A program made the translations under genes and the position numbers. Positions 1 to 64,000 of a stretch of 64,000 nucleotides of DNA are shown here, piece after piece (position 1 is the stretch's first letter; every line of letters begins with the position of its first letter). This stretch comes from Thainema sp. (GTDB lineage Bacteria > Cyanobacteriota > Cyanobacteriia > Phormidesmidales > Phormidesmidaceae): positions 256,001-320,000 of the forward strand of contig JBQLZK010000001.1 in NCBI GenBank assembly GCA_052168235.1. Reading direction: 5' to 3'. The notes below the pieces were generated by a model that worked only from the letters and a program-made list of their open reading frames with translations, was not told the DNA's origin and searched no databases.

Positions 1-155
1 TCGGTATGTCCATCCAGCACGACATGTGCCCCAATCGTCGTATCTGCGCCTATGGTGACATGCTCTCCAATCACCGCGTAGGGGCCGACCTCGACGCTGG
101 GATGGAGCTTAGCGCCGGGATGAATTACCGCAGTGGAATGAATTAGAGCAGTCAA
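1..155 (-). CDS. lpxA: UDP-N-acetylglucosamine acyltransferase, 5' part (runs off window)
   Basis: Manual translation from TTG at 155 gives [30 protein letters not shown]..., the hexapeptide-repeat start of LpxA; follows fabZ in the usual lpxC-fabZ-lpxA order. Confidence 0.9.
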
Positions 156-409
156 AATTGCAACAGTTAAGGTGAAAACGACAGGCAGGAAGGGGGTTTA
201 GTGTACAAGCTAATGTGTACAAAATGAGTTGCAGTACAAACCTAGACAGCTATTCAACCAACAGTCCACCAGAAGCATACTCGATCGCATGGTTGAACGG
301 TCTTGTGGTTGCTGAATAGCAGTCTAGCTAAACGAAAGAGCAATTGGTTTGGTGGGCAATGCCCACCCCGTTAAATAGTTGACGCTCATGACTGACTTGA
401 GCCAGCATT

Positions 410-925
410 CTAGTCCAGGAACGAGAACATTAACTCGCCTTCCGCTGCCAACTGTCCATCCACTTCAGCCCGAGCCTGCATCTTGCCAAAACGACGCCGC
501 TTAATGGACAGGAGTTCCACGGTCATGATTAGCTGATCGCCGGGAACAACTGGCCGACGGAATCGGACTTTATCAATACCCGCAAAGACACAGAGCTTAT
601 TATCAACTTCGGGTAGCTGCATCAGCACCACTCCGCCAACCTGAGCCATCGCTTCCACGATCAGCACACCGGGCATCAGCGGACGACCCGGAAAGTGGCC
701 CTGGAAGTGGGGTTCGTTAAAGGTGACATTCTTCAACCCAACTGCGCTTTTACCGGGAACGAATTCCAAAATCCGATCGACCAAGGCAAACGGATAGCGG
801 TGCGGCAGCAGCTTTTGAATCTCTTCAAGCTTGAAGATGGGTTCTGTAGCAGGCTTAGAGTTTTGATCGTCTGTCATTTTAGCCTTGGACTGACTAGACG
901 AATTGACATCAACCAACGTGGACAT
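410..925 (-). CDS. fabZ: 3-hydroxyacyl-ACP dehydratase
   Basis: LPHRYPF and [19 protein letters not shown] motifs. Confidence 0.97.
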
Positions 926-965
926 AGGTGGATTTAAGAGTGCGACGAGGACGAGGGGCGTTTAC

Positions 966-1910
966 TCAACCCGATACCATCGCAAGTTGCGATCGCACCG
1001 CTTGAACAAACTGAACATGCAGTTGATGACTTGCCTTATAGGCCACAATGTGCATACAGGGCCAATCAGCCAACAAACTAAGATCCCCTACTAAGTCTAA
1101 AAGTTTATGACGCGCTGGTTCATTTGAAAATCTCAACGGCGGATTTATCCAGCCGTTTTCGCCGCAGACCAACGCATTTTCAAGGCTTCCACCCTTAATT
1201 AATCCATTTGCCTGGAGTTGCTCAATTTGATGGGCCAAACCGAAGGTGCGCGCTGGAGCGATATCGGTAGCAAATTCCAGTTGGCTCAGATTTTGGTCAG
1301 CAATGACAGGAGACGGTGACCAACTGTGCCACTGATTACCAATTGCTGACAACTCAAAATCAATCCCGTAGGTGAACCGAGGCTCAGCGGCGGGCATACC
1401 CATGACAAAAGCGTCCCCCTGCCGCACCCAAATTGGTTCGGTGAGGGTGACCACTCGGCGAGGGGCAGATTGAGTTTGGAGTCCTACAGATGCGATTGCA
1501 CGTACCCATTCTTGAGCCGAACCATCCAGCAGCGGCAGCTCCGGCCCATTGATTTCAATGCAGGCGTTATCAATGCCTAGGCCCATCAGCGCTGCCAGCA
1601 GATGCTCCACCGTGCGGACGCTGGCGTCCCCCACAGCGAGTTCTGTAGACAGAAGAGTTTGGTGAACCGCATCCACTCGGGCCGGAATCTTAGGCGACCC
1701 CGGTAAGTCCGTGCGAACGAACCAGCGGCCTTCATCCGCTGCCGCAGGTAAAATTCGCACGGAGCTGTGCTGACCCGAATGGAGACCAATCCCGCTCTGC
1801 TCCACTGGAGTTGCGATCTCACATTGCCATGATTGAGCGAAGGCCGCCTGCATCTCACCCTGCACAGAAGTTTGAGCCTGGGGCTGGGGACTGGCGGTGT
1901 TATTGAGCAT
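966..1910 (-). CDS. lpxC: UDP-3-O-acyl-N-acetylglucosamine deacetylase
   Basis: [16 protein letters not shown] and [11 protein letters not shown] zinc motifs. Confidence 0.97.
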
Positions 1911-1952
1911 GAGTACTCCCTATTGATTGAGATTAATTGAGCCGAAGACTCC

Positions 1953-4286
1953 CTAGAATCTCTCACCGACCCCAAAGTGGATGCGGCTTTCTCCTTCATC
2001 GTTGAAGCCATAGTCAATCCGAATCGGGCCGAGTGGAGACTCTACCCGCACACCAACACCATAGCCAAAACCGCTACCCGGCTTACCCCGTACGCCTGCT
2101 GGATTACCGATGACGTCTTCTCCAGTGCCCAAATCGGTAGCGAAGTCAGCAAACAGTGCCCCGTCTACGATTGAAAAGATGGGGAAACGATATTCTACCG
2201 TCGCTTGCACGAAACTTTGGCCGCTGCCCACGTCACCTTCATCATAACCGCGCACGGAGCTGCTTCCCCCCAACGAGAACGCTTCATAAGGCGGGAAATC
2301 TCCCAAAATCGTGCCACCCTGAATGTTAAAGGCCAACACCTCCGGGCCTTCTTCAAACAGATCGATAAACTCGACTGGCGTGTAGTAGCTGTAGCTAGCC
2401 CGTAAACGATTGTAGAATGCCGATCCGGCTCCGAGCGGGAATGCCTGCTCTGAACCAAGCCTGAGCAGAGAACCTGAAGTCGGCTTAGTAACGTTATCCC
2501 GCAGATCGCGCACGGCTCCAAACTGGATCAGCCAGAGGTCATCTTCGCCCGTACCGCTTAAGCTGAGGTCATTTCCTAATTCATCCACGGCTACGACATC
2601 GCCATCACCATCTCGAATTGTGACGTGTTGATACTGAGCCCCGAGAGAAGCCGTCCAGCCATTATCGTAGGGACGACGGAAGCTAACTCCGCCTCCTAAA
2701 CGGTCAATCCGGGGACGATCAATATCAAACAGATCATTATCATCATCATCATCGTCGTCATCCGTATCAATAACCCCTACTTCGGGATCGCCACCGTCGA
2801 AGATGAGTGAAACCGATCGACGATTGAAGGCATTCACTGTGTAAGAGGTACGATAGGGCGCACCAGCAATCCACGGATCGGTAAAGCTGACATCAAACAG
2901 GATTTCGCGAGTACTCAACTGAAATTCAGCGCCGAGTTTTTGGTTGTTGCCGCCCAGGTTTTGCTCCTGATAGCTGACCGTTCCAAACAGATCACCGCTG
3001 GTGCTAAATCCAACCCCAGCTGCCAACGATCCGGTTTGACCTTCCACAACGTTGACAACCACGTCAACCTGACGCGGATCTTCACCCGGTTCTAGGGAAA
3101 GCCGCACGTCATCAAAAATGCCTAGGCCAAAGACGTTTTGCAAGTCTTGCTGGATTTGAGCTTGATTAAAGACATCACCCGATTCTGAACGGAACTCGCG
3201 CGTAATAATGAAATCACGGGTTCGCCCATCAATTGGCTCCCCATCTTCATCAGTATCGTTGCCGTCTTCGTCAATAAACCGAACGCGAATATCCTCAATG
3301 ACACCCTCAGCCACCACAAAGGTGACGGTACCATCATCGGCAATCTCAGGCGCATCCGTGACCTGCGCAAGCACATAGCCATTCTCTTGATACCATTCGT
3401 TGACGGTTTGAATGCCTCGCTGCAGATCGCGCAGATTCAAAATTTGGCCGTATTGGTCAGAAAAAGCTTCTTGAACAACTTCTTCCGGCAGAACTTGGGC
3501 ATTCTCAAATTGAACCTGAGTCAGCACTGGGTTGGGCTGCACTGCAAAGGTGACGCGTACACCCAGTGGGGTATCTTCGGGGATGGCCTGAACGTTGGAG
3601 AAGAAACCCGTGGAAAAAATGGCGTTGATGTCTTCCTGCAACCGCGATCGCGTTGTGGTTTGGCCAGCTTGAGTCTGAATCACGCTGTAAACTTCAGCCT
3701 CTAGCTGCGGATCAAGCGGTTCTGTGCGAGTACTCACGACATCAACTTCAGAAATAAGAACCCGTGGCTCAGTTTCTGCTTCGCCTGTATCTGGCGTATC
3801 CGGCAGGGCTGGAGCAGGCGCTGGCGTGTCATCTAAATCCGGAAACAGTGGTTCATCTCTAGATGGCCCCAGCTCAACATCATCCGCTTCTTCATCAATC
3901 GTTTCATCCAGATTGATGTCAACCTCGTCATCAGCACCATCCGTTTCTTCAGCTTCGATTTCCAGCTCCAGCTCATCATTTTCATCATCAACAGGAAAGG
4001 TATCCCGCTCTAGCTGGACATCGACATCGACTTCATCATTGTCGTCATTGAGGTCTTCTAGCTCAACTTCCGGATCATCTTCAACCGGCTCAGCCTCTAT
4101 TTCAGGATCAAGCTGGGGCGGTGTTTCAGGAACGTCCTGAGCAAGGTCAAACACAGATGAAGTCGTTTGCCCAATACCTGTGGGAGGAACAGTTTGTCCA
4201 TTTACCGAACTGGCAAAGCCTGCTGTAGCAGCCGCCGACAAAATCGCTACTAGAACTGGAGATAGGCGCATTGTAATTTGATCCAT
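1953..4286 (-). CDS. bamA: BamA/Omp85 outer membrane protein with a long acidic N-terminus
   Basis: Signal peptide, POTRA-like segments, VRGY motif, C-terminal HFGVGERF; purC-omp85-lpxC context typical of cyanobacteria. Confidence 0.92.
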   Translation of the reverse strand: MDQITMRLSPVLVAILSAAATAGFASSVNGQTVPPTGIGQTTSSVFDLAQDVPETPPQLDPEIEAEPVEDDPEVELEDLNDDNDEVDVDVQLERDTFPVDDENDELELEIEAEETDGADDEVDINLDETIDEEADDVELGPSRDEPLFPDLDDTPAPAPALPDTPDTGEAETEPRVLISEVDVVSTRTEPLDPQLEAEVYSVIQTQAGQTTTRSRLQEDINAIFSTGFFSNVQAIPEDTPLGVRVTFAVQPNPVLTQVQFENAQVLPEEVVQEAFSDQYGQILNLRDLQRGIQTVNEWYQENGYVLAQVTDAPEIADDGTVTFVVAEGVIEDIRVRFIDEDGNDTDEDGEPIDGRTRDFIITREFRSESGDVFNQAQIQQDLQNVFGLGIFDDVRLSLEPGEDPRQVDVVVNVVEGQTGSLAAGVGFSTSGDLFGTVSYQEQNLGGNNQKLGAEFQLSTREILFDVSFTDPWIAGAPYRTSYTVNAFNRRSVSLIFDGGDPEVGVIDTDDDDDDDDNDLFDIDRPRIDRLGGGVSFRRPYDNGWTASLGAQYQHVTIRDGDGDVVAVDELGNDLSLSGTGEDDLWLIQFGAVRDLRDNVTKPTSGSLLRLGSEQAFPLGAGSAFYNRLRASYSYYTPVEFIDLFEEGPEVLAFNIQGGTILGDFPPYEAFSLGGSSSVRGYDEGDVGSGQSFVQATVEYRFPIFSIVDGALFADFATDLGTGEDVIGNPAGVRGKPGSGFGYGVGVRVESPLGPIRIDYGFNDEGESRIHFGVGERF

Positions 4287-4429
4287 CCCTTAAAAACTCC
4301 ACACACCAGACCCAACACTGGGCACTGAAACAGGTGTATCTGATACTCGCTGAGCTATGCACAGCACACCTAGGTACAAGCCAAAATAAACTCAACGATT
4401 TTACCGCATTTGTGGTAATCCGCAGTGGT

Positions 4430-5158
4430 TTAGATGGTTTGAGCAAGTACTCGCTCTAGTACCTGTTGATAAGCATCTTCGATACCGCCTAAATCCTGAC
4501 GAAATCGGTCTTTGTCCATGACGCGACTTTGGGGATCAGTTTCGGCCTGATTCCATAAGCGGCAGGTATCTGGACTGATTTCATCGGCGAGCAACAGGCG
4601 CTGCTGGGAATCTAAACCAAACTCCAGCTTGAAATCGACTAAGGTAATACCGCACTGTTGAAAGAACTTCGACAAGATGTCGTTGATCTGTAGCGCGGCT
4701 GACTTTAGCTGATCGAGCTGTTCGGCAGAAACGATGTCCATGAGTAAAATGCGATCGCGCGTGAGCAACGGGTCGCCCAGGTCATCATTTTTAAAGTAGA
4801 AATCTACCAGCGGCTGTTTCAAAATCGTGCCCAATGTCAATCCAGTCTGTTGACAGAGACTACCTGCTGCAATGTTCCTGACAACGACCTCAAGTGGCAC
4901 AATTTTGACTGGTCTAACCAGCATGTCGGTTTCGCTGGGCGTTTCAATCCAGTGCGTGGCAACCCCTTGAGACTCCAGCAGCTTAAACAAATGGGTCGAA
5001 ATGGCGCAGTTCATGCGACCTTTGCCAACAATCTGGCCTCGCTTTTTAGCATTAAAAGCCGTAGCGTCATCTTTAAAGCGAGACAGCAACACCTCTGGGT
5101 CATCGGTCGCATAAATAATCTTGGCTTTCCCTTCGTATAGTCGTTCTGTTGTGGTCAT
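4430..5158 (-). CDS. purC: Phosphoribosylaminoimidazolesuccinocarboxamide synthase
   Basis: LYEGKAK, DFKLEFG, LADEISPDTCRLW, DKDRFR; start placed at ATG 5158. Confidence 0.97.
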   Translation of the reverse strand: MTTTERLYEGKAKIIYATDDPEVLLSRFKDDATAFNAKKRGQIVGKGRMNCAISTHLFKLLESQGVATHWIETPSETDMLVRPVKIVPLEVVVRNIAAGSLCQQTGLTLGTILKQPLVDFYFKNDDLGDPLLTRDRILLMDIVSAEQLDQLKSAALQINDILSKFFQQCGITLVDFKLEFGLDSQQRLLLADEISPDTCRLWNQAETDPQSRVMDKDRFRQDLGGIEDAYQQVLERVLAQTI

Positions 5159-5387
5159 TTTCTGCTGCCTTCCTTTAAAACCCCAATTATGGGCGCAAAA
5201 ATCCAAGCTTTATTATCCCAATGTTTTCAGTTTTCACAATTCAAACCGAATTTGAGCGAGGGGCAATCAGCGGCTGCCAACTGAAAAGAACTTCCGCCAC
5301 AAGTTAAGAAAAAGTTAACAAGCTGTTTAGAAATATCGAATTGTAAGGATAGCAACTACTCTGTCGCTTCATCTGTTCGACCATAAA

Positions 5388-5420
5388 GGCGTAACTCCTA
5401 TCTCATGGGAGTTACGCGCC
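5388..5420. other. Stem-loop in intergenic region
   Basis: GGCGTAACTCC-tatctcatg-GGAGTTACGCGCC inverted repeat. Confidence 0.5.
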
Positions 5421-5896
5421 TCCCTTCCTATGTGGCATATATGAAAATCACCAATAACCATGCCGTATAAAGAACCATGAAATATGCTTGAGATCACAAC
5501 ACAAGGTTAAGAGCAGGTTAAACTAAGGTTGTAAGCGCTTTAATACATGGTTGGCACTGTCTAAGTTTGCTGCTATCCATTGCATAGTCAACTCATCAGC
5601 GCGATGCAGAGCCGTTAATTTCGATCCGATACCGATTTAAAGTCATGCCACCTGGTCATGCCATCTGGGCATTCTTTAAAAGAGAAGGTCGAATATCTGA
5701 GGCGCTGGTAAGCATAACGATGATCGCTGATCGATCACCTCAATAACTGAATAACTCAATTACCTAAACTCAAGTTTGCCGATTGCAAACGTAGTTGCAA
5801 ATTTATATGGCTCGTTTATCAACAGGTCAGCCCCTTAGCTGGCTCAACCCAACCAACAGTTCTTGATATTGCATTTAACTCAGGACGGATTTTAAA

Positions 5897-6130
5897 ATGA
5901 CCTACGCTGAAAACTTCCTTTATCCCTATCGCCGCTATCGGGGGGCTGTGAAGCCCGAAAACCTAGTGTTTGATGCCAATTTGCAAGAGTTCTCTCAGCG
6001 CGTTAGCTTTATCTGCAATTTGGAAAACAACGGTAAGCTGTCGCCGGAAGATGCCTTTAAACAAATCCAGCAGCTTTGGACTAGTCTAGATCGCAGCCGG
6101 CAACAGCTTGGCATTCAAGCAAGCGATTAA
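5897..6130 (+). CDS. Small conserved cyanobacterial hypothetical protein
   Basis: FLYP..RYRG...PENLVFDANLQEFSQRV signature recalled from small cyanobacterial proteins. Confidence 0.8.
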   Translation: MTYAENFLYPYRRYRGAVKPENLVFDANLQEFSQRVSFICNLENNGKLSPEDAFKQIQQLWTSLDRSRQQLGIQASD

Positions 6131-6169
6131 GGGTGAACGATCCAGTGGGTGTTTAGATCAGAATCAGGT

Positions 6170-6997
6170 TTAGATTGGAATCTCGGTGTAGTGAAAGGTA
6201 TAACCAGCTTGCCTTAACTTTTGATTCGAGACTTTGGCGTTATACGGGCGACGGTTGGGTTGGGACGCATCCCAGGTCGCAGGCGGCAAATTGTACTGAG
6301 TGAAGACCCGATCCAGTAGTTCGCCTGTCTTGAGTGGAACATCGTGAACCAGATTATAAATACCATTGAGTTGATGGGTGCGCGCAAATGCGATCGCACC
6401 CACGATATCGTCTAAGTGAATCCAGTTGCTGGCGTCCTGACCATCTCCGGGTCGCACTGAACCCGCTGCCCGCCGAAAAATATTGACGATTTCGCGACCC
6501 GGCCCACAGATACCGCCCAAGCGAAAGACGCAAACGGAGCGCTGAGGCGTAGCCGCCGATAGCAAAATCTGCTCAGTTTCCACCAAAATTTCGCCATTGC
6601 GGTTAGCGGGGTTGACTGGCGTAGACTCATCTACCCAGTTGCCCTGCTGATCGCCATAGACGGCGTAGCTGCCCGTGTAAATAACCTGCTGTACGGTGGT
6701 GGTGTTTTCCAGGGCCTGCACGAGCGTTTGAGCCGTTTTCAGATAGGTCGCTTCATAGGCTTCAGCATCACCACGGGGCGCACCCACGCTGAGCAGAACG
6801 GTGTCTTGGTGTTGCAATAGCGATCGCAGTTTTTCTAAATCATCGCCCTGCCACAGTACGGCTTGATCCACCTGAGCTTCGAGTTCTGGGAGGCGCTCCG
6901 GTGTGGTCGTGGTTGCCGTAACCGTAATGCCGTCTGCCTTCCAATGCTGAGCCATAGCTTTACCCACGTAGCCACAGCCCAAAATAATTGCGTTCAT
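6170..6997 (-). CDS. NAD-dependent epimerase/dehydratase (extended SDR)
   Basis: N-terminal GCGYVG Rossmann motif, VYGD, WIHLDD. Confidence 0.9.
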   Translation of the reverse strand: MNAIILGCGYVGKAMAQHWKADGITVTATTTTPERLPELEAQVDQAVLWQGDDLEKLRSLLQHQDTVLLSVGAPRGDAEAYEATYLKTAQTLVQALENTTTVQQVIYTGSYAVYGDQQGNWVDESTPVNPANRNGEILVETEQILLSAATPQRSVCVFRLGGICGPGREIVNIFRRAAGSVRPGDGQDASNWIHLDDIVGAIAFARTHQLNGIYNLVHDVPLKTGELLDRVFTQYNLPPATWDASQPNRRPYNAKVSNQKLRQAGYTFHYTEIPI

Positions 6998-7067
6998 CAG
7001 TTTTGCCCGTAATCTTGTCCGTCTTGTTCACTTACAGCAGTCGATTTCATATTGTGCCCTAAAACCC

Positions 7068-7110
7068 CAAAAGCAGGAAAGCGCCGTGGCACAGCGCTTT
7101 CCTGCTTTTG
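7068..7110 (-). terminator. Hairpin downstream of dedA, likely terminator
   Basis: CAAAAGCAGGAAAGCGC...GCGCTTTCCTGCTTTTG inverted repeat. Confidence 0.6.
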
Positions 7111-7113
7111 AAA

Positions 7114-7171
7114 TTGGTTAAGACATTTTTGTGGCGTGGCGGACCGCGCCACAAAAATGTCCCTGTCCTAA
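7114..7171 (-). repeat. Palindromic repeat family A, partial reverse copy
   Basis: GACATTTTTGTGGCG..CGCCACAAAAATGTC core matches the copies at ~20.0 and ~40.4 kb. Confidence 0.75.
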
Positions 7172-7791
7172 GATTCGGATTGGCGACTGCGGGATTCGAG
7201 CCAGATGGGAATTGAGATCGCAGCCACGACCAAAATCAAGGCCAGAACTGCGAACTGCGCCACCCAGGCCACAAGCTGCTCCAGCGATACCACGCGACCC
7301 ACAAAGTAGGCCAAGCTGATCATAATTGAGGCCCAAGTTGCCGCTCCGGCAAAGTTGCAGAGCAGGAAGAGGGGATAGGGCATCCGGGCGATGCCCGCCA
7401 GCGGCCCCGCAAAAATTCTCAGCAGGGCGATAAATCGTCCCAGAAAGACGGCACGAGCTGCGTTTTTACTGAACTGGTTGCGGACTTGATGCAGCCGTTC
7501 TTCATCCACACGGAAGATTTTGCCAATGCGGCGCAGCAGCGGCCAGCCGCCCCAAAATCCTAGCCAGTAACCAAAATTGTCTCCTAATACTGCACCTGCG
7601 ATCGCACAACCTAACACGTACCAGTAGTTCAACTCGTCACTGCCGGCCAGAAAGCCACCGACGAGGCTAATGGTTTCACCGGGCACAGGTAGGCCCGTAT
7701 TTTCCAGCATGATGCCGATGAAGATTGTCCAATATCCGTAGGCTTGAGCTAAATCTTTAATTGTGTCTAAAGAGACAAATTCGAGGGACAT
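7168..7791 (-). CDS. DedA family membrane protein
   Basis: LENTGLPVPGE, GDNFGYWLG and GRFIALLR motifs. Confidence 0.93.
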   Translation of the reverse strand: MSLEFVSLDTIKDLAQAYGYWTIFIGIMLENTGLPVPGETISLVGGFLAGSDELNYWYVLGCAIAGAVLGDNFGYWLGFWGGWPLLRRIGKIFRVDEERLHQVRNQFSKNAARAVFLGRFIALLRIFAGPLAGIARMPYPLFLLCNFAGAATWASIMISLAYFVGRVVSLEQLVAWVAQFAVLALILVVAAISIPIWLESRSRQSES

Positions 7792-8295
7792 GCAGTGCAG
7801 CCTTTACAAACGTTTACCCTTTTCTCATCCTGACGCAATTCTAAGGCGAGTGTCAATGCAAACCCTTACTCCATCACAGATTCCATGAATCTGCCGCTAG
7901 AAATGCAAAGTTGTTGCAATGTTTCCGGTGTCGTCTACACGCCCTGACGATATGTCTGCGATTTCAGGACTGCAATCGTACGCTTAGCGTTCCCTGATTT
8001 ATCCGCTAAGAACACAGCAGCTTACTTGCGATCGCGCATCGTCTCACGCTATCAACACCAACATTTGATACCAAATCCGTTTCTATTTCTAAAAATCAGG
8101 TGATTGTTCTGTGACAAACAGTTCACTACCTGATGCCAGATTGATCGTTGGATTTAGCCTGGTGTCATATTAGATGCTGTGCTGGGATCGATCATAACGC
8201 TTTTCTTGCCTAGCGTTTAGCCACAGCCATGCCCTCGTTACAGAATTAGCGGTTACATACGAACACAAGACGAACACCAGACGAACATAAACAAG

Positions 8296-8326
8296 AAGGA
8301 CGAGCTTGCAGGTCTAGCTCGTCCTT
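8296..8326 (-). terminator. Hairpin downstream of the coiled-coil gene
   Basis: AAGGACGAGCT...AGCTCGTCCTT inverted repeat. Confidence 0.55.
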
Positions 8327-8433
8327 AAATAAAGTACGGATTAAGTGTGGATCAAAGTCGCAATGATTGAGCAATCGAAGGTGCGATCGCAGTAGAGCAG
8401 TTTAGATCAGGAGCAACGGTCTACCTAGTGGGC

Positions 8434-8991
8434 TTAGACATTGCCAAACTTGGGCATAACTGGCGCGCCGCCATGCGGGCGGGGGAAATCGGGCAGGTCG
8501 AGCCGACTGGTGCGACGTGTCCGCACAGCCAGCCGATAGCTGACGCTTTGGAGTTCAGCATGAAGCTGACGATTTTCGCGCTGAATAGCCGCCACTTTTT
8601 CCTTGATCGGGGCCATCCGCTCAGCAAATTTCTTGCGGTAAATACCCGGTAGCTCCTGCACCACCTGTTCCAACATGCGGGAGCGATCGGTGAGTTCCTG
8701 CACCGACTGCCGCAGCTGATAAATCTCAGAATCGCGGGATGAAATTTGGTCTTGGTAAAACTCAACCTGTTGCTCAAAGCCTTGGAGCTGTTCGCGCAGT
8801 GCCCGCACTTCGGCCTTGTGCTGCTCAGACACTTCGGGATTGGGCAGAAAGTTAGTGTTACCCTTCACCAAGCGAAAGAGTTCTTGGGAAAGCTGCTGAA
8901 CGAGCTGATCGCGGAGTTTCAGCTCTTCCTGCAAGCGGAGCAACTCCGCCGATAGGTCTTGCGAGTGAGTAGAATTAACCGTTCGGATCAC
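8434..8991 (-). CDS. Conserved cyanobacterial coiled-coil protein (Npun_F5560-like)
   Basis: RDQLVQQLSQELFRLVKGN segment; heptad-rich; family label from memory. Confidence 0.75.
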   Translation of the reverse strand: MIRTVNSTHSQDLSAELLRLQEELKLRDQLVQQLSQELFRLVKGNTNFLPNPEVSEQHKAEVRALREQLQGFEQQVEFYQDQISSRDSEIYQLRQSVQELTDRSRMLEQVVQELPGIYRKKFAERMAPIKEKVAAIQRENRQLHAELQSVSYRLAVRTRRTSRLDLPDFPRPHGGAPVMPKFGNV

Positions 8992-9211
8992 GTTACTGCT
9001 CCAATCCTATGCTTTTCGTGGGCGTTTATGAGTTGTCATTGAGTTGCCAGATAATGTACCACCGATATCTGGAAACGGAGAACATATTAGCGCTGATTGT
9101 AAAAATGCGATCGCATTTTCGCTTTAAATTTCTCGATTATTCACGCATCAACCTTTAACCTGGCAGTTGCAGGATTCAGAGCATTGGTTAAGAAACATTT
9201 GGCAGGCTACT

Positions 9212-11158
9212 CTAGCTGGGCAGAATTTGTGCTCCTGCTAACTGCTGTAGTTTGCGTTTAAGAGCAGATCGTTCCTCAGTCAGCAGCAGCATATATGTCT
9301 CCCCAGGCATAGAAATATCCTCAGCCACCTGCTGGATTAGCTTTCGGTCTTTTTCGGCATCGCTATCGTCAATCGTGAACTGTTTAGTCTGGAACGCTAA
9401 GACGTAGAAGGGCTGATCTGGAAAATGCTGTACTACTTTTTGAGCTAGATAGGCCGCTTGAATGGCGGAATATTGACTGAGATGATCTTGAAGCTCGCTA
9501 AGCTGCTCTGGTGTGATTTTGGCTTGGACAAACGAATCTGACGAACGTACATAGGAACGTTCGTGACGTGCCTGTTTCACTAACTCATACTGTTTCTGCG
9601 CCTTCTCCATATAGCGAGCGGCAGCTTCTTCTCCAGCCTTTGTCTGAATAAACGCATGAATCTGAGCTGCACCTGTAGCAAAGATGTCCAAGTCGTACAT
9701 CATTGCCTTTTCCAGATAGCGAATGCCAACCTTGTTGCCCTGCTCAAGCAGAATTTCACCCGCTAGCTGATTTGCGCCAGTGTGATTTGGTGCATCTTTC
9801 AGAACTTGTTTCAGGTAGGGAATTGCCTCCTGCGGGGTTTTGAACTCAGCCGTCAGGGCAGCTAGTTGCCAAGCATTATTGGTTGAAAGCGGCCCGTTAA
9901 GAGTGCGCTGCTCCAAGGTTTCCATTTGATGACGGAGTTGCTGCTGTTCGGTGTAGCGGGCTTTCCAACGGGCAGCAATGGACTGCTGCCAGGTTTGATC
10001 AAAGTGACCAACGATATAGGGTAGTGCGTTCCCGAGATATTGGATAGCTGCTGATGCCTTAGAGGAACGCAGCCAGTCCATCGCCTGATCGGGAGGGCAA
10101 CCCAGGGCTTGCAGGCGCTCCCTTAAACAAGGATGGGTATCGTCTGTAGTTGTATCAACATCCAAAGCCTGTTTTAGCCAAGACTGTGCTTCAAACTGAT
10201 TCAGATCACGCTGCATAAAGTCCGGTAATGATGTGTAAGGCTGGGGCGGATCAACTTGCGAATCCGCTTGTTTGGCCAGGTCATCCCAAAAATTGCTGAA
10301 AACATGCCCCCCCTTGATTTGTAGGTTCACTAGCGCAGAAGCAAGATTTTTAGCACCCGCGAGTTTGGCTGCATAGCGATCGGCTTCATACTCATCCGCT
10401 CTAGCCAGCACAAAGGAGTAGGCCGCAAAGAAGGGCACATACCAGTTGAAGAAGGTCACAAAGATGGTGATGCCCAAAATGCTTGCGATCGCAATCACAC
10501 TATGGGCAGGCTGATGAGCTGCGTTTTGAAATCCCTCCAGAATCTGAAACCAGGTTTTACGAATCCGATAAATCCAGTGACCAAACTGTCCATGCCGCCG
10601 CGAAAGATGTCCTAGTTCATGAGCCAATACTGCCCGAAATTGTGACGGACTCAAGGTTTGCATCAGCGGCAACCCGACAATTAGATAATTCCGATAGCCT
10701 CCGAAGACACCAAACCGAGGGACTTGCGCAACGGCTGCATTGAGTTCATCTGTAATCAAAATTTGATGAAAATCCGGCGTTTTTAACTCACGTCGAAGTT
10801 CTTTCACGAGCTGATAGAGCTTAGGCACTTGCTTGGGGTTAACTTCTAACCCTGTTGGTGGCGGCACATGAACCCACAGCGCCTCAATCACAATAAAACT
10901 CAATACAACAGGTACACCAACGGTAAATAGCAGTAGCACTGTTTTGAGACGGATGCTACGCACAGATTGAACCAATTCCCACAGATGGGGCCAGATGAGC
11001 GCTATCCCGCCCCACACAATAGCTAAGACGATAAAAATGTAGGCATAGCCCAAAACGGCTAGCAGGGCAACGCGGAATTTGTAACTACCTGGGTTCTTTT
11101 TTGCCAGTTGTTCTAGTTTCCGCACTAAGGCATCAAATTCGGTAACTGTGATTCCCAT
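9212..11158 (-). CDS. M48 family zinc metalloprotease with C-terminal TPR-like region
   Basis: N-terminal TM helices, HELGH (HExxH), EYEAD, THP motif. Confidence 0.88.
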   Translation of the reverse strand: MGITVTEFDALVRKLEQLAKKNPGSYKFRVALLAVLGYAYIFIVLAIVWGGIALIWPHLWELVQSVRSIRLKTVLLLFTVGVPVVLSFIVIEALWVHVPPPTGLEVNPKQVPKLYQLVKELRRELKTPDFHQILITDELNAAVAQVPRFGVFGGYRNYLIVGLPLMQTLSPSQFRAVLAHELGHLSRRHGQFGHWIYRIRKTWFQILEGFQNAAHQPAHSVIAIASILGITIFVTFFNWYVPFFAAYSFVLARADEYEADRYAAKLAGAKNLASALVNLQIKGGHVFSNFWDDLAKQADSQVDPPQPYTSLPDFMQRDLNQFEAQSWLKQALDVDTTTDDTHPCLRERLQALGCPPDQAMDWLRSSKASAAIQYLGNALPYIVGHFDQTWQQSIAARWKARYTEQQQLRHQMETLEQRTLNGPLSTNNAWQLAALTAEFKTPQEAIPYLKQVLKDAPNHTGANQLAGEILLEQGNKVGIRYLEKAMMYDLDIFATGAAQIHAFIQTKAGEEAAARYMEKAQKQYELVKQARHERSYVRSSDSFVQAKITPEQLSELQDHLSQYSAIQAAYLAQKVVQHFPDQPFYVLAFQTKQFTIDDSDAEKDRKLIQQVAEDISMPGETYMLLLTEERSALKRKLQQLAGAQILPS

Positions 11159-11914
11159 CGGTATATAACCTCCGGTTACTGAATGAATAAAGTACGTGGT
11201 GCAGGGAACTGTACTAAATTAAGGTTCCCAATTTGAAATGATTTCACCCAGTTGTTTTTGGCGCTCTTAGCACTCAAGACGTAGCATCTATTCGTCTAGG
11301 AGTACTACTCTTTAGTAATGGTAGGGGAGTTAAGCCTAGGTATAGGGTAATAAACGGAAATGCTTCTAAAATCTAGGGACTGTGATTAAACTTACGTTAC
11401 ATATTGCAATCGTTCAGGAACTTTTTCTCCGAAAGATCTCTCTTGCTCCTTGTAGTCTTCCATAGCTATTGAGTTTTCTATAAAACTCAACCCAGTAGCT
11501 GGACAACTTAGAATGTAGTAGTCAGTACTGTTGTGTGGGAGCTTGATGCAAAGTTCTCTATCCGTAGATTCGCTGGTTTTGCTACAAATTCAACCTAGGC
11601 TTTGATCCATTGACAAAATGCCAAGTGCTAGCTCTACGGTCGTTATGCGGTGGGGAGTTGGTGAGGTTGAATCAGTCCAGCCTTACAGACTGTGATGTTT
11701 CCTGATTTAGTGCTTCAAGTTCATTTTTAATAGTCTTCAGGCGAAATTAATTCCGAGTGCAAAAGCGAGTTGATTGGTATGGCTTAATCGCCGGACTTTA
11801 ACCCAGTTAAACCTAGTTATAGGCCGGAAGGGGGAGGTTCCGAGTAAAAAACTCCTCTGTCTAGCCTCAACAGGTTTACTTATTTAGCATAATTTTTGAG
11901 AAGGGCTGTACACA

Positions 11915-12718
11915 ATGTTTCTGAATCGTTCGCGAATTGGCACTGCCACACTATCCATCGCGGTACTCGCCAGTTTGATTACAGGATATCCGTCGGTCGC
12001 GAAAGCTCAAACCTATCAGCCGTCTAGCAGTATTGGTCTACCGGGCAGACGAGAAGGAGGCGGTACTCGCGGCAGTTGCGTAAGCTCGGCTCATCAGCTA
12101 ACTGCGATCGCGCCTGAGCAAAACTTTGGCTATACGACTGACTTATTTCCAACCCTACATTGGTATGTGCCCGAGTTATCCCAGCAAACGGCTGAGTTTG
12201 TGCTGTATACGGAAGACGGCTCAGAAGTTTATGCATCTATCTTTGTGATTGATGGGCCAGAGGGGATTGTTAGCCTCAGCCTGCCAGAATATACCAACCT
12301 CCCATCGTTGGAGCTGGGTCAGAAATACCGCTGGCAGTTTTCGGTCATTTGCCAAGACGGTGAGGACTCCGTACCCAGCGTCACGTTCACCGAAGGCTGG
12401 ATTGAGCGCACTGAAATCGATGCAGATCTCAAGGCTCAGCTTGAACAAGCTTCTGATCTCGAAAAAGCCACGCTCCTAGCCGAAAACGGCATCTGGTTTG
12501 ATGCAGTTGATACATTAGCTAAACTACGGCGAGCAGGAACATCGCCTATCGTTAGCGCAACCAGTGTTGAACAAGCCTGGCAAACACTGCTCAGCTCTGT
12601 TGGCCTGGCCGAAATTGCAGACGTTTCAATGCTGCTTTGCTGCGATGATGTCAATGCCGCTCAAGAAGACGCTGACACAGCAGAACCTAATGCCGTAGAT
12701 AGTTCTTCATCACAATGA
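11915..12718 (+). CDS. DUF928 domain secreted protein
   Basis: Signal peptide, GGGTRGSC, PTLHWYVP, ENGIWFDA motifs. Confidence 0.88.
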   Translation: MFLNRSRIGTATLSIAVLASLITGYPSVAKAQTYQPSSSIGLPGRREGGGTRGSCVSSAHQLTAIAPEQNFGYTTDLFPTLHWYVPELSQQTAEFVLYTEDGSEVYASIFVIDGPEGIVSLSLPEYTNLPSLELGQKYRWQFSVICQDGEDSVPSVTFTEGWIERTEIDADLKAQLEQASDLEKATLLAENGIWFDAVDTLAKLRRAGTSPIVSATSVEQAWQTLLSSVGLAEIADVSMLLCCDDVNAAQEDADTAEPNAVDSSSSQ

Positions 12719-12890
12719 TGCTTAATGACGCAAGGCTAGATGAGAACAAGGTGAGGGAGTGGGAGAATCGGTGAGGCGAGGAGAATAACGTTTCAACGTT
12801 CTAACGTTAAAACGTTTTCTAAATTTCCAATGTCCTGCCTAATGTGACTACCACACAACTTAGCACTCAGCATTTTTCACCTTGCCACAG

Positions 12891-13625
12891 CTAGCGCGTC
12901 AACGGATAAATGAGTGAACGCCAAGCAAATTTGGGCAGTGCGGTCATTCGTCGCCAGCGCCAGGGTTCCTGATACAGGCGATACGTCCATTCCAAGTGGT
13001 TGTCGCGTAGCCACGCGGGGGCGCGATCTTTGGTGCCTGACCAAATATCAAAGCTGCCGCCTACGCCGATCCAGATGGCGTTGGGGCAGAGGTGGCGGTG
13101 TTCGGCAATCCAAAATTCCTGACGGGGCACACCTAGACCTACCAGGATTAAGTTGGGCTGTAAGGTTTTTAGTTGCTCAGTGAAAGCTGGCTGATCGGCG
13201 GGCTGGAGATAGCCATGCTGATAACCTGCGATCGCAAAATTAGGTGCTTCAGTTTGCCAGTGGCGAACGGCTCCTTCAATCACCTCTGGCTTGCCACCAT
13301 AGAAGTAAACGGAGCCAATTTCCGGTAGTCGGCGCAGTAGGGATTCCGCTAACTCAATCCCCGGACAGCGCTGAATTTTTTGCCCCTGGAGTCGCAGATT
13401 GAGGACAACCCCAGCACCATCCGGCACCACTAACTCCGCCTGTTCCAAAAGCTGACGCAGATCTGGATTTTGCTCGGCCTGAATCGCCATTTCGGCATTG
13501 AGAGTGATCACATGGGTGCCCTGTTTGGACTGAGATCGCGCAATCAGCCAGTCCACGTAGCGATCAGAAATATGAACGGGGATACCCAGCACTGAAAACT
13601 GCTGGAGCGGCTCCTGTACCATCAT
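12891..13625 (-). CDS. WecB/TagA/CpsF family glycosyltransferase
   Basis: TLNAE, PDGAGV, GLGVPRQE, GVGGSFD, EWTYRLYQEPWRWRR; start placed at ATG 13625. Confidence 0.93.
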   Translation of the reverse strand: MMVQEPLQQFSVLGIPVHISDRYVDWLIARSQSKQGTHVITLNAEMAIQAEQNPDLRQLLEQAELVVPDGAGVVLNLRLQGQKIQRCPGIELAESLLRRLPEIGSVYFYGGKPEVIEGAVRHWQTEAPNFAIAGYQHGYLQPADQPAFTEQLKTLQPNLILVGLGVPRQEFWIAEHRHLCPNAIWIGVGGSFDIWSGTKDRAPAWLRDNHLEWTYRLYQEPWRWRRMTALPKFAWRSLIYPLTR

Positions 13626-13804
13626 GGTTGCGTCTCTGCCCAAATTTCGATGCTTATTATAAAGCCTATACAAAATCCCAGAATTATTTTCTGTCAAAGC
13701 CTTGCGGTGTGAAGTCTGAACGGGAAACAGTTCTGGGATTTTGCGTAAATTCGTTACAGTTAAGAGAACATTTTTGATCATATTTGCGATCGCAAACGAA
13801 GCCT

Positions 13805-14389
13805 ATGCCCCGGCCTAAGGAATTTGAGCGCGAAGTCGTTCTCGAAAAAGCAATGGAACTCTTTTGGCAGAAGGGGTATGAGGCGACATCGGTGCAAGAC
13901 CTAGTGCAGCACATGGGCATCAACCGGGGCAGTTTGTACGACACATTCAAGGACAAGCATCATCTGTTTTTAGCGGCAGTATCGCACTATCACGAAACGG
14001 TGGTGAAAGATGCGATCGCACGATTGGAAGCGCCCAGTGCATCGCGGTCAGCGATTGTGGAGCACTTCAACCGCATGGTGGACTGTTTGACAGGTGATGA
14101 AGCTCAGCGGGGCTGTCTGATGACCAATACGATTGTGGAACTGGCGGTGCAGCATCCCGATATCGCGGCTCAGCTCCAGATGAGTTTGCAGCGGATTGAG
14201 CGGGCGTTTAAGGCGGCATTGGCTCGCGCTCAGGCAGCGGGGGAATTGGCGGCTGACAGAGACGTAGCGGATCTGGCCCGCTATCTAGTTTGCTGTGTGC
14301 AGGGACTGCGCGTCATGTGCAAAACCAACGTCAGTCGCGAGCAGTTTCAGGCCACGGTTGATCTGATGCTGTCGGTGCTGGATTCATGA
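13805..14389 (+). CDS. TetR/AcrR family transcriptional regulator
   Basis: MPRPKEF...FWQKGYEATS..GINRGSLY HTH; GCLMTN. Confidence 0.95.
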   Translation: MPRPKEFEREVVLEKAMELFWQKGYEATSVQDLVQHMGINRGSLYDTFKDKHHLFLAAVSHYHETVVKDAIARLEAPSASRSAIVEHFNRMVDCLTGDEAQRGCLMTNTIVELAVQHPDIAAQLQMSLQRIERAFKAALARAQAAGELAADRDVADLARYLVCCVQGLRVMCKTNVSREQFQATVDLMLSVLDS

Positions 14390-15696
14390 TGCTATTGAAT
14401 GCGGAGGAACTGCGATCTCGCTTTTTTCGGCTAGCCGTGGTCAACGTGCTATCAAATTTGCTGGTGCCGCTGGCCGGATTGGCGGATACGGCTTTTTTGG
14501 GGCACTTGTCCGACATTCGGCACTTAGCGGGTGTCAGCCTTGCAACGGTGCTGTTCAACTATATTTACTGGACATTTGGCTTTTTGCGAATGGGGACGAC
14601 GGGCACGACCGCGCAAGCCGTTGGTCGCCAGGATCAGCTTGCGGTCTATGCCACGCTGTTGCGGAACGGGCTGCTGGGGATTGCGATTGGTCTGGTGATT
14701 CTAGTCTTTCAGGAACCAATTCGGCAGATTGGCTTTGCCCTGCTGAGCGCCACGCCCGAGGTGGAACAGTCGGGACAGGCTTATTACCGAGCCTTGATTT
14801 GGGGTGCTCCGGCCACGCTGCTGAACTTTGTGCTGCTGGGCTGGTTTTTAGGCCGGGCGGAAGGCAGGCGAGTTTTAGTTCTGTCGATGGTGAGCAACGG
14901 CTGTAATGTTTTGCTCAACTACTGGCTGATTGTCCGGTTGGGCTGGGCTAGTGCTGGAGCAGGGGTGGCGACGGCCTGTAGTCAGTATCTGATGCTATTG
15001 ATTGGCCTGGGCTTTGTGCTCCGCGAGTTCCCGTGGTCAAAGCGGCGCTTACTCACTGCTCAGCTCTGGGATTTGAGCGTTTTGACCGATACCCTGCGGC
15101 TGAATCGCGATATTTTGATTCGCACGTTTGCCTTGCTGTCGGTCTTCGCCGCCTTCACCAATATCAGTGCGGCGATTGGCACACTGACGCTGACGGCGAA
15201 TGCGCTGCTGCTGCAAATTTTGTCCCTGGCGGCCTACTTTATTGACGGCTTTGCCTTTGCAACTGAAAGTTTAGTCGGCATTCTCAAAGGCCAAGATGAT
15301 CATCGACAAATGCGCCATCTACTGCGATTGGCGGGCGGCGTTAGCTTTGGGCTAGGAATTGCGATCGCACTTCTCTTTATGCTTTTCCCCCAGCCGCTCT
15401 TCGGTATCCTAACCAGCCATGACAATGTCATCAGCAGCGTTTCTCGCTATGTACCTTGGCTGTTGCCCCTCCTGGGTTTTGGCTCTCTAGCCTATATTCT
15501 GGACGGTTATTTTCTGGGATTAACCCAAGGCCCCATTCTGCGCCGCGCATCTATTGTGTCGGCAATTGTCGGCTTTGCACCGCTGGCAGCTCTCGCCTGG
15601 TGGCTGGAAAGTACGCCACTTTTATGGACAGCGCTAACCTGTTTTATGGCCGCTCGTGTGATCACCCTCGGTCGCAACGTAGAGTATCGCTCATAG
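14386..15696 (+). CDS. MATE (DinF-like) efflux transporter
   Basis: VPLAGLADTAFLGH, FGFLRMGTTG, AYFIDGFAFA; overlaps the TetR stop (ATGA). Confidence 0.93.
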   Translation: MMLLNAEELRSRFFRLAVVNVLSNLLVPLAGLADTAFLGHLSDIRHLAGVSLATVLFNYIYWTFGFLRMGTTGTTAQAVGRQDQLAVYATLLRNGLLGIAIGLVILVFQEPIRQIGFALLSATPEVEQSGQAYYRALIWGAPATLLNFVLLGWFLGRAEGRRVLVLSMVSNGCNVLLNYWLIVRLGWASAGAGVATACSQYLMLLIGLGFVLREFPWSKRRLLTAQLWDLSVLTDTLRLNRDILIRTFALLSVFAAFTNISAAIGTLTLTANALLLQILSLAAYFIDGFAFATESLVGILKGQDDHRQMRHLLRLAGGVSFGLGIAIALLFMLFPQPLFGILTSHDNVISSVSRYVPWLLPLLGFGSLAYILDGYFLGLTQGPILRRASIVSAIVGFAPLAALAWWLESTPLLWTALTCFMAARVITLGRNVEYRS

Positions 15697-15801
15697 TCTG
15701 ACTCAGTTGAATGTCGTTTCTGGAGTAAATATATCTTGAGGAATGATAAACAAACTCTAAACAGCCTGAGCCTGAAATTATAGGGGTGGTTATACTGAAT
15801 T

Positions 15802-15924
15802 TTTCTGCCTAATTCCCCAAATAGGAATGTTAGGCTGACGAATTTCTATCTAATCATCTAGATAAGGTGATTAGGCTGATGGATTTCTACCTAATCACCC
15901 GAATAGGTGTGTTAGGCAGAAAGT
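15802..15924 (+). repeat. Three tandem 41-bp units, each a CCTAAT...TTAGGC hairpin
   Basis: Units start at 15802, 15843 and 15884 (TTTCT(G/A)(C/T)CTAAT...TTAGGC); outer ends form the perfect inverted repeat TTTCTGCCTAA/TTAGGCAGAAA. Confidence 0.9.
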
Positions 15925-15971
15925 TTCCCTCCAATTAATAGTTAGACCTCCAATACGAGTAGGTAGACAAG

Positions 15972-17177
15972 ATGGAGGATGAAATTCTAGAAAAATCGGT
16001 TTCCCGTATAGAAAGTTCTCACAGAAACTCAGCAATTTTGCGACGAAAGTTACTGGAGAAGCATAATTATGCTTGTACTATTTGCGGGGTAAAAAATGAG
16101 GATGTTCCATTAGAGATTGCTCACTTAGTTCCATTATATAAAGGCGGAGAGACAAGTGAGGATAATCTTACACTCCTCTGTCCAAACTGTCATAGAGTAT
16201 TAGATTCTCAACCCAGAGAGATTGAGTTTGTAGATTTCCTATCAGAGCTACTGAACAATCATCCAAACTTTGAAAACGTAAAAAAAGAGGTTTTATTAGG
16301 ATCTGAAACCCGTTTCCGGGGCGACATCCTTGTAAAGAGAAAAGAAGGAAGTAGGCAACAAACTTTAGTGATAGAGTGTAAAACCTCGAGGATCTTACAC
16401 TCTGCCACCTTGAAAGATATAATTGCCCAGTTAAATACCTATCAAAACCTTTGTGATGGGTGCTGCATGGTTTTAGCTGTAGCAGGAACATTACTCGATC
16501 AAGATTTAGTGTTACTGCAACAGCACATGATTGAAGTATGGGATCTTGAGTATATAGCAGTAACCTTCGCGGCTCAAATTAAAGAATCCCCAATAAGCTA
16601 CTACAAAGCTTTACTACTTGCTCGTCTTGCACGTGCATCAAACTCATTCAAAGAGCAAAGCTTTATTAGTTTCCTGAAAACATGTCAGCCAGGAAAGAAA
16701 GATTGCTATGTATACCAAAGCCTCATAGGTGACATTTTGGAATATCTATTTACGCCTCCATTGGCAAAACCCATTCCGGAATTATCAGACAGAGTTCTAG
16801 CAAATAGACGAGATTTTATTTTGCCGAACTATGTGGAAAAGGGTTTCTGGGCATTCATGCGAGAAAAATATGCGGCAGATTATATTGTTGTGGATGCAAA
16901 AAATTACACGAGAAAGGTAAAGAAAAATGAGGTATTACAAATTGCTAATTATCTAAAGCCTCACGGAGCAGGACTTTTTGGGATCATTATTTGCAGAAAA
17001 GGAGGAGATTCGACTGGATGTGAACACACACTACGTGAACAATGGTTAGTCCACAAGAAGCTAATATTAGTATTGGATGATGGAGATATTGAGAAGATGT
17101 TAATTTCTAAATTAGATGGCAACCCTCCCGAGGATTTAATCAGCCAAAAGATTGAGCAATTCAGGTTGTCAATGTAG
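15972..17177 (+). CDS. HNH endonuclease fused to two PD-(D/E)xK restriction-endonuclease-like domains
   Basis: CTICG...HLVPLYKGG...NLTLLCPNCH (HNH); RGDILV...IECK; RRDFIL...VDAKN; visibly AT-richer than the flanks. Confidence 0.85.
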   Translation: MEDEILEKSVSRIESSHRNSAILRRKLLEKHNYACTICGVKNEDVPLEIAHLVPLYKGGETSEDNLTLLCPNCHRVLDSQPREIEFVDFLSELLNNHPNFENVKKEVLLGSETRFRGDILVKRKEGSRQQTLVIECKTSRILHSATLKDIIAQLNTYQNLCDGCCMVLAVAGTLLDQDLVLLQQHMIEVWDLEYIAVTFAAQIKESPISYYKALLLARLARASNSFKEQSFISFLKTCQPGKKDCYVYQSLIGDILEYLFTPPLAKPIPELSDRVLANRRDFILPNYVEKGFWAFMREKYAADYIVVDAKNYTRKVKKNEVLQIANYLKPHGAGLFGIIICRKGGDSTGCEHTLREQWLVHKKLILVLDDGDIEKMLISKLDGNPPEDLISQKIEQFRLSM

Positions 17178-17263
17178 TTCTAACAAGCACGTTGCAGCGG
17201 AATGAGTAAAGCTCTTGGTGCTTAGTCTATACTACTTGCATCCGCTGAACGTGATCGTTAGGC
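17178..17263 (+). other. attC recombination site (86 bp)
   Basis: TTCTAAC...GTTAGGC ends; CACGTT(G)CAGCGGA pairs with TCCGCTGAACGTG leaving one extra base. Confidence 0.88.
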
Positions 17264-17407
17264 GGCTAAATTTCCCTATTAGTAACGGCAGTCTTTTCAC
17301 GATTTGAGCATTAATCCGCATCAAGATTTCCAGCTCACGGTCGGGGGTGAAAGCGCCGCTGCAAGTGAGTGGAGCTAAAATTGAGAAGCAAGTAATTTGC
17401 AAGGATT

Positions 17408-17692
17408 ATGACGCTGAACTTAGATTTGCCACCCGAACTAGAGCAGTACCTCTTGCAAGAAGCCGAGCAGCAAGGTCTATCGGTTGAAGCAATGACCCTA
17501 CAGCTTTTGACGAACTCGCTTCAACTCAGGCAAAAACAAGCTGAAGCCATTGATATGCTTCAGTCCTGGATTGACGATGAGGACGTTGAAGAGCAACAGG
17601 AGACAGGCGAGTATTTGGTTCAGGTGCTGGACGAGGATCGGCTGTCTGACCGCAAGTTATTCCCGCTTGAAATGAAAGGGATTACATGGTAG
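17408..17692 (+). CDS. Putative antitoxin
   Basis: Small acidic protein with RHH-like N-terminus (LDLPPELEQYL), overlapping the PIN toxin gene. Confidence 0.75.
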   Translation: MTLNLDLPPELEQYLLQEAEQQGLSVEAMTLQLLTNSLQLRQKQAEAIDMLQSWIDDEDVEEQQETGEYLVQVLDEDRLSDRKLFPLEMKGITW

Positions 17693-18141
17693 AGCGTTTG
17701 ATTGTATTGGATACAGGGCCAATCGGCCTGGTTACCAATCCCAAACTCTCTTCCCAAGGTGTTGCTTGTAACCAGTGGCTTCAGTCTCATCTCAAGTTGG
17801 GGAACCGGATAATCGTTCCGGAAATTGCTGATTATGAAGTGCGTCGCGAGTTGTTGCGAGCCAATAAAAAGAAGGGTCTCACTCGGCTAGATAGCTTGTG
17901 TCAAAGACTTGAGTATTTACCGATTACAACTGCCTCAATGCGGCAAGCGGCTGAACTATGGGCACAGGCGCGACAGCAGGGACAGCCAACGGCAGGGGAT
18001 AAAACCATTGACGGTGACATGATTCTGATTGCTCAGGCTAAGACTCTGGGAGCCTCAGATGTGGTGATCGCTACAACTAACGTGGGGCATTTATCGAGGT
18101 TTATTGCAGCGGACTTATGGCAGAACATTCTTCCCAATTAA
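17686..18141 (+). CDS. PIN-domain (VapC-like) toxin
   Basis: IVLDTG, PEIADYEVRRE, DGDMILIAQA, ATTNVGH. Confidence 0.9.
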   Translation: MVERLIVLDTGPIGLVTNPKLSSQGVACNQWLQSHLKLGNRIIVPEIADYEVRRELLRANKKKGLTRLDSLCQRLEYLPITTASMRQAAELWAQARQQGQPTAGDKTIDGDMILIAQAKTLGASDVVIATTNVGHLSRFIAADLWQNILPN

Positions 18142-18146
18142 CCGCC

Positions 18147-18232
18147 ACCTAACACCTCGTTGGTGCGGACAGAACAAAGGTTATCGGTAAGAGTTCAGGT
18201 TTATCTGCCGCCGCTACACTTCACCGTTAGCT
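18147..18232 (+). other. attC recombination site (86 bp)
   Basis: ACCTAAC...GTTAGCT ends; same length and similar arms (CGTTG..GCGGA / CCGCT) as 17178-17263. Confidence 0.8.
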
Positions 18233-18301
18233 GAATTCTTTTTTGGCTTGGGACGTACAGAGAGGCTATTTGCTGGTATCTGAGGATGCTCGTTCTAGTA
18301 G

Positions 18302-18329
18302 CTCTGGTATGACTGAGGTATAACCAGAG
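18302..18329 (+). promoter_or_regulatory. Putative autoregulatory operator of the TA module
   Basis: CTCTGGT...ACCAGAG inverted repeat with GGTATGAC/GGTATAAC direct repeats just upstream of the RHH antitoxin. Confidence 0.5.
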
Positions 18330-18354
18330 AATAGAACTTTAAGTTAAGGCCACC

Positions 18355-18591
18355 ATGAAAACTGCAATTTCGCTGCCAGATTCAGTTTTTGAGCAGGCGG
18401 AAGCACTTGCTCAGCAGTTAGGAGTGTCGCGCAGTGAGCTTTACACAAAAGCGCTACAGGCATACCTAAAAAAGTACAACCGTGAGCAAATGTTGCTCAA
18501 GTTGAACCAAGTTTATGGTACAGAGTCCTCTGAACTTGATCCAGTGATGGCAAGGATGCAGTTTATGTCTTTGCCCCACGAGGATTGGTAA
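18355..18591 (+). CDS. CopG/RHH antitoxin (ChpI-like)
   Basis: MKTAISLPD...GVSRSELY RHH motif; coupled to the MazF gene. Confidence 0.88.
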   Translation: MKTAISLPDSVFEQAEALAQQLGVSRSELYTKALQAYLKKYNREQMLLKLNQVYGTESSELDPVMARMQFMSLPHEDW

Positions 18592-18929
18592 TGTATCGGG
18601 GAGAAATTTGGTGGGCTAACCTACCCGATCCAGTGGGTTCAGAACCTGGATATCGTCGTCCCGTCTTGGTGATTCAGGATGATACATTTACCCAGAGCCG
18701 GATTCGCACTGTTATCGTCGTTATCATTACTTCCAATATTCAGTTAGCGGAAGCACCAGGCAATGTACTATTACCGCGTGAGGTATCCGGTTTGTCGAGA
18801 GATTCCGTTGTAAATGTCTCTCAAATTCTCACGCTCGATAAGACGTTTTTGGTTGAGCGTATTGGTTCACTACCGGACTACTTGCAGGAGGAGATAGACG
18901 AGGGGCTACGAACAGTTTTGTATCTCTAG
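18591..18929 (+). CDS. mazF: PemK/MazF endoribonuclease toxin
   Basis: RGEIWWA..GSEPGYRRPVLVIQ, ITSN, SGLSRDSV. Confidence 0.93.
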   Translation: MYRGEIWWANLPDPVGSEPGYRRPVLVIQDDTFTQSRIRTVIVVIITSNIQLAEAPGNVLLPREVSGLSRDSVVNVSQILTLDKTFLVERIGSLPDYLQEEIDEGLRTVLYL

Positions 18930-18987
18930 CAACGCCAGCTGCCCAGCCAATGGAGCGGCGAATATTAGTTTTTTATGAGCTGAGTTG

Positions 18988-19767
18988 TTAATCATCGACT
19001 AGCAAGAAGCGGCGATTCAGTGGCTGCACTGGGCGGGCATTCAGCGGGAAAATATCGCTGAATAGGCCAATTTGAGCTGGAGACACTTCAGTCGGCGTTT
19101 GGAACATCACCCATTTCACAATCTCGGAGCAGGGTGGCGTGGTCAGCGAGCCAAAGTAGCGATAGGTACTTTGATCGGCTGGCAGAAGCTGAGCAATGTC
19201 AATATTGACGCCAGGAATCGTGTCTTCAGCGCTGGGCTGACGCGGCATGGCGTCCCAAATGGGCTTCAGAACTCGATTTTCCGCACCTTCTTTCAGAAGA
19301 ACGCCCAGCACCGCCAAGTTGCCAGCGGCATTCTTATGCACAAAATGAGCCTCCATCGGCATCGTCTCACCCTCTACCGTATGTTCGCTGGGATGGTGAA
19401 AGTGAAACTGAAGCAAGTCATACCGCTCACCGTCAATCAGAATGTAGCTGCCCGGATCGGTGTTAATTTGAATCGCGTGGCCATTGTTGACGATGCGTAG
19501 GGGAACAGACTGATAATGCACACTTACGTTAGCCATATCCACCGCAATCCCTTCATGCAAATCAATCGGAGACTGCTGCATGCCAGCACCACAGGCTTGG
19601 TACTCCGGCGATAGATCATCCCATTCGCTGGGATTGTTCTCGCCGACATAGCCCCATTCGGCTCCTTGTTCACTTGCGATCGCATCTTTTAAAGACAGGT
19701 TGGTCAGACTCACGACCGCACTCATCGCAGCCAGCTTGAACATTTGTCGCCGATTGATCCCAGTCAA
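18988..19767 (-). CDS. Alpha-class carbonic anhydrase with twin-arginine signal
   Basis: RRQMFK Tat motif, QSPID, QFHFH, EH, GSLTTPPC, NARPVQP. Confidence 0.95.
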   Translation of the reverse strand: MTGINRRQMFKLAAMSAVVSLTNLSLKDAIASEQGAEWGYVGENNPSEWDDLSPEYQACGAGMQQSPIDLHEGIAVDMANVSVHYQSVPLRIVNNGHAIQINTDPGSYILIDGERYDLLQFHFHHPSEHTVEGETMPMEAHFVHKNAAGNLAVLGVLLKEGAENRVLKPIWDAMPRQPSAEDTIPGVNIDIAQLLPADQSTYRYFGSLTTPPCSEIVKWVMFQTPTEVSPAQIGLFSDIFPLNARPVQPLNRRFLLVDD

Positions 19768-19800
19768 ATTGCTTGTCCTCTTCTATTACTGGTGGCCTAA

Positions 19801-19903
19801 TATCCAAGTCTGATTGAAAACCCATAATTTATTTTTGGTGAAATGTTTGCTCCGCAAATGTTTCACCAAAAATAAATTGGGTTCTTATATACAGACTTGA
19901 TAT
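19801..19903. repeat. Palindromic repeat family B (~100 bp)
   Basis: CAAGTCTG...AATTTATTTTTGGTGAAA-TTGCTCCGCAA-TTTCACCAAAAATAAATT...CAGACTTG; similar copy at 23.8 kb. Confidence 0.8.
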
Positions 19904-19978
19904 AAGACGTGCCCCCAGTATATTTTTCCGATTCGGACGCTCCCGTTCACGTAATGAAATGATCCAAATCGATTTTTA

Positions 19979-20067
19979 TAGCTGTAGTCAGCGCTGTTAG
20001 AGCACGGACGTTTTGTGGCGCGGCTGCGCCGCACCACAAAACGTCCTGACCAATACGACTATGGCTA
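19979..20067 (+). repeat. Palindromic repeat family A (~90 bp)
   Basis: TAGCTGTAGTC...GGACGTTTTGTGG..CCACAAAACGTCC...GACTATGGCTA. Confidence 0.82.
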
Positions 20068-20177
20068 TATTTGACGGTAATCCGCCTATCGGTATCTCGA
20101 CAGAGTCAAGGGTAAGGCACGCATAATATAATAGAAAGCAAGAATATTAAATTTTGTAAACAGAATCTCATTAAATT

Positions 20178-20858
20178 ATGAGTCAGGTAGACCTCGACTA
20201 TATTGCCACCCAACTGGAAAGCGACCAGTCCCGCGATCGCATGATTGCGCTGGCCCAACTGCGCGATGTACCTGCGGTTGATGCCGTACCGCTGATCAAA
20301 AAAGTGTTGGAAGATGACAACTTGCAAATTCGCTCAATGGCGGTATTTGCGCTGGGTATCAAGCAGACAGATGACTGCTATCCCATTCTGATTAGGCTGC
20401 TGGAGAACGACCCCGACTACGGCATTCGGGCCGATGCGGCGGGCGCGTTAGGTTACTTAGAAGATCCACGGGCGCTGGAGCCACTGATGCGAGCCTTTTA
20501 CGAAGACACCGACTGGTTGGTGCGATTCAGTGCTGCTGTGTCGCTGGGTAATCTAAAAGACCAGCGGGCGCGGGATGCCCTGGTGCAGGCGTTGGATAGT
20601 AAAGAAGTGGTGCTGCAACAAGCTGCGATCGCAGCTTTGGGTGAAATCAAAGATGTGACCGCCGTTGATGAAGTGCTGCGCTTTGCTCAGTCCGATGACT
20701 GGCTGGTGCGGCAGCGGTTAGCGGAAGCACTGGGACATTTACCGACTAAAAAGAGCCGTTCGGCGCTCAAGTTCCTCTCAAAAGATGCTCATCCCCAGGT
20801 AGCAGAAGCCGCTCGCATTTCTATTGAACGTCTAGATGCATTAACAATTGACGAATAG
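20178..20858 (+). CDS. nblB: HEAT-repeat phycobilisome degradation protein
   Basis: PBS-lyase HEAT repeats; DPDYGIRADAAGALGYLED and FYEDTDWLVRFSAA. Confidence 0.85.
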   Translation: MSQVDLDYIATQLESDQSRDRMIALAQLRDVPAVDAVPLIKKVLEDDNLQIRSMAVFALGIKQTDDCYPILIRLLENDPDYGIRADAAGALGYLEDPRALEPLMRAFYEDTDWLVRFSAAVSLGNLKDQRARDALVQALDSKEVVLQQAAIAALGEIKDVTAVDEVLRFAQSDDWLVRQRLAEALGHLPTKKSRSALKFLSKDAHPQVAEAARISIERLDALTIDE

Positions 20859-20887
20859 AAGTTACATTTTGGTACCTTAAGCCAAAC

Positions 20888-20926
20888 AAGAGAGGGAGCC
20901 ACCGCAATGCGGTGGCTCCCTCTCTT
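20888..20926 (+). terminator. Rho-independent terminator
   Basis: AAGAGAGGGAGCCACCGCA-A-TGCGGTGGCTCCCTCTCTT hairpin after nblB. Confidence 0.7.
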
Positions 20927-21010
20927 TATAAATTTGGTTGTGCAAGTTAGACGATTGGCCACCAGCGTTTCATCCTGAATAGCGAGGACAGTCTCAGAAA
21001 AGGGAAATAA

Positions 21011-23788
21011 GTGCCTCTTCAAAAGTGCGATCGCGTGATTGACCCTGTTTCCCAAAACGTCCAGCGCCTAAATCAGAAAACTTACCAGCAACTCCGGCTA
21101 GCGCTGAGCCTCAACCTTCGTCGTCAGATTCTGATTGCCGTCTGCGACGACTTCTATCTGCGCGACCATATCGCTCACCAGCTTCAGCAGGATCTAGCCT
21201 CAGCTCATCCCTCCTATCAGCTTTCGGCAGCACCCTCGATTCAGTTCGTCACGCTCAAGCTCAACCTCAAGCATCCCGATCCCTATTTGCAGATTGTGGC
21301 CTGGTTGAAACAGCAGGCCAGCGCAGGCATTCGCTATCCGGCGGGTACGTCAATTCAAGTGCAGATTTTCGGTGTAGAGGGACTCACGCGACAGTCAGCT
21401 CGGGTTCAGCGCGAGTTTCTTAATGCGCTGCGTAGCACTGAGCGGCGGTTGCCCCATTTGGATGTCAATATTCTGCTGTGGTTGCCGCGTCCTTGGGCCT
21501 ATACCGTGCGAGAATCAGCACCGGAATTTTGGCGCTGGCGATCGCGGGTGTTTGAATTCGTCAGCAATCCAACGCCGACTCACGACATTGCCGCTGACGT
21601 TCAGCCGTCATCGCCTCCCACCCATCCACCGTCTGCCAATCGGTTTCCGCCAGCGGCAGGGCCATCCAGTCCAAGTGCGACACCACCGATCCAACCCGCC
21701 GCGCCGCGCATCAGTCCCACTCGTCCGCCTGCGCCCATTCCGCCACCGCCGCGCCCCAGCCAGCCCAGTTCCGAACCACCGAATTACCCAACCTCGAATC
21801 CATCTCCACCGCCTTTTCAGCCACCGTCTCCTCCGCCTGCAACACAACCAACCGATGCTCCACCGGATGATCCGCTACCGGATTTGTGGGCACTGTTGCA
21901 GCAGGATCTCAACCGATTAGAGACTGATCCACCCTCAGATAATCGTCCGTCCGGCTATTTGTTGCAGCCGCAGGATGCTCCCGTTAGTCAGCAGCCACCT
22001 GTCCTGCCGCCACAGCCAACCCCAATCAAACCTACGGTTGAATCAGTTGATGTTGGCGTGCCGACAGATTCGACAAACGCACCTGTAGCTCCCGCAAGAC
22101 GCGAGGTTCAAGACGGTCAGTCTTCTCCCCGTGATATCACAACAGAAGTTGCAACAGAATCTGTAACAGAATCTGTAACAGAAGCAATTTCAACTGAGCA
22201 AGTAGAACCTACAGTTGAGAGTCCGTCTGAAATTTCGCCTGCGTTGCCGAAATTCGATTCGCAGGAAGAAACGACTACTCAGCCCTTAACCGTGTCGCTC
22301 CTGTCGCCTGAGCTGGACGATTCGCTGCCTCACGTTTCAGTCTTACCCGGCGTGATTGGCGATGGTACGGACTTGGCGCTGCCGACGATTACGACGCTCA
22401 ATCCAGCCACGGGCACCAACACTAACTTCTCCTGGCTGAGTGAAACGGAGTCGAGCCAGCCGATTGTACATGTGCTCTCGCAGCAGCATAGTGCTGTCCT
22501 CGCCGCCACGCCATCTACCACAACAGCCGTCGTCGAAGAAGACAGTGATGAAGCCGTGCGGGCAGTACTGCGCTACATCAATGAGCAGCAGCAGCAGCGC
22601 CCGCCCAATCCGGAATTTTTGGCCTATGCCTATCAGGATTTAGGTAATCTGTATCGCGATCGCATTGATGCAGGCGATGCGTCGGTGCAGACATTGACCA
22701 ATGCCATTCAAGCCTATGAGCAGGGTTTGCACTGGGCGGATAAGGCTGTCATTTCAGTGCCGGATGTGCTGAACGACTTGGGTAATCTCTACTGGCTCCA
22801 GTCGCGCTATGCGGTGCAACCAGAGCAGGCAATTTTGAATCTGCAGCAGAGTATTGAGACTTATCAGCGGGCATTGAATCAAGTGTCGCTGCGTCGTCAG
22901 CCGGATGTATATGCGATGGTGCAGCACAATGTGGGCACAGCTTACGGTGACTTAGCCCAGTACAAGAATGCCGTTGAGCATTTGCAGAGCGCGGTGTACT
23001 GCTACGAGCAGGCACTCCAGTATCGTTCTCCCGATACTCATCTGGCGCAGTACGTGGCCACGCAGAACAACTTGGGTACGGCTTACTGGAAGCTGTCGCA
23101 GCATGATCATGCCAATGTCTACTTGCGGCAGGCGGTGGCGGCCTATGAGGAAGCGCTGAAATACTCGTCTCCCGATGAGAATGGCCTACACTACGCCATG
23201 ATTCAAAACAATCTCAGCACGACCTACTGGCAACTGGCGCAGTATGAGAAACCGATTGAATATTTGCAGCAGGCGATCGCAGGTTATGAGCAAGCGTTAC
23301 AGTACCGTACGCTGGAGTATCCGGCTTCCCATGCTTCGACACAGAACAACCGAGGCGCAGCCTATCGGCAACTGGCTCAGTATTTTGTAGACGTTCCAGA
23401 TACTCAGCGGTCTTACTTGGAAAGTGCGATCGCAGCTTATACCCAAGCCTTACAAGCTGTGGAACAGCATCAACAGCAGGCCAGTATGCCGCTCAGTTTT
23501 GACATTGGCAGCACCTATAACGGCCTAGCCTCGGCCCATCATCAACTGGTACAGGCTGCACCGGATTTGAGTTTGCCAGAAAAATCGCGCCATCTGGATC
23601 GGGCGCTGCAATTCTTCCTGCAAGCCTTGTCCTACTGGCAAGATGATGCCGAACTGGGTCAGTCCATTGTGCGATCGCTGATTCAGGTGACGCGCACCTA
23701 TTACAAGGAGTGCGGCATGGATGGGCAAAATGCTGCGTTGGCACAGATTCCGGCTCATTTGTTGCCCCAAATTTTGACCCAGCTGTAG
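21011..23788 (+). CDS. TPR-repeat protein with a proline-rich linker
   Basis: APEFWRWRS motif, long Pro/Ser/Thr region, repeated YAMIQNNLGTAY-type TPRs; exact start uncertain. Confidence 0.85.
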   Translation: MPLQKCDRVIDPVSQNVQRLNQKTYQQLRLALSLNLRRQILIAVCDDFYLRDHIAHQLQQDLASAHPSYQLSAAPSIQFVTLKLNLKHPDPYLQIVAWLKQQASAGIRYPAGTSIQVQIFGVEGLTRQSARVQREFLNALRSTERRLPHLDVNILLWLPRPWAYTVRESAPEFWRWRSRVFEFVSNPTPTHDIAADVQPSSPPTHPPSANRFPPAAGPSSPSATPPIQPAAPRISPTRPPAPIPPPPRPSQPSSEPPNYPTSNPSPPPFQPPSPPPATQPTDAPPDDPLPDLWALLQQDLNRLETDPPSDNRPSGYLLQPQDAPVSQQPPVLPPQPTPIKPTVESVDVGVPTDSTNAPVAPARREVQDGQSSPRDITTEVATESVTESVTEAISTEQVEPTVESPSEISPALPKFDSQEETTTQPLTVSLLSPELDDSLPHVSVLPGVIGDGTDLALPTITTLNPATGTNTNFSWLSETESSQPIVHVLSQQHSAVLAATPSTTTAVVEEDSDEAVRAVLRYINEQQQQRPPNPEFLAYAYQDLGNLYRDRIDAGDASVQTLTNAIQAYEQGLHWADKAVISVPDVLNDLGNLYWLQSRYAVQPEQAILNLQQSIETYQRALNQVSLRRQPDVYAMVQHNVGTAYGDLAQYKNAVEHLQSAVYCYEQALQYRSPDTHLAQYVATQNNLGTAYWKLSQHDHANVYLRQAVAAYEEALKYSSPDENGLHYAMIQNNLSTTYWQLAQYEKPIEYLQQAIAGYEQALQYRTLEYPASHASTQNNRGAAYRQLAQYFVDVPDTQRSYLESAIAAYTQALQAVEQHQQQASMPLSFDIGSTYNGLASAHHQLVQAAPDLSLPEKSRHLDRALQFFLQALSYWQDDAELGQSIVRSLIQVTRTYYKECGMDGQNAALAQIPAHLLPQILTQL

Positions 23789-23804
23789 CGTTTGACGTTA
23801 TTGG

Positions 23805-23904
23805 ATCAAGTCTGGTTAAAAATCATCATTTATTTATTGTGAAACAGTTGCTCCGCAACCGTTTCACAATAAATAAATTGGGTTCTTATACGCAGACTTG
23901 GTAT
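23805..23904. repeat. Palindromic repeat family B copy
   Basis: CAAGTCTG...ATTTATTTATTGTGAAAC-GTTGCTCCGCAAC-GTTTCACAATAAATAAAT-TGGGTTCTTATA..CAGACTTG. Confidence 0.8.
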
Positions 23905-24199
23905 TACAGCAGTTCAACGAATGAGAACAATCGCCACAAGTCTTATAAATCACGACATAGAAATTCAAACTGGCCAATATTTCGCTAAATTTCGAAAAAT
24001 TAGTTTTGTGGACGCTATATAGAGCGTTTGAAACGGCTGAATTTCTTCTACTCACACAATCAGCGCTCAAACAACAACCCCTCCGTGAATCCACGGAGGG
24101 GATATTAAGTGAACCAGCCAAGCAATTGTTTTTTAAATGGCAAACAATCGTCGTCTCGACGGGTTAATCTAGATCTAGCAAGATGATGTTCACGGTTCC

Positions 24200-24240
24200 A
24201 AAAAGCCGCACCTCATTCTACAGAGGATCGGCTTTTTTTT
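24200..24240 (+). terminator. Terminator-like hairpin with T-run just upstream of cbiD
   Basis: AAAAAGCCG..CCTC....GAGG..CGGCTTTTTTTT. Confidence 0.65.
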
Positions 24241-24281
24241 GTTCGCTTTCTACCAATTTTTTTAAGACTTCATCCCGCTCT

Positions 24282-25448
24282 ATGACAGATTTGGATCGTC
24301 AACTCGCTGATCCCACCTCTGATCTCGCACCTCGTTCGGGTTACACGCTGCCTGTTTTTGCCTGTGCATCTGCGATCGCAGCTTTGAAACATCTCCAATC
24401 TCCCACTCAACCGATTACTGCCGTTGCGGTCAATCTGCTGGAACCGCCTCAAACCGTAGAGATTACCGTTGAACAAGTTGCCTTGCTTGCTGAGGGATCG
24501 GCTCTGGCCATCACCCGCAGCGACCCTGGCGATAATCTAGACTTGACTCGCGATACACCCGTTTGGGCCAAGGTCGAATGGGGCGATTCCAGTCAGGCTG
24601 AACCGATTGAACTGATCGGTGGCTTCGGTATTGGCAAGCGGGAAGACAGTGGCCAAGCCGCCATCTACCGCTACGCTACCCAGCTTTTGCAGGCGAATTT
24701 GCAAGCTCTTTTACAGCCCGACGACCGCATCCGCGTCACCTTGATTTTGCCGGACGGACAGGCGCTGGCCGAACGAACATCCAATGCCGCCTTTGGCGTG
24801 GTGGACGGACTTTCGCTGCTGGGCACAACGGGAATTTCGCAACCGCTCAGCGCTCCCGGACAGCTTGAAACCTATCGCCAGCAGCTCCGCCAGGTGGCCA
24901 CACAGGGGCATCATCCCGTTGTCTTTTGCATTGGCGAAAACGGTTTGGATCTGGCTGGCCATCTGGGAATTCCCGCCGCACAGCGAATTAAAACGGCCAA
25001 CTGGCTTGGCCCGCTGCTGGTGGAGGCTTGTCTGCTGGGCATTCCGTCGATTCTGCTGTTTGGCTATCACGGCAAGTTAATTAAACTCGCGGGCGGCATT
25101 TTTCACACCCATCACCATGTAGCCGATGGTCGCCAAGAAATTTTGACCGCTTGTTGCGTGGCTGTGGGGGTTCCAACTGCGATCGCACAACAAATCCTAA
25201 CCAGCCCCACCACCGAAGCGGCGCTCAATACGCTGCGCACACTGGATCAGGAAACCGGATCAACCTGGGTATCCCAGGTTTACGGCGAGGTGGCCCAGCG
25301 GATTGATCTGCGATCGCAGATGTATATCGCCAAACACACAGATCAAGCCCAAGCCCAATCCATCACCATCGGCTCACTGTTATTCGACCGTCAGCGCCAG
25401 GTGATTTGCACAAGTGAACAGGGGGCTGCACTCCTCGCCAAGTTTTAA
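24282..25448 (+). CDS. cbiD: Cobalt-precorrin-5B C1-methyltransferase
   Basis: RSGYTLPVFACA, SDPGDNLDLT, TSNAAFGVVDGLSLLGT, GKLIKLAGGIFHTH; start placed at ATG 24282. Confidence 0.95.
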   Translation: MTDLDRQLADPTSDLAPRSGYTLPVFACASAIAALKHLQSPTQPITAVAVNLLEPPQTVEITVEQVALLAEGSALAITRSDPGDNLDLTRDTPVWAKVEWGDSSQAEPIELIGGFGIGKREDSGQAAIYRYATQLLQANLQALLQPDDRIRVTLILPDGQALAERTSNAAFGVVDGLSLLGTTGISQPLSAPGQLETYRQQLRQVATQGHHPVVFCIGENGLDLAGHLGIPAAQRIKTANWLGPLLVEACLLGIPSILLFGYHGKLIKLAGGIFHTHHHVADGRQEILTACCVAVGVPTAIAQQILTSPTTEAALNTLRTLDQETGSTWVSQVYGEVAQRIDLRSQMYIAKHTDQAQAQSITIGSLLFDRQRQVICTSEQGAALLAKF

Positions 25449-25469
25449 ATTTGTTCTCCAAATTTAGGT

Positions 25470-25569
25470 TACAAAATCCGGCTAAAATCCGACGATTTGT
25501 TTTTATGAAAAGCTGGCTTAGCCGACCTTTCATAAAAAACAAATTGGGTTTTATAAACAGGCTGGATAT
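25470..25569. repeat. Diverged palindromic repeat, family B-like
   Basis: ATTTGTTTTTATGAAA...TTTCATAAAAAACAAATTGGGTTTTATA..CAGGCTGGATA. Confidence 0.55.
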
Positions 25570-25698
25570 GACTGAGAATTTTTTGAAGTCCTGAAATCAC
25601 GACAGCCCGAACTCAGCTCCACCAGGCGATTCTAGCTTGAAAACGATACAATAGAAGGGTGGGTGACGGTCTAAAATCATTCACTCTGGAGGGAATTC

Positions 25699-26097
25699 AT
25701 GTCATCACTGTATACGCCTCACAAGCCCAATTTGTCACTCGAAGATTATCCTCACGCGATCGCAAAACTGCGAGCGGCCATCGCCCGATGTAACCAAAAA
25801 ATTGCTCGTTTAGAAGCCAATATTGATCGCCGAAAGGCCCAGTTTGATCTAGCTGTGGCGGAAGATGCCGATCTGCGCAACGAAACCCAACGCCGAGCAG
25901 CCTGGAAGGAATGCGCTTTTGCAGACGATGAGTATCAAACTTGGCTCAAGCGATTATGGCATCAGCAACAGATTCGCACACAGCACGAAATCAAGCTGGA
26001 ACTGCTGCGCAGCTCATTTTCAGTGGCAAAATTGCAGGTTCGAAAAGCGATCGCAGATGCTTTGGCCGATAGCGAAGGGTTGGCTTTAGTGGCCTAA
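25699..26097 (+). CDS. Conserved cyanobacterial coiled-coil hypothetical protein
   Basis: LEDYPHAIA, LRNETQRRA, LELLRSSFSVAKL; RBS GGAGG upstream. Confidence 0.8.
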   Translation: MSSLYTPHKPNLSLEDYPHAIAKLRAAIARCNQKIARLEANIDRRKAQFDLAVAEDADLRNETQRRAAWKECAFADDEYQTWLKRLWHQQQIRTQHEIKLELLRSSFSVAKLQVRKAIADALADSEGLALVA

Positions 26098-26664
26098 CTC
26101 CATTGGGCCAACCGTTTCCTATCAGGGAAGCCGAAACGCCACGGAATCCCCTAATTTTGGGCCTTTAATTTCAAGCTTTCTTGTCGAGCCGTGTAAGTCA
26201 TAAGAGCTGGTTTAATCTCCAGCTCTACCTAGATTTAGCTGAGATTTTTGGGTTGCACTTCTGCTGTTTTTCTGAGACACTAGGCAAAATTATTTAAAAT
26301 CTGTTCTTTCGGCAACTCTCCTGGCGTGGCTTCTATAATGACTGAATTACTAGATGCCAGCAATGGAGAGAAACTTTAGCAAATGGATTGGGCTTAAACA
26401 AAGCCTCTGTCTCTTATCTCTTCAAATAACTTCAAATAAACTGTTATACACGCTCAAACTAATCAGGGAAACGTCCGTCAAGGGATGCGTACGCGCTAGT
26501 CCACTGACGGAGCCTATTGGCATCGCTAACATGTTTGACCTGTGATTACCGTTGATTCATACAGATGATCTGATGATCTGAACTAGATCCAAGCAGCTCA
26601 ATGGCAAACTGGTTCGCCAGTGCTGTTATATTTTTGTTCTTATAATCCAACCCAGGGTATTGAC

Positions 26665-28290
26665 GTGACTCTTCAAGATGTGGCTCTCCAAGCTGAACAA
26701 CCTATTTCCGATGCTACGGTATCCCAGTCTCTCGATCGCCAAATGATAGTCATCTTAGATTTTGGGTCTCAATACTCAGAGCTAATCGCGCGCCGGATTC
26801 GAGAAACCCAAGTATATTCAGAAGTTTTGTCGTACCGGACGACGGCAGAACAAATTCGCCAGCTCAACCCAGCAGGCATCATTCTGTCGGGCGGCCCAAG
26901 CTCGGTGTATGACAACAATGCACCACTGTCTGATCCAGAAATTTGGGATTTGGGTATTCCGGTTCTGGGCGTTTGCTATGGCATGCAGCTCATGTGTAAA
27001 CAGCTCGGCGGCGTTGTTGAACGGGCGGAGCGGGGCGAATATGGTAAAGCGCTGCTCTACATTGACGATCCAACCGATTTGCTGACCAATGTAGAAAACG
27101 AAACCACCATGTGGATGAGTCACGGTGACTCGGTGGTGGAATTGCCCGCTGGCTTTGAGCTATTGGCGCATACAGACAATACGCCCTGTGCTGCGATCGC
27201 AGATCATGAGCGCAAACTCTACGGCGTGCAGTTCCACCCAGAAGTGGTTCATTCCATTGGCGGCATTGCGTTGATTCGCAATTTTGTCTATCACATCTGC
27301 GACTGCGAACCCACCTGGACAACGGAAGCCTTTGTTGAGCAGGTCATTCGTGAAATTCGGGCCAAAGTAGGCGATAAGCGGGTGCTGTTGGCTCTATCCG
27401 GCGGCGTTGACTCCTCCACGCTGGCCTTTTTGCTCCATAAGGCAATTGGCGATCAGCTCACCTGCATGTTTATCGACCAGGGCTTCATGCGGAAGTACGA
27501 GCCGGAGCGTCTGGTCAAACTCTTCCAGGAGCAGTTTCATATTCCAGTGGAATACGTCAATGCCCGCGAACGCTTTTTGAAGCAGCTGGAAGGCGTTACC
27601 GATCCTGAAGAAAAGCGGAAGCGAATCGGCCACGAATTCATCCAGGTTTTTGAAGAGGAGTCGAAGCGGCTTGGCCCCTTTGACTATTTGGCTCAGGGCA
27701 CGCTGTATCCTGACGTAATCGAATCCGCCGACACTAACGTTGACCCACAAACGGGTGAGCGCGTCGCCGTCAAAATTAAGAGCCATCACAACGTCGGTGG
27801 CTTGCCCAAAGATCTGCGGTTCAAGCTGGTGGAGCCGCTGCGCAAGCTGTTTAAGGACGAAGTTCGCAAAGTAGGCCGCTCCATTGGCCTGCCAGAGGAA
27901 ATTGTCCAGCGTCACCCCTTCCCTGGCCCTGGCTTGGCGATTCGGATCATCGGTGAAATCACGCCGGAACGACTCGATATTTTGCGCGATGCAGACTACA
28001 TTGTGCGCCAAGAAACCAATCGTCATGGCCTCTACCACGATTTCTGGCAAGCCTTTGCAGTGCTGCTGCCGATTCGTAGCGTCGGCGTCATGGGTGATCA
28101 GCGTACCTACGCTTATCCGATTGTGCTGCGGATTGTCACCAGCGAAGACGGCATGACCGCAGACTGGGCACGAGCCGATTATGACTTTTTGGAAATCGTG
28201 TCAAATCGCATTGTGAACGAGGTAGCAGGCGTCAACCGCGTCGTATACGACATCACGTCCAAGCCGCCTGGAACCATCGAGTGGGAATAG
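26665..28290 (+). CDS. guaA: GMP synthase (glutamine-hydrolysing)
   Basis: [46 protein letters not shown] start at 26665. Confidence 0.98.
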
Positions 28291-28292
28291 GC

Positions 28293-29372
28293 ATGAAGCG
28301 CCGTCATTTTTTGGCAGCGGCGTTGGCCACTGGGCTAGTGACGCTCCTTCGGGATGCTACGCGCCCAGTGGCGGGCCAAGCTGTGAGTCAATCGGCTGGC
28401 TCGTCTGCGAGTCCGACCATTCTGAAACCACCGCCGCTCCAGCCTGGGGATCAAGTTGGCATCCTCAGTCCCGCTGGGGCTGTTTTTTTACAAAATGAGT
28501 TGGATCTCGTAGTAGATGCGGTACGCGGCTTGGGGCTAGTGCCTATGCTTGCGCCCCATGTGCTGGATCGCTACGGCTATTTGGCCGGAACCGATCGCGA
28601 TCGCGCTAGCGACATGAATCAGTTTTTCGCTGATCCAAACATCAAAGCACTCCTGCCTGTGACTGGCGGTTGGGGCAGCAGTCGCACGCTGCCTTATCTG
28701 GACTATGAGGTAATTCGCCAAAATCCTAAAATCATCGTCGGGTTTAGCGACTTAACGGCGTTGCTGCTGGGTATCCACGCGCAAACGGGCTTAGTCACGT
28801 TTCATGGCCCCAATGGTTTAACGTCTTGGCGGCCTGATCAGACGGCTTCGTTTCGTCAAGTCCTATTTGAAGGGGGGATGACCTCGTTGACCAGTGCGCG
28901 AACACCCGACGATAGCGATCGCTTAATGCAGGTGCAACATCGAATTCAGGTGATTACCCCTGGTCGAGCGCAGGGTCGCCTGATTGGGGGTAATCTATCG
29001 GTTCTATCCGGCATTGTCGGTTCGCCCTATGTGCCTAACTTAGACGGAGCCATTTTGTTTCTAGAAGATGTCGGTGAAGATATCTACCGGATAGACCGGA
29101 TGATTACGCAGCTCAAGCTCGCGGGCGTTTTTGATAACCTAGCTGGCTTCATTTTCGGCCAATGCACCAACTGCGGCCCTGATGCAGACTACGGCTCATT
29201 AACTCTAGAGCAAGTCCTGCGCGATCACCTTCAACCCTTGGGTATTCCTGCTTGGCAGGGTGCGGCTATTGGCCACGTTGAGCCTGTCTTAACGCTACCC
29301 ATTGGCACCCAAGTTGAAATTGATACCAGCAATGGTTCACTGCGTATGCTCGAACCCGCCGTCCAACTTTAA
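28293..29372 (+). CDS. S66 family LD-carboxypeptidase, Tat-exported
   Basis: KRRHFL Tat motif, GFSDLT, HGP, GGNLS, FLEDVGE, IGH. Confidence 0.92.
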   Translation: MKRRHFLAAALATGLVTLLRDATRPVAGQAVSQSAGSSASPTILKPPPLQPGDQVGILSPAGAVFLQNELDLVVDAVRGLGLVPMLAPHVLDRYGYLAGTDRDRASDMNQFFADPNIKALLPVTGGWGSSRTLPYLDYEVIRQNPKIIVGFSDLTALLLGIHAQTGLVTFHGPNGLTSWRPDQTASFRQVLFEGGMTSLTSARTPDDSDRLMQVQHRIQVITPGRAQGRLIGGNLSVLSGIVGSPYVPNLDGAILFLEDVGEDIYRIDRMITQLKLAGVFDNLAGFIFGQCTNCGPDADYGSLTLEQVLRDHLQPLGIPAWQGAAIGHVEPVLTLPIGTQVEIDTSNGSLRMLEPAVQL

Positions 29373-29478
29373 CAAAACGCCCTCGCTCCTCACGCTTTCA
29401 CTCCTCACTTCTTCCAAGCTGCCTGACAATTTGCTTAAAATCGCGTAAACTTTTGTTAATGATAGACGTGATTTTAAT

Positions 29479-29895
29479 ATGGCTAGTAATCTTGGATTTG
29501 GTCAACCCACGACTCCCAAACCGAACAAGACAAAGCGAACAGCCGAGCGCCAAAAAGCGGCCAGTCAGCTTGACAAGATGAGAGCCGATGGTACGCCAGA
29601 ATTTGAAGTTTACGCTCGCATTCAAGGCAAAAAGCAGTGGTATCCCATCGGCGTGGTTGCGGTTCAGCGCTCCAGCCAAATTAGCCGAGCTATCTACGAC
29701 AGCGAAGAGCAACTGATGCAGGGTGCGGTGCGTCTCTATCCGGTGCTGCGTAAATACCAGGGACAACTTGACTATGGCTATCGGCTGAAAGAGTTTAAGG
29801 ATGAACCAATTGAACTAGCTGAGCCGCCTCAATCAGTTGCAGGTGGTGTACAAAATGCGCTTGGCAAACTGACGTCGATGTTTAAGCGCGGCTAA
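29479..29895 (+). CDS. HHL1-like conserved protein
   Basis: PEFEVYAR..WYPIG..GAVRLYP..YGYRLKEF; family label from memory. Confidence 0.75.
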   Translation: MASNLGFGQPTTPKPNKTKRTAERQKAASQLDKMRADGTPEFEVYARIQGKKQWYPIGVVAVQRSSQISRAIYDSEEQLMQGAVRLYPVLRKYQGQLDYGYRLKEFKDEPIELAEPPQSVAGGVQNALGKLTSMFKRG

Positions 29896-29929
29896 GCGCG
29901 ATCGCATTAAATTTTAATCGAAAGATGAA

Positions 29930-29992
29930 AAAACCGGATTTCTGCATCGCCGTTCAGTTGAACTGAATGATTGATGCTAGAAATCCGGTTTT
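29930..29992. repeat. Long hairpin (AAACCGGATTTCT-type inverted repeat)
   Basis: AAAACCGGATTTCT...AGAAATCCGGTTTT. Confidence 0.65.
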
Positions 29993-29995
29993 ACA

Positions 29996-30033
29996 TAACA
30001 AGAAGGAAGTGCGATCGCACTTCCTTCTTGTTA
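29996..30033. terminator. 38-bp perfect palindrome centred on HIP1, between convergent genes
   Basis: TAACAAGAAGGAAGT-GCGATCGC-ACTTCCTTCTTGTTA. Confidence 0.75.
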
Positions 30034-30062
30034 CTTATAGCTAACTACAAGTCATTAACCGT

Positions 30063-30326
30063 TTAAGCGGAAACGCTGGGATAAACGCTGATCTTCTTGC
30101 GGTCTTTGCCCTTGCGCTCAAAAGTGACCACGCCATCAACTAGAGCAAACAGCGTGTCATCGCTACCGCGACCCACATTTACGCCAGGGTGGAACTTAGT
30201 GCCACGCTGACGAATGAGAATATTACCAGCCAAGACGTTCTCGCCACCATAGCGCTTTACACCGAGTCGCTTAGAATTTGAGTCGCGACCGTTACGTGTA
30301 CTACCTGTACCCTTCTTATGAGCCAT
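30063..30326 (-). CDS. rpmA: 50S ribosomal protein L27
   Basis: [16 protein letters not shown]. Confidence 0.99.
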
Positions 30327-30381
30327 GCTGTTCTCCTACAATTCCTAAACTTGAAGACCTTGAAAGCTAGAAGCTACGTGT

Positions 30382-30789
30382 CTATTCTTCCGAATCGTCT
30401 GCTTTAGATGAAGCCTTCGCTTCGGTTTGCTTGGGGCTGCTCTTCTCAGAGGTTGAGCCAGCCAATGCAGAACCGTTGAGGCTAACCGAATCGATCATAA
30501 TCCGCGTTAGTTCCTGACGATGACCGCGCTTTTTGCGGGTCTTCTTCTTGGGCTGCATTTTATAGACAATAATTTTGCGGCCACGCAGATGCTGCATCAC
30601 GGTTGCTTCAACAGTTGCGCCCTTGACGTAGGGTTGTCCAACCGTAGCTTCTCCATCATTTTCAACGAACAGCACCTTGTCTAAGGTGAGCGTCTCATCT
30701 TCATCTAAAGCAAGTCGATTGATGTCGTAGAACCGACCCGGCTCAACTCGCAACTGGGTTCCACTTGCTTCAATAATCGCGTATGTCAT
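30382..30789 (-). CDS. rplU: 50S ribosomal protein L21
   Basis: [16 protein letters not shown]. Confidence 0.98.
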
Positions 30790-30806
30790 GATCTATTACT
30801 CTTACC

Positions 30807-30905
30807 TTTTCGCCGTACAGGTCGCTCCCAGCAGTGAAAGCTGCGTGGGGAAAGCCGTTTAGCCATTTATGAGATCGAGAGAAGAGGCTCTAACCTGATC
30901 CGAGC
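30807..30905 (-). promoter_or_regulatory. Putative structured rplU leader
   Basis: Minus strand GCTCGGATCAGGT...ACCTGTACGGCGAAA pairing, directly upstream of rplU. Confidence 0.45.
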
Positions 30906-31000
30906 AAAATAAACAGCCAGTTAATAATGATGACTAACAATGTGCTGTATTGTCAACTGCAATTTTTAGCTAATTTAATTTTAGAGGCCAGCTGGATAAT

Positions 31001-31513
31001 TTAGCAGCCATTGCCGCTCTCTTGGGTTGTAGCTCCAAGGATGCTCTGGATGACTAGACAGCTTTTCGAACCCGTATCAGGAGTTTCTAACACGATCTTG
31101 TACCCACCATCTTCAACTAGGCTAGGGTCAGACAGGGAGCCGTTATATTCAAACGAGATCGTATCTTGATTATTACCACCAGCAGTCAGCTCAACCATGC
31201 CAGCTTTCAATTGACCGCTGCCCATGACTTGCCACGTCGTCCCTCCATCCAGAGAGTAACTGGGGACACCATTCTGATTGCCTAAGGTAACGCTTTGTAC
31301 CGAACGGGTCGTACGAGCACTGTTTTGAGCATTGCGAATAGTTTGTAGGACATCTTCGCGAACTGTGTTGACTCGTTGACGGTTCATGAGTGCCAGCCAA
31401 CCAGGAGCTGCGATCGCCATGAGGATGGCGATGATAAAGATGACAACCAGAATTTCAATCAGCGTAAAACCTGATTCTGATTCAAAATCTTTAATAGTGC
31501 GTTGTTTTAACAT
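31001..31513 (-). CDS. Minor type IV pilin (FimT/HpsD-like)
   Basis: GFTLIEILVV prepilin cleavage motif. Confidence 0.9.
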   Translation of the reverse strand: MLKQRTIKDFESESGFTLIEILVVIFIIAILMAIAAPGWLALMNRQRVNTVREDVLQTIRNAQNSARTTRSVQSVTLGNQNGVPSYSLDGGTTWQVMGSGQLKAGMVELTAGGNNQDTISFEYNGSLSDPSLVEDGGYKIVLETPDTGSKSCLVIQSILGATTQESGNGC

Positions 31514-31613
31514 TGCTAGCCAGTCTCCTCAGTCAACATCAGCTTGATTGTTTATGTAATTCTGATAGTCATTTAGCAGATAGACTTGTGTATTTGCAGA
31601 ATAAAATACTGCT

Positions 31614-32576
31614 CTATTCCGCAACATCCTTATCGATGACACCGCCGACCAGCACCTGAGACTGCAAGACTGGTAAACGAGAGCTAACATCAAAGCCCCT
31701 GGAATTGCCACCTCGCCGTCCTTGTACATCTCCCTGTAAGAAGACAAAGACATCCTGATTGGTATTTAAAACTTCATCCTCACCTGCGTCATCACCGGCA
31801 GAGGCACGAACACAGGCAAAAAAGCTATCGGATGTCGCTGGCGACTTGGTGTAACCAGCTTCGCAATCGCGGGCTGAACCATCTCCGGGCGCTGCAACAA
31901 AGTCAATTAAAACAGGCGGAGATCCAAGAGTCGGCTCGGTATCTTGTAAATCCTCTCCAGCCGAGTCCAGTGGCCAGCTTTGGAAGCTTACATCTCCAGT
32001 GGGATCAACATAACCTGCTGCCTGACTTAAGTCTGCGACATCATCCTCATATCGGGAGAGTTCATATCGACGAATAACAGATTGTCCTGACCAAGGCGCA
32101 TCTGGATTGGCCTCTTGCAGATACACAATCAGGGAATAAGCACTACGACGCACTAGCAATGTGTCACATGCGGGTTGAGCTTCTTCAGAGACGCTGTCAC
32201 AGTCAATCCCACTTAAATCAGCATCCGTAAAATAGACGGGTTTCCAGAACGCTAAGATCGGAGTCATCCCATCGCCAGCAAAATCGGGTAGACCATCGGC
32301 AATGTCTGCGACATCGTCGTAGACATAGACTGCCTCGCGCAAATCGGTGGTGATGTAGTTCATCGCCAACTGCATTTCACGCTGCGTTTCATTACGAGCA
32401 GATTCACGGGCATCAGCACCGAGCAGTTCGACGACCAGATACAGTAAACCAGACACAATAATGGCGCTGATGATAATCGAGACTAACAACTCTGTTAGGG
32501 TAAAACCTTTGTTATGGTTGCGTCGCCGCGACTTGAGAAATTGGTAGAAGCGGAGTGAGAAAGAATGGCTAGCCAT
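31614..32576 (-). CDS. Minor type IV pilin (PilW/HpsC-like)
   Basis: GFTLTELLV, DLREAVYVY, PILAFWK. Confidence 0.9.
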   Translation of the reverse strand: MASHSFSLRFYQFLKSRRRNHNKGFTLTELLVSIIISAIIVSGLLYLVVELLGADARESARNETQREMQLAMNYITTDLREAVYVYDDVADIADGLPDFAGDGMTPILAFWKPVYFTDADLSGIDCDSVSEEAQPACDTLLVRRSAYSLIVYLQEANPDAPWSGQSVIRRYELSRYEDDVADLSQAAGYVDPTGDVSFQSWPLDSAGEDLQDTEPTLGSPPVLIDFVAAPGDGSARDCEAGYTKSPATSDSFFACVRASAGDDAGEDEVLNTNQDVFVFLQGDVQGRRGGNSRGFDVSSRLPVLQSQVLVGGVIDKDVAE

Positions 32577-32633
32577 AGCAAGAGTAGAAGGTAGTGGGCT
32601 AAGAGCAGAACAAGTTAGACCAATTTGTTTGAG

Positions 32634-33326
32634 TTAGTCTTCCTCGCCATCAAGAGCGCTAAAGGAGTTCGCTGCATCACCACGAGCAACGGTCGTATAC
32701 AGCACAGCTAAGGGATCTGTATTTTGTGATCCGGTGCCGGATGTGAACAGAGCCGGAGCTTGTTGCGTCGTCAGAGTGCCACCGTTGTCGAATGCGAGCA
32801 TTGAGTAAACTCGGACGCCCATATTGAACGCCAAAACCTGGTCGTCTGCATCCCCGGTTCCGGTTTGCCCATCCGTGCGGAAAAACTGAACGGCGTAGTC
32901 ACTATCACCATCGTTGTCGATATCGACTTCGTATGCCTGCCCTGAATTGGTGACATCAGCGCGTTCATCGACTGTGCCAGATGGGGCACCCGTATCAGAT
33001 ACATTGCCAGCACCGACCGAAGGAGGCAGCTCGGTGTTGGCGTAGAGACCGCGCTCAACAATTAGATTGACTCGGTCAATCTCGGCTTGAGCCAACTGTA
33101 AAGCCTGCTCCATCCGCTGATTTTGAACACGAGTGGCAACAGACAGAAAAATGGGCGGAGTAATGATCGTGACGGTAACGACGATGACCAAAATCGCCAT
33201 AATACATTCGAGCAGGGTTAGCCCATCTTCGGTAGAGGGAGACAGAGACTGCTCGCGCAGGGATCCGCTGTCACTAGATCGTCTTGACCAATACCACAGT
33301 AGTTTGAGTGCCGTTGCCTTGTTCAT
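32634..33326 (-). CDS. Minor type IV pilin (PilV/HpsB-like)
   Basis: GLTLLECIM, ATRVQNQRMEQALQLAQAEID. Confidence 0.88.
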   Translation of the reverse strand: MNKATALKLLWYWSRRSSDSGSLREQSLSPSTEDGLTLLECIMAILVIVVTVTIITPPIFLSVATRVQNQRMEQALQLAQAEIDRVNLIVERGLYANTELPPSVGAGNVSDTGAPSGTVDERADVTNSGQAYEVDIDNDGDSDYAVQFFRTDGQTGTGDADDQVLAFNMGVRVYSMLAFDNGGTLTTQQAPALFTSGTGSQNTDPLAVLYTTVARGDAANSFSALDGEED

Positions 33327-33367
33327 GTTGCTCGTTCTCCTTTAGCGGTGCGCGTGACTTGAACTGG

Positions 33368-33404
33368 GATGTCACTGATTTATGTTCGGTAAATCAGTGA
33401 CATC
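33368..33404. other. Intra-operon stem-loop between hpsA and the next pilin gene
   Basis: GATGTCACTGATTTA...TAAATCAGTGACATC, 15-bp arms. Confidence 0.7.
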
Positions 33405-33418
33405 TAGCTTTCATTGGG

Positions 33419-36400
33419 TTATTGCAGTCTGGTGATATACGGATCATCAGACGGAAGCTCTCGATAGAACTCGCTGCGGTTGCTGCTCAAGGTGACAAAT
33501 CGTCGAGCAACTGGGGCAGCAGGCGCATAGAGCAAGCCGACATCATAACCCCAGCGTCTATTTGGTGCGCCGTAGAAGTTGAAAGATGCGTTACTTGTAT
33601 CAGGATCGGCATCCCAAGGAGCTGTGGCATAGGTGCTGAAGTTGAGCTGGAAGAATGCACCCGCGAAATTGAGGTCTACGTTATCCCAATTCTCAGCTAG
33701 GTGCGGCAGGTTGTGCAATCCACCATAGGATTGTCCCGAACGAGACGGCACAACTCCGGTTACAACAGTGGCATTGACGAAAATTTCATCACTGGAAGCT
33801 AGATCGACTAAGTCATCAAGCCGAGTGTTATCTGTGACAGAGCGGAACTCGTTACCATCGCCATCACCGTAGGCCGTTAGTTCTGCGGCACAGGTTCCAT
33901 TTGCTGCAAAGCCACCACCGCAATAGAGAGGATAGCCGTTGCGGTTAAACATAATTGGCAACAGGTTGATGTCTTGGGATGCAATGTTTTCATCTACGTC
34001 ATTGTCAACATATGTGAAGGCACCATTGGCAGCCTCATCATCTTTATCGAAGTATCGCAGTATAGGATCTGATTTCTTTGACCCAATCATCGCTATGGTT
34101 CTACCACCCGGACGCTCACGATACCAATTTGCAGTAGGAACAGCGACCAAATCGGGCCGACGCATCGCCATATACGACCGATTTGCAAGACTGCTATTGA
34201 ATGCATCTTCAATTGAACCGCGTCCCTGACCATTGAAGTCGTTATCAAATACATTTGAGAAGAAACCAACCGCATCGCCCAAGACTTCAACGGGTCGCCA
34301 ATGGTCTTCATCTGGGTCAGCAAAGTTTTCGTTCAAATCTTCCCGACCATAGAACGTGTTGCTGTAATTACCAGCATTGTTTAAGTTGACGTTTTCCATT
34401 TTCTCGTCAAACTCTTCAATGATGGCGTTGCGGGTTCCATCGGTACTGTGCAGATTGAAGTCGCCTTTGATGTAGACGGAGTTGTCACTGACAAACGTCA
34501 TACCAGCCAGGTTATCGCGCTTGAGATCTGCACCTCGCTCTAGCATGAAACCATGCGGACGACGGTCTGGTTCCGCCTCAAAATCAACCGCTTTTCTGCT
34601 GATCTTGTTGGCACTTTCAGTGATGTCTGGGTCATCAGCGGTTGGCCGAACAATTTCATCCTCCCGTACGGCATCTTCCCGGAAAGCGTAGATGATTGAA
34701 CCTAGCTCGTTAACATCTTCATCATCTCGGATGAAGTCACCTTCACCATCGTCGGTTAGTAAGTCGAGATCGTAGGCCAGCAGACGCGTGTTCATCAATT
34801 CACGACCGTCGTAGAAGTTGTGATCCATGAAGGCGACAGCCACGCTGGTGCCGTTATCGAGAATCACGTTGGGTGCATTCGTGACGGTGGTCGAACTCGG
34901 CAGATCCCAATCAGAACGAGCACGCGGCTCAATCATGATGGAAGCGAAGCTGCCTGCACGATCAGTACCCGCTCCATACACATCATCCGGATCAACAACC
35001 TGATAGGTATAACCATCGATTGTGTCTGCATCACTGACGTAAGGATCAGCAACATACTCCTCCATTGCTGGTTGGGTATGATCAACATCAACAGAAACGT
35101 TGCCACTGGCAGTAACCACTGTAAATGTATCAACGCCACCAGCCAAATCATGATCAGTGACTGGGAAGAGATAATACAAAGCCGGATATTTAGGTGGAGG
35201 AATAACAATCTTATCCTGCTGAGAACAGAAGGCTAGAGCAAGCCCCACTGCTTTGGAGTCGAGACCGCCACCACCACCAGAAAATGCTTCATGAAAAATA
35301 TCAGGATCACAAGCTGTCACGTACTGAGTACCAGAGGTGGTTTGAACGCGGCCTGTTTCCGGATTCCAATAAACAGCGTCTGTGCCATCCCCATCTGGGT
35401 ATTCAGGAAAAGTAGCTTTGAAACCATAGGTGCGATCGCGTAAAACCTGGTTCGCGGTCTGGATTCGCTGCAGCTTGACTTGGAAAGTGGCAAGCCTGTT
35501 GAAGTCATTGGTGATTTGAGTAGTGATACCGCCACCACCGCCTGCATCTGCGATCGCAGCTAGCCTCACTTCCTCAGGCGTGAGATAGATTGGCGCACCA
35601 TCTACCGTCTTACGGCCTAGAGTTTGGTAATAATCACCTGCATCACAAGCGCGATCGTAGGTTGTTAGATTATCAGTTGCACATCCTGCAACCAGGCCCG
35701 AATTGTCAACCGTATCTTGCCCTTCTGCGGCCCATTGAGTCGGGGTTCGAATAGCTGCGGGATTAGCCAAATAGGCGGGTTGAGCTACATCAGAACCATT
35801 GACGTTGCCATCACCATTGTTATCAAAGTCATTCGTGATGCCTCTAGCCTGGTTAATTCTTACCCGGGGCTGTTTGGTGTTACTGCCGTTGGCATATATT
35901 TCGCCGTTTGACTCGTTCCCGTCAAAGAGAGACTCAATTCTGTTGCCAATACTGACCATAGAGCTGAGTTCTTGTGACGTGAAGAACGTCAAATCATCAT
36001 TGTCTAGATTGGCGGCTCTGTCTAACTCCAGGGTGTAGGCCAACATGCCAAGCGTACAAGTAGCCGTATGGAGAGTTGACTTGTCAGCGATGCTAAGGCT
36101 GCTGTAGCTGGTGCCTTCATCTAAGATGCGGCGCAGCATGGAAAAGTCACCCCACATCTTCATATATGGATAGGGATGAACCTCACTGTCTTGAACAGGA
36201 GTGAAGGATGGAGCACCACCTTCTGGATCACCTGCAAAGTGAGCCAAATTTTCTAAGGCACGACGCAGTGGACCAGAGCTATAGGCTGATGAAAATCCAG
36301 CATCGGTGTACGGGAAATCAAATTCCCAACCATTAGTACCTACACCTCTGAGAAAATCGATGTTGTACGCTGTTTGTACGCCTGCTTGTGTGGTATCGAA

Positions 36401-38395
36401 GTCAACATCTGTATCAGGCGCAAAATCACCGTTACTATCAAACTTAGCTGTATTGAAGATTTTGCTATTTTCAATGGTGCGCTTTGTAGCCGGATGACTG
36501 GTAGAAGCAACGCAAGCCAGAGGTACTGCACCATCCTCATGGTCATACCGATAAACCGCCATTGCTTGAACCGCCGCTAGATTGTCCCAAAGCGTCCGGT
36601 TTTGCGCAATTACATCAGTATTGTCGTCATCACTGTAGTCGTCTGAACCATCTAATCCGTCTAATAAGTTGGGCGAGGGATAGAGTGGTTCGGGCAAAAA
36701 GCCGCCATTGTAGGTTGCATCGATGACACCGTCACCATCCAAATCAGCATCCGGGATTTTATCGTTGTTGCGATCCAGATCGGCTCCTTGCCAACCAAAC
36801 GCATTACCCAGTTCTAATCGTTCACCCACAATGGTGCGTATTCCAGTAGCTGTCGCACGGCGCTCCCAGTAACCATCTAGACCAAATTCAGCCGTATCAC
36901 CACCTGTATTACCTGTTAAGTCTGAGCGGCTGGTAATTGGATTACCAATTTCCTCACCCATTGCAATGAGGTTGAAGCTATCCGGATTTTGATCTTTGTA
37001 TTCAGGTTTGGGGCCGTAACGGTTGTCTGCCCGGAACGTGTCGTCCAGGAACGGAATAGGAGTTTTGCTGTTGATCAGACGGTTTGCATTCAGGTCTTTA
37101 CCTTTCCAATTAGCCTCATCATAATCCCAGCTACTACCCATTTCAGCCCGTGAAACAGACTCATTTTTAGTAAATAAGTCAAATTCATTTAGGGCGATTT
37201 GGCTAATCAGGCCATTCGTTGATTGAACAATAGAATCTGTGCCAGGTTTAAGCTGCGACTTATTACCTGTGTCTGGAGTTGTTGGGTCAAAAAGATGAAA
37301 CTTAGCCGTGCCATTATCATTGCCAAAGGTATCTTGACCAATGACTCCATTGATAAACTGGCCTTGAAAATCAGGATTACCTGGGTCATTCACATATTCT
37401 GCCGTTGTAATCTCTGATGCTTCCTTGCTGTATACGCAGGAATTGGGCGATGAAACCAAATGGGCATTGATTCTATCTTTAGCGATGATGCTGCCTTCTG
37501 AGTGCATCGCGCCGTTCCACATAAAGTTTGGACCTGGAAAAACTTCCAAGTCAGTTCGGAACCACGCTCCCCACTTGTTGCCTCGGCTAGCCTGTCGGTC
37601 TTGCTGAAATTCTAAGGCTGCTACTCGATTGTTATTGGGATCTTTAACGTAGGCATCAACCTGGAAAACCCGCCGAACATTAGCCGTATCGACTGGATAC
37701 CATCCACCTTCTGGGTCACGAGAGAAATCAGCGCGAGCGCACCTACGACCCAACTCTTCCATACTGATTGGGCCGTTGCGGACAACGTTATTGGCCGCTT
37801 TCTCTGTATCAGAGCTTGAGATTGTCACTCCCCCATTTTCATCGTCTACCAAAATTGAGTAGGTAACTGTATTCCCCTGCTCATCGGTAAATTGCCAGGT
37901 GAGATCGGTGGCGTCGCCCACAATCGTCTCATCATTGAATGTGTACGGATCACCATCCAAAGCCGGGATACCGTTTTGGCCATCGTTCGCCATCATACTG
38001 ACGAGCACATCACTAGCAGGTACACCGCCAGGGAAACGCACATCATTACTAAATAGCTGTTCGATCTTGGCTTTAGCCCGATCAATCGCAGGCGTTGCTG
38101 CATTTTGGATAACCCGCTGCTGCCGCTCGGTGACAACATCAGACGTGCGGCTAAAGGTACGGAACGTCAACGCTCCAACCGTCAGCGCCACAACCAGTGT
38201 GAGCAACACCGCAGTTGGTAACACAAAACCAGCGTTCGCCCAATTGGGTGAACGCCGATAACCCCGCTTAGCCCGAACGGCACGGCGGATAAACCAAGTT
38301 GCGATCGCAGATGCAATGCGCTGCGGTATAGAAACCAGGAGTCGTAACAGCTCCTGCGCAGATCGAATTAGACGACGAATAGGACGAGTAAACAT
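33419..38395 (-). CDS. hpsA: Large PilX-like protein, HpsA family (hormogonium polysaccharide/pilus locus)
   Basis: AGFVLPT pilin-like N-terminus, PAIDRAKAK, NKWGAWFRTDLE, GGLHNLP, RRWGYDVGL; first gene of a four-gene minor pilin cluster. Confidence 0.82.
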   Translation of the reverse strand: MFTRPIRRLIRSAQELLRLLVSIPQRIASAIATWFIRRAVRAKRGYRRSPNWANAGFVLPTAVLLTLVVALTVGALTFRTFSRTSDVVTERQQRVIQNAATPAIDRAKAKIEQLFSNDVRFPGGVPASDVLVSMMANDGQNGIPALDGDPYTFNDETIVGDATDLTWQFTDEQGNTVTYSILVDDENGGVTISSSDTEKAANNVVRNGPISMEELGRRCARADFSRDPEGGWYPVDTANVRRVFQVDAYVKDPNNNRVAALEFQQDRQASRGNKWGAWFRTDLEVFPGPNFMWNGAMHSEGSIIAKDRINAHLVSSPNSCVYSKEASEITTAEYVNDPGNPDFQGQFINGVIGQDTFGNDNGTAKFHLFDPTTPDTGNKSQLKPGTDSIVQSTNGLISQIALNEFDLFTKNESVSRAEMGSSWDYDEANWKGKDLNANRLINSKTPIPFLDDTFRADNRYGPKPEYKDQNPDSFNLIAMGEEIGNPITSRSDLTGNTGGDTAEFGLDGYWERRATATGIRTIVGERLELGNAFGWQGADLDRNNDKIPDADLDGDGVIDATYNGGFLPEPLYPSPNLLDGLDGSDDYSDDDNTDVIAQNRTLWDNLAAVQAMAVYRYDHEDGAVPLACVASTSHPATKRTIENSKIFNTAKFDSNGDFAPDTDVDFDTTQAGVQTAYNIDFLRGVGTNGWEFDFPYTDAGFSSAYSSGPLRRALENLAHFAGDPEGGAPSFTPVQDSEVHPYPYMKMWGDFSMLRRILDEGTSYSSLSIADKSTLHTATCTLGMLAYTLELDRAANLDNDDLTFFTSQELSSMVSIGNRIESLFDGNESNGEIYANGSNTKQPRVRINQARGITNDFDNNGDGNVNGSDVAQPAYLANPAAIRTPTQWAAEGQDTVDNSGLVAGCATDNLTTYDRACDAGDYYQTLGRKTVDGAPIYLTPEEVRLAAIADAGGGGGITTQITNDFNRLATFQVKLQRIQTANQVLRDRTYGFKATFPEYPDGDGTDAVYWNPETGRVQTTSGTQYVTACDPDIFHEAFSGGGGGLDSKAVGLALAFCSQQDKIVIPPPKYPALYYLFPVTDHDLAGGVDTFTVVTASGNVSVDVDHTQPAMEEYVADPYVSDADTIDGYTYQVVDPDDVYGAGTDRAGSFASIMIEPRARSDWDLPSSTTVTNAPNVILDNGTSVAVAFMDHNFYDGRELMNTRLLAYDLDLLTDDGEGDFIRDDEDVNELGSIIYAFREDAVREDEIVRPTADDPDITESANKISRKAVDFEAEPDRRPHGFMLERGADLKRDNLAGMTFVSDNSVYIKGDFNLHSTDGTRNAIIEEFDEKMENVNLNNAGNYSNTFYGREDLNENFADPDEDHWRPVEVLGDAVGFFSNVFDNDFNGQGRGSIEDAFNSSLANRSYMAMRRPDLVAVPTANWYRERPGGRTIAMIGSKKSDPILRYFDKDDEAANGAFTYVDNDVDENIASQDINLLPIMFNRNGYPLYCGGGFAANGTCAAELTAYGDGDGNEFRSVTDNTRLDDLVDLASSDEIFVNATVVTGVVPSRSGQSYGGLHNLPHLAENWDNVDLNFAGAFFQLNFSTYATAPWDADPDTSNASFNFYGAPNRRWGYDVGLLYAPAAPVARRFVTLSSNRSEFYRELPSDDPYITRLQ

Positions 38396-38756
38396 AGTTC
38401 CTCTTTTGGCAATGACCCAAAGGTGAACGGACTAAAAAGTTGGGTAACTAGATTAAAGGTGAGTAGCTAAATAAGACAGATCATCAGATGATGATTAAAA
38501 GCAATTGTGATTCAGAACCAAATTTAGCGCACATCATTGATAACGAATAACGAGCACTAGAGTTTGACAGTGAGCCCGCCCGGTTCGACTTCCAAGATAA
38601 ACAGATATCTGGCTGAGTCGGTGCGATCTGAGTCACTTGAGCCGATATGAAAGTTCACGTTGGACGCAACTGTTCTATCAGCTCTCGGGCAGAACATCAT
38701 GGCTCTCATCGGTTCTGTTGATCGAAATCTTTACGAATGTGAAGTTTATACCTTCA

Positions 38757-38769
38757 TAAGATTACCCAC
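38757..38769 (-). promoter_or_regulatory. Possible SigF/SigJ-type promoter of the pilin operon
   Basis: Minus strand GTGGGTAATCTTA contains GGGTAA, the SigF element known for cyanobacterial pilin genes. Confidence 0.4.
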
Positions 38770-38807
38770 TTCTTCTGATGGATCGATCATTAAATATACC
38801 TAAAAAG

Positions 38808-38834
38808 AAAAGCAGGAGATAACCTCCTGCTTTT
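38808..38834 (-). terminator. Terminator after rpmB
   Basis: AAAAGCAGGAG...CTCCTGCTTTT. Confidence 0.7.
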
Positions 38835-38932
38835 TCAGGTCTCCGTATCGATACGGAGAAGAAGTATAGATATCTTGCTGAAGCGGTTCAAAAATAGGCG
38901 GATTTGGCTAGATGCCTCAGTGCGATCGCAAA

Positions 38933-39169
38933 TTAGTACTTGTTTAAATCGATACCTGCTTCACGAGCAAACTGATCAATTCCTTTTTTGTGAAGCGTCT
39001 TGATCGCCTTGGTAGAGATACGTAACTTTACCCAACGATTACCCTGTGGCCACCAAACCCGCTTTTCCTGCAAATTGACTTCTTGCAGCTTCTTGGTTCG
39101 GCGATGAGAGTGTGAAACAGCATAGGCATTATTTGCCTTCTTTCCGGTCAACTGACATTTGCGACCCAT
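38933..39169 (-). CDS. rpmB: 50S ribosomal protein L28
   Basis: [10 protein letters not shown]...VSHSHRRTK. Confidence 0.99.
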
Positions 39170-39315
39170 AACGCGCTCCAGTCTTACTTACTACAACTTA
39201 AAAAACAAACGCAGTTTTTTATCATAGCAGATTCATCATAAGGGTCTTAATGTGATTGCTAGAAACAAGCTGTGTTAGGTGTTCTAGCGTGTATAGATAG
39301 AGGATTGGGTGAGAG

Positions 39316-39370
39316 TTGGGTTCGGGGTTTTGGGTTCCAGGTGTTAAGTTCGGGGTTTTGGGTGTTGGGG
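39316..39370. repeat. STRR-like heptamer tandem repeats
   Basis: TTCGGGG/TTTTGGG/TTCCAGG-type 7-mers. Confidence 0.6.
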
Positions 39371-39475
39371 AGGTGGCAATTTGGTTAAGGTGAAACCGAC
39401 GGAGCGACCAATATTGTAGAGAAAGGATTATCATAAGGTGCCAAGCTCTGTAACCCTCGGCAATTGCGATCGGTC

Positions 39476-40240
39476 ATGCGACAACAGCAAGCCATTCTAA
39501 TCAGCAGTATTGTTTTCCTAAGTTTTTGTACAAGCTGCAATTCGCGTAGCCCTGAAGCCACGGCAAATGCTCAGGTTGGCGATTCTGATTCTGCTGATTC
39601 TGCTGATATTGTTGCTCAGTCGGCACAGCCACCTACTGCACCTCAGGATTTTTCGCCCGCTGCAACTAGCACTCAAAGTAGCGGCTATCCCGTTGCTCAA
39701 GCCGAACGCTCAGCCAATACGAGCTTCTACTGGGAAAATTTTCTCTGTGAGACCGCTACTTACGAGATTGAAATTTTAGGATCTGCTGCACAACCCAGCA
39801 TGGTGGTGCGATCGCGCAATTCGGGCGTGGTGCTAAATTCTCCAGCCGATGTCTTGCGCGAGAAGGATGATTCGCTGGTATTTACCAGTCTGCGGGGCGA
39901 AGCAACTTATTATGTGACGGTTTATCCCAACACTAATACGTGTAACCTGCAAATCATGGGTGCAAGTGGGTCTGAGACCGTCAGTGAATCGGGGCGGTTG
40001 GTGCCGCGTGGTGGCCCAGATGATACCAATTTAGATGCTTATCGCTTGGGCTATCAGCAGGGATTTAAGTCGGGATATGAATCTGGCTTTAATTACCGCA
40101 AATATAAATATGGCTACTATCCAGATTCAGCTTATCGCCGTCCGTCCTATGGTGATGAAGGATACGCCAAGGGCCATCGGGACGGATTTTATGCTGGATT
40201 CCATCAGGGTTACTATTCCGTAGTAGAAGGAATGTGGTAA
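39476..40240 (+). CDS. Hypothetical lipoprotein with Gly/Tyr-rich C-terminal repeats
   Basis: Hydrophobic leader ending in ..TSC; GYQQGF/GYESGF/GFHQGY repeats. Confidence 0.7.
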   Translation: MRQQQAILISSIVFLSFCTSCNSRSPEATANAQVGDSDSADSADIVAQSAQPPTAPQDFSPAATSTQSSGYPVAQAERSANTSFYWENFLCETATYEIEILGSAAQPSMVVRSRNSGVVLNSPADVLREKDDSLVFTSLRGEATYYVTVYPNTNTCNLQIMGASGSETVSESGRLVPRGGPDDTNLDAYRLGYQQGFKSGYESGFNYRKYKYGYYPDSAYRRPSYGDEGYAKGHRDGFYAGFHQGYYSVVEGMW

Positions 40241-40350
40241 GCAACTAGGTGCTCACTGTGAACGACATTCATTTCCCTGGGCTGATAGAGTCGAGAGTGA
40301 AGTTTTGTATCATGCCTATGAACCCCATCTTGGCAACTGGATTTTGTCTC

Positions 40351-40440
40351 TAGCTGTAATCAGCTCAGTTAGGACACGGACGTTTTGTGGCGCGGCGACG
40401 CCGCGCCACAAAACGTCCTAACCAAATATGGCTATCGCTG
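40351..40440 (+). repeat. Palindromic repeat family A copy
   Basis: TAGCTGTAATC...GGACGTTTTGTGGCGCGGCG-A-CGCCGCGCCACAAAACGTCC...GGCTATCGCTG. Confidence 0.82.
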
Positions 40441-40536
40441 TATTTGAAAACTCCGGTTCCCAGTATGGGTTGATACAAGGTTCATCGCTTTATATCTGTT
40501 ACATACTTGTACGCTTGTGCTTAGGAAAGGAGGCTT

Positions 40537-43089
40537 ATGGTAGCCACAGCGTCTCGGGTTGCGATCTCACCTGAGGAAACTCAAAAATTATTGGACTGGG
40601 CGCAATCCGTCCACCAGTCTGAACAACCCCTATTTAAGAAAGCGCAAATTTTAGCTCGGCGGCTCGGTGCCCACTATCGAGACGATGGCCTAACCGAGAT
40701 CGGCTTTTGGACTCCAGAACTGGGAGCCGACATGGTTCAACCTAAAAATATTTACTTAGAAGTTTTAACCCCTAAAAAAAAGATAGATCCCACCCAACCG
40801 ACTCAAAAAATCGTTTTTCGACGCGACTATGTGCAGCTAGAGAAGCAGGGTGAATACTTTTGGGGTGTCATCTCTGGGATGCAGGCCGGAACTAAAGATC
40901 AGTTCGGCTCTTTTTATTGGCTGCATTACCTAGACATGAATACCAATGAAGTGAAAATCATTGGTGACTGCTTGGCCTATTCATTGCCTTACGGCGTGTA
41001 TGCGCCAGCCGAGGTTTACGACCTGAATCAGCTGCAGGCCAATCGAGCTGATTTGGACTATTTGGCTCAGGGTCAGGATGAACTAGCAGCGGCAGAGGAC
41101 GGGCAAGATCCGCCGTTTGTGCAGGTTGAACCGCCTAAGAATATCCTGCAGCTCCATGTCAACACCTCGTCCCCAGACGGTACGCTGGCGGGACTGACGA
41201 AGCTTTATCAAGACATTGGCCAGAAAATTACGCAGCAGCAGACCCTGACTCCGGCGGAGCAGAACTTCATTGGCTACGATGCGGTGCAGTTAATGCCGAT
41301 TGAGCCGACGGTGGAATATCGTGGCGGACACGAACTGGGGCATGGATTCTTCATCTTCAGCGAGGACGATCTGGATGAAATGGATCCCGAAACCGAGGGC
41401 ATTGAACATGAACCGGGCGATATCAAGGTCACGCTGAAAAAGCCAGATACCCAAAACTGGGGCTATGACATCGTCATTTTCGGCTGCTCAGCCACCGATC
41501 CCTCGGTGCTGAAGACGCTGCGGCTCGAAGAGCTGGTTGAGTTTATCGCCACGCTGCATAATTTTCCGACTGGCCCGATTAAGGTGATCTACGACATTGT
41601 CTATGGTCACGCCGATAATCAGGCGATTGATTTGCTCAATGGGCGCTTTTTAAAGGGGCCCAATATGTACGGTCAGGACGTAAACCATCAGAATCCTACC
41701 GTGCGGGCTATCCTGTTGGAAATGCAGCGCCGCAAGAACGAGACGGGTGTTGACGGTATCCGCATCGACGGGGCACAGGACTTCAAGTTTTTCAATCCAC
41801 TGTCGGGTGAGGTGGAATTTGACGATCAGTATCTGAGCGATATGGCCGAGGTGATCCAAGAGATCAACGGCAATCGCCGTCGCCTATTCACGATTTATGA
41901 AGATGGTCGGCCTTGGCCCAAGGAGGGCTGGGAAGAGATTTCTACCTATCGCGACATTGTTGAGTACAAGCCCGATGCGTTTCAGTGGGGGCCGCTGATT
42001 TTTGCCCACAATACGCCGAGTCTGAAAAAGTTCTGGGATCGTAAATGGCGGCGGGTTGGCGAAGTGATGCAGGTGGGAGCCAACTGGATCACGGGCTGCG
42101 GCAACCACGATACGCTGCGGCGCGGTACCCAGGTTGATACCAGTCTCGACATCAACTGGAATCTAGGCGATTCGTTCGTCGATGTGCTGAATACCGCCTA
42201 CGATCATCCAGCGATTTTGCTGATGACCTATGGCTTTGCGCCGGGTGTGCCGATGGATTTTATCAACTGCACCATGCGGGCACCCTGGTCATTCCTGCGC
42301 AATACCGACGATCGCCATGGCGTCAAAGTCGTTGCAGAAGAAGCGGGTGGCTTCCTGGATTGGCAAATTATTCCTGATACCTACAGCCTGCCAGAGGTCT
42401 TTCCACGGGTGAAAGCAATGGGTTTTGGCAAACTGAACGAGCTGCGGCAGTTTGTCCGTGGCCTTTACGATGCCATTGAGGAAACCAATTACGACCTGGA
42501 TGAAGTGGCCCATATCTGTCAGCGCCATTTGGGAGCCGACGGACATAAAGAAGAAGTTAAAGCAGAAGCCAAGCAGCGCAAATCGGCGGCAGAGCTGCAA
42601 AAGCTGAATTTACCGGACAAGTCAAAAGTGCTGGCTGAACTTGATGTTCAAACACTCAAGGATTTTGCCAAAGCGTTCATGGAGGACGCCCACGACATCA
42701 GCAACGTTTGGCTACAGGCCGATGTGATTGATGCGGAACAGGTGGCTTTCAATTTAGCGCTGCGACGGTTCCGGCTAGCCAATCCCTGGCTGCGAGAGAA
42801 CTTGTCTAACCTCGACCGCTTCAACCGGATTCACGATGATGACTACACTCTGTTCTACGGTTTACGGTCGGCTCCCAAATCTGAAGATTCAGACCAAACC
42901 CCTTATCAAGTTGCCATGCTGTGCCACATGGGCGGCGACCCGCTAACGGTAACGCCCGGAGACTGGCTGCAAATTGACCTGGACGAATGGCAAGTTGCGA
43001 TCGCATCTCCCGGTCTTACAATCGATAACCTGAAGTCGTTTGAAATGAAGGATAGTCAGGCGGTTTTGTTGGAACGGATTGGAGAGTGA
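40537..43089 (+). CDS. gghA: Glucosylglycerol hydrolase (GH13-like)
   Basis: RLGAHY..GLTEIGFWTPE, NWGYDI, YDIVYGHADNQ, GIRIDGAQDF, WGPLIFAHN; resembles Slr1670/GghA as recalled. Confidence 0.85.
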   Translation: MVATASRVAISPEETQKLLDWAQSVHQSEQPLFKKAQILARRLGAHYRDDGLTEIGFWTPELGADMVQPKNIYLEVLTPKKKIDPTQPTQKIVFRRDYVQLEKQGEYFWGVISGMQAGTKDQFGSFYWLHYLDMNTNEVKIIGDCLAYSLPYGVYAPAEVYDLNQLQANRADLDYLAQGQDELAAAEDGQDPPFVQVEPPKNILQLHVNTSSPDGTLAGLTKLYQDIGQKITQQQTLTPAEQNFIGYDAVQLMPIEPTVEYRGGHELGHGFFIFSEDDLDEMDPETEGIEHEPGDIKVTLKKPDTQNWGYDIVIFGCSATDPSVLKTLRLEELVEFIATLHNFPTGPIKVIYDIVYGHADNQAIDLLNGRFLKGPNMYGQDVNHQNPTVRAILLEMQRRKNETGVDGIRIDGAQDFKFFNPLSGEVEFDDQYLSDMAEVIQEINGNRRRLFTIYEDGRPWPKEGWEEISTYRDIVEYKPDAFQWGPLIFAHNTPSLKKFWDRKWRRVGEVMQVGANWITGCGNHDTLRRGTQVDTSLDINWNLGDSFVDVLNTAYDHPAILLMTYGFAPGVPMDFINCTMRAPWSFLRNTDDRHGVKVVAEEAGGFLDWQIIPDTYSLPEVFPRVKAMGFGKLNELRQFVRGLYDAIEETNYDLDEVAHICQRHLGADGHKEEVKAEAKQRKSAAELQKLNLPDKSKVLAELDVQTLKDFAKAFMEDAHDISNVWLQADVIDAEQVAFNLALRRFRLANPWLRENLSNLDRFNRIHDDDYTLFYGLRSAPKSEDSDQTPYQVAMLCHMGGDPLTVTPGDWLQIDLDEWQVAIASPGLTIDNLKSFEMKDSQAVLLERIGE

Positions 43090-43167
43090 GGGATTGGCAG
43101 GTGAGGAGTAAGGCGAGAGGCGAGAGGCGATAGAATGAAATCCGTTTCTATTGCTGCCAGAATCACT

Positions 43168-45519
43168 ATGACTGCTCTCTCGTCTGCTCCATTTTCCGCT
43201 GAAGAAATTGCGTCGGAAGGTATCAAGCCAGAAGAATACGAAGAAATTGTGCGGCGCTTAGGTCGCCATCCCAATAAAGCAGAGCTGGGCATGTTCGGTG
43301 TGATGTGGTCAGAACACTGCTGCTATAAGAATTCGCGTCCGCTGCTGTCCCAGTTTCCAACAAAGGGCGATCGCATTTTGGTTGGCCCCGGTGAGAACGC
43401 TGGGGTGGTGGATTTGGGCGACGGTTTGCGGCTGGCCTTTAAGGTGGAGTCACACAATCACCCGTCAGCAGTTGAGCCATTTCAAGGCGCAGCAACAGGC
43501 GTGGGCGGCATCCTGCGCGACATTTTCACGATGGGCGCACGTCCGATTGCGGCGTTGAACTCTCTTCGATTTGGTTCACTAGAAAATCCTCGCACTCGTC
43601 AGCTGTTTAGCGGCGTGGTGGCGGGGATTGCTCATTATGGCAACTGTGTGGGTGTGCCAACTGTGGGCGGCGAGGTATATTTTGATCCGGCCTATTCGGG
43701 TAATCCCCTAGTCAACGCGATGGCGCTGGGGTTGATGGAAACGCCTGAAATCATTAAATCGGGCGCAGTCGGTATCGGCAATCCGGTGCTCTACGTGGGT
43801 TCAACCACCGGACGAGACGGCATGGGTGGTGCCAGCTTTGCCAGCGCAGAATTGAGTGATGAGTCGGAAGCCGATCGGCCTGCGGTGCAGGTGGGCGATC
43901 CATTTCTGGAAAAATCGCTGATTGAAGCCTGTTTAGAAGCTTTTAAGACGGGAGCCGTGGCCGCCGCACAGGATATGGGCGCAGCGGGACTCACTTGCTC
44001 AACCGCAGAAATGGCGGCCAAGGGCGGCGTTGGCATTGAGCTGGATTTGGATAAGATTCCGGTGCGGGAAACGGGCATGGTGCCCTACGAGTATCTGCTG
44101 TCGGAGTCGCAGGAGCGGATGCTGTTCGTGGCTCATAGCGGTCGTGAGCAAGAGCTAATCGATATTTTTCACCGCTGGGGGCTTCATGCTGTCGTGGCGG
44201 GCCGGGTGATTGAGGAGCCGATTGTTCGCATCCTATTCCAAGGCCATATTGCGGCGGATATCCCAGCTACAGCACTGTCGGACGATACGCCAATTTACCA
44301 TCGTGAGCTAATGGCCGAACCGCCGGAATATGCTCAAACGGCTTGGCAGTGGACGGTTGAACAGCTTTCTGAATGCACTAGTCAAGGCATTAATCAGAAA
44401 AGCTGGACAGAGATTCTGTCGGATCTGCTGGCGACACCGACAATCGCGTCGAAGAACTGGGTCTATCGCCAGTATGACCATCAGGTGCAGAACAACACGG
44501 TGAAATGGCCAGGAGATGCTGACGCGGCAGTGATTCGCCTGCGTCCTCAGCTAACCGAAGGTGGCGCATTTAATAAAGGCGTGGCGGCGACAGTGGACTG
44601 CAATGCTCGCTATGTGTACTTGCATCCCTACGAAGGGGCAAAAGCGGCAGTAGCCGAGGCGGCACGTAACCTGAGCTGCGTCGGGGCTGAACCGCTAGCC
44701 GTAACGGATAACCTCAACTTTGGCAGTCCTGAAAAGCCGATTGGCTACTGGCAACTGGCTGAAGCTTGCCGTGGTCTGTCGGAAGCCTGCTCCCAGTTTT
44801 CCACCCCCGTCACAGGCGGCAACGTGTCGCTTTACAACGAAACTTTAGATTCAGAGGGTAAACCGCAGCCGATTTATCCAACGCCCGTAGTTGGCATGGT
44901 TGGTTTGATTTCCGATTTGCAGAAAATTTGTGGTCAAGGTTGGCAGCAAACGGGCGATCGCATTTATCTGCTCGGTCTACCCGTTGACCAATCCCAGCAG
45001 CCCCACGTCACACTGGGCGGTTCGGAATATCTGGCAGCGATTCACGATACGATTGCCGGACAGCCGCCAGTTGTAGACTTTGACCTTGAACTGCGCGTTC
45101 AAGCCGCCTGTCGCGCAGGGATTCAGCGGGGCTGGGTTCGGTCAGCCCATGACTGCGCTGAAGGTGGTTTAGCCGTAGCGCTAGCTGAGTCCTGCATCAG
45201 CGGCCAAAAAGGAGCCGAGATCCAACTTGCGATCGCAGATAGCCAGCTCTCATCTGCTAACCTGCGCTGGGATCACATTCTTTTTGGCGAGGGTGGCGCT
45301 CGAATTATTGTCTCGGTGACATCAGATTCCGCAGCGGAGTGGGAATCCTATCTAGATAATCAGCTTGCTGGTTATTGGCAAATACTTGGCCTGGTGGGAA
45401 CAGCCGATGACGAATTACGGATTTTTTCCCAAGACACGGTTGCCCTCATCAACGCTAGGATCGAGGCGATGGCCGATCATTGGCAAAATGCGATCGCGCG
45501 TTACTTCGTGGATGCGTGA
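43168..45519 (+). CDS. purL: Phosphoribosylformylglycinamidine synthase subunit
   Basis: [37 protein letters not shown]. Confidence 0.98.
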
Positions 45520-45602
45520 ATCAGCGAATCGTCAGCGCCAGATTAAAAATGAAGATACAATTGTTAAGAAATAATTAACTCTTCCCTGTTGTCACCATAC
45601 GT

Positions 45603-47138
45603 ATGGAGCTTGCTCTTAGCATGATGCCCTATTCTGAATCTGCTTCTTTGACCCAGACGGCTGCATCAGCAGGTTCGGTCAGTTCACAACTGGAACGACC
45701 CGACAAACCCGAAGAAGCCTGTGGAGTATTTGGGGTGTATGCTCCAGAAGAGGAAGTCGCGAAACTGGCGTACTTCGGCCTCTATGCGCTCCAACATCGA
45801 GGACAAGAATCAGCGGGAATCACGACCTTTGACACCGATGGGCAAGTGCATACCCATAAAGACATGGGGCTGGTTTCCCAGGTGTTCAACGAACATACGC
45901 TAGAGGAACTACCCGGTTATCTAGCGGTCGGTCATAATCGCTACTCAACAACAGGTTCAAGTCGCAAGTGCAATGCTCAACCTGCCGTGGTGGAAACCCG
46001 TCTGGGACATTTAGCGCTGGCTCACAATGGCAACTTGGTGAACGCCGCCAAACTGCGCGAAGAGTTGTCTCTTAGTGGCTTTGACATTAATACTAGTACC
46101 GATTCTGAAATGATTGCCCTGGCGATGGCTGAGGCCGTCAATCAAGGACAGGATTGGCTGGAAGCCGCGCAAACCGCATTTCGCCGGAGTGAAGGAGCCT
46201 TTAGCTTAGTCATCGGTACGCCTGTGGGGCTAATCGCCACCCGCGACCCCCACGGCATTCGACCCTTGGTACTGGGCAAGCTTCATTTGGAAGACGACGA
46301 TTCAACGATTCGCTATGCCCTAGCTTCTGAAACCTGTGGCCTCGATATCATTGGCGCAGATTTCGTCCGCGAAGTGCAGCCGGGAGAACTGGTTTGGATC
46401 ACGAAAGAGGGCGTGACCTCGATTCAGTGGGCACAGGCAGAGCGCAAGCTGTGCGTCTTTGAAATGATTTACTTTGCCCGCCCTGACAGCGTTGTCAATC
46501 AGGAAAGCTTGTACAGCTATCGTCTTCGTCTTGGACAGCAACTGGCGAAAGAAGCTCCTGCCGATGTGGATTTAATTATCGCGGTGCCCGATTCTGGTGT
46601 GCCAGCGGCAATTGGATTCTCCCAAGGTTCCGGTATTCCTTACGCAGAGGGACTGATCAAGAATCGCTATGTCGGTCGCACCTTTATTCAACCGACTCAG
46701 GTGATGCGGGAATCGGGCATTCGCATGAAGCTGAATCCGCTGCGGGACGTGCTAGAAGGCAAGCGGGTACTGATTGTAGACGACTCCATTGTGCGGGGCA
46801 CAACCAGCCGCAAGATTGTCAAAGCGCTGCGGGATGCCGGGGCAACAGAAGTCCATATGCGGATTTCATCGCCACCCGTCACGCATCCCTGCTTCTACGG
46901 CATCGATACCGACAGTCAGGAGCAACTGATTGCGGCTACCAAGTCGGTGGAAGAAATCGAGCGTCAAATTGAAGTAGATTCCCTTGCTTACCTAAGCTGG
47001 GACGGCATGTTAGAGGCCACGCGCCAGGAGAAGAGCAGCTTCTGCTCAGCCTGCTTCACGGGTGACTATCCAATTGCCATTTCTGAGGTAATGAAGCGCT
47101 CGAAGCTCATGCTCGAAGAAAAGCCTGTAACGGTTTAA
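45603..47138 (+). CDS. purF: Amidophosphoribosyltransferase
   Basis: EEACGVFG, LQHRGQE, VDDSIVRGTT; exact start uncertain. Confidence 0.98.
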   Translation: MELALSMMPYSESASLTQTAASAGSVSSQLERPDKPEEACGVFGVYAPEEEVAKLAYFGLYALQHRGQESAGITTFDTDGQVHTHKDMGLVSQVFNEHTLEELPGYLAVGHNRYSTTGSSRKCNAQPAVVETRLGHLALAHNGNLVNAAKLREELSLSGFDINTSTDSEMIALAMAEAVNQGQDWLEAAQTAFRRSEGAFSLVIGTPVGLIATRDPHGIRPLVLGKLHLEDDDSTIRYALASETCGLDIIGADFVREVQPGELVWITKEGVTSIQWAQAERKLCVFEMIYFARPDSVVNQESLYSYRLRLGQQLAKEAPADVDLIIAVPDSGVPAAIGFSQGSGIPYAEGLIKNRYVGRTFIQPTQVMRESGIRMKLNPLRDVLEGKRVLIVDDSIVRGTTSRKIVKALRDAGATEVHMRISSPPVTHPCFYGIDTDSQEQLIAATKSVEEIERQIEVDSLAYLSWDGMLEATRQEKSSFCSACFTGDYPIAISEVMKRSKLMLEEKPVTV

Positions 47139-47158
47139 GATATTCCAACAAAATTTTG

Positions 47159-47188
47159 AAGAGGAGAGTGCGATCGCACTCTCCTCTT
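47159..47188. terminator. 30-bp perfect palindrome centred on HIP1, between convergent genes
   Basis: AAGAGGAGAGT-GCGATCGC-ACTCTCCTCTT followed by a T-run. Confidence 0.75.
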
Positions 47189-47206
47189 TTTTCATGAGGC
47201 AAATAT

Positions 47207-47401
47207 TTAAGCAGGTTTACACTGTCCGGCCCGAATTAAACCAACGCGACGTGCGATCGCATCTCCTTGCGACTCAAACGGCCCCCAGGTTTTACCACGA
47301 CGGCTCTCTTCAGGCGGCAACTGCACGGCAGGACAAATCTCACACTGTCCTGCTTCGGTTTGGACGATGTACCACTGATCAGAAGAATCGGCTGAAGTCA
47401 T
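47207..47401 (-). CDS. Small conserved cyanobacterial protein
   Basis: WYIV..GQCEI...WGPFESQGDAIARRVGLIRAGQCKP; start placed at ATG 47401. Confidence 0.75.
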   Translation of the reverse strand: MTSADSSDQWYIVQTEAGQCEICPAVQLPPEESRRGKTWGPFESQGDAIARRVGLIRAGQCKPA

Positions 47402-47603
47402 AATGTCGATGCCAAATAGGGTGCAGTAACGATTTGGGAGCGCGGCAAGTGCTGCTTGCACCCTCCCAAATCGTCGCTTTGCAGGACTAACGATGGTTAT
47501 CGCTATCATACGGCGTTAGCCAAATTGCGATTTGATGGTTAACCGTGCTGATCTTCTAAAATTGGGACAAGATCGATCTATCTCTTACCATCAGAAAATC
47601 TCA

Positions 47604-48167
47604 ATGGTACAGTCTCCATCTAAACCCATCACGCTAGAGGAATTTCTGAAGCTGCCAGAAACTAAACCCGCCAGCGAATATATTGATGGGCAAGTTATCC
47701 AGAAACCCATGCCACAGGGAAAGCATAGTACAATCCAAACTGAATTTTCAACTACCGTCAATGCCGTGCTTAAGCCTCAACAAATTGCACGAGCATTTTC
47801 AGAGTTGCGGTGTACCTTTGGTGGTCGCTCAACGGTTCCAGATGTGTCGGTATTTACGTGGCAAAGAATTCCGCGTGATGAAAACGGTGAAATTGCCAAC
47901 ATCTTCCCGATTGCTCCTGATTGGACAATCGAAATTTTGTCACCGGATCAAAGCCAGACTAAAGTAACTAAAAATATTCTGCATTGCCTCAATCATGGAA
48001 CTCAAATGGGTTGGTTAATTGACCCGGATGAGCAAACCGTTTTTGTGTATCGTCCCAAACAGCAACCCGAAGTTTTTGATCAGCCAGAACAGAGGCTTTC
48101 TGTACCTTCTTTCGCTAGTGAATTAAATCTGAGTATAGGTGTAATATTCGGCTGGTTATTAGAGTGA
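47604..48167 (+). CDS. Uma2 family (DUF820) putative endonuclease
   Basis: LPETKPASEYIDG, VPDVS, PDWTIEILSP, GWLIDP. Confidence 0.93.
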   Translation: MVQSPSKPITLEEFLKLPETKPASEYIDGQVIQKPMPQGKHSTIQTEFSTTVNAVLKPQQIARAFSELRCTFGGRSTVPDVSVFTWQRIPRDENGEIANIFPIAPDWTIEILSPDQSQTKVTKNILHCLNHGTQMGWLIDPDEQTVFVYRPKQQPEVFDQPEQRLSVPSFASELNLSIGVIFGWLLE

Positions 48168-48216
48168 AGTGCCGAGCTCGACTATGCGTATTTCGTTCTT
48201 CTAAAGAGAATCAAAT

Positions 48217-48693
48217 ATGAAATTTGAAATTGTAGAGATCAGCGTATTGAAGGTTTGCAAATTCCCAATTCGAAAACTTATTGGTGTTGCCGATCACTAT
48301 TATCTTTCTGAAAATTAGGATTTTTATACCTCTTTAGGTTGGGGGCCAAGCGGACTTGAAGTAAAGGGATTAGTCAAAGTCACAGCGCAAGAACTGGAAC
48401 GGGTAGAACAATTTATGCAAGCTGTAAAATATAGTATTACTGTTAATAACTGTGAGCACTTTGCTAACTACATTCTCTACGGCATTAACCTTTCGTCTCA
48501 GCAGCATACCTGGTGGAAAAGCTTGGGTGCGGAAGTTATTAGTCTCTTACAACCCGTACAAGGAGTAAGAGATAACTACAGCAGTTTTATTGGTCAGCAA
48601 GCTGCGGAAATATTAAATGAAAATTTGAGACAAGCAAAAATTGAGCAAGCTAATCGGGAACGAACTGAGTTTTGGAAGTCTAGAGAAGACTAA
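48217..48693 (+). pseudogene. LRAT-like (permuted NlpC/P60) gene interrupted by an in-frame TAG
   Basis: Continuous frame from ATG 48217 with ADHY and NNCEHFA motifs; TAG at 48316-48318. Confidence 0.7.
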
Positions 48694-48726
48694 TCAAACG
48701 GGGGAGGGAGAACTGATATTCTCATC

Positions 48727-49020
48727 ATGCGTATCATATCTCGCAGCACCTTACGCGACTTTTGGAAATCTCATCCAGATGCTGAGGGAGCTTTGAAAAC
48801 CTGGTATTACGATGCGTCACATGCTGACTGGAAGAGCCCAACAGATGTCAAAGCTGTTTATGGTAGTGCTAGCATTATTGCGAATAACCGTGTTGTTTTT
48901 AATATTAAAGGAAATACCTATCGGCTAATTGTGGCGATCCGCTATGACATTGGCATAATCTTTATTCGATTTATTGGTACTCATGCTGAGTATGACAAGG
49001 TGGATGCAGAAACTATTTGA
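48727..49020 (+). CDS. higB: HigB family toxin
   Basis: MRIISR..RVVFNIKGNTYRLIV..FIGTHAEYD. Confidence 0.95.
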   Translation: MRIISRSTLRDFWKSHPDAEGALKTWYYDASHADWKSPTDVKAVYGSASIIANNRVVFNIKGNTYRLIVAIRYDIGIIFIRFIGTHAEYDKVDAETI

Positions 49021-49034
49021 GCTGAGGTTGAGAT

Positions 49035-49412
49035 ATGGAGATACATCCAATTAGAACCCAAACTGACTATCAAGAAGCTCTTCGAGAAATTGAATTACTA
49101 TTTGATGCAGTTCCAAACACATCTGAACACGATCGATTAGATGTATTGAGTACTTTAGTGGAAGCTTATGAGACAAAACACTTCCCAATTGATTTACCTG
49201 ATCCAATTGAAGCGATTCATCATTACATGGATGTCCGAGGATGGTCTGATCGGGATTTGGAATCCTGCCTTGGAGGAAAAGTAGCGGTATCAGAGATACT
49301 ATCTCGTAAACAGCCTTTGACACTGGAAATAATTCGAAAGTTAAATCAGGAGTTAAAGATTCCGGCTGAGATCCTTATTCGGCCTTATGGATTAACACAG
49401 ATTTCTGCCTGA
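49035..49412 (+). CDS. higA: HigA family antitoxin
   Basis: PIRTQTDY, LVEAYE, PDPIEAI, C-terminal HTH. Confidence 0.93.
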   Translation: MEIHPIRTQTDYQEALREIELLFDAVPNTSEHDRLDVLSTLVEAYETKHFPIDLPDPIEAIHHYMDVRGWSDRDLESCLGGKVAVSEILSRKQPLTLEIIRKLNQELKIPAEILIRPYGLTQISA

Positions 49413-49476
49413 AAACGCCTATGCTGTTAGTCTTTGAGAACCCATATGATGAGTACTCCAAAACAGTTAAATTCCT

Positions 49477-50532
49477 ATGAGAATTGCGATCGCACCTTTC
49501 ACGGTTCATAAACTTGTCCCGTTAACGATTAGCCGAGGCACCAGTGCCGGATCGACAAACCTGTGGGTACGGGTGATTCAGGATGAGATTGAAGGCTGGG
49601 GGGAAGCGTCACCGTTTTCGGTGGGGGACTATCGCCGCGATCCGGAGGAATTGCAGCAGGAATTAGAGGGAATTGCGCCGCTGCTAGAACCATTTAGTCC
49701 GTTTGACTATCAGCAGATTGAGCGAGTGTTGCTGAATGAGCCGATTTCGTCGGCGACGCGGGCTGGCATTGATTTGGCGATTCAGGATTGGCTGGGCAAG
49801 CGAGTGGAGCTGCCGCTTTGGAAACTTTGGGGTTTTGATCGAGCCGCGATTACGCCCACGTCGGTCACGATTGGCATTAGCACGCCGGAAAAAGCGCAGG
49901 AGCGGTTAAAGCGTTGGCAGGAAGTTATCGATGTTCGATCTGTAAAGGTCAAACTCGGTAATCCAGAGGGGATTGAGGCCGATCAGGCGATGCTGTTGGA
50001 GCTGCTGCCGCTGGTGCCTGCTGGGGCAAAGGTGAGCGTTGATGCCAATGGTGGCTGGAGTCTCAAATCTGCGATCGCAATGAGTCACTGGTTAGCGGAA
50101 CAGGGTGTGACTTACATTGAGCAGCCATTGGATCGCGGTCAGGAAGTCGACTTGCCGAAGCTGTATGAAAAGTCGCCGCTGCCGCTGTTTGTCGATGAAA
50201 GCTGTTTCACGAGTCATGACATTCCGCTACTGCGCGATCGCGTACATGGCATTAACATCAAACTAATGAAATCCGGTGGGTTGACCGAAGCGCGACGGAT
50301 GATTGCGACGGCTCGTGCCTGTGGTTTGCAGGTGATGTTTGGCTGTTATGGTGACAGTGCGATCGCAAATACGGCCTTGGCGCATCTCTCACCGCTGGCG
50401 GATCATTTAGATTTAGATAGTCATCTGAATCTGAAAGACGATCCGTTTCAGGGAGCCGAGGTGACAAACGGCTGCCTGATTCCCACCGACCGACCTGGAC
50501 TAGGAGTGATCCAACATGCGTCTCAATCCTGA
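49477..50532 (+). CDS. Dipeptide (L-Ala-D/L-Glu) epimerase, enolase superfamily
   Basis: GWGEA, KVKLG, VDANGGW, IEQP, DES, NIKLMK, DLD. Confidence 0.92.
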   Translation: MRIAIAPFTVHKLVPLTISRGTSAGSTNLWVRVIQDEIEGWGEASPFSVGDYRRDPEELQQELEGIAPLLEPFSPFDYQQIERVLLNEPISSATRAGIDLAIQDWLGKRVELPLWKLWGFDRAAITPTSVTIGISTPEKAQERLKRWQEVIDVRSVKVKLGNPEGIEADQAMLLELLPLVPAGAKVSVDANGGWSLKSAIAMSHWLAEQGVTYIEQPLDRGQEVDLPKLYEKSPLPLFVDESCFTSHDIPLLRDRVHGINIKLMKSGGLTEARRMIATARACGLQVMFGCYGDSAIANTALAHLSPLADHLDLDSHLNLKDDPFQGAEVTNGCLIPTDRPGLGVIQHASQS

Positions 50533-51562
50533 GCAACACCGCATCGCAATTTTGATGCACCAAGGCTTGACCAGCGGCAAAGGCAAGACGGGCCATTCGG
50601 TCTTGCGCTACAGCGAAATTCCGGTGGTGGCCGTGGTTGATCAGGAGCATCCGGGCGGTTCAGTGCCAGAATTAACCGGAATCAAAGCCGATGTGCCGAT
50701 TGTTGGCTCTGTGAAAGAAGCGATGGTTCATAACCCGAATGTGCTGCTGATTGGCATTGCGCCGTCGGGGGGAGCGCTGCCGGATGAATGGTTTGCGGAA
50801 GTGCGGCAGGCGGTTGAACTCGGTTTATCAATCGTCAATGGTCTGCATACGCCGATGGCTGAACATCCCGACCTGGCTCCGCTGGTGAAAGACAAATGGA
50901 TTTGGGACGTGCGGAAAGAGCCGGGTGGCCTGCGGGTCGGTTCCGGTATGGCCAGTAAGCTGCCCTGTTCGCGAGTGCTGACGGTGGGCACCGACATGAG
51001 CATCGGCAAGATGTCCACGGGCATTGAGCTGCACCGAGCCGCTGTGCAACGGGGCATTTCGTCCTACATGATTGCGACGGGACAAACGGGGCTGATGCTG
51101 GGCTACGACGGCATTCCGCTGGATTCGATTCGGGTAGACTTTGCCGCTGGTGCGGTCGAGCAGCTGATGATGCGCTACGGCTATGATTACGAACTTTTGT
51201 TTGTCGAAGGCCAAGGTTCGTTTATGAATCCGGCTTCCACGGCCACACTGCCGCTGATGCGCGGTTCCCAGCCGACTCACCTGATTCTGGTTCACAAAGC
51301 TGGACAAACTCACATCGAGAATTTCCCTGAATTTGCCATTCCGCCGCTCAAGAAGGCGATTGAAGTTTACGAAACCGTCGCCACCGCTGGCGGCACGTTC
51401 CAGCCGCCGGAAGTGGAAGCGATCGCACTTAATACCCATCACCTGTCCGAAGGAGATGCGATCGCAGCTATTCAACAGGTGCAAATTGAAACAGGCTTGC
51501 CCTGCACCGACGTGATTCGCTTTGGCGCAGAGCCGATTCTAGACGCGATTTTGCGGGATTAG
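50516..51562 (+). CDS. DUF1611 family protein
   Basis: GIAPSGG, NGLH, GTDMSIGKM, TGQTG, VEGQGS; usual partner of the epimerase. Confidence 0.92.
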   Translation: MRLNPEQHRIAILMHQGLTSGKGKTGHSVLRYSEIPVVAVVDQEHPGGSVPELTGIKADVPIVGSVKEAMVHNPNVLLIGIAPSGGALPDEWFAEVRQAVELGLSIVNGLHTPMAEHPDLAPLVKDKWIWDVRKEPGGLRVGSGMASKLPCSRVLTVGTDMSIGKMSTGIELHRAAVQRGISSYMIATGQTGLMLGYDGIPLDSIRVDFAAGAVEQLMMRYGYDYELLFVEGQGSFMNPASTATLPLMRGSQPTHLILVHKAGQTHIENFPEFAIPPLKKAIEVYETVATAGGTFQPPEVEAIALNTHHLSEGDAIAAIQQVQIETGLPCTDVIRFGAEPILDAILRD

Positions 51563-51583
51563 TCGGGCTTAGCTCTAGCCGGA

Positions 51584-52027
51584 TTAGCCGACCCAGTTCA
51601 CACCACCGTCAGATGGAATGGAAGGCAGCGGTTTGCTCACAGGCGCACGCCGCGCATCATGGGTCGAGGTAGGCTGAGTTGACTTTTGCTGCTGCTGTTT
51701 CTGCTGTCCTGAGCCGTTTCCGGTGGAGCGCTCATCGGCGGGCTTGGCCACTCCTTTCAGCTCATATCTGGGTTCTGGCTTCAGCGCTTCCCGTTCTGGG
51801 ATCACAATCTTACGCATGAAGTACTCAATCGTTTTCTGCTTCACCCAGCCACGGGTGGCCAAAACTTCGCCGAACTTCATGCCAGTGGCTTGCTGATCAT
51901 TTAGTGCCACATCAATTTGAGCCTGCGTTAGTAATCCAGCATCGACCAGGTAGCTGCCCAGTCGTTTACGACCCGTCATCGATGTTGAGACGGTTTGGAC
52001 TTGATATCGCTCGCTGCTGTCTCGCAT
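51584..52027 (-). CDS. Hypothetical protein with MshEN-like motif
   Basis: RLGSYLVDAGLLTQAQIDVALNDQ...KFGEVL resembles the MshEN RLGxxLxxxG repeat. Confidence 0.7.
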   Translation of the reverse strand: MRDSSERYQVQTVSTSMTGRKRLGSYLVDAGLLTQAQIDVALNDQQATGMKFGEVLATRGWVKQKTIEYFMRKIVIPEREALKPEPRYELKGVAKPADERSTGNGSGQQKQQQQKSTQPTSTHDARRAPVSKPLPSIPSDGGVNWVG

Positions 52028-52374
52028 GATATCCTCCGAACGTATCGCTTTCGTGATGCAGTCTTCAGGCCGATAATGATTGGCTATGTAGGCACGATCT
52101 ACAGCCTGCTGTCTACCGTTTGCTTAAACCTTCATACCGTTTCCACCAAAACGGCAATTTTCTTCATTCGTAATTGATATTCTATCCACTATAACAACTT
52201 GTTCCGAGAGTCCCCACCCCCGGCAGGGTGAACTACGGCTTTTTTGCTTGCCCTGAAAACCAGATGTCCTGCTAGGGTGGAATCAGGTACCAACCCTTGG
52301 CCAATTGTCATCGTTAAGCAACTTTTTAAGCAACGTTTAAGATTCACCATTCACATCAACTACCGACAACCTCA

Positions 52375-53784
52375 ATGGCTGCTGATTCATCTGCTCAGAC
52401 TCCCTGGTGGAGCGCTCCCAAACGCTATTTTCAGAAAGAAGTTTTACCCTTACTGGCTGATCTCCGACTTGCGATCGCACTTTTACTTGCGATCGCGGTG
52501 TTCAGCATCTCCGGCACGGTGATTGAACAAGGGCAATCCCTGGCGTTTTATCAAGCCAACTATCCCGAAGATCCCGCGCTGTTCGGCTTTCTCAGTTGGA
52601 AAGTTCTGCTGACAATTGGCCTCGACCATGTGTATCGCACCTGGTGGTTTCTGGCGCTGCTGATTCTGTTTGGCTCTAGCTTGACCGCCTGCACGTTTAC
52701 GCGACAGTTTCCGGCTCTCAAAGCCGCCCGCCGCTGGAAGTTCTACGAGAAACCCCGCCAGTTCGAGAAACTCGCCCTCAGCACTGAGTTCAGTACCTCC
52801 TCGCCTGCCTCCCTCGATACTCTCGACCATTTACTGAAAGCTAAGCGGTATAAGGTATTTCAGGAGGGCAATACCCTCTACGCCCGCAAAGGCATCGCCG
52901 GACGCATTGGCCCAATCATCGTTCACGCCAGTATGCTGCTGATTTTGGCAGGCGCAATCTGGGGCGCGATGACCGGATTTTTTGCTCAGGAGATGGTACC
53001 CAGTGGCGAAACGTTTCAGGTGAAGCACATCTTTGATGCCGGCCCGTGGGCCGAGCGGCAGGTGCCCACCGATTGGAGCGTGAAGGTGAATCGCTTCTGG
53101 ATTGACTACACGCCAGAGGGCGACATCGACCAGTTTTATTCGGATCTGTCGGTGATTGATCAGGACGGGAATGAGCGCGATCGCAAAACGATCCACGTCA
53201 ATCAGCCGCTCACCTATGATCATGTGACGTTCTATCAGGCCGATTGGGGCATTTCCGGCGTTCAGGTCAAGCTCAACAACAGTCCCATTTTCCAGCTACC
53301 AATGGGTCAGCTAGAAGTGGGCGGAGCGGGTCGCCTCTGGGGAACCTGGGTGCCGACCAGCACGGACTTGTCCTCTGGTGTGTCGCTGGTGGCGAAGGAT
53401 TTGCAGGGAATGCTGCTGGTCTATGACCAAACGGGCAAGCTGATTTCGACGGTACGCGAGGGAATGTCTACGGAAGTAAATGGCATCACGCTGTCGGTCG
53501 TCAAGATTATTGGCAGTACGGGGCTGCAAATCAAAGCCGATCCGGGGATTCCGATTGTCTATGCGGGCTTTGGGCTGCTGATGATTGGGGTGGTGATGAG
53601 CTATGTGTCGCACTCGCAGGTGTGGGCACTGCGGCAGGATGATCGGCTCTATGTCGGTGGCCGCACGAATCGCGCCCAGGTGACATTTGAGCGTGAGCTA
53701 ATCGGTATTTTTGATCAGCTTAGTGAAACCGAATTGGATACTGAAGCGAGTTCTTCGACTCCAAAGCCAACGTTAGTTACCTAA
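52375..53784 (+). CDS. ccs1: Cytochrome c biogenesis protein Ccs1/ResB
   Basis: [43 protein letters not shown]. Confidence 0.93.
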
Positions 53785-53833
53785 CAATTTTAGTGGTTTG
53801 CTTGTTGCAATTTTGTTCTGGAGAATTTGTGAT

Positions 53834-53938
53834 CTCTAACGTCCAGGATGAGATGCAGGCGAAAGCGATGCGGCCTTTCCCCTTCCTCTTGCAAAAGGCG
53901 TGTCGCTTTTGACTGTCAGTTCCATCCATTGGTTAGGC
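53834..53938 (-). other. attC recombination site (105 bp)
   Basis: Minus strand GCCTAACCAATGGATGGAACTGAC...GCATCTCATCCTGGACGTTAGAG, imperfect long hairpin. Confidence 0.85.
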
Positions 53939-54045
53939 GGCAACGCGCATACCTCGGCGCGCTGATGTTCGATCATGTATCAGCCACCTCTCGCTTTGCT
54001 AATGATTCCCACAAACGTCCGAAGAACCTCGCAAGGCTCGTCTTA

Positions 54046-54285
54046 TCAGCTAGCCGCTGTGCCACTACCGCCGAGCGAGCTAGAAGCCCCAAGGATAAAA
54101 CCGAAGTCATACAACAGTCCGTTGTTGTTCGTCTCGTAGATGCGGACACCATCCACAAAGAGACTTACGAAAAATACAATCGGACTGATCAGGCCGTGCC
54201 AAAGGCCAGCCAAGAACCCAGCGGGTCTTCCACCAGGAAGAGAGTATTTTGAATTGGGACCTGCTACGGCTAGAACGTTTGCCAT
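54046..54285 (-). CDS. Small membrane protein (cassette ORF)
   Basis: PAGFLAGLWHG..YETNNNGLLYDFGF; RBS GGGAGG upstream. Confidence 0.8.
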   Translation of the reverse strand: MANVLAVAGPNSKYSLPGGRPAGFLAGLWHGLISPIVFFVSLFVDGVRIYETNNNGLLYDFGFILGASSSLGGSGTAAS

Positions 54286-54405
54286 CGATTCCTCCCAATA
54301 AGATTTGGTGCCTTGGCGTTCGAAAAACGTGACTCTTAAGGTTGACGGATACAGCTTAAAGGCGAACCCCGTTCGTCAGCAGTCTACATGTGCCCCACCA
54401 TTGCC

Positions 54406-54503
54406 GCCTAACACCACAAACTCGGCGACCCAGCGCACGGAACCCAGCGAAGCGATTACAGCCGCGAAGCTTCCGCCAGATTTGCAGCAGCACATTGTTA
54501 GGC
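54406..54503 (-). other. attC-like site (98 bp, imperfect)
   Basis: Minus strand GCCTAAC...GTTAGGC ends; CAAATCTGGCG/CGCCGAGTTTG arms; starts 13 bp after a stop codon. Confidence 0.65.
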
Positions 54504-54516
54504 TAACGTCTTATCA

Positions 54517-54783
54517 TTATCTTTGTAGTCGGTCAATGACTCTCAAGAATCTTAAATTCCACCCAAAATCGAAAACCAGCATCCACTGCATAGCAGCGCA
54601 AAATGCCAATGTTCCATCTGTAGGCTGGCCACTACTTAAGCGGGACACGATGAGCACAATAGAAGCTATGCACGCACACCAAAACACAATCGTCTGGCGA
54701 CGGGCCAAGTCATTAATGGCGGCGGCTCGCCGTGTAGTGTCTGTTGCCACCTCTGCGAACTTCTTATCGTATTTGGTGAACAT
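54517..54783 (-). CDS. Small two-TM hypothetical protein (cassette ORF)
   Basis: 88 aa, two hydrophobic segments, fills the space between core sites. Confidence 0.7.
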   Translation of the reverse strand: MFTKYDKKFAEVATDTTRRAAAINDLARRQTIVFWCACIASIVLIVSRLSSGQPTDGTLAFCAAMQWMLVFDFGWNLRFLRVIDRLQR

Positions 54784-55163
54784 AATGAAGTATGTGTAGT
54801 GAAGTGGCCTAACGATGAAGTTGAGCTGCGGGGAAAATCGCTTAGGCTAATGGATTCAGTATAAACATCTTGAATTTGCAATTTAGGCTGTTTGAACTGC
54901 ATGTATTATTTGGCAACACATCTTTATCTTAATTTCCTGATCCTGGTAGAGATGGTGTGGTTTCACTGTGAATGGGAGGAAAAGTGCGATCGCATGTGAA
55001 CAAGATTGAGGAAAAAGTGCGATTGTTCTGCGAAGCAAATGGGATTGCGGGGAAAGTGCGATCGCACTGTAAAAGTAATGGTGTTAGTTCTGCGATCGCA
55101 CTGTAAACAGGATCGTGAAAAGAGTGCGATCGCTAATCAAAACACTCAACGAAGAGAACAGAG

Positions 55164-55556
55164 CTAAGGAATATAAATCCGATCTACACCCATGTAATTC
55201 TCAATATCAAATAAAATCTCGACTAATCAGCTCGCGCATCGTTCCCGATAAATCTGCTCATCGAGCCGCTCTTTATTGCCAATCGTTACAACAGGCAGCG
55301 ATTGTAGATTATTTTCTTCCCGGATTACTTGTTCTAGTGAATCATCTCCCTTCATATTACGATTTGCCGTCAGAATGATCATCTGATTGCTTTGAACCAC
55401 CTGCCACACCAAGCGATCAGGACTATTTTCAAGTAAGCTGACTTCTTCAAATCCAACGAAGCGAATTGGCATCAGTTCAAGCCATCCTTCAGCCGCGATC
55501 GTCCCCCACAATAAAGCTGCTTGTCCTCTCAAGTTGTAATCAACCAGGAAATTCAT
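55164..55556 (-). pseudogene. DUF5615-like PIN toxin with premature TGA
   Basis: MNFLVDYNL..DRLVW..LTANRN; frame continues after TGA 55227-55229 as LVEILFDIENYMGVDRIYIP* to 55164. Confidence 0.7.
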
Positions 55557-55927
55557 ACCTTGGATTCAAGCCGATCTTTCCAAGCTTGAAGTTTTGCACG
55601 GATAGCCTCATGTTCTAGGTTTGGAGGCATTGCAGCAAGACGGGCAAAATGTTCTCGATTACGTGCTTCCCAGAATTGTCGGTTCTCTTCTGCAATTTGT
55701 AAAACCTGTTGATATTCGGCTTCGGCTTCAGCCTGATGAGCCTCAATGTAACAGAGAGCAGCATCGACTTGAGCATCTGTGAGACAGAGCTTTTCACGAA
55801 TGAGTTTCGCAGGATAGCCAGCCGTGAAATAATCCATCACATCATACAGAGTAATGCGGGTGCCTGCGATGGTTAGTCCTCGCTCTGTCCGTACAATATT
55901 GGCTTGTTCATTCGGTGCTGAAGCCAT
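55553..55927 (-). CDS. DUF433 family antitoxin
   Basis: RTERGLTIAGTRITLYDVMD..LTDAQVDAALCY; overlaps the toxin start. Confidence 0.9.
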   Translation of the reverse strand: MASAPNEQANIVRTERGLTIAGTRITLYDVMDYFTAGYPAKLIREKLCLTDAQVDAALCYIEAHQAEAEAEYQQVLQIAEENRQFWEARNREHFARLAAMPPNLEHEAIRAKLQAWKDRLESKV

Positions 55928-56103
55928 AGCCCAATTTTTGTAAAAGCTGCTTTCAGCATATCGCGTTGTAAATGGGATGTGAGAGAAGTGCGATCGCATT
56001 CATGACCTCAATCACTGGACACCATAACGCTTTGCAAATCGCCATTGCTTCAGTGCCGAAAGCCTTGCTCTGTAATAAATCGGGTCAATTGCGCCAGTTT
56101 TGG

Positions 56104-57000
56104 TTAGTCCCATCGATGTTGTCGAGCTTCATAGACAATCTCTTGAGCCTCTTCGAGTGAAATATCATAGCGGGCGCTCAAAAGATAAGGAATGCGATCG
56201 CAGTCGCGATTCGGATCCACATCTGGTTTGCTGGAATAAGCAGGCAGGGCAACATTGCATAAAAAAGGCGCAGCTTTCGCCTCTAGTTGAAGCGGTTCAA
56301 GATTTTGAGCGTCTCGCGAATTTGTAAAAAATAGCAAGGCACCGCTGAGGTTAGCATTGCTCAAGTTGGCATCAGTGAGCAGGGTACAGTTGAGGTCAGT
56401 CCCGCTGAGGTTGGCATATCGAAGATCGGCCCTACTGAGATTGGTATATCTGAGGTTAGCCCCGCTGAGGTTGGCATATCGAAGATCAGCCCTGCTGAGG
56501 TTAGCCCCGCTGAGGTTGGCACTGATGAGGTTGGCTCCGCTAAGATTGGCCCCGTTAAGGTTGGCTCCGTTAAGCCCAGCATAGTTAAGGTCAGCCCCGC
56601 TCAAGTCGACACCGCTGAGATTGGCATCACTCAGATTAGCCTCGTTAAGCTCAGCATTGTTAAGATTAGCCCCACTCAAATCAGCCCCGCTGAGATCGAC
56701 GCCGCTCAGGTTAGCTGTCTCTGGATGTCTGTTGGTCGTGCGGGAATTGAGCACTAGGAAGATGCCACCAGCAACTATCGTGATTGCCCCAATCCCGCCG
56801 ATGAGAGTTTCACGATCTGAATGAGCAAGAGCTGCTGTTTCGTTGTCGGGTAGGTGACTATAATCCGGCTGGAGTCTCCGATTGGGAAGTAACCCAAGCC
56901 ACCACACCATCCCAAGAAAGGCTGGAGTTGCGATCGCTCCCATCACCCACCACTTGTTAATCCTGATCTTTGGCTGCCACTGCTTAAATTGCTCCCGCAT
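56104..57000 (-). CDS. Membrane-anchored pentapeptide repeat protein
   Basis: Two TM segments followed by long ANLSG/ADLRY repeats. Confidence 0.9.
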
Positions 57001-57478
57001 GCTTGAGACTCCCTCAATATAATGGGCTCAGCGCTGAGCCTATTATTACGCCCCCTATTTCGGGAAAGCTCTAATCTTTATGCACGCTTAACCCCACCCC
57101 ATTCACCCCAAAGTAAACGGGCCTCTCTCGACATATTCGGGGAGGCGACTCCGATGCGATTGCTTATACCCTTTGCTAGATGTTTAGTGATGCATCTTTT
57201 GCTATGTGTTGTAGATTAAGCCATTTGTCCTATACCTTGCCAACCTGAAACTCGAAATAGACATTTTGCGATCGCAAGGTGGCGGTAAAATATCCCTTCT
57301 GGTTTTGGTAGATAACATAAACCTGGTTGCCCACCCCTGATTGCTATCGCTGCCCAGTTGATGGCGATGATGAACCGGATTGCTTGCAGCTTTATGGGTT
57401 TAATACTATTTGACGCTGTCAGCATCTACTTGCCCGATCTCTCAAGTCTGCTTCTTCCTGTCGATTGCTATCCAACCT

Positions 57479-60400
57479 ATGTTCGACGACGCATCCTCTA
57501 AACCTCTCTCGTCGGTTCCTTTACCCAGTCCCGAAACGGAACAAGTAGACGCACTGCAACATGAACAAGAAATGTTGAAGGTGCTATTGGATAATGTACA
57601 GACTGGAATTGTGGCTTGTAATGCTCAAGGGATTTTGACGCTGTTCAACCAGGTTGCCCGCGAGTTTCATGGCCTGCCAGAACAGCCTTTACCACCTGAG
57701 CAATGGGCAGAATATTACGACCTCTATCGGGCTGATGGCAAAACGCGGATGTCTCAACATGAGATTCCGCTATTTCGCGCTTTACAAGGAGAAACAGTTC
57801 ACAACGTTGAAATGGTGATTGCGCCGAAGGGAAAAATGGCGCGGACACTGTTGGCTAGCGGACAAGCCATCATTGATGCTCAGGGGAACAAGCAGGGCGC
57901 GGTGGTAGTGATGCACGACATCACAGAGCGTAAGCAGATGGAAAATGTGCTGCGAGAAAGTGAAGCTCGGCTGTTTAGCATTTTTCAGACGATTCCCGAT
58001 GGCGTCATTATTCTGGATCAACATGGACAGATTGCAGCAGCCAATTCAGCCGCAGAACAAATTCTAGGATTGGCTAGTGGCGTCTTAGCCCAGCGCGTAT
58101 ATAACGATCCAAATTGGTCAATTACAACCCTGGATGGGCAACCCTTCCCTGAAGAAGAACTACCGTTTACCCGCGTGATGCAGACTCGCAAGCCTGTTTA
58201 CGCTGTTGAACATGCCATTAGCCACGCTGACGGGACAAGAAAGCTCCTTTCGATCAACGCTTCTCCTTTGTTTGATACAGAAGGACATCTAATTAATGTA
58301 GTTGCATCCGTCAGCGACATTACCGCTCGCAAACAGGCCGAAGTGACGCTGCAAGAATCAGAAGAACGCTATCGTTCGGTCATTGAAACAGCGGCTGAGG
58401 GCATTGTGCTGCAGTATGCAGACGGCACTATCTTTACCTGTAATGTCAGTGCTGAGCAAATTTTAGGACTGACCGCGGCTCAAATGATGGGACGCACCTC
58501 CCTTGATCCTCGCTGGTCTGCCATCCATGAAGATGGTTCACCGTTTCCGGGTGAACAGCATCCGGCGATGATTACGCTGCAAACGGGGGAACCCCAATCC
58601 AATCAGGTGATGGGGGTTTGCAAACCTGATGGGACGCTGACTTGGATCTCAATTAATACCCGTCCACTCTTTCAAGCCCATGATCCAAAGCCATTTGCTG
58701 TGGTGGCTTCTTTTTTTGATATCACTGATCGCAAACAGGCCGAGACGGAACGAGATCAGTTAATTCGCGAACAGGCAGCTCGATTGGAAGCGGAAGCGGA
58801 TCAGCGGCGATCGGCCTTCCTGGTAGAAGTCAGCACGGCTTTGGCGTCGTCTTTGGATTATGAACAAACGCTGCAAAGTGTTGCCCAGTTAGCTGTCCCC
58901 TATTTTGCTGATTGGTGTTCGGTAGATCTATTAAACGATGACGGCAGCATCAGCCGTGTGGCCGTGGCCCATTCTGATCCGGAGAAGGTGCAGTTTGGTT
59001 GGGAGCTTGCCCAACGCTTTTCTCGACATCTGGATGATGGATACGGTGTTTCTGAGGTGATGAAAACGGGTCGTAGCGAAATTGCGATCGCAATTACCGA
59101 TGAGCAACTGGCAACCATTCCGAATCCTGAATATTTGGAAATCTTACGCGGCATCGGTTTAAAATCCTGTATCGTCTCGCCTCTCCAGGCTCGGGGCCGG
59201 GTCATGGGCGGCATTTCGTTTGCCTTTGCCGAATCAAATCGCCACTACAGTCCTGCTGATTTGACGTTGGCGGAAGACTTAGCCCGGCGTGCTGCGATCG
59301 CAATTGATAATGCTCGCTTGTACTACACAGCACAGCAGGCCAAGCAAGCGGCTGAAACCGCTGCTGACCGCACAGCTCGTCTACAGGCTGTGACAGCCGC
59401 TCTGGCTGAATCGTTAACGCCTGAACAGGTTGCCAATGTGGTGGTGGAGCAGAGTGTCGCAGCACTTGGCGCAAAAGCCGCTCTGGTGGCGCTGGTCAGT
59501 CCCGACAGAACCGAACTTGAAATTGTCCAATCAATTGACTGTCGCCCAGAGTTAATAGAGTCCTGGCACAAATTTCCAATTGATGCCGATGCGCCACTGG
59601 CAAAAGCCGTTCGGACTGGTCAACCCCAATGGCTAGAAACCCTGGCCGATCGAGTTGCCCGCTATCCTCATCTAGCCACCGCCTATAGCCATTACAATTT
59701 TGAATCTTGGATGTCACTACCGCTGATCGTAGAAGGCGTCTCAATTGGCGGCATCGCGCTTGGCTTTGCGAGTTATCGACATCTGAGCCAAGCTGACCGC
59801 GAATTTATTTTGGCTCTCAGTCGTCAATGTGCCCAGGCCATCTCACGCGCCCAACTATATGAGGCCGAACGTCAGGCCAGAGCCGAAGCTGAACAGGCGA
59901 ATCAGGTGAAAGATGAATTCTTAGCGGTGCTCTCCCATGAGTTGCGATCGCCACTAAATCCGATTTTGGGCTGGTCTAGACTGCTACAAACTAAGCATGA
60001 CAATTTGGATACCTTACTGCGCGGTTTGCAAACAATTGAACGCAACGCCAAACTGCAAACTCAATTAATTGAAGACTTACTAGATGTTTCTCGAATTTTG
60101 CGCGGCAAACTCAGCCTCACCGTTGCACCCGTCGATCTCAAGTCCACCATCGACGCCGCAATCGAAACTGTCCGGCTAGCGGCAGAGGCCAAAAAAATTG
60201 ATTTGCAATTTACGGTTGTGGATTTTGACTCGAATGATCATGCATTAGATGCTCTAGACTTCAAAATTTCAAATCCTCACTACCACGTTTCTGGAGACGC
60301 GGCTCGCTTACAGCAGGTCGTGTGGAATTTGCTGTCCAATGCCGTTAAATTTACGCCCGATGGTGGTCGAGTCGAGGTGAAGCTGGAACAGGCTTTCTCA

Positions 60401-61123
60401 CCGACTCAGCGAGCCATTGCTCTGTCCTCTCATTACGCCTATGCCCAAATCACCGTCACCGATACTGGGCAAGGCATCAAAACCGAGTTTCTGCCGTATA
60501 TTTTTGAGCGCTTTCGCCAAGCTGACAGTAAAACCACCCGTAAATTTGGCGGGTTGGGCTTGGGTTTAGCCATTGTGCGTCAATTGGTTGAACTACACGG
60601 AGGAACGGTTCAGGTAGATAGCCCTGGTGAAGGACAGGGAGCCACCTTTACGGTGCGGCTACCGCTGCTGAGCAAACAGATCGCTCGCCCCATCGAAGAA
60701 CCTTATCCCCTCACGCCGCTATCATCTTATCCGCTCCTAGGCGTGCGAATTCTGGTTGTGGATGATGCCCCCGACACCCGTGAACTGCTGATGTTTGTGT
60801 TGGAAGAAGCAGGAGCCAGCGTTTCATCGGTTTCATCGGCGATCGAAGCGCTACAGTGGTTAGCCACGTCAAACGGCAAAATTGACGTACTGATCAGCGA
60901 TATTGGAATGCCTGAGATGGACGGCTATATGTTGATGCGACACCTTAAAGCTCAATTTGCTGAACAGGACAATTCAACTCCACCCTTCCATGCGATCGCA
61001 CTAACTGCCTACGCAGAAGAAGCCAACCAGAAACAGGCTCTAGCCGCCGGATTCCAGCGCTATTTGAGCAAGCCAGTTGACCCCAATGAATTAATCGATG
61101 AGATCGCAAGTTTAGTCAATTAA
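57479..61123 (+). CDS. Hybrid sensor histidine kinase (3 PAS/PAC, 2 GAF, HisKA, HATPase, REC)
   Basis: DITERK-type PAC ends, SHELRSPL, NLLSNAVKFT, GLGLGL, LVVDD, SDIGMPEMDG. Confidence 0.95.
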   Translation: MFDDASSKPLSSVPLPSPETEQVDALQHEQEMLKVLLDNVQTGIVACNAQGILTLFNQVAREFHGLPEQPLPPEQWAEYYDLYRADGKTRMSQHEIPLFRALQGETVHNVEMVIAPKGKMARTLLASGQAIIDAQGNKQGAVVVMHDITERKQMENVLRESEARLFSIFQTIPDGVIILDQHGQIAAANSAAEQILGLASGVLAQRVYNDPNWSITTLDGQPFPEEELPFTRVMQTRKPVYAVEHAISHADGTRKLLSINASPLFDTEGHLINVVASVSDITARKQAEVTLQESEERYRSVIETAAEGIVLQYADGTIFTCNVSAEQILGLTAAQMMGRTSLDPRWSAIHEDGSPFPGEQHPAMITLQTGEPQSNQVMGVCKPDGTLTWISINTRPLFQAHDPKPFAVVASFFDITDRKQAETERDQLIREQAARLEAEADQRRSAFLVEVSTALASSLDYEQTLQSVAQLAVPYFADWCSVDLLNDDGSISRVAVAHSDPEKVQFGWELAQRFSRHLDDGYGVSEVMKTGRSEIAIAITDEQLATIPNPEYLEILRGIGLKSCIVSPLQARGRVMGGISFAFAESNRHYSPADLTLAEDLARRAAIAIDNARLYYTAQQAKQAAETAADRTARLQAVTAALAESLTPEQVANVVVEQSVAALGAKAALVALVSPDRTELEIVQSIDCRPELIESWHKFPIDADAPLAKAVRTGQPQWLETLADRVARYPHLATAYSHYNFESWMSLPLIVEGVSIGGIALGFASYRHLSQADREFILALSRQCAQAISRAQLYEAERQARAEAEQANQVKDEFLAVLSHELRSPLNPILGWSRLLQTKHDNLDTLLRGLQTIERNAKLQTQLIEDLLDVSRILRGKLSLTVAPVDLKSTIDAAIETVRLAAEAKKIDLQFTVVDFDSNDHALDALDFKISNPHYHVSGDAARLQQVVWNLLSNAVKFTPDGGRVEVKLEQAFSPTQRAIALSSHYAYAQITVTDTGQGIKTEFLPYIFERFRQADSKTTRKFGGLGLGLAIVRQLVELHGGTVQVDSPGEGQGATFTVRLPLLSKQIARPIEEPYPLTPLSSYPLLGVRILVVDDAPDTRELLMFVLEEAGASVSSVSSAIEALQWLATSNGKIDVLISDIGMPEMDGYMLMRHLKAQFAEQDNSTPPFHAIALTAYAEEANQKQALAAGFQRYLSKPVDPNELIDEIASLVN

Positions 61124-61328
61124 CGCCTTTCTCATAACCGTTGCACCTCTCTTATCAAATTTATTCCAACAATTTTCATCACGGCCTCTACCGTCGCTTA
61201 CCACGCTCTACAGCCCTTTACAGCCTTTTCCTTCACCCCAATTTCATAAAACGTTGCGGATCTTTTCGTTTTTTTTACATTCCACCTGTAGATTACAGAG
61301 TCGAAGTGCTTATTCAGGAGCAACGCAC

Positions 61329-62624
61329 ATGTTGAACACGCCGAACTCTGCTCACTGGTTAAAGGTTTTGTCCGGTGCAGCCAGTCTGATGGGAGCTAGC
61401 TTGTTCCTAAGCTTGCCTGCACTAGCAGAGTTAGAAGATTCTAAAACGCGGCCTCTATCGTCTGGTGCTGCCGCTGAAATAGATATGGTAGAGACCGAGG
61501 CGGTTGAGGCTGACGTAGAGGAAGTTGCTGAAGACGCAGCCGTAACTGACGTAGAAGAAATTGCTGAAACCGAGGCAGTGGACGCTGAAGCCGAGGTAAC
61601 TGGAGTTGAACCAGTTGGTGCTGAAACTGACCTAGAAGCCAACTCAGAGCAGCCGATGGCGGAAGAAAATACGGCTGAACTGGGTTCCCTAGAATCCGAG
61701 CTGTCGCCTGAAGCAGACGCTGGCATGGAAACCGAGGTTGAGCTAGATGCGGCTGAAACCTCGATGCCGGAAGCCATGCCTGAACTGTCGGGCACGGAGC
61801 CTGAAGCCGTTGATGCTGAAGAAGACGCCACTGAAACCGAGGCCATTTCTGAGGAAACCGTAGAAGAAACCGATGAACTCAGCGCTGAGGATCTAACCGA
61901 TACAACCGATACTGAAGCTGCCGTTGAAGAGGTAGAAACCGAGGTTGAAGCTGGACTCGAAACCACTCCGACTGATTCAGAAGCCGTCGCTCCTGTCGAA
62001 GAAGCGCCGCTAGAAACCAGCGACACGCTGTCGAATGAAGGTGCGATCGCAGAAGAAATTAGCGACACCACCATGCCTGAGGCGATGCCGGAAACAATGG
62101 AGCCAGCAGCCCCAGCTCCAATGGGTTCGGACATGGAATCTGACGTTGAGCCTGGCGCAGACGTACTCACAGAACCCGCTGAGGAATCAACTGAGCTAGA
62201 CACCTCGGTTGAGCCTCAAGAGCTACAGCAGTTTGCCAGTGCAATTCCCGTACTGCAAAACCTAGAGCAGTCTGCGCGTGAAGAAGTTGATGCCATCATT
62301 GCTCAATCTGATTTAACCCCGCAGCGATTTAATGAGCTCTATCTGGCCCAAGCTGAAGGGTCATCTCCTACCACCGCAGCAACTCCCGAAGAACAGGCTT
62401 CTTTCGAGGACTTGGTTAGCCAAATCGAATCCATCGAAAGCGAAACACTATCTCAGCAAGATGCTGCCATCCGCGCTGAAGGATTAGAGCCTGCCCGGTT
62501 CACCGAAATCATGGCAATGGTGCAGCAGAATCCTACGCTCCAAGAGCAAGTGATTCAAATGATGCAGCCTGCTGCTCCTGAACAGCCTGCTGCTCCTGAA
62601 CAGCCTGCTCCTGGTGTTCAGTAG
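61329..62624 (+). CDS. Secreted acidic protein with C-terminal DUF4168-like domain
   Basis: Signal peptide, Glu-rich low-complexity region, ELQQFASA..LTPQRFNE..GLEPARFTEI. Confidence 0.8.
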   Translation: MLNTPNSAHWLKVLSGAASLMGASLFLSLPALAELEDSKTRPLSSGAAAEIDMVETEAVEADVEEVAEDAAVTDVEEIAETEAVDAEAEVTGVEPVGAETDLEANSEQPMAEENTAELGSLESELSPEADAGMETEVELDAAETSMPEAMPELSGTEPEAVDAEEDATETEAISEETVEETDELSAEDLTDTTDTEAAVEEVETEVEAGLETTPTDSEAVAPVEEAPLETSDTLSNEGAIAEEISDTTMPEAMPETMEPAAPAPMGSDMESDVEPGADVLTEPAEESTELDTSVEPQELQQFASAIPVLQNLEQSAREEVDAIIAQSDLTPQRFNELYLAQAEGSSPTTAATPEEQASFEDLVSQIESIESETLSQQDAAIRAEGLEPARFTEIMAMVQQNPTLQEQVIQMMQPAAPEQPAAPEQPAPGVQ

Positions 62625-62647
62625 ACGCAATTAACTAAACCAAAACG

Positions 62648-62692
62648 TCTAAATCCAAAATCCAAAGTCTAAAATCCAAAACCAAAACCAAA
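62648..62692. repeat. STRR-like heptamer repeats
   Basis: AAAATCC/AAAGTCT tandem 7-mers between convergent genes. Confidence 0.6.
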
Positions 62693-62781
62693 CAACCCAA
62701 TCATCCTTGTCAGCCGTGATACCACAACGGCTAGCACCGCTGACAAGGCTCCGGTTCCGCCCCCCTGATTTGTTAACCAAG

Positions 62782-63216
62782 TCAGGGGCTTTTTGGTCGG
62801 CGTTCGCTGCGGTAATTTTCTTTATCAATGGTGTAAGAGATTGGGGGTGAGTTTTTTGGGGGTTGATTAGTCGTCGATTGAATGCGGATTTGAGGGGCTG
62901 AGGTGGCGGCAATAGAATGGGATTCTGAGGTTGAAGAGTCTGGATGTGGAGCGGTTGGTTTGGCAGAGCCTTCAGAGGTTGGGGGAGCTGAGGAAGAAGC
63001 GGACGTTGAATCTTGGAACGGCAGACTGTTCTGTTTGGAATAGTTGGATGCGATCGCAAGTGCTACCCCAGCCAGGATGAACACAGGTAGCGGCAGTTCA
63101 GCCAGCTCAAAACCAGTCATATCAATACCAATCAGGTGAATCAGCCAGCGATAAAACTCGGTAGCTCCAAACAGCACCACGAAGCAAATAAGCCAAAAAA
63201 CAAGCATGAAGTCCAT
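62782..63216 (-). CDS. Hypothetical membrane protein
   Basis: Two N-terminal hydrophobic helices, LAIASNY, Ser/Pro-rich tail. Confidence 0.7.
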   Translation of the reverse strand: MDFMLVFWLICFVVLFGATEFYRWLIHLIGIDMTGFELAELPLPVFILAGVALAIASNYSKQNSLPFQDSTSASSSAPPTSEGSAKPTAPHPDSSTSESHSIAATSAPQIRIQSTTNQPPKNSPPISYTIDKENYRSERRPKSP

Positions 63217-63409
63217 AGGGTAATGGTATTCAAATGATGTTTCGTCAAGTGTGAGCTGAGCGCCCGCAACAAAACATCATTATCCTCTGAGGACTACCGT
63301 CTCAGTAGCTGAGCATACTAAATATAAAGCCTCAAACCCTGCACTGCCTGCTGCGCGGGCGGCGCAGGGTTTGAGATCAGTTTTTTAATTACTTACACCC
63401 AGGTACTTA

Positions 63410-63508
63410 GGAGCGTGAATTAAATAGCCTGTCAATCATTCCATCCGTAGGGACACGGCAATGCCGTGTCCCTACCCCAAAGATTTCACCTTATTTAATT
63501 CACGCTCC
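63410..63508. mobile_element. MITE-like element carrying a GTAG-type REP
   Basis: 17-bp perfect TIR GGAGCGTGAATTAAATA, TTA on both flanks, central GTAGGGACACGGCA-A-TGCCGTGTCCCTAC. Confidence 0.75.
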
Positions 63509-63524
63509 TTATCAGAAGGCAATT

Positions 63525-64000
63525 CTACAGTGCAAACCGCATCAGCAAACCTGCTAAGCCCTGAATCAGATTTGCAAAACTGCCGCGAGCGCGAGGAGGC
63601 TTGCTAGCCGCTTCTTCAATTGCATGCACTTCCTCAACAAACCGCTGCGCAGCGGCCTGACTCTGCAAATCTCCCTGCTGACCAAACAAATCTGCCGCTA
63701 AAGTTGAATCTGCGATCGCGCCTTCTGCATCGATCATCTTATAGCGTGCTACCGCCCGTGCTAGATAAGCTGGAGCAAATTCAGGCTGAAGCTGAATCGC
63801 TTGGCTAAAGTAATCCACCGCAACCGGATAGTTAGATTGCTGCCCTGCTTCAATCCCCCAGCGATAGTAGTCGTTAAAGCTAAAAACACCGTCTGGCAAA
63901 CCAATACTTTGCTGAATATAGGTGCTGCTGAGGTCAACCCCCTCCATATTGGCTCCATATAAATAAGCACGGCGCAAATCGGTGCCATTCAAAATAGCGC
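63525..64000 (-). CDS. Pentapeptide repeat plus TPR protein, 3' part (start outside window)
   Basis: TDLRRAYLYGANMEG pentapeptides, then TPR (YFSQAIQLQPEFAPAY). Confidence 0.82.
   Translation of the reverse strand, partial: AILNGTDLRRAYLYGANMEGVDLSSTYIQQSIGLPDGVFSFNDYYRWGIEAGQQSNYPVAVDYFSQAIQLQPEFAPAYLARAVARYKMIDAEGAIADSTLAADLFGQQGDLQSQAAAQRFVEEVHAIEEAASKPPRARGSFANLIQGLAGLLMRFAL

Follow-up and report, generated by a model that had tools for sequence, protein, structure and literature searches.

A probable attI of variant architecture, orphaned from its integrase gene and built on phased inverted arms, in the cyanobacterium Thainema sp.

The attI1 site combines a simple site, whose 7-bp spacer ends in G|TT, with two extra integrase-type boxes upstream, DR1 and DR2, both of them direct and contained within 65 bp. 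As far as the accessible portions of the sources go, the core L arm of attI1 is bound by IntI, and DR1 and DR2 are reported to favour attI x attC recombination, having been proposed as enhancers or topological filters (PMC8946536, PMC4792948, PMC3146285). Accessory boxes are described in the accessible text only as DR1 and DR2 of attI1, most other attI sites being without them (PMC3146285, PMC8946536, PMC4792948, PMC3053210, PMC9892861). The accessible parts of two of the papers state that attI is unknown for most integrons and not searchable (PMC4889954), and that the recognition of attI by IntI remains unclear (PMC4792948). Other excerpts cover CALINs, the decay of intI, mobilisation in trans and integrons in cyanobacteria (PMC4889954, PMC2426708), give attC a length of 57–141 bp (PMC3053210), and describe attG sites, which are isolated genomic hotspots with a GWT crossover, and at which the motif CRGM at +6 to +9 from the cut matters for IntI1 acting on double-stranded targets (bioRxiv 10.1101/2022.09.11.507474). 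A search of the openly accessible literature text found neither phased inverted arms nor a cyanobacterial attI described.

The window analysed here is a 64,000-nt stretch of the Thainema sp. genome (assembly GCA_052168235.1, contig JBQLZK010000001.1), to which all plain coordinates refer. Between a MATE gene ending at 15696 and three gene cassettes lies an element, hereafter the platform, which spans 15790–15947 and is very probably an attI of variant architecture, orphaned at this locus. It contains three units, starting at 15802, 15843 and 15884 with a period of exactly 41 bp, just where the original prediction had placed them. The units are not identical (pairwise identities 27/41, 30/41 and 27/41, or 66–73%), and TRF describes them as 2.8 copies of period 41 with 72% matches and a score of 121. 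Each comprises an 11-bp arm, 17 bp, an inverted 11-bp arm and then 2 bp, so that the predicted dyad is present but longer than the ~29 bp originally given. An arm scan, with TTTCCACCTAA as the arm consensus, resolved dyad 1 (15802–15840; L1 15802–15812, R1 15830–15840), dyad 2 (15843–15881; L2 15843–15853, R2 15871–15881) and dyad 3 (15884–15922; L3 15884–15894, R3 15912–15922), each with a 17-bp spacer. The same scan placed an outermost arm, R0 (TTATACTGAAT), at 15790–15800 on the forward strand. The TATACT noted earlier as lying upstream of the repeats is indeed at 15791–15796 and is a possible Pc −10; it is not separate from the array, since it falls inside R0, and the element therefore begins at 15790. 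GCGATCGC is abundant in the DNA examined, which, together with the names of the nearest intI relatives, indicates a cyanobacterium, most probably a Leptolyngbya-like one.

After the units comes CCCTCCAATTAATAGTTAGAC, as had been noted, and with it the simple site (15924–15947, forward strand), formed by an L arm at 15924–15934, the 7-bp spacer TTAATAG and the R box GTTAGAC. A single base pair separates R3 from this L arm, which brings the arms of the element to eight: R0, the three dyads and the simple-site L arm. They alternate R-L-R-L with gaps of 17 bp and 1–2 bp, and their inner triplets are spaced 20, 20, 21, 20, 21, 20 and 20 bp apart, followed by 10 bp across the core. As these distances correspond to about two helical turns each, and one across the core, the arms would lie on one face of the helix. 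The simple site, the 7-bp spacer ending in G|TT and the presence of extra integrase-type boxes upstream are all shared with attI1, as is the placement of the nearest extra box, which has the same direction as L and lies just upstream of it (about 3 bp away in the attI1 locus L141, by eye; 1 bp here), R3 occupying the position of DR1. The platform differs in having, in place of two direct boxes, seven extra alternating arms, arranged as inverted pairs spaced by 17 bp, with a 41-bp period over ~150 bp. R3 also matches both elements of the attG hotspot motif, GWT and CRGM (here CAGA), which at this locus is multiplied in a phased array beside a simple site rather than isolated, although most arm copies are without the G at −1.

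The crossover is placed at G15941|T15942, the R box GTTAGAC belonging to the first cassette, and this position is confirmed by natural variation, in that homologous and paralogous platforms diverge directly past GTT. Public sequencing runs gave a contig in which the platform is kept to 15945 and followed by other DNA (X1), and contigs in which the HNH cassette is preceded by other DNA before 15938 or 15960 and followed by other DNA after 17247 or 17260 (X2, X6). Among the contigs of four public runs, none of which spanned the whole stretch, no joints were found, nor any sign of the variation in unit number that the original prediction had suggested looking for in reads.

Three cassettes follow on the forward strand. 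Cassette 1 (15942–17257) carries an HNH-domain nuclease-like ORF of 401 aa (15972–17177; Pfam HNH, E 3e-11), in which the HNH domain is N-terminal and the C-terminal part gives weak PADLOC matches (PDC-M36A, E 2.6e-12), making its product a candidate defence nuclease; a homologue of the C-terminal part, 33% identical, is found in a cassette at C80 of the same genome (G000). Cassette 2 (17258–18226) encodes an antitoxin-like ORF (17408–17692) and a PIN-domain ORF (17686–18141, Pfam), and cassette 3 (18227–18933) an RHH antitoxin (18355–18591) with a PemK/MazF-family ORF (18585–18929), identified by domain search; the latter cassette also occurs in the integron loci L067 and L086. A covariance model of attC, built from 18 sites of related loci, recovered an 86-bp attC for cassette 1 (17178–17263; 67.6 bits with model R1, bottom strand; fold z −4.2) and a partly degenerate one for cassette 2 (18147–18232; 46.4 bits), both following the platform in matching orientation, with no intact attC past cassette 3 (no model match near 18930–19030). 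Genome-wide, the model accepted 19 sites among 150 scored of 1408 candidates. Elsewhere in the window there is a weak match at 53834–53938 (17.4 bits, E 0.24), in the orientation opposite to the main array. The platforms at C41 and C80 of the genome have nearly the same first cassette, which is ~180 bp in length and lacks a long ORF; its attC is identical in the two.

The window also holds repeats of other kinds. One palindromic dispersed family is represented at 19817–19903, 23818–23904 and 25500–25550, with 184 blastn matches of at least 50 nt in the genome, and a second at 19979–20053 and 40351–40425, with 31 such matches. Repeats of 15-nt period at 56345–56719 are probably coding.

No match to intI was found in the window and no full-length intI in the assembly, so that the adjacent intI of a complete integron is lacking; full-length copies were equally absent from the congener G001, both genomes being drafts of ~200 contigs. 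What remains, at 15723–15789, is a remnant of the intI/attI intergenic region, recognised by alignment to C41 of the same genome. The region 15723–15944 aligns at 85% with the C41 sequence that runs from a divergent intI 5′ fragment to the arms, the similarity ending where the intI start codon would be, and G001 has the same intI-less junction. With two attC sites and no intI nearby, the locus fits the definition of a CALIN, or decayed chromosomal integron. It differs in that the attI and its accessory array are kept and recognisable, and in that ten platforms occur in one genome, all orphan or linked to pseudogenes: five with three units, two with two and three with one. The C41 platform abuts a divergent intI 5′ fragment (TIGR02249 positions 1–62; SAM-like domain), that of C71 a frameshifted 5′ fragment, and those of C80 and C36 a start codon and a few codons. 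The C41 fragment (L001:1393–1716) and its counterpart in the congener (L030, G001:C87) are 97% identical and cut at the same point (~codon 72); a retained DNA-binding fragment or a recent shared deletion could explain this truncated intI. MATE homologues in 18 genomes from outside the genus have neither a platform nor intI within 1.5 kb, and an ancestral intI-bearing form of the locus was accordingly not found.

The link to cyanobacterial integrases was drawn from relatives of the intI 5′ fragment, the best 80 of 444 being retrieved. After exclusion of rows labelled Chloroflexi or Dadabacteria, of regions below 250 bp and of the duplicate L061, which is the same locus as L030 and does not count as independent, 66 intI-adjacent regions remained. 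Of these 66 cyanobacterial loci from the best 80 of 444, 61 have at least one dyad in the interval from the divergent intI to the first cassette (none in 198 shuffles), 42 at least two and 28 at least three, with five loci having no dyad. Dyads were also present in two of seven Chloroflexi/Dadabacteria rows and in 19 of 58 metagenomic rows, the other 39 having none by this profile; with the same profile attI1 (L141) and attI3 (L142) gave 0 dyads. In a quick IntI tree all rows with at least three dyads fall in one 46-row clade (SH-aLRT 97) that contains every named cyanobacterium, with neighbouring rows having 0–2 dyads. Platforms stand beside a full-length intI at L033, L057, L245 and L339. 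A platform model matched 32 of 41 genomes in the set of relatives and 22 of 24 in the family, figures that are partly circular through shared training sites, and 3 of 101 genomes in the phylum of an Anaerolineae genome, the model being trained mostly on cyanobacteria. Visual inspection removed 14 of 75 platform matches as false cores, and the counts made afterwards do not include them. A strict pattern, searched phylum-wide, found 27 sites in 15 of 401 genomes against 3 control matches. It misses the window's own site and is thus no estimate of prevalence; four of its sites are false cores inside genuine arrays, and two (L242, L250) look like chance. The 24 pattern matches in viral contigs had neither an arm array nor an integron integrase next to them, and were treated as chance.

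These comparisons bear out the original suggestion of an attI-like platform, with a divergent intI and the first cassette flanking a homologous element that has a G|TT simple site, and the association with attC arrays and a tyrosine recombinase that was to be looked for is present. The further suggestion of a new system is not sustained: because the enzyme and the pathway are known, this is a variant, with a layout that recurs in many integrons of cyanobacteria and departs from the textbook site with its two direct repeats. Several related loci show rearrangements or additional features. At L067 the intI 5′ end is joined directly to an RHH–PemK cassette and the platform is gone; at L077 unrelated transposase-like DNA starts directly past the first arm; and at L335 and L350 (G039) two platforms are broken by the same inserted sequence, which begins within the arm region. 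Palindromes containing GTAC lie near the intI start at L139, L143, L078 and L081 and resemble the cyanobacterial LexA box; none was seen in the platform type of the window.

Across 90 homologous regions, 535 arm matches were counted, compared with 20–39 in five shuffles, which excludes a chance origin of the arms. Head-to-head gaps are mostly 17 bp (83 cases; 18 bp in 21 and 16 bp in 11), with the same peak at 17 when counted without the profile (39 vs 0.7 in shuffles), and tail-to-tail gaps are 1 bp (124 cases) or 2 bp (60). The number of dyads ranges from 1 to 5 per platform which, together with the five intI loci that have none, indicates that three units are not required. What is conserved across units is the arm sequence, the spacing and one C/G pair of spacer positions, symmetrically placed.

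The arms are probably accessory sites for IntI, on a platform served in trans, a reading drawn from sequence comparison. The core L arm scores 7.68 of 11 against the arms of its own platform and 7.16 against arms of other platforms (n=53; 0/5000 permutations), a likeness that can also come from shared descent or gene conversion. CRGM is present at +6 to +9 in 113 of 282 arms and G at −1 of the crossover triplet in only 61 of 282, so that most arms look fit for binding and not for cutting.

A competing account accepts the simple site as an attI and takes the dyads to be mainly operators of Pc or PintI, bound by IntI, by its truncated N-terminal domain, by a host regulator or by a Xer-type recombinase, with no help to recombination. 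This is unlikely, though several observations speak for it: nearly all listed platforms of the window's type have TATACT or a one-base variant in the first arm; the symmetric spacer C and G could be contacts of a second protein; the 72-aa intI 5′ fragment, with most of the SAM-like domain, has the same cut in two species; and an L arm has a TTGACA/TTGACT hexamer immediately next to it in G161 and G031. The array, however, is phased to the simple site, through the 1–2-bp gap, rather than to a promoter at a set position; in several metagenomic loci, by eye, TTGACA..TATAAT-like promoters are far upstream of the arms; and the arms carry the IntI target motif, one of them having served as a cassette junction. 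Scans at the window's locus found no sigma-70 site with 9/12 matches, no two-hexamer match and no terminator. The hexamer directly abuts the last L arm at L249, L254, L258, L261 and L262 (G161) and at L339 (G031), and the cassette promoter may therefore overlap the arms in those lineages. At these five platforms of G161, no intI lies within 1.5 kb.

It is also conceivable, if improbable, that the platform is a dead relic, kept as a promoter for toxin–antitoxin and nuclease cassettes, with paralogues homogenised by gene conversion. That no full intI was found in this genome or in G001 would agree with this, as would the two toxin–antitoxin cassettes, which would resist loss, and the likeness of units, which is as great within one platform (26.5–27.9 of 39) as between same-position units of other platforms (25.8–28.2). 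The cassettes argue otherwise. G001 has the same MATE–platform–carbonic anhydrase locus and the same deletion junction, and shares the distal RHH–PemK cassette, but its first cassette, joined at the same GTT, is a methyltransferase that replaces the HNH and PIN cassettes, so the precise differences at GTT are younger than the shared loss of intI. The two arm arrays differ at 13 of about 152 sites (manual count from the alignment), the fourfold-degenerate sites of four flanking genes at 106 of 425. In G001 the last arm is followed by a 5-bp duplication ahead of the core, which would put the phasing out by half a turn. The differing arrays could also reflect differential excision of an older, longer array and not new insertions.

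Further evidence against a relic comes from closed genomes. G031 has one intI match and six platforms, with six different sequences past GTT and an attC within 3 kb downstream at five of the six; four of its orphan platforms are about 99% identical in the arm array to the copy linked to intI, and have different first cassettes. G039 likewise combines a single intI match with about ten clusters of platforms. Platforms without intI that carry different cassettes at the same crossover favour the part of the original prediction that had the array driven by an integrase in trans, and the window's platform is, on these comparisons, likely still loaded in this way. In the four G031 orphan platforms (L363–L366), moreover, the leading end is foreign DNA, which meets the outermost arm precisely at its bottom-strand G|TT. 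At L364 (8654–10209; G031:C1, about 778.6–780.2 kb) this DNA consists of a run of cassettes in reverse orientation, followed by an attC (31.7 bits), giving back-to-back arrays. The insertion at the arm is one event copied several times, and as GWT secondary sites are common, it is only suggestive. IS1-like elements, labelled from their ORFs, adjoin the G031 copies and probably spread them.

A highly improbable reading takes the units as 5′ leader hairpins of the cassette transcript that regulate expression as RNA, the structured leader of the original prediction. Each unit does form a more stable fold than shuffled versions of itself (z −2.3 to −5.3), half-swapped units are about 1 kcal/mol less stable than real ones, and the hairpins would sit just downstream of TATACT. 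The inner sequence had been said to vary while still able to pair, yet among the 420 spacer cells of 70 dereplicated 17-bp units Watson–Crick pairs number 189, compared with 190.3 when halves are exchanged between units. Four shifted registers bring no improvement, and wobble pairs favour neither strand, G-U pairs on the top strand showing no excess. The arms do pair above expectation (571 vs 531). Arm likeness, however, is almost as great with another unit of the same platform (8.03 of 11) as within a unit (8.15), compared with 7.74 for other platforms, so that the pairing excess is mostly a platform-wide sequence preference, which mostly explains the energy excess as well. Rfam gave no match over 15802–15947 (E up to 1), and over 15000–20500 only three miRNA-model matches near 19804–19901, far below gathering scores.

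Scarcely credible is the idea of miniature attC-like hairpins, or empty mini-cassettes stacked by the integrase at the head of the array: although the arm ends resemble attC R boxes in weak model alignments and unit number varies from 1 to 5, the dyads have 39 bp and no L boxes in place of the R′′/L′′/L′/R′ boxes and greater length of attC (PMC3053210, accessible part), score no higher than 10 bits (E 0.4 or more) on the attC model against 46–68 bits for real attCs, lie upstream of the crossover, mostly lack the G of GTT, have terminal units that are position-specific across genera, and among 20 matches in the genome (16 in platforms, 4 weak in unrelated sequence) are never found inside an array.

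On the preferred reading of the arms as accessory integrase sites, the three repeats, which are inverted pairs of 11-bp arms, are likely to bind extra IntI monomers as double-stranded DNA. The 17-bp gap may be understood as the 7-bp core spacer plus one helical turn, with which monomers could occupy the arms in phase while a normal cleaving pair would not form. In that case the arms would play the part of DR1 and DR2 of attI1, keeping integrase close to the core and promoting attI x attC insertion. Since the outermost arm overlaps TATACT, integrase bound there could, more speculatively, damp the cassette or integrase promoter. In the res sites of the Tn3 family, similarly, subsites for the same recombinase that are not cleaved lie next to the crossover site and in helical phase with it; the enzyme family is different, and the parallel is one of analogy only.

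A broader picture can be put forward tentatively. Cyanobacterial integrons may use a distinct attI, on which up to about ten integrase monomers would gather on phased inverted arms as a higher-order intasome. Such a platform would be self-sufficient and, through decay of intI and spread by IS1, kept in many intI-less copies, with one resident or transient integrase making of them a genome-wide distributed integron, and with arms that themselves accept cassettes, giving rise to back-to-back arrays.

The regular, multi-copy array of arms provides a ready consensus for what is likely double-strand recognition by this clade of IntI, and the proposal that accessory sites act as enhancers or topological filters can be tested by adding, deleting or dephasing units. 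The platform is also a searchable attI signature, by which many cyanobacterial 'CALINs' are seen to keep their docking site, and these may still exchange defence and toxin–antitoxin cassettes.
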